A DNA stretch of 64,000 nt from NCBI GenBank assembly GCA_011109175.1, contig RDEW01000037.1, positions 560,760 through 624,759 of the forward strand, given 5' to 3'. This stretch comes from Dicyema japonicum. Taxonomy: Eukaryota; Animalia; Dicyemida. Made by a program: the position numbers and the translations under genes. The notes below the pieces were generated by a model. The model worked only from the letters and a program-made list of their open reading frames with translations, was not told the origin of the DNA and did not search any database. Below, in pieces: positions 1-64,000 of the stretch. Numbering within the stretch: position 1 is the first letter of the stretch; each line of letters starts with the position of its first letter.

Positions 1-94
1 AAGTAATGGAGGTTGAAGTAGGTATTCAATTTCCACCGCCTAAGGTATATGGGTATTTTAGTTCTCTTAGGAACATATTTTTACACTAATATGA
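1..94 (+). CDS. Possible 3' end of an unidentified host gene (..VMEVEVGIQFPPPK|EHIFTLI*) with a 26-nt intron at 45-70
   Basis: Open frame from base 3 to 44, then GTATAT...CTCTTAG intron, then a short last exon ending TGA at 92-94. No homology recognised. Confidence 0.35.
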
Positions 95-179
95 TCAATC
101 TTATAATGTTTATATTCGTTGAAAAATTTTGTCTACGCTTTGTAATTAATTAAATTATTCCAAAGAAAAGAGTAGTACG

Positions 180-412
180 AAATTAACTGACTCTTTAATC
201 CTGACGTGTTCCACCAGTAACCTCAGCACGGAAACTGAGGGCGAGTCTAGAACTCGTCGCCAGGGAACGAAATTGTCTTCCGATGGGATGAATAGATGGA
301 TCCTTTTGAATTCTGGCAAGACATTGGGAGTCTCTTTAGTGTGATGGATCCAATGAAATCACCTGAGGCAAGGAAGTGAAATCTTCAATTAGTAGTCACA
401 TGGCACCACACT
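180..412 (-). mobile_element. Non-autonomous element sharing the SINE-family 5' head but with a different body
   Basis: Minus strand GTGTGGTGCCATGTGACTACTAATTGAAGATTT matches the head at ~36929 (GTGTGGTGCCATGTGTCTACTCGATTGAAGATTT). An isolated SINE-type tail lies at ~425-490 (-). Confidence 0.5.
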
Positions 413-560
413 TTATAAGAATCGCTTTATTATTATTAAGCCCGGATATACCGAGAAAGAAGATAATAGTTTACAACTGTTAAGTTTGTCAGGAAATCGG
501 AAGAATCGCTTAATGTTTTTAAATCTATTTTGTTACATAATTTTAGTTATTTTATCTTAA

Positions 561-890
561 AAAGCCGGGAAACCTCTTGTCTGTGACGTCACCTGCACCG
601 ACACGTTTGCCCCTTGCAACCTATTCCAGAGTGCCTCTGGAACCTGTGTTGCCGCTGAGAAAGCCGAGGGGTTAAAACGGGAAAAGTACGCGGTCCTACA
701 CAAGAATTATTTGTTTGTTCCACTAGTCGGTGAGACGTTTGGTGGTCCTTGGGCTTGCGACGCTGGATTTCTTGAGTCCTTTAGGGAATCGAATTTCTAC
801 AAGAGCAAAAAACCCCCGTGAGCGCTGCTGGTTATTTGAGACAATCTCGCTCGTCATCCTAAGAGCCACGCAGTCATGGTGGCCGCTACA
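561..890 (+). mobile_element. CRE-clade non-LTR retrotransposon 3' fragment (restriction-like endonuclease domain)
   Basis: Manual translation GKPLVCDVTCTDTFAP...AAEKAEGLKREKY...FVPLVGETFGG, then a frameshift and ERCWLFETISLVILR. This is the typical CRE/Cnl1/MoTeR RLE pattern. Confidence 0.8.
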
Positions 891-939
891 TATATGACAA
901 TTTGCTCACATTTCACTTAATAGATCAAATTTCACTTAA

Positions 940-1590
940 TAAACCAAAAGGAAATCAAAGTATGCAAGGCTAATGTTCCGGGATTTGAATTCATCAGCAT
1001 GAAGATGTTCAAGGAAGTTCAGGAGGCTTTGCTGTTTGCTCTACAGAATTTCTTTAACGCAACGATAAAGTATGGACATATTCCACAATGGTGAAAGAAT
1101 TCGACTGTAAAAATAATACCAAAGCCAGGAAAGTAGGGGAAGGACCCTCTCAACTATAGACTGATCAGCCTTATATGATCGATATTTACGACTATTGCGC
1201 GGATTATCTTTAAGACTCTGTGTCGGCAAATAAAAGAGAGCGGTCTCCTCGCAGAACAATGGGGGCTCTGTCCAGGAAAATCCTGTATCGATTGTGTGTT
1301 ACCTTATGTACATGGATGTGTTGAGACAGGTGAACCTAGTGTGCCTGGATATTTCCAAGGCCTTGGATAGTGTGTGGCATGAATCCCTCCTATCAAGCCT
1401 GGTGTCAGCGGATATTCCAAAATACCTGTTTGTATGGCTGAGGAATTTCCCAACCGGGAAAATATCTCAAGAGTGTATTGGAGGATTCGTATCCGAAGAT
1501 ATTTCATTTGTGAGAGGTGTCCCGCAGGGCTCTGTCTTAAGCCTTCTACTGTTAAACATTTTCCTATCAGAGTTCCGGATTGTTTAAATA
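940..1590 (+). mobile_element. Decayed LINE reverse transcriptase fragment
   Basis: IIPKPGK..DPLNYRLISL, LDISKALDSVWH and GVPQGSVLSLLL motifs, interrupted by stops and frameshifts. Confidence 0.9.
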
Positions 1591-1756
1591 ACTTGTATAA
1601 CCAATAGATTTGCCAAAATCTATATTCTCTATTAAAACAGCATCACTATCGCTTGTTCAGTGGTAGGGACAGTGATCTACCTCATCTTTGAATTACTTTA
1701 CAAAAAATATAAGAAAACTCAAATCTCTCAACGACCGTATACTGATTTATAACAAT

Positions 1757-2140
1757 TAGGGATCACTTTTCAAGATTTGCTAAACATGTTGAAGTGGAAA
1801 AACTCCACAAGTTCTGGCAGGAGAACTAGCGCAAATTCACAAGGCCAAGGTGACAATATTTCCGATTGTTATGATATGGGATGGAGTAGTAACAAAGTAC
1901 TACAAGTCATATATGGAAAGACTCAACGTAGATGTCTCTACAAGGGCGTACATCCAATCAATGACGATTAAAAAAACTTTAGAGAGCATGATAATCGAGC
2001 ATAGACATAGGCTAAAAGTTGATAACTATGATGATGAGGTTACAAGAGTAACTAATCATCTTATCTCAAGAGGCTCTGAACTCGGAGGTGACGTCGAAGA
2101 GGAACCAAGAAAAACAGCTGTCTTGTCTAGTGATTTCTGA
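1757..2140 (+). mobile_element. 3' end of an RLE-type non-LTR retrotransposon (R4/NeSL-like)
   Basis: Across frameshifts: LGITFQDLLKHVEVEKLHK..LAGELAQIHKAKVTIFPIVMIWDGVVTKY..AYIQSMTIKKTLES, an RLE C-terminal pattern (E-x-x-K..PIV). Confidence 0.7.
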
Positions 2141-3436
2141 AGTGGTATACGAGAGGAACAGTGAGGGTGATACAAAGGGCCAATGCCCAAAAAGGAGGAG
2201 AATTCAGCCTGCATAGTGTTAATTAATTTCAATTGATTTTCTTATTCGTATCGGAAGGTTTTTCGGAAGAGACTGAGAGTCAGTTCAACTTAAACTAGAT
2301 CTCGAGTTTTGCAAAAGTTCCAGTTTTTTCGTTGCTAGTGAAGGTGTTGATGACTGTAACATATTAACGTGAATACAGAAGACCCATCATGTAGTTTGTT
2401 CACCTTGTGACCAAATGGATGGACTATTGAATGGTTTCGCCAACGGACTCTAAGAAGGGAGTATAGAAGTAATCTTCACGGACAGTACCTCACATGATCA
2501 GACATGCCGACCACGTGTACGCTTGTCACTTATGTAGAGCACTGTTCAGTACTCTAATTCTCGGGTTCGAAACGTACTTTTATATTAGCACGATTCTGTT
2601 GAATTGTTCACCAGGTGAACTTGTTAAAGCACAGTGTATGAACGTTAAACTGACACACGTGTGCTTTTACGGTTATTTAGACTATTATGGGAATTATCAT
2701 GTAAAGTATAGTTCAAACTTTCTATGCCACTATCAGAGATTGGTTCAGGACAGACAAGTATCCGGCATTTTCACTGTCAAATAGGATTTTGAAGATTAAT
2801 TTATTTTTCCTTGCATAAAAAAGTGATACTCTGTCCCGTCTTGAAGTGAGTGATCAGTCAAAAGAACAGTCTGATTATTCAGATTGATGACACTGAGAAG
2901 ATCAATCAGCTTCTTTTTCAAAGTTTCATAGCACTTTTTAAAATCTAAATGCTCAATTATTCCTCCAAAGCTCACCATTTCTACAAATCGTGACAAAACT
3001 CCTATTGGAGTAGTGAGACTGCTCATTACGAGTCCAAAGAGAAAATATCCTAATGATCAAAGCTTATAAGTACCCGTCATAAACAAAGACTCCAAAATCT
3101 GGTTCACATTCTAACATTTTAAAGCCAACTAACGAGCATCATATATCAGACTTATATATCCTTGGTAAAACCAAACACAAACAGTCATAACAAATTAATC
3201 CAAGGAGAACGTTTGCTTGTACCGACCAAATCCATGCTCAAATAGTTCATATAGGCATCCCGCTTCTGAAGAGAGGTGGAGAAGTAGGTCCGCCCTCTGC
3301 CATTTTCATAGCACCTCCTACCGCCACGGATATCACTTCATTTTTGGGTGGAAGAGTTTTGATAATGGTAGTATGTCGCGAGCCGAAGGTGCTACCGCGT
3401 AGTGTCAAGGTAGAGATGAGACGGATGAGCTTAGTA

Positions 3437-3762
3437 TTTTATTTATTTATTAACCCCGGATACACCGAGAAAGAAGTTAAAGTAAACAACTAATTAAGTG
3501 TATCCAGTTTCCACTTCTACAGAAACAGAGTCCATCCGGAATCAGCATAAAGGGTAAGACGTCCATTACATGCAGTTGTGGGAACCTTTCCAGTGGAGTG
3601 GGGGAGAGCAAATGATCCTTTTTCATGCTGGCCTGGCACTGGGCGTCACCTAGACAGGTGGATCACATGACGCCACTCTAATAGGAAGAGAGAAGAGGAA
3701 GAGACAAGCCAACAGAAAACTTCAACCAATTAACCACGCAGCACTACATGGTGCCACGCGGT
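3437..3762 (-). mobile_element. SINE-like non-autonomous retroelement, most complete copy (~325 bp)
   Basis: Homologous to the + strand copies at ~21977, 29299, 36926, 43044, 50756 and 56920. It has a LINE-type 3' hairpin (3456-3465 / 3498-3507) and an A-rich tail. Confidence 0.8.
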
Positions 3763-4029
3763 TTTCACTACGCGGATCAATTTATTAAATTTACAATAAA
3801 GTTAATTTTAGAATTCTAATCTATTAGAATTAATTTTGTGAAAATATAGGTTTTATAAGATTTTGCAAATTTTATTTGGATCATTTAGGTTTTCCGCAGT
3901 GAACGTAAGAAATTAAGCTTATCATTGGGACTTTCTCCGTTAATCTCGGAACTTATCGAAAATGCCTGTTTGGTAGTGAATTGTCCAATTTTCTGGTTGA
4001 TCAACCAAGTATTTCTAGCGCAGTTGAGA

Positions 4030-4340
4030 GAACATTAAAAATGTCACTGGACTGACAAAATTCCCAAGGCCCTCTTTAAGAAAGCTCCCGTTACTATCCT
4101 GGAGTATTTGGAAAGATTTTATAACCGTAGCTTAAGTTGGGTTACATTCGCTTTTATAAAACGTGGCTTGACTGGCCTTTATAAGAAAACCTTAGAAGCC
4201 TCCCAATTACCCTGGTAGTCCTATAGCTCGTTACCTACTGTAGCTAAATTTATTAGAAAGATTGAAAAACCAAAAGATAACCAGAGAATGAATTGTTACT
4301 TACGGAAAGTGGGTTCAAAGTCAACCAAACTCCAGGTTTT
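4030..4340 (+). mobile_element. Decayed LINE RT N-terminal fragment
   Basis: TDKIPKALFKKAPVTILEYLERFYNRSL, followed by a degenerate PIALLPTVAK motif. Confidence 0.6.
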
Positions 4341-4399
4341 TTAAGTATGATTAAAGTTCTGATTTTCCATATCGATGGATCTGTTTCTACTTTCCTTTG

Positions 4400-4900
4400 A
4401 TGGATGTCCAGCTAGACTAATAATGTCTGGAGATGCCCCCAGGTTCGTTGAGCCTTGAGAGATAAATTGTGCAAAATTGGTAAAGTGTTTTTTTGTTGAT
4501 CATATAAGTCAAAACATTTCGTCGTCATAAGTCAAGGGACTACGATCTTTCCATACAAGTGGGGTACTGCTATACAAAACTACCTTCATTCTAGCTGAGG
4601 TGGGTGATTCAATTGCTTGAAACCGTACATGTGACCCCAACGGGATATCATCTATCCACCTTAAGCATTGGATCGCGAACTAAGGCTGCATTAACAGACT
4701 TTTACGATTATTATATCAACACCCAAAACTCTGTAAGGATTTCTTAATCACAGCAATTTTGAAAGCGAGAAAATCTTAACGTTTTCACTTACATCACAAT
4801 GTTCAAAGTGTTGGAAAACTTGTTCTAGTGATAATTTCCCCGATCTTAAGTCACTTTTCATACAGCATGGCTTCAGACTTCGACATATGTATTTGTAACA
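4400..4900 (-). mobile_element. Heavily decayed RT fragment (RTE-like)
   Basis: Degenerate motifs SDLRSGKLSLEQVF and LTYDDEM (YADD-like). Confidence 0.4.
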
Positions 4901-4949
4901 CAGCTTTACTCTCTGTGGGCATAAACAATAAATTCGACTCTCTCTCGAG

Positions 4950-5740
4950 GTCTCTGCTGACAAATAAGATTTTAGTGACCTTTATTTATCAGAATAGGTC
5001 GACGTGGAGAGTACGCTGTCAATATCGATTCAACATCTCGTCTCTTCCAGAACGGGGCTACCCGCGGCTGCCGCTATCCAATCATGACTGATTCGGTATT
5101 AATTCTCTTACAGTGTCTGCGGCAAAATACACATTCACAATATTTACGGGAAGCTAAAGTGTGAGACTAAAGTGTATATTGGGGTCACCCCTATTCCGAT
5201 ATCAAGTAAACTTAAGATTCTTGGGGTTACTTATGACTCACCGATGAACTTCTCTCAACGCTAAAAATGTCTTGACCAAGAGACTCCGGAAGTTGAATGT
5301 GCTGGCCTCCTGTCGGCTGAATATCCAGACTGTATAACTAAGGCCATCGTTCCAACAATACGCCTGTCCCACGTGGAGGTTTGTAGTATCCCCATCCAAA
5401 TTCGACAAAAATTCAATCAGAGGGAGACTAAGCGTTTGTTTTCCATACTATTACAACTCTCTCCCCCTTTCCTTTCAAAAAATCCACGAGAATCATGACC
5501 GGTTTCCAGTGTTTTAAAAGAACTAGGAAACCCATTAGGGATGCGATTGCTAAGAAACGTCAATCGATCTTAAGAAAGACTCCCCAGTCGACTTCTAGGC
5601 ATTCAGGAGGCTCTATCGTCTGCATTTGGGACACTGGAAGACCACGCAAGAAGAGTCCAGGAATTAATGGAAGCTACGATTACTTAATTAGGTGTTTTAG
5701 CATCTTTTTTGTGATCTTGGGGTTCTCAATAAAAATATAA
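4950..5740 (+). mobile_element. 5'-truncated LINE, RT C-terminus plus 3' tail
   Basis: LKILGVTYDS motif. Ends with GATTACTTAATTAG...GTGATCTTGGGGTT and an A-rich tail. Confidence 0.65.
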
Positions 5741-5799
5741 CAACCTCACCTACATGAAACTGGATTCCACGATCTTGTGGTATGTTTTGGTGATTAAAT

Positions 5800-7099
5800 C
5801 CTTAGAATTACCACTGTACAGGATACAAAGAAGGTTTATCGACATTATTTCTTGAAGCCAAAAAGGTAATTCAACTCGATCTGACATGGTTGAGCCTGTT
5901 CCATTCCATGAAAGATTTCAAGGATCCTTGAAAGGCTTGTTTTGGAAAAAATACAAGACTCAATCTCAATACCTCCGACCCAGCACGGATTTCGGGATAA
6001 CCATTCGACAACAACATACCTTACATCCCTCACACAATTCATTGCGGAAGGATTTAACTTCCCCAAACCCCATCAGAGGACAGTACTTATATCCGTGGAC
6101 ATCACAAAAGCGTTCGACTCAGTCCCTAGGAAACTCCTAACAAAGAAAATATACGAAACCAACATCCATCCGAACCTGAAACTTTGGCTTGGAAACTTCC
6201 TAAATGGAAGACGAGCACAAGTACTCTGACAACATCAAATCAAGATCTCGCTATTTCCAATTGGAGTCCCTCAAGGCTCCCCACTATCACCCCAACTCTT
6301 CAATCTCTACATAAACGACATGCCACAAACCTGTAATGAAAACTGTCTAATCCTCTCTATGCCGACGATATCATTCTTGCCTCCAAGAACAGAAGCATTT
6401 AATCAGCGACTCAGTCCGCTCAACAAATGCTCGACAACCTGGAACTATGGCTCTCGAAGCGGAGACTCGACACATCAGCAGCAAAGTCCTTTGTCACTCT
6501 GTTTACCACTTACAAAGACAGCTCTGTATCGAACCAAAAGTCTTTATGAAGAACGAAGCTATTCCTATTAACAAAACACCGAAGATTCTGGGAGTCCTTT
6601 GATCAGGGACTCACCTTTATCGATATGTTGAGAACAAAGTAAACTGAGAATTTTAAAAGTGCTCTCAAAAACACTTAGAGACTTGCCACGATTTATGAAC
6701 AATTTATCTGACCAACGATGACGTATGCAAGTCCTTCATGGGCAATGCAGATTTCACGATCCTCCTCATTGAAACTATCTGCATTCTAGGGGACTGAATA
6801 AAGTTAATTGGACCAGAACACAAAATCCAGCCCATTGAATATTTCTTAATCGAATTACAACGGAAACTCTTAAAGGAGGCTATTTCACCGAGCTGCCCTC
6901 TATTCCATACACTATCGAAATATCTATAATCATCAGAAGTTTTGAGCCGATGCTATGTCCAATAAGAATAGCTGTTAAGGATTCTCGATCCAACCGGACT
7001 CGTCCTCTCCTTTGTCGGTCTGGGATCACTTAGTTAGATGAGAACTTTTATTTCTTTTCTTTGACCCAGTGATCCTGGGGGTAATAATAATAATAATAA
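5800..7099 (+). mobile_element. 5'-truncated LINE (RT to 3' end) with (TAA)n tail
   Basis: QHGFR, VDITKAFDSV, GVPQGSPLSP, YADD and KILGV motifs. ORF2 ends ..RSGIT*, followed by a hairpin at 7020-7078 and TAA repeats. Confidence 0.92.
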
Positions 7100-8529
7100 T
7101 TCATAGGTATTAAAAACGGTATAATCAAGTTAGAGAGAGACTCATGATTATGGAGAGAGACTCATGAACCTATACCAGTCTTTAATACTTATGTCATTCT
7201 TCTAGGACCCATTTATCTGTTATAACAGTTTAGAGAAGATCTCATTTAAGGCGAAAATAGCTTACAGAGTTACGGAAAAGTCGATTTCCTAAATGAAATA
7301 CCCAGCACCGTCTTTTTCGGAGTCAGTATACGTAAAACGACAGTTCTGTCTAGTACGTTTTTGTGTAGATTAGAGACGATCATAGAGCCAAGTAGTTTTT
7401 AACGTGTTGGGTTCAAATAGTTCTGCCATGCTTAGTGGTATACATGACGTTATCAAAAAATAATTGCTACTTTAATAAAGAGACATTTTTAAATCGTATT
7501 GAGTGTTATAGGGGATTACATTTTATTAAAAATCCTGCCGTGAGGCTCGGATACTTTCTCAGTTTTACCACCCTAGCTTCAAATTTTTGTCTGATTGTCC
7601 TATCTTACACTCTAGTAGTTAGAAGAACTCCTTATCAGTTTAATTAAGACAGTCCTTACTTAGTTGTTTCAGCATTTCCTTCTATTTTCCTAGTGTTTCT
7701 TTATTTCATTTACGACGGTCCAGCTTGAACGTTATCCTCCTCGCCTTATCCAGAAAGTTGATTATTGTTCCCTCTGTCGAAAAAATATCATCCTTCACAT
7801 CCTAGATGAGAGAGAACAGAATAATTCTTTCAAAAATAAAGATAAAAGTCTCTTTTAAATCAAGTCTAGGTAGACATAAGATGCTCGCATTTTGACATAA
7901 TCCTTTCTGTATCCAAAACGGACACCAAATTAAGGCAGATAATTAACATTGCTGATACCACTCAGTTTGATAAATTGAAATAAAAAGTATAAGACCCCCC
8001 ATAGGTAGCATGGTTTGAGCGAGGTGGACTGTAAAGCCAGTTTATATTATAAATTAGTAAATTATTGTCTGTGCTAATGAGAATCATAATGCTTGGTGAC
8101 CTTTTTCATAATTGAGCAGCCAAGGATTCCATACGTTCAACATGGAAAGGACAACAAATGGTTTTTTTAACAGCCTTTTCACGAGAGCCATAATATCTAT
8201 AGCTACACATAGGCAGGACACACACTTTATTTAAGTAAAGAACAATTGATTGCAAAGAGAACTGGCGAAAGCGAGTCCCCTTGCGGAGTACCAATCTAGG
8301 CTCCGTTGATTTTTTGTTCCCCGAAACTTTTGGAAAAACGTCAGCGGCTCGTTGGAATAATTTGGACCTATATTTTAATAAAATATAAGAACCCTTCGTA
8401 AATGCTGACCTAGATAATTTTTTTATTTAGTGTCTTTTGCTCCATTGTTAAACAATACCTATACACCGCAAATCACGCTAGTGTCAATTTGAAAATACAG
8501 GTTCACAATACTGAAATTCTATTATATAA

Positions 8530-9060
8530 ATTTTTTACCGCAAAATCAACCTCGTTCGGGTCCTCGAAGATTCTACAGAATTTATAAAAACGGGGACGGT
8601 CTCATTCTCCATAGATTCCCCGCATTACAAGATAGTCAGATATAGAGTGAAAGCGGACAGCCGTTTTTCATAGCCTACTGTAGAAATGACTTCACTCTTT
8701 AGATGTTCTTTAAGATTCATTACGTTATTCACAGTTTTCTTATTAATTATTTTAAGGCAGCAAGTTGTGCGGCTTCTAATTTTTGAGACTTTTGAGACGA
8801 CGATTCAGATATCAGCTTCAGAAAGGACATGCGTAATCGATTGCTGGCAGTATGTATTGTCTGTAAATTTTCGGTAGTAAGAAGGTGTTGTGCCCAATTG
8901 GTGATCGGGACAAAATTTTCAATATGCTGGTCTTTTCCTGAAGTTGGTTATAATGTCATTGACGTGTGATTCGAATGTCAAGAGAGTATTCAACTTTAAT
9001 CCTAGTGAAATATTTGGAGTCGAATAAAGGGGGCGGAAGCGATTGGTTAACAAAATCATC
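8530..9060 (-). mobile_element. Decayed LINE C-terminal fragment
   Basis: LGLKLNTLLTFESHV and IYRQYILPAIDYACPF motifs. Confidence 0.7.
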
Positions 9061-9545
9061 AAAGTGCTAATAGTAAGTGAAAATAAGATATTTTATTAAA
9101 AGTAAGTTAAATTAAAGTTGTTATGAGGTCTCTATTATGACCTGGAAATATTGAACACGCGATGGGAGATACCTTTCATAATTTCGATTCCTAATGTTCT
9201 GGAAAAGCCATCGCGTCATTCTAGGTTCACCCTTCCTCTTCTTTACAGCTGCCCGATTAACCTGATAAACTCATTAACCTGATCCGATTTCGCAGTGAGA
9301 TGTTCACTGATGACGGCGTCATTCGTCAAGCCAAAGCATTTTATATGCGTGGAACTTTTATCCGGAATGTACAGCTGCGAGATTCGAACTATGACTCCTC
9401 AGGCCATTTAAAGCTCTCATAACAACGCCAAATCGGAATGTAATATTATAGTTTATTGAAGATAATGTTAATTTATTGTATTTTATGATTTTTTAATAAA
9501 ATGTAATATAAAGTAATTTATTTATTTTAAGAATATGAAGGTTAT

Positions 9546-11630
9546 TTTGGTTGAGGTGGTGACGTCCCTCTTGAAAAGTATGTCTGAAAAACACGAAAAT
9601 TGCAACCTAAATGACTTCTCTCTTTTAACGTTCAACGTCAGAGGACTCTCTAGTGCATGGAAAAGAAAAGAACTTTGTGAAGACCTTTCAAAATACAAGA
9701 TATCAGTCGGATGTCTCCAAGAGACAAAATTATCGAAGGAGTTTGAAGAAGAACACGGAAAGTTTCAATTAATCTTTCTCTCTGGGGGATCAAAACATTA
9801 CGAAATTTGATTTCTTGTAAGAAAGGACTTACTCCTGCGCATATACCGTCACTTGACTATCAACGAAAAGATTGGGATTTTACAAATAACATTGGACGAT
9901 CATAACTCTCCGAAGAGTTATCTTACTATTATTAACGCATATGCTCCACATAGTGGATGGATCAATAAGAAACCCGAGGAAATTGACGACTTTTATGCGA
10001 ATCTGTCTGATGTTTATTCCAATTATGCAAATTTCACATTAATATTGATTGCCTATGATCTTAATGCAAAAGTTGGAAATCGAATCACTATAGAAGAATC
10101 ATTCATTGTAAGACATGGAAGGGGAAAAAGGAACATTGCAGGAACCTTGCTAGCCAGCTTTTGTCAAGCAAATTATCTATTTTTTGTAACACGGACTTTA
10201 TCCACTCTGCAAGACACAGGACAACTTGGTCAGGCAATAGAACTAAGTCTGACGGAAGCATTGCGAAATAGACTACATTATTTGCAGACAAAAAGACCGC
10301 AGTATTGTCACTGATGCCCGTGCTTATGAAGGGTCTATAATTGACAGCGATCACAAGATGGTTATTGCCAATATGTCCATAAAGAAACTTATGGGTTTGC
10401 AAGGGATGAAAAGAGAGTGCAATGGACACACGGACTGCGGGGGAAGGGATACGTTTTAGACCGTACCTGTCTGCTTATCAAAGTGGCTTCCGCAAAGGGA
10501 GATCAACGTCAGATGTTATATGGAGCCACAAATGGAGAAGTGCGACTGTTATATAATTTAAAATAACGACAACCATTCTGGGGATTGATATGTTAAAGGC
10601 TTTTGATTCCGTCAACAGGATCAAGCTGCTGCACATACTGGAGCACTTTTTGGAAAGCTCAACGATTAGGATGGTCAGGACTGGGAAAGCTTTATCGAGG
10701 AAATTTGAAACGACAATTGGTACCCCTCAAGGAAATCCATTATCCCCGATTTTGTTTATTATTTATCTGGAGGCAGCTCTACGAGACTTGAAGCCTCATA
10801 TCAGAGAAGGAACTAGCATAATAGCATATGCGGACGACGTGGACTTTATTTCGAATAACAAAGAAGAGTTAATTGCACTTTTGGAAAAATGCCTGGTAAA
10901 ATGGCTGAGTGGTCATTAAAAGTAAACACAAACAAAACCGAAATCACGGAGCTAAAAAGAAGTGAGGAAAGGACCGATGAGCACTGGCGTAGATCAAAAA
11001 AACTAGGATCCCTTTCGGTGACACAGAAGATATAACACGAAGGAAGTCACTAACTAACGTCGCTTTCAACAAAATGAAGAAGACCTGGCTTCTGCACAAG
11101 GGCTTGACCCTAAAACTCGAATGAGACTATTCAATGCCCTAGTGAGTCCAATCCTATTATATAATGCCGGTACAGGGCATGTACAGGAGGAACTCGAAAA
11201 GTTGAATTCTTTTCACAGAAATCATATCCGAGCACTCCTTTCTTCCCGAAGCTTTTTCAAAATGCTGTCCGAAATCTTATACAAGAGAACAGGAACTGAG
11301 CCAACATCATGTGATAGTAATGATTTAAGATGAAGGCTCTTTGGACACATACTACACCACGATATGGGGACCCCTGCCAACATATCAATGGAGGAGTATT
11401 TTGTCTTAGAAGCTTATCGCTTCCGCGGCCGGACGAAAACAACACTGACGGTTTTTCTAGATGAAGATCTCAGGAGGATTGGAAAGTGCCTTAAAGATGG
11501 GGACGATCTAGATATGCTACGGAACATGGCAACGGATCGAAAAAGATGGGCGACGTTAATTAGATTGATAACTTTTTATGTTGCACATGTTTTGTCATGA
11601 TCTTGGCATCGCGTACGTGCCTATAATAAT
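9546..11630 (+). mobile_element. RTE-like LINE (APE + RT), internally deleted, with a 14-bp TSD
   Basis: APE motifs (TFNVRGL, CLQETK, NAYAPH, DLNAKVG, DSDH) and RT motifs (QSGFRKGRST, KAFDSV, GTPQG, YADDV). TAA tail. TSD AATATGAAGGTTAT at 9532-9545 and 11631-11644. Confidence 0.92.
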
Positions 11631-12279
11631 AATATGAAGGTTATGACTAGACTAACGTATCCTTCTTCTGTTGCAAGATCTTAACCAGCCATCCACATGA
11701 CTACTTCATCGGACTCCGGGTTTGTCTTCATCTTGCCACCCGATATTCTATTCTCTTAAAACAAAATGCTTATGTCCTCCTAGAGTAGGATTACGTCAAA
11801 GATGAGAGGCCTCTGTTAACTCCGTTAGTTTATTCAAAAACCACAGCTTGGAAGATTCCCAAGGATATATTCTTCTCGAACTAGATATCAGTGATGCTTT
11901 CGACACTCTAAGAATAATAATAATATTCCAGTGGTTTTATAGAAAGATGATGCCCTTATATCTTCAAATTACCCAATTGTGAATTTTCCGACTTTGAGTT
12001 TTCAGAATCTATATCATCTTTTATGATTTAACTCCCATAAGTATATCTGCTGATAAACCCGAATATTCCATGATCCCCCATCACTAAGAGAGCAATGGTG
12101 TATGCATTATGTGACAAGCAATGCTTATTTTAAATTATTTATGTTCGTTATATTCGATTGTTTCTTCACTAACGATCATTTTCAACTCAATCAAAGATAT
12201 ATGAAAACAATCTATTATTTATCTGATCCTAAAGCCTAGGAAACCAAAGGAAGACTCAAGCTCCTAGAGACCGATGTCG

Positions 12280-12760
12280 CTTTTGTGTGTAGACAAGAAT
12301 TTCAGAAAGACTGGTTATGGCACTCATCCGCCCTTTCCTCCCTGAAGCATGGTTTCAGCATGGCTTCAAAGAGTGAACGTCGACTGTCTTTGACACCTAA
12401 ATGCATTAAAGGAATTCATAACAGATTGCCTAAACAACGACGATTATTTGCTTAGTTGACAAATTTGACTCTGTCGTAAGATCACCACAACAAAATTATT
12501 CGTCGATCAATGACGCAAATCTAAGTAATGGTTGGGGAATTTCTTGAGCTGTCCCCGAGGGCGAGTACGCCAGGGTAATCGATGTTCCACATCCAGACTA
12601 TTATTACCAAACGAGGTTCCTTATGGTTCCCCATTATTTCTAGTCTTATGCAATCTAATTACGAATGACTTAACAATTCAACAAGATGACGACACATTAC
12701 GGTCCTACGCGGATGATATTGTTGTTTCACAACCGTCAATAAAGCTAATGAATTCTTGAA
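12280..12760 (+). mobile_element. Decayed LINE RT fragment
   Basis: QHGF, WLGNFL, VPYGSPL and SYADDI motifs. Confidence 0.75.
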
Positions 12761-13189
12761 GTATTTTTTTACGAAAGCTCCCTTTTCTCAATTTCGAGTG
12801 CAGGGAATCCACCATAAAAATGTTAAAATTCAGACTAAAGGCGATTCTTTGTGAAAGTCCTTTATTTCAAAACAATCTTTTCAGAGATATAGAATACATA
12901 CTTCAATAGCGATTTTCTCCTTATTAGAAAGCTTGGGACAGAAATTCGGTGTCAATCCTGAGATATATCTGAATCTGTTAGCAACTTTTCGAAGATTATG
13001 TCCACGATTTTCAACACGACGACGTTTGATCCAGAACACGCAAACCATACTTTAACTGACACAATTTCATTTTTCATAGAATTAACATCTCCACAGCAGA
13101 ATACACACTTTATTTTAAGCAAAAACAGTTATCATAACTAATCTTAGAGGAGAACCAAGAAATGCTCTTCACTTTTTGTTTTCTTTTTC

Positions 13190-13870
13190 TAGGTGTGTGT
13201 CCTTTTAGACAATCCAATGGTGCGTAAACGTTGACAATTGTGATTAGTCTCCTCGAATTTCTGCTTGATCTTGTACGTATTTGTAAGACACTGATTCTGT
13301 CATTGCCAGTAACCATATACTCTGGGAATATAGTCCTTTTGTATGGCAAAGCCTTGTCCATAATGCCTCGATTTCAAAGAAGCAATAGTAACCTGTAATT
13401 TTCATGAGATTCATCAAGTCCATTTTTTATTTTAGTCTCCTGCAGGCAGCATACAGAATCCCGGTATTTCTCAACATCGGAAAATAGAAGCTGCCTCTTA
13501 GCCACGTTATTCACGCCTGACATTGAAGGTTAAGATAGTCAGGTCATTAAATTGTTCTGAATCCTTTGCAGACATATGTGCAAAAGAGGCATGTCACCAT
13601 CTCAAGCAAAAAGAACTCCCGAAAATCCTTTTCGCAAAGTTGACAACCATTGAGATCCACTTGATCCTGACACCTGATCGACTCTCAGTGATTAATGCTT
13701 TGAAGGACAGCCGATGAGCAGGAACATTTCTCACAGTAGATCTTATGCTAGTTCCATTGGCATCATGTATTCCTGAAGATATATTTCTCACTTCTAATTT
13801 GTTTCTATCTTCAATATTCTTTGTAAGAAGGCCCTAAGGATTTGTTTGCAAACTAGTGAAAACAGACATG
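13190..13870 (-). mobile_element. 5' part (APE) of an RTE-like LINE related to 9546-11630
   Basis: NDLTILTFNV, CLQETK, HYGQGF and ITIVNVYAP motifs on the minus strand. Confidence 0.8.
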
Positions 13871-13939
13871 CACACCACCACTAGAACGAAAAATACATTA
13901 TTGTATAAAATAAATAATAATGTAATCACATTATTATTA

Positions 13940-14411
13940 ATTAAAGATGAAATATGAAATTTTAAGTGACGCAAGTTTTAAACAGCCGTTGAATATGCCT
14001 TTTACATGGAGATTCGCGCTATCGGAGTCTATGGTCCAAAGAGTCAACTCAATACACCAGAATACACTCAGTGTGTTTTGCCCACGTAATAGATCAACAG
14101 TCGACCCACTACTCATGGAAGCTAAGATCCGTAGTCGTGGCTCCGGATTTCTTCGCGTCTGTGAGGAAGATAGAAACCCGCTTCGCCTGATCCTTTCCAT
14201 GGCAAGAGAAAACTGATTGGATAAGAAATTCCCTCCCCGATCGGATTCCTCTGCAAGACCGAGAGAAGGCTCTTCCGGAAAGTAGTGGGGACAATGGAAG
14301 ATTACAGACGTCGAATGGCACAATTGATAGCGAGGACTGGGATCACTAACTGTTTGACTCTTTTGTCTTTCTTTCTCGGTGTTCCCGGGGTTATTAAAAT
14401 AAAATAAAAAT
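13940..14411 (+). mobile_element. LINE 3' fragment with hairpin tail
   Basis: C-terminal LINE-like ORF ending ..RTGIT, hairpin 14337-14346 / 14379-14388, and a (TAAAA)n tail. Confidence 0.7.
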
Positions 14412-14479
14412 AAATTATAGTCTTTTGTTGTCTTTTCATTAATCGAAATTTTATGACAACTTTAATATATGTGGACATA

Positions 14480-14700
14480 AGTTCTTCGGATTTATCCCCA
14501 TAGATCTCATGGAAGAAGGTAAATTCGATTTCTTATCCTAATAGTGGTTCAAATAACGATAGAAGAACTCGATAACCAGAAAAATAACTTATTTCCCTTA
14601 GAAAAGAGGTACTTAATCAAAGTAACGGAATAAGACCATTTCCGAGAAGGACTGGACAAACTTTATCGAGAATGCCTACAACAAATCTATTGAGTCTAGG
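14480..14700 (+). pseudogene. Possible remnant of a host gene with two 26-nt GT-AG introns
   Basis: Splices to LMEE|VVQITIEELDNQKNNL..KE|TISEKDWTNFIENAYNKS with one frameshift. Unidentified. Confidence 0.3.
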
Positions 14701-14719
14701 AACGACTTCATTTTTCTAT

Positions 14720-15520
14720 CATTTGTACAATTCTGTCTCACCTAAGAACTCAATTACGAATTCTGAGGCAGTCGCGGTAGAATATAGACGTTCCCCTATA
14801 GTAACTGCTCAAGCCTTCCTTAAAACGTCCACGAAATTGTATTCTGTCAATTTATACACTCCGATTTCTTTACTTCATCTCATTGACCACCAAGATGTCT
14901 ATCTGGGGGCCCTAGAAAGTAATGCTAGTTCATTATGCCTTTTCCTTAAGGATCAAGCATTCACTAGCACTATTTTTAATCCTTGTTTCAACAATTTGGT
15001 TACCTTGCTTCTTCTGCTTCTTCAAAACCACCCTTACTATCTACATTAAATCCATCTGTGTATTCGCGGACAGATAGTTAAGCTGTTACATAATCTTTGA
15101 TATTTCAGAATATATTTTCTCTTATAAATTGGGTGAGACTTCATTCGACTTTCGACTAATTTTTGGTGCCGTCTTTCACGTAACATCCATCATATCTGGC
15201 ACAATGTGAGGACGAGCAACAATTTATGCAATTAATTGTGTTTCCAGGAATCTTTCACACGCAGAGAGGCCGTGTTCTCCTCAAGTGAGACATCTTGTAT
15301 TCTTACAGAAGCAGGATATGTGCCCATAGCGTTGGCAGTTGAAACATTTATGTGGGCTTCTTCTGTACTATTAGCATGTAATGGTACGTGAGAAATGTTG
15401 AAACAATGTCCGAAGCGAAGTAGCCTCCGCCTTTGATCTATTTTTAAGAATAGTTGTGTACTTTTGATTCCGGCCAGGTATTTGGCGTCTCCTTAGTAAG
15501 GTGGATCCAATTAAGCCATT
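14720..15520 (-). mobile_element. Jockey/I-group LINE 5' half: gag-like ORF1 zinc knuckles followed by APE
   Basis: CFNCQRYGHISCFC (CX2CX4HX4C) plus two further knuckles (CLT*GEH..C, CINC..SH..C), then LKIVLVNA*SL..DILVVNE. Confidence 0.85.
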
Positions 15521-16469
15521 TAGTTATTTTTATTTATTTAACTCCAAGACCACCAAGAAAGATAGGTCAAAATTAACTAATTAGGTGATCCAAGCCACCA
15601 ACAACATCTGAACTCTCTTCGTCTAGTCTTCTGATGACCAGCCGCATTCCGGAAGCGCATTCTATTCCTTCTGCATAAAAATTTAAACGGCGTGCACTTT
15701 TTTTATAACCGAACGAAATCCTCTGCATGGGTCACCTTTTCCCTGAATTGGCTTCCCAGTTCCTTGCAAAAACGTAGGAAACCTTGGCCATTTCTCACCG
15801 TCGCCTCCTCAATGACAGGATTCCTGTTGGTCTACCGATGGTAAATTGTATAAACGAGGGAATATGTCTCGTCAGAGATTTAATTCTTCGTCATCCTAAA
15901 TAACCCTCTCCGACAAGTATGCATAGTTTTAAGACAAACGAATCCAACACCACTCCCAGAATTCTCCATTTGCACTCCGAGCATCTTTCTCTAGATTTCC
16001 AGTCGGTGGTGTATAACCTTACTTCAGACTACAACCTAATATTATGGTAGGTCGAAGATTCAATCGAAGTTGATTCGGAAAAAAAGACCTTCATTAATTA
16101 CACACGCTAATTGTGATCAAAATTCAAACAAAAATTTAAATGATGCTTTTCAGTCTTTTCAGTCAAATATTTACGCAGGGTTGATTTCGCAATGAATATC
16201 TCATAATTAGAGCGATTTTAGTCAAGATTAACAACTTCGATCGAAGATAAAAGACCAAAGAAGAAAGCTAGAAACTCAAGGAGCTTATTCGAAACAAATG
16301 ACTTTAATGATGATTCCCTAGATTTTGTTTTTTTATGAAATGTTCTGTTCAGGAACTATCAATCATTGATGTCTTTGTTTAACATAAAAATCATAATGTT
16401 CTTATAAATTATTTTTTTTGTAAACAAAAGACCTTTTTGTGTACTAAAGTGTTTTACAGAGTTAAAAAA

Positions 16470-16705
16470 TTATTCAAAAGCGAGTGGTTTAATTGTGTAA
16501 GTGGACGAAAGTTTATCCGGATTTGCAGTGGAAAGTTTTTCAATCGAAAAAGCAGCAAAGATATTGTCGAAGTGTAAGCTTATAATATCTATCCTCATAA
16601 AGATCTCCATGTCAAAACATAATTAAGCATAAGGCTATGACTGGAAAATTTTCTTCTGTTCGAAGGTAGAGTTCAAATTAATGAAACAAATTGAATATAG
16701 CGCTT
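16470..16705 (+). mobile_element. Possible Merlin/ISXO2-like transposase scrap
   Basis: FEGRVQINET(K)LN resembles the VQIDETKLN motif. Heavily decayed. Confidence 0.35.
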
Positions 16706-16789
16706 ACTTCATAACTGAGTCCCACAGGGATCCTGTATGTCTTTGATTCTATTTAATTTGCTCATACATGATATACCAACAATTAGGAC

Positions 16790-17500
16790 CAGAATACACA
16801 GGATAGTTTTGGAGTCCTTGATTAATCTCAACAGCGGGAAGGTTTCTTTTCATATCTCGGGCAAACGTCCATATATAATCTGATGTGCGGTCCGAGGGGA
16901 TGGTCAAGGGACTTTGCCATCTTGAGGAAATCCCGGTGACGTTCCGTAAGATATTCCATGATTGGGAGGACGTTTAGTGTTCTCCGCAATAAAGAGGTGG
17001 ACGTCTTTTTCGACGATCTCAATAGAATCCTGAGACATCGATTTTGTAAAACCTCCAGCTTGCTCTTGTACCGATATGATAAGGGGCAATCCATGCAGCA
17101 CAGGCGTACTCGATAATAAAAACTGTTTGTATAGAAGCTATAACGATGGGCGGGAAGATATTGGAGAGTAAGTGAAAGCCTTGAAAATTCCAATTTTCTT
17201 TTGGATCCTCGCGGTTACTAGGTCCACTTGATGGGTAAATGTGAGTATGGGATCCAGGATGACTCTAAGGATTGAAAGGGTCTTATTAATAGGAATACAA
17301 TGTTATTCGTGGTGTTGCTTGTAATTCTTTTTGTGCTGAGGTAAACGTTATACATGTGATTTCCTGGTGATATACTCAGACGGTTCTTCAGGAACCAAAG
17401 ACCCATCAGGTTTAGTAGATCTTGCACGGACCGTGTCACCTCGATTCTTCGATGTTTTAACTGCAACCACTAGTCCATCCGCATACAATAAAAGAATTGT
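16790..17500 (-). mobile_element. Decayed LINE RT/C-terminal fragment
   Basis: LLYADGL and KLEVLQNRCLRILL motifs. Confidence 0.8.
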
Positions 17501-18339
17501 GGTTTGGGGGTTGGGGATGGGGGATCTATAAATCAGTTGGCTTTGACACTTTCTTTTTGATGATCTTGAGGATTCTTAAATAAAATAAACAAAAGGGTGT
17601 CTCAATGCAGATTATGGAGGGGAGACTCTTTTTTTCTTCATGAAATACACTAAGTCTACTCTTAGTGGTTAGAAAGCGATCTCCAATTGAGAACTCCATC
17701 GATTAACAATCTATTAACTACTTTGTTCCTTCACTCAGATTCGCTTTGGAAATTTCAATTAGCGAACAAACTCTGACTATTGTCAAAGTCGTATTGACCT
17801 ATTTATTTTCCTCATGATGCCCTCGGAATCTCGCTACTCTACGTTACGTCAGGAGGTTCCACGTATCTTATCTTTATTTTTTGTGAAACTACTAATTTAA
17901 AGTTTCTGTCAATTCCAGTATATGAGGTAGTCCTTTAACAGAGAAAAGACTCCATCGTAGATTTTATATCTTTGTAAATAGTGAAGTACCTCAAACTAAC
18001 AATATTTCATGCAACGAGAGAGTGTCTTCCGCATCAGGATAGAATCCTTCCTTCTCTTTTCTTTTAGATTCATTCATTTTCTTAAGCTTTTCTTTAATTA
18101 AATAACTCGAATACTTCTCAGAGTCTGTCCAGAGACATCCCAAACGGATAATCTTCAGTTTCTTGGAACATTTTTCTTTCTCAAATTGTTATTTCAGCAG
18201 TTTTTCGTATTCCTTATTGGATCTCACAATTAGGTGAATAAATCACTTTTCCATTCTTTATTGCTTAATTTCCAATGGTTTCATGTTTACTTACTCCTTT
18301 TCCATTTAACTGAGGATTTCATACTAGCTTTAATGGCAC

Positions 18340-19275
18340 TATGATGCCCGTTTCAGTTAAATGGAGATCAGGTATCATAGCAGTGCTGCCAATTGACTCT
18401 CCGGCTAATTGGCCATAAGATTCAGAGTTCCCCTTTGTCTTTTCTCCTATTTAACTTATTTCTAAACGATTTACCAACTACTAAAGATCAGGAAACTATG
18501 TTTTTATTTTACGCAGACGACCTGATTAGCACTGCAAGAGACAAATCTTCTTCCAGGGATATGGCCTCGTTTAGTCACACCTCAACCGGAATGTGACTGG
18601 CTATCCGAGAATTTGTTGTCTGTGTCTACATCCAAGCCTCATGTTCACCCAATTTACTACGGACAGGAGATTTAAAGTGAAATTGAGATATTCCTTGGAA
18701 AATATTGCCATTCCTTATACGCAAATCCAGATCTTTGGAGTGAAATTCGAATCTCTTATGACGTTCTCCAGTCACACGGATAAAATGTCAACCAATTCGG
18801 TTCGAAAGTGGAACGTCCTAAAAGCTATAGCCCCTTCCTACCTACAGCTTGTATCATTAAACTATATCTTCAGATTATTTTGGCGACAATTGAATATGCC
18901 TGATATGCCTAAAGAGACGCTCTTCCCTTTTCAAGGGTCGATTATGAACTCTCTTAGGCGGAAGATCATGCGGCATATGAAACCAGACACCATATCCATC
19001 CCAGTCTCCTTTTAGAGGCGGTGACGTAGAGAAATGGCTAGTGCTTCTACTTATCTGGAAGGAGCAAGGAAACCTAATCTAGAAAGGGCGGAGGAATTCA
19101 GATAGAAAATAAAAAATGCACTCCGATAGAATTCCTTTTCAGGCATAAAACAGACACTTCTGGAGTTTAGTTGGATCTCGGGTGGAGCATTCGGAGAGAA
19201 TTCGAGAGATGTTGAAGCTGTGATCACCTAATTAGCGAGTTAGTACTTTCTTGGTGATTTAAAAAAATCAAAATA
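18340..19275 (+). mobile_element. 5'-truncated LINE with 3' tail
   Basis: QSSPLS..LFNLFLNDLP, FYADDL and IFGVKFES motifs. Ends ..AVIT* plus TTTCTTGGTGAT tail. Confidence 0.85.
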
Positions 19276-20420
19276 AATATCGTACTCATTTATTCAATCA
19301 ACTGTGATTCTTGAAGTTCCTTCAGCTCCATCATTTGCTAATTTTACGAAATTCTAAAAACCAATATCCTCTTCTTGTTTTCGCATGTTTTCAGTGTACA
19401 TTGAAAGTTTGGATTTTATGAAGATTGAGTAAATGTGCTTCTGATTCCTTAGAGATTCGAGAGCACATGTTAACAAACAGAGATAGGACTGAGTATACTG
19501 ATTCAAATCCGTTATTTACAGACAGTCGATAATAACAATGCTCCCAATTATTCTCTCGGATATAAGTTATACTACAATATCCTCGGTAATGTGCAAATCA
19601 TGCTGGGTTTTATCTTGACCGGATTTTGCAGTCCAAATTGGAATATCTAAGGTGCTTCCACTCACTCTACCCTCGTTTACCATACTTTGTTTTTATTCTT
19701 TGCTTTAGTCTTTGAAACCTCCGATTTGGCTTACAAATAAAGTTTTCGGCATATGTGGATTTGAAACGTCCGTGAAAACATCAAAAGTCCGCTCAATAAC
19801 ATCAAACAAGCCCGTTTGATACGATTCCTGACACAATTTTTTGCTTTTCTGCATATTTTATTAGATTCAGTTGTTCTCTCAGATGAGATTTCCTCCTTAA
19901 TGACTACATCGATTACAAAATTCTTTATTTTGTATTGATTCGTTAGTTTCTCAATAAATATGGATTTATCTGGTTGGATCACCGAATATACAAAATTCAG
20001 GAGATTCAAAGATCAGAAAAGCGATAGAATTTTCTTTATCTTGTTTCTTTCCAAGATTAGAATATCCGATTAGGCTGGTTTTCCGAGTCTAAATTAGTAT
20101 TTTACCATTCTTAAATCCTCAGTAAGTACGATTTTAGTTAGAGAAAAAATTAAACTCAGTTAGATACTTACACTTGCATTCATCAAAAGAAGTTATATTC
20201 TTCAAAGTCTTACACCTAGCTGGAGAATTAACCTGGTCCTCCGAGACATATTTTGTCAAAATTTAGACTTTAAAAATTTATGTCAAAGTAACACGGATTC
20301 GAAATTTGGGAAGATCAGTAAACTCACCGGAAAAGACGATCCTGTTTTTCTTTAAAATCAAAGATTCGCCACTGATTGTTTTATTTGTTCTTTGAAACTT
20401 TCAAATGCAAAAGCAAGAAC
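19270..20420 (-). pseudogene. Possible decayed multi-exon host gene, unidentified
   Basis: Non-TE sequence with open stretches (including ORF 19731-20009) and GTGAGT/GTAAGT donors. No continuous frame could be rebuilt. Confidence 0.25.
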
Positions 20421-20424
20421 AATA

Positions 20425-20720
20425 TTATTATGGATGGTCCCCACGAAGCGCATGGCTCGATGTAATGCTTGTATATGTTCTTTAGTACTGGGTGGATACA
20501 GACCTTCTATATTCCAGATAAGGTCTTTAGAATTTTAATTTTCCCTTCGATGGTGCCCAGGTTTAAATTTAAATGTTAGAAACGATCTATACTTCGACAG
20601 TGGGCTGCTTTTACTTGCTCTTAGAGTCTTGTATGATGTACTTTAGTGAAACAACACTGTCTTGAATACGGTTATTTGGGACTGACAAATTCGATCAAAC
20701 AACTTATCAAAGTAAATACG
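20425..20720 (-). mobile_element. LINE fragment related to 26920-27660
   Basis: KILKTLSGI..HPVLKNIYKHYIEPCASWGPS. Confidence 0.7.
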
Positions 20721-21026
20721 CTACACTTACTATTTTCCGAGATTAGTTTCCTCTTATTCTAAGTGGTGACTTAGTGAACATCTCACTGCGTAACCAGGTC
20801 TCTCAACAGAGGAATTTTGAGATTAACTGAATTGTGAGACTAACTGAACGGATATCCTGTAGACAAAATTGTCTAGAGTTTTAGCGGACAGAAATTCCAA
20901 ATCCCAAATGATCTGTCTTGAACGTGCAAATTGTTAGTACAATATTTTCTTCGATTGTTTGATTTTCAGGAGACCTCGGTTATTTTGCTTATTCTAAGAG
21001 AATTTATTTTTAAAATTATAAATAAC

Positions 21027-21470
21027 TAGGACGACAGAATGGCGAAGGCGCTACCTCTGATAATCACAATTTAAAGCCTCTGCCTCAACCAGAGCCTCTC
21101 CATGGCTCACACCTTTTTGAGGCGAGTTTGCTTCCAATACTGGAGAGAAAGGCGTCTGTCTTCGCTCCCACGGCTTCCAGTTGTCTCCACAGCAATGAGG
21201 TGAAATGGTATTGGTCTCCGAGGGATTCGTATTTACAGATCTTCATGGCCTCGGCCTGTCGGCTGCGTCTTCAAGAGAGTGCATCGCCATCAACAATCTG
21301 GCCCCTGAAAAAGTGTCCACACACGTTGCGTCCCAGACAAGTGATTTTACGTGGGAGTATGGGAGTAACGTCATGCCATCCGGCCTCTTCCCGTCGCCTC
21401 TGTCTAAGCCCAATGGTTCCAATTAGGCCGGAATCCTGCAGCCTCAAGGGCTCGAAAACTTTGCTTAATT
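21027..21470 (-). mobile_element. CRE-clade retrotransposon 3' fragment (RLE)
   Basis: RALEAAG..EPLGLDRGDGKRPDGMTLLPY..SLVWDATCVDTF..KY..IAVETTG..IIRGSA. Confidence 0.9.
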
Positions 21471-21689
21471 AACCTTTGAAGGAACGAGTCTTTTTTAATG
21501 TACAGATATCTGTGCTCACTAGAGTATATATTGATACAATACTTTTTTAAAAACCGAAATAAATTAAAAACTAACAGTTAACAACTACTGGCTGCTCTCA
21601 GAATCAAGAACGCATTCCCCCCGATGATTTGTAAAGAAATGCACTCAATGAACCAATTTTCTTCTTTAACCAACATTTAATCATTATTT

Positions 21690-21965
21690 AAATTTAAATT
21701 GAATTTATTGAACCAGAAAACATTGTCATAGCCAGAATATCACAAATTTAGGTGATCCAGGGCTCCTTCAGAAATCTTTGCATGCTCGAAGAAAGTGCCG
21801 TCCAGAGGGAACTCCTCTGGATGTTTGATGTCTAATGGTCCTTTTTGGATATAATTTAGGATTATGTCTGGAGCCACCAGAATAATGAACCACATGACGT
21901 ATGCTAACAATTCAAGCTCCCTAGAGATAAAAGAGAAGATGATTCACAAAAGAAACAAACAAATA
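21690..21965 (-). mobile_element. Diverged SINE-like element, head-to-head with the SINE at 21977
   Basis: Same architecture as the SINE family: CT-rich stretch, CGTCATGTG, AAAAAGGACCATT and GGATCACCTAA tail. Confidence 0.45.
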
Positions 21966-21976
21966 ATTTTCAAATC

Positions 21977-22251
21977 AGATTTATGATTGTTTTGTCTGTT
22001 CCTCCTCTCTCCTTTCCCACTAGAGTGGCGTAATGTAATCAACCTGTATCTGGTTGCACGAAAAAAATCATTTGATCTCCAATACTCAATTGGAGGAGTT
22101 TTCAAAACTGCATGAATATCTTCTACCTTTTATGCTGATTCTGTATGGATTTGTTTGACTTTGAAGGACTCTTTTTCTGTGATAGAGGAAACTGGATACA
22201 CTTAATTAACTGTTTACTTTTTTCTCAGTGTATCTGGGGTTAATAATAATA
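21977..22251 (+). mobile_element. SINE-like element, 5'-truncated (full-headed copies at 36926-37239 and 50756-51061)
   Basis: Matches the 3437-3762 family. Hairpin 22192-22201 / 22228-22237 and TAA tail. Confidence 0.8.
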
Positions 22252-22299
22252 GAAAAAACACTTAAGTAATTATTTTATCCCTACTGACTTGTTAAGTTG

Positions 22300-23965
22300 G
22301 CCACAGGATGGTAATTGCCTAACAAAACATACTATCCAGGACATAAAAAACTACCAAGAATACATTGAGACTCATCTACTGGATGTATCGACGGACGTCT
22401 CACTAAGAGATTCCTGACCTTTATTATCGAAGCATCTGGTGAATACCTTGGCACAAGAGAGAAGTGTAAGACTTACATGATGTCGCTTTACCTAGAGGTC
22501 GAGCTAGCGAGGAACATTAAAGATATATGAAGAAAAAATCAACTGATGATAGTATGAGAAAATCCTCTAAGGTGAAACAGTATATTATAGCGAATATAAA
22601 TAAACTGAACAAGAAACAATTTCCAGATAAATTATTATCTCCATTAAATGAAGTAAGCAAGATAATACATAAATGTACACAGCAATACGCGTGTTTCGAT
22701 AAACTGAAAAGATATTAAGGATGGAATGGGAAATTAATATTGAACCCAGAAGAACAAGTCAATCTTATTGCAGACCATTTCACGAAGATGTTTAATGTGA
22801 ATGCTACATCAATTTCTCCTTTTGATGGATTGCCAATAAACTAAAAACTATAGGATTCCCGGTGTGGGGACATCATCGCCTGTATGATAAAATTACAACC
22901 CTATTAAATGACATGTCTACCACCTGCTCTACACTATATATAGGGATCAGATTATTAATTCCAATACAGTAAATTATTACAGCTAAAGGACCACTTGAAA
23001 ACTTACGCTACTAAACTCCTTACGTAAAGTACTTGAAAATATTGTGATGGAACGAATAAAAGGACTACATGAAAGTCAAAGTGGATTTTGAGAAGAGAGA
23101 TCAACAGCCGATGCGATTTTGAATCACGGATGGAGGCGTGCAACGCATCAAAGATAGAATAACGCCACCAACATTCTGGGGATAGAGTTATCTTTTGACA
23201 CGGTCATTGGCATAAATTAATGGAGGTACTGGAACAATATCTCGATGAGTCAAGCCTGAGACTGATAAGAATTCTACTATCCAGTACTGAGCTCTTTGTG
23301 AAAGTCGGAAAGACCTACTCAAGAATAGTTAACACAAATACATGCACCCCTCAAGGAGACTCTCAATTACTATTTGGAAGGATTCATGAGGGAACTCAGA
23401 TTAATCTATTTAGACATTTCCGAAGACGGAGAGCACTTTTGGGACATAAAAACTCAGTCCCCTTTTATGAAAAAGTGAGGATATTATACGAAGAAAAACC
23501 CTAGCAAATGCGATTATGCATAATAATCTATGGATTAAACGAAAATGGATCAGCATCAAAATATGGATACAGCTGTACAATTCGCTTATAAAACCTATTC
23601 TGCTATACAACACTGGGACCTGGGCTACTTCAAATGAGGAAGTGAGACAGGAGCCGGTGAGAAAAATAACAGGGGAGGTGGACTAGAATCTCATGTAAAT
23701 GAATACAAAAAAATGCGGATCTAAGCCAACAAGCCTGGAGGTAATTGAGTTTCGCTGAAGACTATTTGGCCACATTCTGAGGATGGATTGGCATCCCCGC
23801 CGAACAGAGCTATGGAAGATTACTATTTTGTCAATAGAGTCGTTTCCGTGAAAGGCCTAGAGTAACAGTGTCTTTTGTCCTTCAAAAGGAGCTGAAAAGG
23901 GTTAAAAACTACTCGAATCCGCTGACGACTTTGACTTATTGAGAACCCTAGCAAATAACAAGTGA
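22300..23965 (+). mobile_element. Decayed RTE-like LINE (copies ~37290-39285 and ~51110-53155 keep more of the APE)
   Basis: SDHRMVIA, QSGF*EERST, TPQGDS, LYNSLIKPILLYNTGTW and RLFGHILRM motifs. Confidence 0.88.
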
Positions 23966-23989
23966 GCTTGTTTGGTTTGCGTACCGATA

Positions 23990-24790
23990 TGGTGAATTAT
24001 TTTTCCCCATTATCTCCCCTATTGTTCACGTTATGATGGATGACTTGCCACTCTCAGGGGGACGATGACTTACTATTAACGTATGCTGATGATATAGTCA
24101 TGCCTCGAGGGATGTGAGCATTGTGGAAGCAACGAGAAGAATACAGGACAATATGAATTATGGCTTTGGGAAAATCAATTGACTGCTAGCCCGAGAAGTC
24201 GTGTCAACCTTATTCACGACAAACAGAAGACTAGGGAAAGTTTCAATTGACGTCAAATTGGATGGGAAGATTATCCCGTAAAAATATTAGAAAATCCTGG
24301 GAGTCACCTTTGACACCTTAACCTTTACAAAACATGTCGAAATATGTTAATGATTTGTACGAGGAAAATCAACTTCCTGAAAGCGTTCTTGGGAGACCAA
24401 AGAGACATAAAAGATCTGAGTGGTCTGGATGTCATATACAAACAGTTCATCGAGGCTACAATAGGATACGCATGTAATATCCGGGAATCTAACCTTTCTT
24501 CAAGGAATTTGGACAAGACATCCAACATTCAAGTGAAGGCAGCAAACCTACTAAGGAAATACTCAGGAGTGGAAATCTAGCCTAGAAACCTAGAAATTAT
24601 GATAGAGGCGAGTGGAACAGTAGCCCTGCAAAGGACTCGGGTATGCGGACCCCGTCCATTTCGAAAATGCGCAGGAACTCAGTCGGAACACCGAGAAAAG
24701 ATACGAAGACTGCTAAGGGAGGCTGGGATCACCTGAATTTGGTTTTTTGGATATGAAGGTTGTTTTTTTTGGTTTAATAAAATAAAATTA
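23990..24790 (+). mobile_element. 5'-truncated LINE (copies ~39310-40110 and ~53180-53980)
   Basis: PLSPLLFTL, TYADDI and KILGVTFD motifs. Ends REKIRRLLREAGIT*. Confidence 0.88.
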
Positions 24791-25357
24791 TTTTTCATAA
24801 TTCGGGAACGACATTCGTAACCGACTTGATATGTCTACTGAAAATTATCTTCCTCCTTATTTACCTTGGACAAATGACCGTGGATATATTTATCAACCAG
24901 ACAAAATTACCTTCCACGAAGAAACTGAAAATCTTGGGATCACCTTCATCACACACATGTCCTTTTTATCTCATGTCGACGGCATCCTCGGAAGCTGCTC
25001 AAGAAAGCTAGGGATAATAAAATCTATTTTTGGTGGCACTAAAACCCCTTTCCCAGCATTGAAGTTATTGTACAAACAATTCATTGTGCCATGCCTGTGC
25101 GTCATGGGAATCAATCTGTCCTGGACGAGCAAACAGAAAATCAGCGACATTCAGTATTTAATAGCCACTACTATTAGTATTTTTGGGAACTAAAAAATTA
25201 ATCCACTCATCACTTGAATACCTTATCCGACAAAATGGAAAGGGATTTGCTTCCCTGTGCATGAACTACAACTTCCAAATTACACAGCCATGACGTGTCT
25301 TATGAGAAAGAAATACATCACCCCGCTCCAATTTCTATTCCCTAAATCATCCCACAG

Positions 25358-26768
25358 AAAAGCCGCGTGGAGTGCGGAAAAAAAGTCAAGTCGTCTTTTT
25401 TTAGTTTATATCGCATTTTTGTGATACTACTAGCATCTTTTAATTTTTAAAAAATTTTTCAATACTTGACTTTTTTTCCGCTTGACTTTTTTCTTGATTT
25501 TTCCGCTTGACTTTTTTTCTATTTGAAAATTTTTCCCTTATAAATTTTCGAAATTTAGCGCAAAATAGAAAAAAGTCAAGTCCGCTAACGAAATCACGAC
25601 TTGACTTTTTTTTCCGCTTTGGTATAATCGCTTTGACTAAATCAATTTAAGAATTTCAAGGTAATAATAAAATTTTTTCCCTAACAATAGCCAACGAGAT
25701 ACGTTCTCGGAACCAACTAGTCTCTCGCAGATCCTTGGTCACAGCTTGAATCATGGAGCCGATCTTACGAACCAACTCATCTGCTTGGGGGCCAAAGATT
25801 CCTAATATAATAAAATTGACTCGCGTTTTATCCGATAGTGGTCGAGACAACTGGAGGAATAAGTGGAAAATCGCTTCGCTTCCTAAAGAAACTTGGACGC
25901 TTAGCTACACTAAAAAGCCACGACGCACGTGAGACCCGGTGGCTACTCCAGTTGATCTCTGTTGCAATCGTGAGAGGCAACGCAACGTCGATAATGTCGG
26001 CGGGGTCCACTTTGGATGGATGGCAGTTTTAAATATGCTTTACTGGGGATAAATTAACGAATTAACACTTAATAATTTTAACAAATTTAATAAAATTGAC
26101 TTAACTTTTTTCGCTTTGGTTTAATCTTTTTGACTTAATCAATATACGGATTTTAAGTTGAATTTCCCAAGAAGGAATTTCTCACAATCACGAATTTGAC
26201 GAAAGTCAAATAAAACTGATGAAATTGTGCAACAAAGCAAAACTTATTGCTAAAACGAGTCAAGAAAATCCCTTACAAATCTATTCAAAGGTTGTGTCTC
26301 AATGTGAAACAGCAACCAGAATTATTTTCCCTTCTGCAGATTCTTTCAAGCGAACACTAAGGAATCAACGCTTGTCTCTACATATTCCAAAAAATATTTT
26401 CGATCTCGGAGATATTCCATCGTCTTTATCTTTAACTCTTGGTCCAGATTCAGAAAATTGATTTAGTCAAAGCGATTATACCAAAGCGGAAAAAAAGTCA
26501 AGTCCGTGATTTCGTTAGCGGACTTGACTTTTTTTCCGTTTTGCGCTAAATTTCGAAAATTTATAAGGGAAAAATTTTCAAAAATGGAAAAAAAGTCAAG
26601 CGGAAAAAAAATCAAGTATTGAAAAAATTTTTAAAAATTAAAAGATGCTAGTAGTATCACAAAAATGCGATATAAACTAAAAAAAGACAACTTGACTTTT
26701 TTTCCGCTTGACTTTTTTTCCGCACTCCACGCGGCTTTTTTCCGCTTGACCTTTTTTCCACTATCCCC
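25358..26768 (+). mobile_element. Internally deleted Mutator-like (MULE/Phantom-type) element with ~290-bp TIRs, present in unit 1 only
   Basis: Inverted arms ~25358-25648 and ~26455-26739 built from CTTGACTTTTTTTCCG sub-repeats. Internal frame 26180-26461 reads SHNHE..KAKLIAKTSQENPLQI..FPSADSFKRTLRNQR..IPSSLSLT, the MULE segment after the HNH zinc finger. Confidence 0.85.
25660..26032. mobile_element. Two divergently oriented CRE 3'-end fragments nested inside the MULE
   Basis: Minus strand: LGIFGPQA..RETSWFRERISLAIVR. Plus strand: PIVVETTGG..RETRWLLQLISVAIVRGNA. Confidence 0.8.
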
Positions 26769-26919
26769 AATCATCCTACAACCAAGCCGCGTTGGATCCA
26801 GAAGGCGTACAAGAGAGGATGAGAAATCAGATTGAGCACTTCGAGATCACTTAATTAATTTAAGTAATTAAATTAACTATTTGTGTTCTTGGGTTAATAA
26901 TAAACTGATATCTAGCCTA

Positions 26920-27660
26920 ATGAATCTGATAATGATGTTATACTTTCTTATGCAGATGATATTTTGTTGGCTTCGCGAGATCAGGACATCCAGAAGGCCA
27001 CAGAAAGATTACAAATTAACCTGGATAGGCTTAATGCCTGGATAATGGAACACCGGCTCGTGGTGAATGCAGAGAAGTCGTCTACCTCACTATTTACCTT
27101 TGACAAAAGATTGGGAAGGAAGACAGTCACCTTGAAGTTATACAAGGTCGACATCCATTTCAACAGATGTCAAAAGATCTTGGGTGTGACAATTGATATG
27201 CATCTCTGTTTGACACCACACGTAGAAAACATTCTATTGAAATGCGAGAAGAAACTGAACGTATTGAATAGTTTATCGAAAGTATGGAAGAGTGGTACTC
27301 ACCCAGTCTTGATGAACGTGAACAAACAGTACATCGAGCCATGTTTCTCATATGCATGCGCCTCGTGGGGACCATCCATGTCTTGGACAAATATGAGGAA
27401 AATTGAGGTACTGCAAAAGACGGTTTACGGAGTAACGGAGCGTTGGATTTGTGAAGATCATCGAACCGGACCTACGCCTCTGGAGGCCCTTATGAGACTA
27501 GACTCCAGATCACGGGAAGGTGGACCTGAAAATTCAGTCCTGTACGTTCATGCGCGGGCACGAAGGAAGAACACTGGGCAAAGATGAGGTCTCTGTTAGA
27601 ATGCATCGGGATCACGTGATAATTAATTTGTTTTTACGTGTTTTTGGTTAAATAAAAAAA
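26920..27660 (+). mobile_element. 5'-truncated LINE (copies ~40749-41404 and ~54617-55274)
   Basis: SYADDI, KILGVTID and QYIEPCFSYACASW motifs. Ends ..LLECIGIT*. Confidence 0.9.
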
Positions 27661-28324
27661 CTAATAATTTACAAGGTGAGGGATTATCGATTATCACCAT
27701 ATATGTGTAGCTGCTCACAGATGATCCTCGTACTTTTTCCAATTTTTGCCGCACAGGATTATTAAGAGCATCTAACGCTCACTTCCTTTGTTTAGAACTT
27801 AAGGTTTCCGATTTCTCCTAAGTCGATTGCTTCGTCCATGCTCACGAGAATGAAAACATGGGGTTTCATCCGTCATGAAGGGATGTTGATATCTCGTGCG
27901 ATAGAGGTACGCCACCTCCGTCCTCCGACCAATTAACCAATTGGTTTAAATAACTTTAACCCCTGGTTAAGTTAAAGAAACAAACCAACGATAAAACCAC
28001 GTGACATATCCTCCAAATCTCATGTTTTTACCAATAATATCAAAAAAATATTTAAAGGGATTGAATAGCAAAATATTATTTAAGTGGAAGATCCCCGCGA
28101 ACGATGCTGGCTATTAAAATCCTAGCCACCCAGTTATGACTGTGGCCCTCTAACTTTAATTTTTTGTTTTAGCTGATAAACGTACCAAATATAATAATAT
28201 TATGTGACCTATTGAATATAATCTGAATATTAATGCAAAATATAAAAGATGACTAATAATCAGTTTTAATTATTTTAAAGATCTCATAGTTTCAAGCTTG
28301 ACACTAGGTAGTCTGTCATTCTAG

Positions 28325-28500
28325 ATAAGTGGTGGAGATGGAAAACGTCCAGATGAAATGACCATATTTCCGTTTAATGCTGGGAAGTCCCTAGACTGGA
28401 CATGATGTGTAGGAAAATTTTACTTCTAACATCTTCCCTCATAGTACTAACAATGCCTGTTCAATCGCTGGAAAGGCCGAGACATTGAAGCGTCTGACCG
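28325..28500 (+). mobile_element. CRE RLE fragment (copies ~42070-42240 and ~55945-56110)
   Basis: GGDGKRPDEMTIFPFNAGKSL..AGKAETLKR. Confidence 0.75.
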
Positions 28501-28706
28501 GTGAGTTTCCCCGGATGGTCTCTGATCTCTTCAATTAGGGTCTCGTAGAGAGCTTTACAAATAACAATCTAACAACATCCACTTTTGTTTCAGGGAAATT
28601 AGTGACATCAGCATCCACAAATGCAAATATCCAAAAAGAATTATTCCATTTTATCAACCAAAAAATTAAATTTAAGTGAAGCAAATAACAGAAATCAATA
28701 TTTAAA

Positions 28707-29183
28707 CTAATTCTGATTGTGTAGTGAGTTAGAATTAAACTCCTCATATGGGAATTGGGGGTAACCTGAAAACGGTGGTTGTAGCATAGTGTCCTGTCCA
28801 AGGAATGGAATCGTCAAGGAATCCAGGTCTGTTGGGTAATTAAAGTGGGATTCGTTAAAGTACGGCATATCTGTGAACAAACTAGGTACTTCAAGGTGAG
28901 GATCAGCAAAAACTTGGAGGATTTGTGCAGTCGAAGTAGATAGGATAGAAGATACTAAAGTTCCCATAAATCACTTACTACCACCATTGTTTAAGAAAGC
29001 CAGGAGACTCTCCAATCTGTACTGGTCATTCGTATTTAATCTAAATTTAATCAAATCTGTACCTCTTTTATAAAATTCTCGGCTATTTCGCCCGCTCCAA
29101 TATGGTGGAGGTACTCGTAGACGTGAGCTGGGAGTCTTCAACTTTACGATTTAACAGTACCTGTCCTTTTCTTGCAATACCAT
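28707..29183 (-). pseudogene. Ssdp: SSDP/SSBP-like LUFS gene, disabled copy 1
   Basis: Same exon layout as copies 2 and 3, but GGA>TGA in exon 3 (29026-29028) and an extra base in an exon-4 homopolymer (~28910). Confidence 0.85.
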
Positions 29184-29298
29184 TTTAGTTTTAATGTTTT
29201 CACATTTTATTCCTATTTCGGTTCGAAGTGAAATTTATAAAAAATAATATTTTATTAATATATAATTAATTTAAACCTTTTGGATTTATATCTCTCCT

Positions 29299-29581
29299 TG
29301 GCGCTATGTGGTGATACGTGACTAATTGGTTGAAGTTTTCTGTTTGTTTTGTCTGTTCCTCTTTCCCTTACCTACTAGAGTGGCGTCATGTGATCAGTGC
29401 CATGTTGGCACAAAAAGGATCATTTGCTCTCCCCACTTATTGGAGGGGTTTTCCACAACTGCAAGTAATGGACGCCTTTTACCTTTTATGATGGTTCGAT
29501 GTGGACTCTGTTTCTGTAGCAGTAAAAACTGGGTACACTTAACTAGTTGTTTATTTGTAACTTACTTCTCGGTGTATCCGG
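29299..29581 (+). mobile_element. SINE-like element ~115 bp upstream of, and divergent to, the Ssdp ATG (copies 43044-43330 and 56920-57208)
   Basis: Matches the 3437-3762 family. Lacks the A-rich tail. Confidence 0.8.
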
Positions 29582-29719
29582 ACGAACAAAACACAAGACT
29601 GTGTGCTTTTTTTTATTGGAGGAACCAACATCCCCAGTTGTCCCACACATAGTCCGAACAAGGAAGTAGAAGTGCTCTGTCTCGAGATAACTGTTCGTTT
29701 CATGTTAATTTAAGTTGGA

Positions 29720-30400
29720 ACCTGCGAAGTTTTCAAGGCACTTTCTCCGAGTTGACCGCTAAACCAACTCTCGAGTGCGTCCCCTGATAGCATCAAAAGA
29801 TGAAGTACTCCTCCAATACGGAATTTTGCCCTAGTATCAGAGCAGGGCTCAACGGAATCAGACCGGACCATCTGAAAGACTTAACTTCTTTGTCTCTATG
29901 AGATTCAGGACTTCGTTTCACGAATTCAACTACCTCGTTTATGAACCCTAAGTTGTCAACCACTTCCTGCTTTCCTCAAACTTGATACCCTGCGATAAGA
30001 ATGACGGCGGTGTACGACCAGTTGCGGTCGGGTTTGACTTCAGAAGGCTGGCTGCCAAGATTGCCTCCCAATATTCTATAACTGATTCATTTTCAAGAAA
30101 CTATTATGTAAAAGATCGTACCCCTTTGAGTTAGGATGTCTGGCACACTGTTCATCTCAGGCGAGTTTCTACCTGGGCAACGAGAATACAGAGAATGCAC
30201 AAGTAGGGAAGAACATCTACTAAGATGAGGAGACTACTGAGAGGCCATATTGCCTATTAGCCTCGTCCCCTTTTAATTAAATGGTGGTGAATTCTGTTCT
30301 TGAGTCTGCCCCAGTTTTTAAGTATTATCTAACTTTATGTACGTGCTATCCCAAAATAGATGACAGTGATTATTGGTATCAAAGCAATGTTAGAGTTGAT
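29720..30400 (+). mobile_element. CRE-clade RT N-terminal fragment (copies ~43460-44215 and ~57340-58090)
   Basis: AGLNGIRPDHLKDL and SNLIPCDKNDGGVRPVAVGFDFRRLAAKIA motifs. Confidence 0.85.
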
Positions 30401-30574
30401 CCACCCTGGGTCGATTTCCAAGAAGGGGCCAGAATCAATAATTAGATAGCAGTGTTTTTATCATCAACTTGATTATTAAGCCTTGGTTAGAAAATATCGA
30501 TAATTCAATTTGCATAATTATTCAAAAATAACTGAAGGGTGAATCAAATCAAAGTAACACTAAATTAGTGAATC

Positions 30575-30775
30575 TTTGTTGAGGTGTGGCGTGTCTCTTG
30601 CATAAGATGTCTTCTTATGCATTCAATCTTCCCTGTTCACTATTGGATGATCTGAGGGCGTATGCGAGAAACAGGGAAGGATGGAAATGACTTACAGCGC
30701 GTGTCCAGAGATGCATGGCAAAAGTGGAATCTCAAATTAGTTAACTTTTCTGTTTCATTGCTATTAATAATAAAT
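30575..30775 (+). mobile_element. Short LINE 3' end
   Basis: RCGV..HAF..LDDL.AYARNREGW, followed by an A-rich tail. Confidence 0.5.
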
Positions 30776-30789
30776 TAGTGAATTTTCTC

Positions 30790-31357
30790 TTAAAGTATCA
30801 TCTTATAATTGCTTTTGGTTGAATGGTTGACACTTTTCTAGTCTTTAACGTACTCTCAGTTTGTCTACTATACAGTTGGATGTTAGAAACTAGTAGAAAG
30901 GATAGTTGGGAGAGGATAAACCGAAACCCTAGTATTCGTATGTTCATGGGAAACGTGGAGTGCTTTTAACTAAGGAGAGTTCTAGCTCGTATTTGACTTT
31001 TTGCTGTGTAATTTATTGTACCTTCGACTTGCATTTTCAGTTTGGCGTTTTGGTATCGTTCTCCAAGATCATCTTCATCTCCATTTTCCTAATTTGAACT
31101 CCCGAAACTGCCAATGTGCTCAGTTGCTCGTTTTCTTAAATTCTTCAATTTCTTTGTTTAATGTCTGAAATTCCTTTTCTGACAGATTCTTTGCCTTTTC
31201 TCCAGATTGATTTGATTGACAGGTACATTATTCAGTTTTATTGTGCATTCAATATTTTTATTTCGAAAGCCAATTTTCAATACTTTACATTAGTCGCGAG
31301 CCCAAGTCGACACTGAGCCGAGGATGATACTTTGACAGCTTTCAGCATAACTGTCAT
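30790..31357 (-). pseudogene. Possible decayed coiled-coil host gene with micro-introns (triplicated)
   Basis: Open stretches EKAKNLSEKEFQTLNKEIEEFKK and ENGDEDDLGERYQNAKLKMQVE separated by short GT..AG-like gaps. Confidence 0.3.
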
Positions 31358-31416
31358 TTTAACTAAAACTTAATCAATAACTTTATTTTATTTTTACATA
31401 TAAAGATTATGACCTA

Positions 31417-31825
31417 ATGGCCTATAGCAGGATTTTTGTCAAAGATAATGAAGAGTACCGACTACTAAAATCAATCCTTGAAGATCAAAACGTAAATACT
31501 TTTAAAGTTAAAAAGTACTGCCTAAAAAAACGAAAATTTTATTATTATTGACGGAAAGCTTTATCTCAAAGTTGTTGACTTTGAGGATTTGAAAGATACA
31601 TTATTCGTAAGTGATAAATTACTACAATGTTTGCCACTACGCAGTGCCACTGAAACAATATGACGATTTGAGTCGTATTGTTGCAGATTTATCTAATTAG
31701 AGATTTCTAGTTGATCTGATTGATCCTAAAGCTATAGGTTAGGTTATTTTTGTAGATTTGAAAATCAAAATGATCAGTTTTCTTGGTCGTTGTCAGTTAT
31801 AGACGTCTATTAAGAATATTGATTT
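31417..31825 (+). mobile_element. Degenerate rve integrase (Ginger/KRBA2-SCAND3-like) remnant (copies from ~45243 and ~59119)
   Basis: ENFIIIDGKLYLKVVDFE..CH..RFESYC and RFLVDLID..FENQNDQFSWSLSVIDVY. Candidate 38-nt intron at 31607-31644. Confidence 0.6.
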
Positions 31826-31919
31826 ACGAGAAACCTAGAAAATAATCGTGGAATTCAGGTGGCCAACAAATTAGAAGAATAAACCTTTCACTCATCCACA
31901 AATAAATTGCTGCTTTTAT

Positions 31920-33144
31920 TTTTAGGTGTTTGTCCGTTTCAGAAATATAGAGGGATTCTGGGGTTCAATACTATCGTAGAAAATAATATTGAAGTAACGG
32001 AGGCAGACAGTCAAGACAACCCCTAAACATTTAGTAAGGTTTTTTGCCTTTAATTTTACAAAAGATGATTTCAAATTTAATTTTCCAAGGGTCGATCTGA
32101 ATCTCCTTATTATAAAGAATGAATAGGAAGATGGGAGTGCAGAATGAATGGGAAGAATGTCCGTACCATTAACTTCTTAAAGGAATTCTGTGACGTTTTA
32201 CCAAGAGCGTTTATACTACAAAAACAGTGATTCCATATCAGGATTAGGTCGTGGAGAGAAATAGGTTCCACTGTGAGACGCTGTGTAGACGTTAAGGATC
32301 GTAAATCCTTAATGAGAAGATCCTTGCTATACAAAATAAATTGATGCTCTATTCGAAGGAGGATTGAGAGGAAAAGGTGGATAAAGGAATTTTAACTTTC
32401 AGAACTTTCCACAAAAACATTATGCATAGAGAGACTGAATCTGACATATTGTGCTGGAAAACATGGTAGAGGATTTTTTACGCAAAAAGCATCAACTGTT
32501 CTCCACCACCTGTTGAACCTTGTGAACACCTACCGGACATAATTTCAGGAACTTGATCACAGATATGTCTTAAGTAGGACTGACAAATTGAACAGGATAC
32601 ATTCCTCCGTGACAGAATGCAGATATGATGAGCTCGGAGTTGTTCATATAAAAATAAAATTGTATAAGAATGACTTATAAACCTCTTTAAGGCTCTCATA
32701 GATAGAACTATACCTTAACCACTTTAGTTGACAAATCTCAGTCCTTAAATATATAAATTTCTAGTTGAGTCAGTCTCACTCTTAAACGATTGTTGTATTT
32801 CTCTCAGAATAACTTTCTTACTACAAAGCTAATATTTTAAGACTCCACTTGTCTGGTCAGTATTAAAAGACTTTATGTTTCTTTGTGTCTGAGATTGTTC
32901 TCTGGTGCTGTTCTTAGTGACTTGTTAACTAGTAGAGCTGATGATTAGGGGGTCACAAATTTCCTTGTATTCTTTCTGTCCTGATAGGAAATTAAAGGCT
33001 TAGATGAGCTTGTCTGTGATTCATATAAGGGACCACGTGACACATTTAATCAATGAAAACTCTATTCGGGAATTTTAACAAAATGATTTAAATCGTTCCT
33101 TATGGGGATGGCATTGTTAAAAAAAGTTGTCTTAGCAGCGATGA
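31920..33144 (-). pseudogene. Possible decayed multi-exon host gene, apparently continuing beyond the hAT to ~35900
   Basis: Series of 24-60-nt GT..AG gaps linking open frames (e.g. ..KKLM|EIQIDPWKIKFEIIF|WVVLTVCLRYF..). Contains stops; no homology recognised. Confidence 0.35.
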
Positions 33145-33152
33145 CTTTAGAT

Positions 33153-35323
33153 CAGGGATTCTCAACAGGGCCGCATGCGGCCCCACGATTTTGGTGCGGA
33201 CGCTTAAAATTATTAAAAAAATATTACATATTTTACATAATACAGCCGGATTTTAACTGTGCTTTTTCTTTCTGTTTGTTTCGCACAATAAACTTTTTAT
33301 GGTTAAAAAATTTTTACATATTTTAACTATTGTTTTTAAATTAAATATTTTTTGTATTAACTTTTAATTAATATTGCTTGTGATGTCTGGAAAACGTGTT
33401 AAAAGAAGTATAAAAATTATTCAAGAAAATCGTGCAATTAACCCCGAATGGGAGGAACAATTTATCGTTTTTGAAGAAAATGGCAAAGCACATTGCCTGA
33501 TTTGTCTTTTTGTTATTCGATGTCTTAAGTTATATTATGTCGAGAGGCATTATATGAAACATTCTTCAGAATATGATTCATTTCAAGGTGAATCAAGAAA
33601 AATCAAATTTCTATCTATGAAATCAAATCGCAAACTACAAACCACTTTGTTTAAACAGCCCATGTCATCAAGATCCGCTACAATAGCTTTCAAAATTTGT
33701 CATCTACTTGCAAAAAATATGAAGCCGTATTCAGATGGAGAATTTATTAAGCAAGCTATCCTTATATTTACTGAAAAATGTTGTTCTTCAGAAATTAAAA
33801 AAATGTTATAAACTTACAGCTAAGCAACGATACAGTTACTCGGAGAATTGAGAGAATATCTGACGATATTCAATGCCAGCTACTCACTGAATCCAACTTT
33901 TTCGTACACTATTCTATTGCTCTTGACATCACTAAAGATATTGGTGATACAGAACAATTGGCTGTGTTTATTCGAGTGTCATGCCTGAATTCAAAATTTA
34001 TGAAGATTTTCTCACGCTACGTAACTTTCATGCTTCTACTAAAGGAGCTGATATATTCCGTGAATTTCGTGATTGCCTTGAAAAGGCACATTTGGATCTT
34101 TCAAAATGTTTTCAATTGCCACAGATGGATGTCCTTTCTATGGTTGGATGGAAAACTGGGTTTCAAGGTCTCGTAGCTGGATGGCGAGTAGATGATGAGT
34201 TGAGTCCTGTGATTCGGTATCACTGCATACTACATCAAGAAAATTTAGCTGTAAAATCTATGAAAATGGACCATTAACAGAAATGGTCATTTCAATCGTA
34301 AATTTTATTCGCTCTCGTGCTTTAAATCACCGCAATTTTAGGTAATTTCTCGAGGATGTTGATGCTGAGTATGGAGATTTGCTCATGCATACAACCGTAC
34401 GATGGTTGAGTCGGGCAGCATGTCTAAAAAGGTTGTATAAATTTTAAATAAATCGCATTTAGATTTTATGACCTTCTCCCGGAGATTATAAATTTTATTG
34501 ACAATAAGATATTCTATTTTTAGCTTACTGATAAGGAGTGGATTGCGGATTTAGCATTTGTGGTTGATATTTTTACACACCTTTCGATTTTGAATACTTC
34601 TCTGCAGGGTAAGAACAAACTATGTCATGAATTATACGGACTGGTTTCTGCATTTATCGAAAAACTACACCTTTTCAAAATACAAATTGCAAGTAGAGTT
34701 ACCATTCATTTTCCAATACTTTCAAACCACAGGGTAGATGGATCATATGAAAAATATACCTCTGTTATTAGTGACTTAATCGATGAATTCGAAACACGTT
34801 TTAATGATTTTAAAGAAGCTCTACCTATTATGAAAATATTTTCGTCATCTATGGAAACAGATGCTGCAACCGCTCCATATGTATATCATCTGGAGCTAAT
34901 TGAAATGCAGGCAGATTTACAACTTACCGCGCTATTTAAGTCAAGTGAACTATTGGATTTTTGGAGTCGAATTCCACAATGGAAATATCCGAACTTGGTC
35001 GATAATGCTCAAAAAAATGCATCAGTCTTCGAATCAACGTATGCATGTGAAACTCTTTTCAGTAAACTTACGCGAATAAAAAGTAAGTATCGAAATCGAT
35101 TGACTGATGAACACCTAATTCAACTTTTACGTACATCGTCTTCGAACTTTACTCCTCGTTTCGATAAAATAGTAGACGCCAAGCAAAATCAAGTCTCACA
35201 TTGATTTTCTTATTACGTAATAAAGCCTTTTTTCTTTAATCAAATAAAATATTTTTGTGCGGCCCGCAAAGATACTCTTAATTATCGATTTGGCCCTTGA
35301 GCTAAAAAGGTTGAGAACCCCTG
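33153..35323 (+). mobile_element. Complete Buster-subfamily hAT transposon, copy 1, with a disabled transposase (~33383-35204)
   Basis: TIR CAGGGATTCTCAAC / GTTGAGAACCCCTG (13/14 match). 8-bp TSD CTTTAGAT (NNNTANNN) at 33145-33152 and 35324-35331. BED finger, SIALD, ATDG, CILH, RWLSR and STYACE motifs. Intron at 34432-34462. Confidence 0.97.
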
Positions 35324-36013
35324 CTTTAGATAATAAAGCATTTACTCCATCGAAGAATTATTCCTAGTAAGTATGTGAATGTGTAACCATATACTTCAGT
35401 CATTGGAACACGTCGAGATCTTTGGAAGACTTCGTAACACATGGACAAAATCAAAAAAATATTTGTCAAAACAGGAAATTTTCAAATGAAATTTATATAA
35501 GTTCAAGTACCCTCCAGCTGAAAAAAGATTTGTTCCTCTTATCAACTCTAACCTATTAATGTTGATGCATATGTTATCACCCCATTCATTATCCTGGGAA
35601 TAACTGGAATAAATTCAGTAATTATTTTTATAAATATTAAGTTTTAGATAATTCAAGTAATGCTGAGTACAGAGCAAATGGAAGACAAAGATAATTGTTG
35701 GACTCCAATTGAGAATTCACGTAATTCGTTTTTAAATAATTATTTGTTTTCGACTCCGAAAGGTCCACAATATTATGATTTTTTGTGGGTGATAAAGTAT
35801 GCATAAACATTAATAAAAAAGACTTTGGAACAAATCTTTTGTTGTGTCTAGATAAGTTCCATCCATCTCCAGGAATAATTAATATTTATCGAATAATCGA
35901 GTTGAGGTGGTTCTAGTATGTTAAATTAATATATAAAATTCCAAGGGGAAATATGGACTGTGGGAATGACAAGACTTAAGAATAGCTAAAATTATCATCG
36001 AACCTTCAACAGA

Positions 36014-36760
36014 AATGTACAGCAACGGGATTCTAACTACGCCGCTTGCCCGGCACTCGTTACACTGTGTCATACGGCCAGTAATGGACTATAACTAGAT
36101 AATTAAGACTAGAAGTGCAAGCGAGACGGGAGGAAATCTCGATAAAGATAAAGGACATCAAATCGCTAGAATGAAGCAGGAATATATGAGTATGGAGAGA
36201 ATAAAGGAGGATTCGTCAGAGACGATGGAACTTTTAGACAAAGAAAGAAAAGAGAAAACGGAAAATGCGATACAATTGATTAAAAAGCAGGAAGAATATG
36301 ACGGACTGTCTGAGAAGATTGTTTTAGAAGTTAATAATTTTAAGAATCAATCTGTAAAAGTGGGTTTATATAACAGATCAAAAAGAACGCTGATCTAACA
36401 GTAAAATGTCACAGAAAGGCGACGAATTACTGAGAAAATATAAATTTATCGAAAGAACAAGGAAACAAGTCGAGTTGTACAAGCAGGACTTAAAGAACAT
36501 GAAACCAGTTTGTTTGGCTAACAAATTCAGTTGGACACTAGCACACCAGTTAGTAAAATTGGTTCGACTGTGTCACGCCAATCGAACAAAAGAAAGAACC
36601 CTATTTCTACGGAAAAAAGGATCACTAAGACGAATAAGAGCGAGACAGAGATATATTCCCATTATATGTTAGATGGTGTGATTTATTGAAGGACGAGGAC
36701 GAAGATGGATTAGATTTTTTGAATTTGGGACCGGCAAGTAATTTAAAAATTGCAGTATAA
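36014..36760 (+). pseudogene. Frameshifted, intronless K/E-rich coiled-coil ORF in the junction segment (second copy ~49851-50588)
   Basis: Consecutive same-strand ORFs MKQEYMSMERIKED.., MSQKGDELLRKY.. and ..FPLYVRWCDLLKDEDEDGLD... Origin unknown. Confidence 0.4.
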
Positions 36761-39700
36761 TAGTCGCTATATTTAGAAAACTAATAAGCAGGTCACAAAG
36801 AATAAGAAATTTAAACTAAGACCAAGGGAAAAATATTTCTTTGACTAATCTAGTTTTGGTTTATATTTTAAATAAAGACACATTTATTATATATTTTTAT
36901 TTTACTTATTATAAAAACAAGATAAAGCCGTGTGGTGCCATGTGTCTACTCGATTGAAGATTTATGATTGTTTTGTCTGTTCCCCTCTCTCCTTTCCACT
37001 AGAGTGGCGTAATGTAATCCACCTGTATCTGTGGTGCCAGGGTGTCACGAAAAAAATCATTTGATATCCAACACTTAACTGGAGGAGTTTCAAAACTGCA
37101 ATGGATGTCTTCTACTTTTTATGCTGATTCTGCATGGATTTGTTTGACTTTGAAGGACTTTTTTCTGTGATAGAGAAAACTGGATACACTTAATTAACTG
37201 TTTACTTCTTTCTCAGTGTATCTGGGGTTATTTATAATAGAAAAAAGCAAAAGTAATTATTTTATCCTACTGACTTGTTAAGTTGGCTCTCACGATCGCT
37301 ATTGAGAGTAACTCAATATGCGGAGGTCATAATGTATTATATTAGTTTGTTAAACGAAATAGAAAATATAATGAGTTGTTTTATGGGAATCATGGACGTG
37401 GGAAAAAAACTTATCTGGAACTATACTAAGCTATTCCTACGTCGAAAATAATTTTTTCACGTGTAATGCTGCATTCATGTATCCTGCCTGTCACAAAACT
37501 ACATGAATGGAAAGTGGAGAAATTCAGGTGGGAAGCTGGTTCTTATATAGAACTAGTTTGACTATGTTATGTGTCGGATTAAACACAAAAACTCTCAAAC
37601 TCAAGTTCGTACGAGGTTCGACAACCGTCAGTGACCACAGGATGGTAATTGCTTAACAAAACATACTATCCAGAACATCAAAAAGCTACCAAGAATACAT
37701 TGAGACTCATCTACTGGATGTATCGACGGACGTCTCACTAAGAGATTCCTGACCTTTATTACCTTGGCACAAGAGAGAAGTGTAAGACTTACATGATGTC
37801 GCTTTACCTAGAGGTCGCTGAGCTAGACAGGAACATTAAAGATATATGCAAGAAAAAATCAACTGATGATATATGAGAAAATCCTCTAAGGTGAGACAGC
37901 ACATTATAACGAATATAAATAAACTGAACAAGAAACAAGTTCCAGATAAATTATTATCTCATTAAATGAAGTAATCAAGATAATACATAAATGTACACAG
38001 CAATACGAGTGTTTCGATAAACTGAAAAGATATTAAGGATGGAATGGGAAATTAATATTAAACCCAGAAGAACAAGTCAATCTTATTGCAGACCATTTCA
38101 CGAAGATGTTTAATGTGAATGCTACATCAATTTCTCTTTTTGATGGATTGCCAATAAACTAAAAACTATAGGAGTCCTGGTGTGAGGGCATCATCGCCTG
38201 TATGATAAAACTACAACCCTATTAAATGACATGTCTACCACCTGCTCTACTCTATCTATAGGGATCAGATTATTAATTCCAATACAGTAAATTATTACAG
38301 CTAAAGGACCACTTGAAAATTTACGCTACTAAACTCTTTACGTAAAGTATTTGAAAATATTGTGATGGAACGAATAAAAGGACTACATGAAAGTCAAAGT
38401 GGATTCTGAGAAGGGAGATTAACAGCCGATGCGATTTTGAATCATGGATGGAGGCGTGCAACGCATCAAAGATAGAATAACGCCACTAACATTCTGGGGA
38501 TAGAGTTATCTTTTGACACGGTCATTGGCATAAATTAATGGGGGTACTGGAACAATATCTCGATGAGTCAAGCCTGAGACTGATAAGAATTCTACTATCC
38601 AGTACTGAGCTCTTTGTGAAAGTCGGAAAGGCCTACTCAAGAATAGTTAACACAAATACATGCACCCCTCAAGGAGACTCTCAATTACTATTTGGAAGGA
38701 GCTATGAGGAAACTCAGATTAATCTATTTAGACAAGACATTTCCGAAGACGGAGCGCATTCTTGGGACATAAAAACTCAGTCCCCTTTTATGAAAAAGTG
38801 AGATATTATACGAAGAAAAACCCTAGCAAATGCGGTTATGCATAATAATCTATGGATTAAACGAAAATGATCAGCATCAAAATATGGATACAGCTATACA
38901 ATTCGCTTATAAAACCTATTCTGCTATACAACACTAGGACCTGGGCTACTTCAAATGAGGAAGTGAGACAGGAGCCGGTGAGAAAAATAACAGGGGTGGT
39001 GGACCAGAATCTCATGTAAATGAATATAAAAAAATGCGGATCTAAGCCAACAAGCCTGGAAGTAATTGAGTTTCGCTGAAGACTATTTGGCCACATTCTG
39101 AGGATGGATTTGCATCCCCGCCGAACAGAGCTATGGAAAATTACTATTTTGTCAATAGAGTCGTTTCCGTGAAAGGCCTAGAGTAACAGTGTCTTTTGTC
39201 CTTCAAAAGGAGCTGAAAAGGGCTAAAAACTACTCGAATCCGCCGACGACTTTGACTTATTGAGAACCTTAGCAAATAACAAGTGAGCTTGTTTGGTTTG
39301 CGTACCGATATGGTGAATTATTTTTCCCCATTATCTCCCCTATTGTTCACGTTATGATGGATGACTTGCCACTCCCTTAGGGGGACGATGACTTACTATT
39401 AACGTATGCTGATGATATATTCATTGCCTCGAGGGATGTGAGTATTGTGGAAGCAACGAGAAGAATACAAGACAATATGAATTATGGCTTTGGGAAAATC
39501 AATTGACTGCTAGCCCAGAGAAGTCGGTTGTCAACCTTATTCACGACAAACAGAAGACTAGGGAAAGTATCAATTGACGTCAAATTGGATGGGAAGATTA
39601 TACCCCAAAAATACCAGAAAATCATGGGAGTCACCTTTGACACCTTAACCTTTACAAAACATGTCGGAAATATGTTAATGATTTGTACGAGGAAAATCAA

Positions 39701-42451
39701 CTTCCTGAAAGCGTTCTTGGGAGACCAAAGAGACATAAAAGATCTGAGTGGTCTGGATGTCATATACAAACAGTTCATCGAGGCTACAATAGGATACGCA
39801 TGTAATATCCGGGGATCTAACCTTTCTTCAAGGAATTTGGACAAGACATCCAACATTCAAGTGAAGCCAGCAAACCTACTAAGGAAATATTCGGAGTGGA
39901 AATCTAGCCTAGAAACCTAGAAATTATGATAGAGGCGAGTGGAACAGTGCCCCTACAAAGGACTCGGGTATGCGGACCCCGTCCATTTCGAAAATGCGCA
40001 GGAACTCAGTCGGAACACCGAGAAAAGATACGAAGACTGCTAAGGGAGGCTGGGATCACCTGAATTTGGTTTTTTGGATATGAAGGTTGTTTTTTGGTTT
40101 AATAAAATAAAATTATTTTTCCATAATTCGGGAACGACATTCGTAACCGACTTGATATGTCTACTGAAAATTATCTTCCTCCTTATTTACCTTGGACAAA
40201 TAACCGTGGATATATTTATCAACCAGACAAAATTACCTTCCACGAAAAAACTGAAAATCTTGGGATCACCTTCAACACACACATGCCCTTTTCATCTCAT
40301 GTAGACGGCATCCTCGGAAGCTGCTCAAGAAAGCTAGGGATAATCAAATCTATTTTTGGTGGCACTAAAACCCCTTTTCCAGCATTGAAGTTATTGTACA
40401 ACAATTCATTGAGCCATCTGTCAGCTATGCCTGTGTGTCATGGGAATCAATCTGTCCTGGACGAACAAACATAAAATCAGCGACATTCAGTCCTTAATAG
40501 CCACTAATATTAGTATTTTTGGGAACTAAAAAATTAATCCACCCATCACTTGAATACCTTATCCGACAAAATGGAAAGGGATTTGTTTCCCTGTGCATGA
40601 ACTACAACTACCAAATTACACAGCCATGACGTGTCTTATGAAAAAGATATACATCACCCCGCTCCAATTTCTATTCCCAAATCATCCCACAGGGAAGCCG
40701 CGTTGGATCCAAAAGGCGTACAAGAGAGGATGAGAAATCAGATTGAGCGATATTTTGTTGGCTTCGCGAGATCAGGACATTTAGAAGGCCACAGAAAGAT
40801 TACAAATTAACCTGGATAGGCTTAATGCCTGAATACCTCTGACAAAAGATTGGGAAGGAAGACAGTCACCGTGAAGTTAAACAAGGTCGGCATCCCTTTC
40901 AACAGATGTCAAAAGATCTTGGGAGTGACAATTGATATGCATTTCTCTTTGACACCACACGTAGAAAACATTCTATTGAAATGCGAGAAGAAACTGAACG
41001 TATTGAAAAGTTTTTCGAGAATATGGAAGAGTGGTACTCACCCGGTCTTGATGAACGTGTACAAACAGTACATCGAGCCATGTTTCTCAGATGCATGCGC
41101 CTCGTGGGGACCGTCCATATCTTGGACAAATATGAGGAAAATTGAGGAACTGCAAAAGACGGTTTACGGAGTAACGGAGCGTTGGATTTGTGATCATCGA
41201 ACCGGACCTACGCCTCTGGAGGCCCTTATGAGACTAGACTCCAGATCACGGGAAGGTGGACCCGAAAATTCAGGCAGTCGTCCTGTACGTTCATGCGCGG
41301 CACGAAGTAAGAACACCGGGCAAAGATGAGGTCTCTGTTAGAATGCATCGGGATCACGTGATAATTAATTTGTTTTTACCGTGGTTTTGGTTAAATAAAA
41401 AAAACTAATAATTTACAAGGTGAGGGATTATCGATTATCACCATATATGTGTAGCTGCTCACAGATGATTCCTCGTACTCTTCCAATTTTTGGCCGCACA
41501 GGATTATTAAGAGCATCCAACGCTCACTTCCTTTGTTTAGAACTTAAGGTTTCCGATTTCTCCTGAGTCGATTGCTCGTCCATGCTCACGAGAATGAAAA
41601 CATGGGGTTTCATCCGTCATGAAGGGAAGTTGATATCTCGTGCGATAGAGGTACGCCACCTCAATCCTCCGACCAATTAACCAATTGGTTTAAATAACTT
41701 TAACCCCTGGTTAATTAAAGAAACAAACCAACGATAAAACCACGTGACATATCCTCCCAAATCTCATATTTTTACCAATAATATCAAAAAAATATTTAAA
41801 GGGATTGAATAGAAAAAATATAATGTAAGTGGAAGATTCCCGCGAACGATGCTTGGTATTAAAATTTTAGCCACCCAGTTATGGCTGTGGCCCTCTAACT
41901 TCAATTTTTTGTTTTAGCTGATAAACGTACCAAATGTAATAATATTATGTGACCTATTGAATATAATCTGAATATTAATGCAAAATATAAAAGATGACTA
42001 ATAATCAGTTTTAATTATTTTAAAGGTCTCATAGTTTCAAGCTTGAGACTAGGTAGTCTGTCATTCTAGATAAATGGTGGAGATGGAAAACGTCCGGATG
42101 AAATGACCATATTTCCGTTTGGTGCTGGGAAGTCCCTAGACTGGACGTTATGTGTAGGAAAATTTTACTTCTAACATCTTCCCTCAGATTGCTAACAATG
42201 CTTGTTCAATCGCTGGAAAGGCCGAGACATTGAAGCGTCTGACCGGTGAGTTTCCCCGGATGGTCTCTGATCTCTTCAATTAGGGTTTCTTAGAGAGCTT
42301 TACTAATAACAATCTAACAACATCCACTTTTGTTTCAGGGAAATTAGTGACATCAGCATCCACAAATGCAAATATCCAAAAATAATTATTCCATTTTATC
42401 AACCAAAAATTAAATTTAAGTGAAGCAAATAACAGAAATCAATATTTAAAA

Positions 42452-42927
42452 CTAATTCTGATTGTGTAGTGAGTTAGAATTAAACTCATCATATGGGAAT
42501 TGGGGGTAACCTGAAAACGGTGGTTGTAGCATAGTGTCCTGCCCAAGGAATGGAATCGTGAAGGAATCCAGGTCTGTTGGGTAATTAAAGTGGGATTCGT
42601 TAAAGTACGGCATATCTGTGAACAAACTAGGTACTTCAAGGTGAGGATCAGCAAAACTTGGAGGATTTGTGCAGTCGAAGTAGATAGGATAGAAGATACT
42701 AAAGTTCCCATAAATCACTTACTCCCACCATTGTTTAAGAAAGCCAGGAGACTCTCCAACCTGTACTGGTCCTTCGTATTTAATCTAAATTTAATCAAAT
42801 CTGTACCTCTTTTATAAAATTCTCGGCTATTTCGCCCGCTCCAATATGGTGAAGGTACTCGTAGACGTGAGCTGGGAGTCTTCAACTTTACGATTTAACA
42901 GTACCTGTCCTTTTCTTGCAATACCAT
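42452..42927 (-). CDS. Ssdp: Miniature SSDP/SSBP2-3-4-like LUFS (LisH) domain protein, ~134 aa, copy 2
   Basis: Exons 42927-42905, 42879-42807, 42784-42723 and 42698-42452; GT-AG introns of 25, 22 and 24 nt. Spliced protein MVLQEKDRLPAHVYEYLHHIGAGEIAENFIKEIKYEGPVQVGESPGFLKQWWDIFYPIY... aligns without gaps to SSBP [54 protein letters not shown]. Confidence 0.92.
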
Positions 42928-45900
42928 TTTAGTTTTAATGTTTTCACATTTTATTCCTATTTCGGTTCGAAGTGAAATTTATAAAAAATAATATTTTATT
43001 AATATATAATTAATTTAAACCTTTTGGATTTTATATCTCTCCTTGGCGCTATGTGGTGCTACGTGACTAATTGGTTGAAGTTTTCTGTTTGTTTTGTCTG
43101 TTCCTCCTCTTTCCCTTACCTACTAGAGTGGCGTCATGTGATCAGTGCCATATTGGCACAAAAAAGGATCATTTGCTCTCCCCAACTCCATTGGAGGGGT
43201 TTCCACAACTGCAAGTAATGGACGTCTTTTACCTTTTATGATGGTTCGGGGTGGACTCTGTTTCTGTAGCAGTAAAAACTGGGTACACTTAACTAGTTGT
43301 TTATTTAACTTACTTCTCGGTGTATCCGGACGAACAAAACACAAGACTGTGTGCTTTTTTTATGGGAGGAACCAACATCCCCAGTTGTCCCACACATAGT
43401 CCGAACAAGGAAGTAGAAGTGCTCTGTCTCGAGATAACTGTTCGTTTCATGTTAATTTAAGTTGGAACCTGCGAAGTTTTCAAGGCACTTTCTCCGAGTT
43501 GACCGCTAAACCAACTCTCGTCGCCTACAATATTTGTTGTGCAAGCATCCCCTACGGCCTTACAACCTACGCCCAGTCTCTCCCTTAGCCGGAGTGCGTC
43601 CCCTGATAGCATCAAAAGATGAAGTACTCCTCCCAATACGGACTTTTGCCCTAGTATCAGAGCAGGGCTCAACGGAATCAGACCGGACCATCTGAAAGAC
43701 TTAACTTCTTTGTCTCTATGAGATTCAGGACTTCGTTTCACGAATTTAACTACCTCATTTATGAACCCTAAGTTGTCAACCACTTTTTGCTTTCCTCAAA
43801 CTTGATACCCTGCGATTAGAATGACGGCGGTGTACGACCAGTCGCGGTCGGGTTTGACTGCAGAAGGCTGGCTGCCAAGATTGCCTCCCAATATTCTATA
43901 ACTGATTCATTTTCCAGAAACTATTATGTAAAAGATCGTACCCCTTAGAGTTAGGATGTCTGGCACACTGTTCATCTCAAGCGAGTTTCTACCTGGGCAA
44001 CGAGAATACAGAGAATGCACAAGTAGGGAAGAACATCTACTAAGATGAGGAGACTACTGAGAGGCCATATTGCCTATTAGCCTCGTCCCCTTTTATTTAA
44101 ATGGTGGTGAATTCTGTTCTTGAGTCTGCCCCAGTTTTTAAATATTATCTAACTTTATGTACGTGCTATCCCAAAATAGATGACAGTGATTATTGGTATC
44201 AAAGCAATGTTAGAGTTGATCCACCATGGGTCGATTTCCAAGAAGGGGCCAAGAATCAATAATTAGATAGCAGTGTTTTATCATCAACTTGATTATTGTA
44301 AGCCTTGGTTAGAAAATATCGATAATTCAATTTGCATAATTATTCAAAAATAACTGAAGGGTGAATCAAATCAAAGTAACACTAAATTAGTGAATCTTGG
44401 TTGAGGTGTGGCGTGTCTCTTGCACAAGATGTCTTCTTCATGCATTCAATCTTCCCTGTTCACTATTGGATGATCTGATGGCGGATGCGAGAAACAGGGA
44501 AGGATGGAAATGACTTACAGCGCGTGTCCAGAGATGCATGGCAAAAGTGGAATCTCAAATTAGTTAACTTTTCTGTTTCATTGCTATTAATAATAAATTA
44601 GTGAATTTTCTCTCAAAGTATCATCTTATAATTGCTTTTGGTTGAATGGTTGACACTTTTCTAGTCTTTAACGTACTCTCAGTTTGTCTACTATACAGTT
44701 GGATGTTAGAAACTAGTAGAAAGGATAGTTGGGAGAGGATAAACCAAAACCCTATGTATTCGCATGTTCATGGGAAACGTGGGAGTGCCTTTAACTAGAG
44801 GAGAGTTCTAGCTCGTATTTGACTTTTTGCTGTGTAATTTATTGTACCTTCGACTTGCATTTTCAGTTTGGCGTTTTGGTATCGTTCTCCAAGATCATCT
44901 TCATCTCCATTTTCCTAATTTGAACTCCCGAAACTGCCAATGTGCTCAGTTGCTTGTTTTCTTAAATTCTTCAATTTCTTTGTTTAATGTCTGAAATTCC
45001 TTTTCTGACAGATTATTTGCCTTTTCTCCACTTTGATTTGATTGAAAGGTACATTATTCAGTTTTATTGTGCATTCAATATTTTAATTTCGAAAGCCAAT
45101 TTTCAATACTTTACATTAGTCGCGAGCCCAAGTCTACACTGAGCCGAGGATGATACTTTGACAGCTTTCAGCATAACTGTCATTTTAACTAAAACTTAAT
45201 CAATAACTTTATTTTATTTTTACATATAAAGATTATGACCTAATGGCCTATAGCAGGATTTTTGTCAAAGATAATGAAGAGTACCGACTTCTAAAATCAA
45301 TCCTTGAAGTTCAAAACGTAAATACTTCTAAAGTTAAAAAGTACTGCCTAAAAAAACGAAAATTTTATTATTATTGACGGAAAGCTTTATCTCAAAGTTG
45401 TTGACTTTGAGGAATTGAAAGATACATTATTCGTAAGTGGTAAATTACTACAATGTTTGCCACTACGCAGTGCCACTGAAACAATATTACGATTTGAGTC
45501 GTATTGTTGCAGATTTATCTAATTAGAGATTTCTAGTTGATCTGATTGATCCTAAAGCTATAGGTTAGGTTATTTTTGTAGATTTGAAAATCAAAATGAT
45601 CAGTTTTCTTGGTCGTTGTCAGTTACAGACGTCTATTAAGAATATTGATTTACGAGAAACCTAGAAAATAATCGTGGAATTCAGGTGGCCAACAAATTAG
45701 AAGAATAAATCTCTCACTCATCCACAAATAAATTGCTGCTTTTATTTTTAGGTGTTTGTCCGTTTCAGATATATAGAGGGATTCCGGGGTTCAATACTAT
45801 CGTGGAAAATACTATTGAAGTAACGGAGGCAGACGGTCAAGACAACCCCTAAACATTTACTAAGGGTTTTTTGCCTTTAATTTTACAAAAGATGATTTCA

Positions 45901-46980
45901 AATTTAATTTTCCAAGGGTCGATCTGAATCTCCTTATTATAAAAGAATGAATAGGAAGATGGGAGTGCAGAATGAATGGGAAGAATGTCCGTACCATTAA
46001 CTTCTTAAAGAATTCTGTGACGTTTTACCAAGAGCGTTTATACTACAAAAACAGTGATTCCATATCAGGATTAGGTCGTGGAAGGAAATAGGCTCCACTG
46101 TGAGACGCTGTGTAGACGTTATAAATCGCAAATCCTTAATGAGAAGATCCTTGCTATAAGAAATAAATTGATGCTTTATTCGAAGGAGGATTGAGGAGGA
46201 AAAGGTGGATAAAGGAATTTTACCTTTCAGAAATTTCCACAAAAACATTATGCATGGAGAGACTGAATCTGACATATTGTGCTGGAAACCATAGTAGAGG
46301 ATTTTTTACGCAAAAAGCATCAACTGTTCTCCACCACCTGTTGAACCTTGTGAACACCTACCGGACATAATTACAAGAACTTGATCACAGATATGTCTTA
46401 AGTAGGACTGACAAATTGAACAGGATACATTCCTCCGTGACAGAATGCAGATATGATGAGCTCGGAGTTTTTCATATAAAAATAAAATTGTATAAGAGGA
46501 CTTATAAACCTCTTTAAGGCTCTCATAGATAGAACTATTACCTTAACCACTTTAGTTGACAAATCTCTGTCCTAAAATATATAAATTTCTAGTTGAGTCA
46601 GTCTCACCCTTAAACGATTGTTGAATTTCTCTCAGAATAACTTTTTTACTATAAAGCTAATATTTTAAGACTCCACGTGTCTGGTCAGTATTAAAAGACT
46701 TTATGTTTCTTTGTGTCTGAGATTGTTCTCTGGTGCTGTTCTTAGTGACTTGTTAACTAGGAGAGCTGATGATTAGGGGGTCACGAATTTCCTTGTATTC
46801 TTTCTGTCCTGATAGGAAAATAAAGGCTTAGATGAGCTTGCCTGTGATTCATTTAAGGGACCACGTGACACATTTAATCAATGAACACTCCATTCGGGAA
46901 TTTTAACAAAATGATTTAAATCGTTCCTTATGGGGATGGCATTGTTAAAAAAAGTTGTCTTAGCAGCGATGACTTTAGAT

Positions 46981-49158
46981 CAGGGATTCTCAACGGCGCC
47001 CCAGCGGGCCGCATGCGGCCCCCACGATTTTGGTGCGGACGCTTAAAATTATTAAAAAAATATTACATATTTTACATAATACAGCCGGATTTTAACTGTG
47101 CTTTTTCTTTCTGTTTGTTTCGTACAATAAACTTTTTATGGTTAAAAAATTTTTACATATTTTAACTATTGTTTTTAAATTAAATATTTTTTGTATTAAC
47201 TTTTAATTAATATTGCTTGTGATGTCTGGAAAACGTGTTAAAAGAAGTAGAAAAATTATTCAAGAAAATCGTGCAATTAACCCCGAATGGGAGGAACAAT
47301 TTATCGTTTTTAAGAAAATGGCAAAGCACATTGCCTGATTTGTCATTTTGTTATTCGATGTCTTAAGTTATATTATGTCGAGAGGCATTATATGAAACAT
47401 TCTTCAGAATATGATTCATTTCGAGGTGAATCAAGAAAAATCAAATTTCTATCTATGAAATCAAATCGCAAACTACAAACCACTTTGTTCAAACAGCCCA
47501 TGCATCAAGATCCGCTACAATAGCTTTTTCAAAATTTGTCATCTACTTGCAAAAAATATGAAGCCGTATTCAGATGGAGAATTTATTAAGCAAGCTATCC
47601 TTATATTTACTGAAAAATGTTGTTTTCAGAAATTAAAAAAATGTTATAAACTTACAGCTAAGCAACGATACAGTTACTCGGAGAATTGAGAGAATATCTG
47701 ACGATATTCAATGCCAGCTACTCACTGAATCCTACTTTTTCGTACACTATTCTATTGCTCTTGACATCACTAAAGATATTAGTGATACAAAACAATTGGC
47801 TGTGTTTATTCGAGATGTCATGCCTGACTTCAAAATTTATGAAAATTTTCTCACGCTACGTAACTTTCATGCTTCTACTAAAGGAGCTGATATATTCCGT
47901 GAATTTCGTGATTGCCTTGAAAGGCACATTTGGATCTTTCAAAAATGTTTTCAATTGCCACAGATGGATGTCCTTTTATGGTTGGATGGAAAACGGGTTT
48001 CAAGGTCTCGTAGCTGGATGGCGAGTAGATGATGAATTGAGTCCTGTGATTTGGCAACACTGCATACTACATCAAGAAAATTTAGCTGTAAATCTATGAA
48101 AATGGACCATGTAACAGAAACGGTCATTTCAATCGTAAATTTATTCGCTCTCGTGCTTTAAAATCACCGCAATTTTAGGTAATTTCTCGAGGATGTTGAT
48201 GCTGAGTATAGAGATTTGCTCATGCATACAACCGTACGATGGTTGAGTCGGGCAGCATGTCTGAAAAGGTTGTATAAATTTTAAATAAATCGCATTTAGA
48301 TTTTATGACCTTCTCCCGGAGATTATAAATTTTATTGACAATAAGATATTCTATCTTTAGCTTACTGATAAGGAGTGGATTGCGGATTTTAGCATTTATG
48401 GTTGATATTTTTACACACCTTTCGATTTTGAATACTTCTCTGCAGGGTAAGAACAAACTATGTCATGAATTATACGGACTTGTTTCTGCATTTATCGAAA
48501 AACTACACCTTTTCAAAATACAAATTGCAAGTAGAGTTACCATTCATTTTCCAATACTTTCAAACCACAGGGTAGATGGATCATATGAAAAATATACCTC
48601 TGTTATTAGTGACTTAATCGATGAATTCGAAACACGTTTTAATGATTTTAAAGAAGCTCTACCTATTATGAAAATATTTTCGTCACCTATGGAAACAGAT
48701 GCTGCAACCCGCTCCATATGTATATCATTTGGAGCTAATTGAAATGCAGGCAGATTTACAACTTACCGCGCTATTTAAGTCAAGTGAACTATTGGATTTT
48801 TAAAGTCGAATTCCACAATGGAAATATCCAAACTTGGTCGATAATGCTCAAAAAATGCATCAGTCTTCGGATCAACGTATGCATGTGAAGCTCTTTTCAG
48901 TAAACTTACGCGAATAAAAAGTAAGTATCGAAATCGATTGACTGATGAACACTAATTCAACTTTTACGTACATCGTCTTCGAACTTTACTCCTCGTTTCG
49001 ATAAAATAGTAGGCCAAGCAAAATCAAGTCTCACATTGATTCTCTTATTACGTAGTAAAGCCTTTTTTTTTAATCAAATAAAATATTTTTTGTGCGGCCC
49101 GCAAAGATACTCTTAATTATCGTTTTGGCCCTTGAGCTAAAAAGGTTGAGAACCCCTG
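46981..49158 (+). mobile_element. Buster hAT, copy 2
   Basis: Same TIRs, TSD and flanks as copy 1. Intron at 48269-48299. Confidence 0.97.
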
Positions 49159-52100
49159 CTTTAGATAATAAAGCATTTACTCCATCGAAGAATTTATTCC
49201 TCAGTAAGTATGTGAATGTGTAACCATATACTTCAGTCATTGGAGACACGTCGAGATCTTTGGAAGACTTCGTAACACATGGACAAAATCAAAAAAATAT
49301 TTGTCAAAACAGGAAATTTTCAAATGAAATTTATATAAGTTCAAGTACCCTCCAGCTGAAAAAAGATTTGTTCCTCTTTCAACTCTAACCTATTAATGTT
49401 GATGCATATGTTATCACCCCATTCATTATCCTGGGAATAACTGGAATAAATTCAGTAATTATTTTTATAAATATTAAGTTTGATAATTCAAGTAATGCTG
49501 AGTACAGAGCAAATGGAAGACAAAGATAATTGTTGGACTCCCAATTGAGAATTCACGTAATTCGTTTTTAAATAATTATTTGTTTTCGACTCCGAAAGGT
49601 CCACAATATTATGATTTTTTGTGGGTGATAAAGTATGCATAAACATTAATAAAAAAGACTTTGGAACAAATCTTTTGTTGTGTCTAGATAAGTTCCATCC
49701 ATCTCCAGGAATAATTAATATTTATCGAATAATCGAGTTGAGGTGGTTCTAGTATGTTAAATTAATATATAAAATTCCAAGGGGAAATATGGACTGTGGG
49801 AATGACAAGACTTAAGAATAGCTAAAATTATCATGGAACCTTCAACAGAAATGTACAGCAACGGGATTCTAACTAGGCCGCTTACCCGGCACTCGTTACA
49901 CTGCGTTATACGGCCAGCAATGGACTATAACTAGATAATTAAGACTAGAAGTGCAAGCGAGACGGGAGGGAATCTCGATAAAGATAAAGGACATCAAATC
50001 GCTAGAATGAAGCAAGAATATATGAGTATGGAGAGAATAAAGGAGGATTCGTCAGAGACGATGGAACTTTTAGACAAAGAAAGGAGAAAACGGAAAATGC
50101 GATAAAATTGATTAAAACGCAGGAAGAATATGACGGACTGTCTGAGAAGATTGCTTTAGAAGTTAATAATTTTAAGAATCAATCTGTAAAAGTGGGTTTA
50201 TATAACAGATCAAAAAAAACTCTAACAGTAAAATATCACAGAAAGACGACGAATTACTGAGAAAAGATAAATTTATCGAAAGAACAAAGAAACAAGTCGA
50301 GTTGTACAAGCAGGACTTAAAGAACATGAAACCAGTTTGTTTGGCTAACAAATTCAGTTGGACACTAGCACACCAGTTAGTAAAATTGGTTCGACTGTGT
50401 CACGCCAATCGAACAAAAGAAAGAATCCTATTTCTACGGAAAAAAGGACCACTAAGAAGAATAAGAGCGAGGACAGAGATATATTCCCATTATATGTTAG
50501 ATGGTGTGATTTATTGAAGGACGAGGACGAAGATGGATTAGATCTTCTGAATTTGGGACCGGCAAGTAATTTAAAAGTTGCAGTATAATAGTCGCTATAT
50601 TTAGAAAACTAATAAGCAGGTCACAAAGAATAAGAAATTTAAACTAAGACCAAGGGAAAAATATTTCTTTGACTAATCTAGTTTTGTTTATATTTTGTAA
50701 ATAAAGACATATTTATTATATATTTTTATTTTACTTATTATAAAAACAAGATAAAGCCGTGTGGTGCCATGTGTCTACTCGATTGAAGATTTATGATTTT
50801 TGTGTCTGTTACTCCTCTCTCCTTTCCCACTAGAGTGGCGTAATGTAATCAACCTGTATCTGGTAGCACGAAAAAAATCATTTGATATCCAACACTCAAT
50901 TGGAGGAGTTTCTAAAACTGCATGAATGTCTTCTACCTTTTATGCTGATTCTGTATGGATTTGTTTGACTTTGAAGGACTCTTTTTCTGTGATAGAAGAA
51001 ACTGGATACACTTAATTAACTGTTTACTTTTTTCTCAGTGTATCTGGAGTTAATAATAATAGAAAAAAACTAAAGTAATTATTTTATCCTACTAACTTGT
51101 TAAGTTGGCCCTCACGATCGCTATAGAGAGTACCTGAATATGCGGAGGTCATAATTTATTATATTAGTTTGTTGAACGAAATAGAAAATATAATGAAGTT
51201 TTTTATGGGGAATCATGGACGTGGGAAAAAAACTTATCTGGAACTATACTAAGCTATTTGTACGTCGAAAATAATCTTTTCTCATGTGTAATACTGCATT
51301 CATGTATCCTGCCTGTCACAAAACTACATTGAAGGGAAAGTGGAGAAATTCAGGTGGGAAGCTGGTTTTTATATAGAACTAGATTGACTATGTTATGTGC
51401 CGGATTAAACACAAACACTCTCAAACTCAAGTTCGTAATAGGTTCGACAACCGTTAGTGACCACAGGATGGTAATTGCCTAACAAAACATACTATCCAGG
51501 ACATCAAAAAACTACCAAGAATACATTGAGACTCATCTACTGGATGTATCGACGAACGTCTCAGTAAGAGATTCCTGACCTTTATTATCGAAGCATCGAA
51601 GCATCTGGTACGAAGCATCGAAGCATCTGGTGACTTGGCACAAGAGAGAAGTGTAAGACTTACATGATGTCGCTTTACCTAGAGGTCGCTGAGCTAGCGA
51701 GGAACATTAAAGATATATGCAAGAAAAAATCAACTGATGATAGTATGAGAAAATCCTCTAAGGTGAGACAGCATATTATAGCGAATATAAATAAACTGAA
51801 CAAGAAACAAGTTCCAGATAAATTATTATCTCATTAAATGAAGTAATCAAGATAATACATAAATGTACACAGCAATACGAGTGTTTCGATAAACTGAAAA
51901 GATATTAAGGATGGAATGGGAAATTAATATTGAACCCAGAAGAACAAGTCAATCTTATTGCAGACCATTTCACGAAGATGTTTAATGTGAATGCTACATC
52001 AATTTCTCCTTTTGATGGATTGCCAATAAACTAAAAACTATAGGAGTCCTGGTGTGAGGGCATCATCGCCTGTATGATAAAACTACAACCCTATTAAATG

Positions 52101-55100
52101 ACATGTCTACCACCTGCTCTACTCTATCTATAGGGATCAGATTATTAATTCCAATACAGTAAATTATTACAGCTAAAGGACCACTTGAAAATTTACGCTA
52201 CTAAACTCCTTACGTAAAGTACTTGAAAATATTGTGATGGAACGAATAAAAGGACTACATGAAAGTCAAAGTGGATTTTGAGAAGAGAGATCAACAGCCG
52301 ATGCGATTTTGAATCACGGATGGAGGCGTGCAACGCATCAAAGATAGAATAACGCCACTAACATTCTGGGGATAGAGTTATCTTTTGACACGGTCATTGG
52401 CATAAATTAATGGGGTACTGGAACAATATCTCGATGAGTCAAGCCTGAGACTGATAAGAATTCTACTATCCAGTACTGAGCTCTTTGTGAAAGTCGGAAA
52501 GACCTACTCAAGATAGTTAACACAAATACATGCACCCCTCAAGGAGACTCTCAATTACTATTTGGAAGGATTTATGAGGGAACTCAGATTAATCTATTTA
52601 GACATTTCGACTTAATTTCCGAAGACGGAGCGCATTCTTGGGACATAAAAACTCAGTCCCCTATGAAAAAGTGAGGATATTATACGAAGAAAAACCCTAG
52701 CAAATGCGGTTATGCATAATAATCTATGGATTAAACGAAAAGTGATCAGCATCAAAATATGGATACAGCTATACAATTCGCTTATAAAACCTATTCTGCT
52801 ATACAACACTGGGACCTGGGCTACTTCAAATGAGGAAGTGAGACAGGAGCCGGTGAGAAAAATAACAAGGTGGACTAGAATCTCATGTAAATGAATATAA
52901 AAAAATGCGGATCTAAGCCAACAAGCCTGGAGGTAATTGAATTTCGCTGAAGACTATTTGGCCACATTCTGAGGATGGATTGGCATCCCCATCGAACAGA
53001 GCTATGGAAAATTACTATTTTGTCAATAGAGTCGTTTCCGTGAAAGGCCTAGAGTAACAGTGTCTTTTGTCCTTCAAAAGGAGCTGAAAAGGGTTAAAAA
53101 CTACTCGAATCCGCCGACGACTTTGACTTATTGAGAACCCTAGCAAACAACAAGTGAGCTTGTTTGGTTTGCGTACCGATATGGTGAATTATTTTTCCCC
53201 ATTATTTCCCCTATTGTTCACGTTATGATGGATGACTTGCCACTCCCTCAGGGGGACGATGACTTACTATTAACGTATGCTGATGATATAGTCATTGCAT
53301 CGAGGGATGTGAGTATTGTGGAAGCAACGAGAAAAATACAGGACAATATGAATTATGGCTTTGGGGAAATCAATTGACTGCTAGCCCGAAGAAGTCAGTG
53401 TCGACCTTATTTACGACAAACAGAAGACTAGGGAAAGTATCAATTGACGTCAAATTGGATGGGAAGATTATCCCCAAAAATACCAGAAAATCATGGGAGT
53501 CACCTTTGACACCTTAACCTTTACAAAACATGTCGAAAATATGTTATTGATTTGTACGAGGAAAATCAACTTCTGAAAGCGTTCTTGGGAGACCAAAGAG
53601 ACATAAAAGATCTGAGTGGTCTGGATGTCATATACAAACAGTTCATCGAGGCTACAATAGGATACGCATGTAATATCTGGGGATCTAACCTTTCTTCAAG
53701 GAATTTGGACAAGACATCCAACATTTAAGTGAAGGCAGCAAACCTACTAAGGAAATATTCCGAGTGGAAATCTTGCCTAGAAACCTAGAAAATATGATAG
53801 AGGCGAGTGGAACAGTGCTCCTGCGTAGGAATCGGGTATGCGGACCCCGTCCATTTCGAAAATGCGCAGGAACTCAGTCGGAACACCGAGAAAAGATACG
53901 AAGACTGCTAAGGGAGGCTGGGATCACCTGAATTTGGTTTTTTGGATATGAAGGTTGTTTTTTGGTTTAATAAAATAAAATTATTTTTCCATAATTCGGG
54001 AACGACATTCGTAACCGACTTGATATGTCTGCTGAAAATTATCTTCCTCCTTATTTACCTTGGACAAATAACCGTGTATACATTTATCAACCAGACAAAA
54101 TTACCTTCCACGAAAAAACTGAAAATCTTGGGATCACCTTCAACACACACATGCCCTTTTCATCTCATGTAGACGGCATCCTCGGAAGCTGCTCAAGAAA
54201 GCTAGGGATAATCAAATCTATTTTTGGTGGCACTAAAACCCCTTTTCCAGCATTGAAGTTATTGTACAACAATTCATTGAGCCATCTGTCAGCTATGCCT
54301 GTGTGTCATGGGAATCAATCTGTCCTGGACGAACAAACATAAAATCAGCGACATTCAGTCCTTAATAGCCACTAATATTAGTATTTTTGGGAACTAAAAA
54401 ATTAATCCACCCATCACTTGAATACCTTATCCGACAAAATGGAAAGGGATTTGTTTCCCTGTGCATGAACTACAACTACCAAATTACACAGCCATGACGT
54501 GTCTTATGAAAAAGATATACATCACCCCGCTCCAATTTCTATTCCCAAATCATCCCACAGGGAAGCCGCGTTGGATCCAAAAGGCGTACAAGAGAGGATG
54601 AGAAATCAGATTGAGCGATATTTTGTTGGCTTCGCGAGATCAGGACATTTAGAAGGCCACAGAAAGATTACAAATTAACCTGGATAGGCTTAATGCCTGA
54701 ATACCTTTGACAAAAGATTGGGAAGGAACACAGTCACTTTGAAGTTTAAACAAGGTCGACATCCATTTCAATAGATGTCAAAGGATCTTGGGTGTGACAA
54801 ATGATATGCATCTCTGTTTGACACAACACGTAGAAAACATTCTATTGAAATGCGAGAAGAAACTGAACGTATTGAAAAGTTTATCGAAAATATGGAAAAG
54901 TGGTACTCACCCAGTCTTGATGAACGTGAAGAAACAGTACATCGAGCCATATTTCTCATATGCATGCGCCTCTTGGGGACCATCCATGTCTTGGACAAAT
55001 ATGAGGAAAATTGAGGTACTGCAAAAGACGGTTTACGGAGTAACGGAACGTTAGATTTGTGATCATCGAACCGGACCTACGCCTCTGCAGGCCCTTATGA

Positions 55101-56324
55101 GACTAGACTCCAGATCACGGGAAGGTGGACCTGAAAATTCAGGAAGCCGTCCTGTACGTTCATGCGCGGACACGAAGGAAGAACACCGGGCAAAGATGAG
55201 GTCTCTGTTAGAATGCATCGGGATCACGTGATAATTAATTTGTTTTTACCGTTGTTTTGGGTTAAATAAAAAAAGCTAATAATTTACAAGGTGAGGGATT
55301 ATCGATTATCACCATATATGTGTAGCTGCTCACAGATGATTCCTCGTACTCTTCCAATTTTTGGCCGCACAAGATTATTAAGAGCATCCGACGCTCACTT
55401 CCTTTGTTTAGAACTTAAGGTTTCCGATTTCTCCTGAGTCGATTGCTTCGTCCATGCTCACGAGAATGAAAACATGGGGTTTCATCCGTCATGAAGGGAT
55501 GTTGATATCTCGTGCGATAGAGGTACGCCACCTCAGTCCTCCGACCAATTAACCAATTGGTTTAAATAACTTTAACCCCTGGTTAAGTTAAAGAAACAAA
55601 CAAACGATAAAACCACGTGACATATCCTTCCAAATCTCATGTTTTTAGCAATAATATTAAAAAATTATTTAAAGGGATTGAATAGAAAAAATATAATGTA
55701 AGTGGAAGATTCTCGCGAACGATGCTTGGTATTAAAATCCTAGCCACCCAGCTATGGCTGTGGCCCTCTAACTTTAATTTTTTGTTTTAGCTGATAAACG
55801 TACCAAATATAATAATATTATGTGACCTATTGAATATAATCTGAATATTAATGCAAAATATAAAAGATGACTAATAATCAGTTTTAATTATTTTAAAGGT
55901 CTCATAGTTTCAAGCTTGAGACTAGGTAGTCTGTCATTCTAGATAAATGGTGGAGATGGAAAACGTCCTGATGAAATGACCATATTTCCGTTTGGTGCTG
56001 GGAAGTCCCTAGACTGGACGTTATGTGTAGGAAAATTTTACTTCTAACATCTTCCCTCATAGTACTAACAATGCCTGTTCAATCGCTGGAAAGGCCGAGA
56101 CATTGAAGCGTCTGACCGGTGAGTTTCCCCGGATGGTCTCTGATCTCTTCAATTAGGGTCTCTTAGAGAGCTTTACTAATAACAATCTAACAACATCCAC
56201 TTTTGTTTCAGGGAAATTAGTGACATCAGCATCCACAAATGCAAATATCCAAAAATAATTATTCCATTTTATCAACCAAAAATTAAATTTAAGTGAAGCA
56301 AATAACAGAAATCAATATTTAAAA

Positions 56325-56800
56325 CTAATTCTGATTGTGTAGTGAGTTAGAATTAAACTCATCATATGGGAATTGGGGGTAACCTGAAAACGGTGGTTGT
56401 AGCATAGTGTCCTGCCCAAGGAATGGAATCGTGAAGGAATCCAGGTCTGTTGGGTAATTAAAGTGGGATTCGTTAAAGTACGGCATATCTGTGAACAAAC
56501 TAGGTACTTCAAGGTGAGGATCAGCAAAACTTGGAGGATTTGTGCAGTCGAAGTAGATAGGATAGAAGATACTAAAGTTCCCATAAATCACTTACTCCCA
56601 CCATTGTTTAAGAAAGCCAGGAGACTCTCCAATCTGTACTGGTCCTTCGTATTTAATCTAAATTTAATCAAATCTGTACCTCTTTTATAAAATTCTCGGC
56701 TATTTCGCCCGCTCCAATATGGTGGAGGTACTCGTAGACGTGAGCTGGGAGTCTTCAACTTTACGATTTAACAGTACCTGTCCTTTTCTTGCAATACCAT
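56325..56800 (-). CDS. Ssdp: Miniature SSDP/SSBP-like LUFS protein, ~134 aa, copy 3
   Basis: Exons 56800-56778, 56752-56680, 56657-56596 and 56571-56325. Frame intact, with a V>I difference from copy 2 in exon 3. Confidence 0.92.
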
Positions 56801-59800
56801 TTTAGTTTTAATGTTTTCACATTTTATTCCTATTTCGGTTCGAAGTGAAATTTATAAAAAAAATAATATTTTATTAATATATAATTAATTTAAATCCTTT
56901 TAGATTTTATACCGACCCTTGGCGCTATGTGGTGCTACGTGACTAATTGATTGAAGTTTTCTGTTTGTTTTGTCTGTTCCTCCTCTTTCCCTTACCTACT
57001 AGAGTGGCGTCATGTGATCAGTGCCATATTGGCACAAAAAAGGATCATTTGCTCTCCCCAACTCCATTGGAGGGGTTTCCACAACTGCAAGTAATGGACG
57101 TCTTTTACCTTTTATGATGGTTCGATGTAGACTCTCTTTCTGTAGCAGCAAAAACTGGGTACACTTAACTAGTTGTTTATTTGTAACTTACTTCTCGGTG
57201 TATCCGGGCGAACAAAACACAAGACTGTGTGCTTTTTTTATGGGAGGAACCAACATCCCTAGTTGTCCCACACATAGTCCGAACAAGGAAGTAGAAGTGC
57301 TCTGTCTCGAGATAACTGTTCGTTTCATGTTAATTTAAGTTGGAACCTGCGAAGTTTTCAAGGCACTTTCTTCGAGTTGACCGCTAAACCAACTCTCGTC
57401 GCCTACAATATTTGTTGTGCAAGCATCCCCTACGGCCTTACAACCTACGCCCAGTCTCTCCCTTAGCCGGAGTGCGTCCCCTGATAGCATCAAAAGATGA
57501 AGTACTCCTCCCAATACGGACTTTTGCCCTAGTATCAGAGCAGGGCTCAACGGAATCAGACCGGACCATCTGAAAGACTTAACTTCTTTGTCTCTATGAG
57601 ATTCAGGACTTCGTTTCACGAATTTAACTACCTCATTTATGAACCCTAAGTTGTCAACCATTTTTTGCTTTCCTCAAACTTGACACCCTGCGATTAGAAT
57701 GACGGCGGTGTACGACCAGTTGCGGTCGGGTTTGACTTCAGAAGGCTGACTGCCAAGATTGCCTACCAATATTCTATAACTGATTCATTTTCAAGAAACT
57801 ATTATGTAAAAGATCGTACCCCTTGAGTTAGGATGTCTGGCACACTGTTCATCTCAGGCGAGTTTCTACCTGGGCAACGAGAATACAGAGAATGCACAAG
57901 TAGGGAAGAACATCTACTAAGATGAGGAGACTACTGAGAGGCCATATTGCCTATTAGCCTCGTCCCCTTTTAATTAAATGGTGGTGAATTTTGTTCTTGA
58001 GTCTGCCCCAGTTTTTAAGTATTATCTAACTTTATGTACGTGCTATCCCAAAATAGATGACAGTGATTATTGGTATCAAAGCAATGTTAGAGTCGATCCA
58101 CCATGGGTCGATTTCCAAGAAGGGGCCAAGAATCAGTAATTAGATAGCAGTGTTTTATCATCAACTTGATTATTGTAAGCCTTGGTTAGAAAATATCGAT
58201 AATTCAATTTGCATAATTATTCAAAAATAACTGAAGGGTGAATCAAATCAAAGTAACACTAAATTAGTGAATCTTGGTTGAGGTGTGGCGTGTCTCTTGC
58301 ACAAGATGTCTTCTTCATGCATTCAATCTTCCCTGTTCACTATTGGATGATCTGATGGCGTATGCGAGAAACAGGGAAGGATGGAAATGACTTACAGCGC
58401 GTGTTCAGAGATGCATGGCAAAAGTGGAATCTCAAATTAGATAACTTTTCTGTTTCATTGCTATTAATAATAAATTAGTGAATTTTCTCTCAAAGTATCA
58501 TCTTATAATTGCTTTTGGTTGAATGGTTGACACTTTTCTAGTCTTTAACGTACTCTCAGTTTGTCTACTATACAGTTGGATGTTAGAAACTAGTAGAAAG
58601 GATAGTTGGGAGAGGATAAACCGAAACCCTAAGTATTCGTATGTTCATGGGAAACGTGAGAGTGCTTTTAACTAGAGGAGAGTTCTAGCTCGTATTTGAC
58701 TTTTTGCTGTGTAATTTATTGTACCTTCGACTTGCATTTTCAGTTTGGCGTTATGGTATCGTTCTCCAAGATCATCTTCATCTCCATTTTCCTAATTTGA
58801 ACTCCCGAAACTGCCAATGTGCTCAGTTGCTCGTTTTCTTAAATTCTTCAATTTCTTTGTTTAATGTCTGAAATTCTTTTCTGACAGATTCTTTGCCTTT
58901 TCTCCACATTGATTTGATTGACAGGTACATTATTCAGTTTTATTATGCATTCAATATTTTAATTTCGAAAGCCAATTTTCAATACTTTACATTAGTCGCG
59001 AGCCCAAGTCGACACCGAGCCGAGGATGATACTTTGACAGCTTTCAGCATAACTGTCATTCGAACTAAAACTTAATCAATAACTTTATTTTATTTTTACA
59101 TATAAAGATTATGACCTAATGGCCTATAGCAGGATTTTTGTCAAAGATAATGAAGAGTACCGACTTCTAAAATCAATCCTTGAAGATCAAAACGTAAATA
59201 CTTTTAAAGTTAAAAACTACTGCTTAAAAAAACGAAAATTTTATTATTATTGACGGAAAGCTTTATCTCAAAGTTGTTGACTTTGAGGAATTGAAAGATA
59301 CATTATTCGTAAGTGATAAATTACTACAATGTTTGCCACTACGCAGTGCCACTGAACAATATGACGATTTGAGTCGTATTGTTGCAGATTTATCTAATTA
59401 GAGATTTCTAGTTGATCTGATTGATCCTAAAGCTATAGGTTAGGTTATTTTTGTAGATTTGAAAATCAAAATGATCAGTTTTCTTGGTCGTTGTCAGTTA
59501 TAGACGTCTATTAAGAATATTGATTTACGAGAAACCTAGAAAATAATCGTGGAATTCAGGTGGCCAACAAATTAGAAGAATAAACCTCTCACTCATCCAC
59601 AAATAAATTGCTGCTTTTATTTTTAGGTGTTTGTCCGTTTCAGAAATATAGAGGGATTCCGGGGTTCAATACTATCGTGGAAAATACTATTGAAGTAACG
59701 GAGGCAGACGGTCAAGACAACCCCTAAACATTTACTAAGGGTTTTTTGCCTTTAATTTTACAAAAGATGATTTCAAATTTAATTTTCCAAGGGTCGATCT

Positions 59801-60853
59801 GAATCTCCTTATTATTAAAGAATGAATAGGAAGATGGGAGTGCAGAATGAATGGGAAGAATGTCCGTACCATTAACTTCTTAAAGAATTCTGTGACGTTT
59901 TACCGAGAGCGTTTATACTACAAAAACAGTGATTCCATATCAGGATTAGGTCGTGGAGAGAAATAGACTCCACTGTGAGACGCTGTGTAGACGTTATGGA
60001 TCGCAAATCCTTAATGAGAAGATTCTTGCTATACGAAATAAATTGATGCTTTATTCGAAGGAGGATTGAGGAGGAAAAGGTGGAAAAGGAATTTTAACTT
60101 TCAGAACTTTCCACAAAAACATTATGCATAGAGAGACTGAATCTGACATATTGTGCTGGAAAACGTGGTAGAGGATTTTTTACGCAAAAAGCATCAACTG
60201 TTCTCCACCACCTGTTGAACCTTGTGAACACCTACCGGACATAATTTCAGGAACTTGATCACAGATATGTCATAAGTAGGACTGACAAATTGAACAGGAT
60301 ACATTCCTCCATGACAGAATGCAGATATGATGAGCTGGAGTTGTTCATATAAAAATAAAATTTATAAGAGGGACTTATAAACCTCTTTAAGGCTCTCATA
60401 GATAGAACTATAACCTTAACCACTTTAGTTGACAAATCTCAGTCCTTAAATATACAAATTTCTAGTTGAGTCAGTCTCACTCTTAAACGATTGTTGTATT
60501 TCTCTCAGAATAACTTTCTTACTACAAAGCTAATATTTTAAGACTCCACGTGTCTGGTCAGTATTAAAAGACTTTCTGTTTCTTTGTGTCTGAGACTGTT
60601 CTCTGGTGCTGTTCTTAGTGACTTGTTAACTAGTAGAGCTGATGATTAGGGGGTCAAGAATTTCCTTGTATTCTTTCTGTCCTGATAAAAAATTAAAGGC
60701 TTAGATGAGTTTTTCTGTGATTCATATAAGGGACCACGTGATACATTTAATCAATGAACACTCCATTCGGGAATTTTAACAAAATGATTTAAATCGTTCC
60801 TTATGGGGATGGCATTGTTAAAAAAAGTTGTCTTAGCAGCGATGACTTTAGAT

Positions 60854-63039
60854 CAGGGATTCTCAACGGCGCCCCAGCGGGCCGCATGCGGCCCCCACGA
60901 TTTTGGTGCGGACGCTTAAAATTATTAAAAAAATATTACATATTTTACATAATACAGCCGGATTTTAACTGTGCTTTTTCTTTCTGTTTGTTTCGTACAA
61001 TAAACTTTTTATGGTTAAAAAATTTTTACATATTTTAACTATTGTTTTTAAATTAAATATTTTTTGTATTAACTTTTAATTAATATTGCTTGTGATGTCT
61101 GGAAAACGTGTTAAAAGAAGTAGAAAAATTATTCAAGAAAATCGTGCAATTAACCCCGAATGGGAGGAACAATTTATCGTTTTTAAAGAAAATGGCAAAG
61201 CACATTGCCTGATTTGTCATTTTGTTATTCGATGTCTTAAGTTATATTATGTCGAGAGGCATTATATGAAACATTCTTCAGAATATGATTCATTTCGAGG
61301 TGAATCAAGAAAAATCAAATTTCTATCTATGAAATCAAATCGCAAACTACAAACCACTTTGTTTAAACAGCCCATGCCATCAAGATCCGCTACAATAGCT
61401 TTTTCAAAATTTGTCATCTACTTGCAAAAAATATGAAGCCGTATTCAGATGGAGAATTTATTAAGCAAGCTATCCTTATATTTACTGAAAAATGTTGTTT
61501 TTCAGAAATTAAAAAAAATGTTATAAACTTACAGCTAAGCAACGATACAGTTACTCGGAGAATTGAGAGAATATCTGACGATATTCAATGCCAGCTACTC
61601 ACTGAATCCTACTTTTTCGTACACTATTCTATTGCTCTTGACATCACTAAAGATATTAGTGATACAAACAATTGGCTGTGTTTATTCGAGATGTCATGCC
61701 TGACTTCAAAATTTATGAAGATTTTCTCACGCTACGTAACTTTCATGCTTCTACTAAAGGAGCTGATATATTCCGTGAATTTCGTGATTGCCTTGAAAAG
61801 GCACATTTGGATCTTTCAAAAATGTTTTCAATTGCCACAGATGGATGTCCTTTTATGGTTGGATGGAAAACGGGTTTCAAGGTCTCGTAGCTGGATGGCG
61901 AGTAGATGATGATGAGTTGAGTCCTGTGATTTGGCACACTGCATACTACATCAAGAAAATTTAGCTGTAAAATCTATGAAAATGGACCATGTAACAGAAA
62001 CGGTCATTTCAATCGTAAATTTTATTCGCTCTCGTGCTTTAAATCACCGCAATTTTAGGTAATTTCTCGAGGATGTTGATGCTGAGTATAGAGATTTGCT
62101 CATGCATACAACCGTACGATGGTTGAGTCGGGCAGCATGTCTGAAAAGGTTGTATAAATTTTAAATAAATCGCATTTAGATTTTATGACCTTCTCCCGGA
62201 GATTATAAATTTTATTGACAATAAGATATTCTATCTTTAGCTTACTGATAAGGAGTGGATTGCGGATTTAGCATTTATGGTTGATATTTTTACACACCTT
62301 TCGATTTTGAATACTTCTCTGCAGGGTAAGAACAAACTATGTCATGAATTATACGGACTGTTTCTGCATTTATCGAAAAACTACACCTTTTCAAAATACA
62401 AATTGCAAGTAGAGTTACCATTCATTTTCCAATACTTTCAAACCACAGGGTAGATGGATCATATGAAAAATATACCTCTGTTATTAGTGACTTAATCGAT
62501 GAATTCGAAACACGTTTTAATGATTTTAAAGAAGCTCTACCTATTATGAAAATATTTTCGTCACCTATGGAAACAGATGCTGCAACCGCTCCATATGTAT
62601 ATCATTGGAGCTAATTGAAATGCAGGCAGATTTACAACTTACCGCGCTATTTAAGTCAAGTGAACTATTGGATTTTTAAAGTCGAATTCCACAATGGAAA
62701 TATCCAAACTTGGTCGATAATGCTCAAAAAAATGCATCAGTCTTCGATCAACGTATGCATGTGAAGCTCTTTTCAGTAAACTTACGCGAATAAAAAGTAA
62801 GTATCGAAATCGATTGACTGATGAACACCTAATTCAACTTTTACGTACATCGTCTTCGAACTTTACTCCTCGTTTCGATAAAATAGTAGACGCCAAGCAA
62901 AATCAAGTCTCACATTGATTCTCTTATTACGTAGTAAAGCCTTTTTTCTTTAATCAAATAAAATATTTTTTTGTGCGGCCCGCAAAGATACTCTTAATTA
63001 TCGTTTTGGCCCTTGAGCTAAAAAGGTTGAGAACCCCTG
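60854..63039 (+). mobile_element. Buster hAT, copy 3
   Basis: Same TIRs, TSD and flanks as copy 1. Intron at 62149-62179. Confidence 0.97.
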
Positions 63040-64000
63040 CTTTAGATAATAAAGCATTTACTCCATCGAAGAATTCATTCCTTAGTAAGCATGTGAATGT
63101 GTAACCATATAATTCAGTCATTGGAGACACGTCGAGATCTTTGGAAGACTTCGTAACACATGGACAAAATCAAAAAAATATTTGTCAAAACAGGAAATTT
63201 TCAAATGAAATTTATATAAGTTCAAGTACCCTCCAGCTGAAAAAAGATTTGTTCCCAAGATCTTATCAACTCTAACCTATTAATGTTGATGCATATGTTA
63301 TCACCCCATTCATTATTCTGGGAATAACTGGAATAAATTCAGTAATTATTTTTATAAATATTAAGTTTTAGATAATTCAACTAATGCTGAGTACAGAGCA
63401 AATAGAAGACAAAGATAATTGTTGGACTCCAATTGAGAATTCACGTAATTCGTTTTTAAATAATTATTTGTTTTCGACTCCGAAAGGTCCACAATAATAT
63501 GATTTTTTGTGGGTGATAAAGTATGCATAAACATTAATAAAAAAGATTTTGGAACAAATCTTTTATTGTGTCTAGATAATTTCCATCCATCTCCAGAAAT
63601 AATTAATATTTATCGAATAATCGAGTTGAGGTGGTTCTAGCATGTCAAATTAATATATAAAATTCAAAGGGGAAATATGGACTGTGTGAATGACAAAACT
63701 TAAGAATATCTAAAATTATTATTGAAATTATTAAAAAATCTAACATTGTTCAGGTTTTCTATTCCTATACTGTCAGCGTATTACAACTATTAAACAACTC
63801 ATTTGGGATGACTGGCCTTTTGTGTTAACAGGATCCGGCACATTGCATTCATTTTATACAACGGGCCATTAGCATTATTGGGATAAGACTGCATATTAAG
63901 CTGTACTGAGTATCTGTCAAATGTTTTACTTTATTACATTCATATTTATCCTTAATATACACCAAACTATCCATGACTGTAAATTATGTTTATCAGTTCC

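Follow-up and report, generated by a model that had tools for sequence, protein, structure and literature searches.

The window, by which we mean the whole 64-kb stretch of Dicyema japonicum DNA that was analysed, contains at 42.4 kb a shortened additional copy of the gene for SSDP, read from the minus strand. SSDP is an enhancer cofactor, and Dicyema is a parasite of the octopus kidney. The gene is divided into four exons by three very short introns:

42927-42905, minus strand: exon 1, 23 nt; start codon and 7 codons, very short N-terminus
42904-42880, minus strand: intron 1, 25 nt, GT-AG, phase 2
42879-42807, minus strand: exon 2, 73 nt; LisH helices alpha1-alpha2 of the LUFS domain
42806-42785, minus strand: intron 2, 22 nt, GT-AG, phase 0; ends set by the adjoining PDB matches
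42784-42723, minus strand: exon 3, 62 nt; loop, then the beginning of alpha3 (PGFL..WW)
42722-42699, minus strand: intron 3, 24 nt, GT-AG, phase 2; in-frame stop if retained
42698-42452, minus strand: exon 4, 247 nt, ending in TAG; end of alpha3, then a 75-aa tail rich in proline, aromatic and acidic residues

The coding parts add up to 405 nt (134 aa and the stop codon). The ATG of exon 1 is the only one in the open frame, as it also is in a paralog on C90. Two of the three inserts would shift the frame if retained. The introns are poorer in GC than the exons (30% vs 42%), all three start with GTA, and adenines stand immediately 5′ of the acceptor. We infer that the introns are removed by the ordinary spliceosome. 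An extra intron in exon 4 that would carry the frame beyond the stop codon was sought, and no candidate does so. Four read runs covering 42100-43300 were genomic-DNA-like: the introns were covered and no joint fell within the gene, a pattern that has no bearing on expression.

Homology searches were run exon by exon, each exon serving as a separate query. Exon 2 matched four PDB chains, all of them SSDP/SSBP2 (E 0.02-0.05, best E 0.02), and aligned with residues 15-36 of 6iwv. Exon 3 also matched four chains, again exclusively SSDP/SSBP2 (E 0.02-0.05), and aligned with residues 37-56 of the same structure; the two exons therefore adjoin without a gap. Helix alpha3 is carried on by the first codons of exon 4. 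Pfam searches with the single exons of the window gene gave no match, including LisH and SSDP, and the LisH family was weakly matched by an exon of the paralog on C223 (E 0.012). The chance of finding both GT and AG at ends fixed by homology is about 0.003 per intron. Two independent in-register matches, combined with GT and AG at these ends, leave little doubt that the sequence represents an SSDP/LUFS gene. The original prediction had proposed such a gene, with three GT-AG introns (25 nt in phase 2, 22 nt in phase 0 and 24 nt in phase 2), internal exons of 73 and 62 nt, and a LUFS/LisH domain that becomes gap-free upon intron removal. The intron and exon coordinates were confirmed from the sequence, and the adjoining, exclusively SSDP/SSBP2 matches bear out both the continuous domain and the family assignment.

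In Dicyema C135 and in L044, an SSDP gene of an outgroup animal, a conserved post-alpha3 stretch is encoded by an exon 4 of 85 nt; the window gene has the 247-nt terminal exon instead. The long Pro/Gly/Met region (PF04503) gave no Pfam match on this exon, whose 75-aa tail contains 2 Gly and 2 Met. Searches of the genome with PF04503 and PF17916 were blank, and the controls were equally blank, which makes these searches uninformative.

A partner for the LUFS domain is encoded in the same genome. The Ldb gene on C246 (710 kb) matches the DD-LCCD part of LDB1 (E 5e-15) and keeps both methionines of alpha6, the SSDP-binding helix. A second, more divergent Ldb-like gene lies on C323 (1596 kb), and both have long stop-free frames across the LIM_bind domain. 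A possible LID follows a 21-nt intron in the C246 gene; it is suggestive, with no Pfam or PDB match. The same gene contains single-N joins with duplicated blocks, which look like assembly artefacts. In Drosophila numbering, V65, F66, D68, L69 and Y70 of alpha3, together with F58, take part in Ldb/Pygo binding, and the D68R substitution lowers the binding of Chip (PMC6800368). At F58/V65/F66/D68/L69/Y70 the window gene reads F/I/F/P/I/Y, with W67 replaced by tyrosine and P55 by serine. Having F58, I65, F66, I69 and Y70, it therefore keeps the hydrophobic face.

The 75-aa tail contains 10 acidic residues (D/E), no basic residue (K/R), 20 F/W/Y/L and 11 Pro. Relatives of exon 4 outside the genome were not found by homologue search, in a representative library or in the ESM Atlas; a match in the representative library to an unrelated repeat protein was rejected as repeat-inflated. 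Selection was assessed mainly against C90, an older, intact paralog with 81% DNA identity to the window gene. In exons 2 and 3 this comparison gave pS 0.26, pN 0.08 and dN/dS 0.28 (Fisher p=0.01), and against the paralog on C323 synonymous sites were saturated, with pN of about 0.15. These substitution patterns indicate that the LUFS exons are under purifying selection. For the tail, dN/dS against C90 was 0.77, which is not different from 1. The single indel in this region is in-frame and the stop codon is in the same place; freedom from stops has p=0.15 under neutrality. These values give no clear sign of constraint on the acidic-aromatic tail.

The weak constraint on the tail would suit a dominant-negative or decoy protein, which would dimerise with canonical SSDP or occupy Ldb and, having no working activation region, damp the output of ChiLS. 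The loss of the conserved extension and of the Pro/Gly/Met tail, the proline in alpha3 and the coexistence of a canonical SSDP (C135) point in the same direction. We nevertheless consider a decoy improbable. The tail is both acidic and aromatic, a composition typical of activation regions. Moreover, a tethered LUFS-only fragment of SSBP3 loops and activates like the full-length protein (10.1101/2025.06.05.658047), so shortness alone does not make an SSDP a decoy.

The gene is part of a tandem array, with three copies of a 13.85-kb unit in the window and one of the SSDP copies broken:

36003-49838, no strand assigned: 13.85-kb tandem repeat unit; the gene lies among decayed transposon-like pieces, and the copies are 96.8-97.7% alike
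56325-56800, minus strand: second tandem SSDP copy, intact; one synonymous change and one V-to-I change
28707-29183, minus strand: third tandem SSDP copy, broken by a TGA (exon 3) and a 1-nt insertion (exon 4)

The 1-nt insertion of the 28.7-kb copy is also present in an Illumina contig, and some alleles of the broken copies were found in the reads. The 42.4-kb copy has alleles of its own at 42852 and 42760. In addition to the three copies of the window there are two near-identical SSDP loci, an intact one on C312 and a broken one on C89. C312 shares the upstream flank of the window; its stretch at 1.91-1.93 Mb comprises one copy of the unit and about 5.5 kb of this flank, at 93-95% identity. 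C89 is a 21-kb scaffold that consists largely of the repeat unit. Given the continuity of the C312 flank and the make-up of C89, either may be an allele; the C312 stretch is either a duplicate segment of older date or an allele in which the unit is repeated fewer times.

The surroundings of the gene are repetitive. The segments 47400-49000 and 38500-41330, with the matching places of the other units, look by eye like decayed remains of a hAT transposase and of the end of a LINE reverse transcriptase; Pfam searches with these pieces gave no match. At 43044-43329, beginning about 115 nt 5′ of the ATG, lies a very high-copy short repeat. The same repeat is found at 3437-3762, 21977-22302, 29299-29581, 36931-37287, 50787-51110 and 56920-57208; summed over contigs, its depth exceeds that of the gene by a factor of hundreds to thousands.

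In this setting the window copies might be silent passengers: duplicates of recent date, derived from a once-functional short gene and carried along in a transposon-rich unit, with another copy (C90 or C312, for example) supplying the function. Two of the five near-identical copies are broken, the remainder of the unit looks like decayed elements, and the selection signal comes from the older split with C90, which is no proof of present use of the window copy. We regard this reading, too, as unlikely: at 42.4 kb the splice sites and the frame are intact, the 60 nt upstream are conserved with C90, and the 42.4-kb, 56.3-kb and C312 copies are separated by few changes, which are conservative.

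Invertebrates usually have one SSDP gene. The Dicyema genome contains at least 12 SSDP-like loci, several of which differ from the window gene downstream of the LUFS domain. Three of them (C323:954 kb, C323:923 kb and C57:771 kb) have a different tail, which is N/Y/Q/S-rich, includes a hydrophobic stretch and the tripeptide NPF, and is basic at its end. Of these three, only C323:954 kb (L007 1435-2140) is intact as assembled; a homologue search with its exon 4 gave no match. C35 is a degenerate paralog. Sister copies broken as assembled are the 28.7-kb window copy, C89, C57, C35 and the second C323 copy. C223 (about 945.3-944.3 kb, minus strand) is a longer SSDP present in one copy, and its Pro/Met/Gly tail is split by multiple introns. 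It has several 1-nt frame breaks, which reflect error or decay, and about 90 nt upstream of its start lies the end of a non-LTR retroelement whose open frames are long. C135 (about 429.4-428.6 kb, minus strand) has a canonical SSDP N-terminus and an 85-nt exon 4 but lacks intron 2; its introns measure 22, 25 and 20 nt. The modelled part, from the start to exon 5, is free of frame breaks, and C135 is probably the conventional SSDP of Dicyema japonicum. Exon 3 of the window gene is identical to that of C223 in 14 of 20 residues, and derived alpha3 residues are common to the window gene, C90 and C323. These comparisons indicate that the window gene is a derived, multicopy short paralog and not the sole SSDP.

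The original prediction had spoken of an SSDP cut to about 134 aa with a short tail. Length and tail proved right; the protein belongs to a derived multicopy paralog, which coexists with the canonical C135 and the longer C223. That the window gene is the single Dicyema ortholog, miniaturised by genome reduction, is largely refuted. In its favour, C223 may be dead, given its frame breaks and the nearby retroelement; the reading is very hard to reconcile with at least 12 loci and with C135, which has the canonical N-terminus, the 85-nt exon 4 and an unbroken frame from the start to exon 5.

The intron positions were compared with an outgroup animal. A profile search with exon 2 led to an ENA contig with a gene call of 82 aa, and examination of its DNA revealed a canonical SSDP gene (L044). 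It has introns where the window gene has them, at all three sites and in the same phases. Exons 2, 3 and 4 of L044 are 73, 65 and 85 nt long, and its introns 1, 2 and 3 are 134, 101 and 95 nt. Since the two genes share the three sites, the phases and a 73-nt exon 2, the positions in the LUFS region (phases 2, 0 and 2) are, by this comparison, ancestral animal positions, as had been supposed. Vertebrate SSBP2/3 genes probably have introns at the same three positions; exon sizes of vertebrate SSDP genes were not found in the literature search. Within Dicyema, the same junctions recur in divergent paralogs despite differing intron sequences and lengths: 22-28 nt at the site of intron 1, with intron 2 lost in C135. 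That the introns are not real, the locus being a decayed gene in which small insertions are bounded by GT and AG by chance, might be argued from the two inserts that shift the frame, and it hardly deserves credence given the positions and phases shared with L044, the GT-AG ends kept across paralogs with different intron sequences, the purifying selection on the exons and sizes that are the norm of the species.

This norm is on record. In 2007 dicyemid introns were found to average 26 nt and to sit at conserved positions (Aruga 2007, PMC2222250), and Ogino 2010 is cited for dicyemid ultra-short introns in PMC6543705. In Dicyema sp. the median intron length is 27 nt, with two thirds of the introns below 30 nt (PMC6543705); for the D. 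japonicum assembly of 67.5 Mb in 377 scaffolds a mean of 38 nt is given (PMC6736024). Dicyemids are treated as one of two cases of short introns among animals, with signals reduced to GTA and AG (Hadjez 2026, PMC13644364). Introns of 22-25 nt are the genome-wide norm of Dicyema japonicum and already published. As introns of about 26 nt at conserved positions were described for dicyemids between 2007 and 2010, the micro-introns of the window are not new. Genes with micro-introns escape ORF tracks and default aligner settings, and their relevance here is mainly one of annotation.

Taken together, we think it fairly probable that this short SSDP/SSBP paralog is lineage-specific, spliced and functional, and that it works as a variant ChiLS subunit. 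The micro-introns would be removed by the ordinary U2 spliceosome, as most dicyemid introns are. The 134-aa product is predicted to dimerise through LisH and to dock by alpha3 on the LCCD helix of Dicyema Ldb, and these two predicted contacts would make it a variant subunit of ChiLS, an enhancer complex. The new 75-aa tail stands in place of both the conserved post-alpha3 extension and the long Pro/Gly/Met region, and it may function as a compact activation region. The short clade may have arisen from an SSDP lineage of the C223 type, with copies being born and lost as segments of transposon-rich DNA are duplicated.

More tentatively, the loci may record an expansion. In a parasite of 30 cells that has lost most developmental regulators, the ChiLS scaffold would have multiplied into at least three deep SSDP lineages, including LUFS-only mini-SSDPs with swapped tails (acidic-aromatic, or N/Y/Q-rich on C323), and these, together with two divergent Ldbs, might form stage-specific enhancer complexes. 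We see this broader picture as possible and, on balance, doubtful. Nothing on dicyemid Ssdp was found in the literature search; nor was an SSDP expansion with swapped tails, and the multiplication of short copies looks unreported. The paralogs would form a natural series of truncations, in which the LUFS core is kept by selection and at least two replacements of the tail have taken place. Such a series bears on the need for the long C-terminus of SSDP, and on the regulation of the remaining LIM-homeobox genes in a very simplified animal; there are 4-9 of these per dicyemid (PMC6543705).

Compared with known systems, the introns of the window gene are typical dicyemid ultra-short spliceosomal introns in length (22-25 nt), in their GTA...AG ends with adenines by the acceptor and in their conserved positions, and no difference was found; in myxobolid myxozoans the intron median is as short as 22 nt. 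With the SSDP/SSBP family (Drosophila Ssdp, vertebrate SSBP2/3/4; PDB 6s9r, 6iwv, 6tyd, 8hib) the gene shares LisH and alpha3 (LUFS), the ancestral intron sites, the 73-nt exon 2 and the hydrophobic positions of the Ldb-binding face. It differs from the family in the size of the product (134 aa), in a first exon of seven codons, in lacking the 85-nt exon 4 with the conserved post-alpha3 extension as well as the Pro/Gly/Met tail (PF04503 unmatched), and in W67Y and D68P. The small Dicyema genome has at least 12 SSDP-like loci, whereas mammals have three genes (10.1101/2025.06.05.658047). Both subunits of the ChiLS complex (Chip/LDB-SSDP; PMC6800368, PMC10287724) are encoded in Dicyema, and the C246 Ldb keeps the two alpha6 methionines. 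In contrast to ChiLS as described, two divergent Ldb-like genes and several types of SSDP could give mixed complexes in Dicyema.
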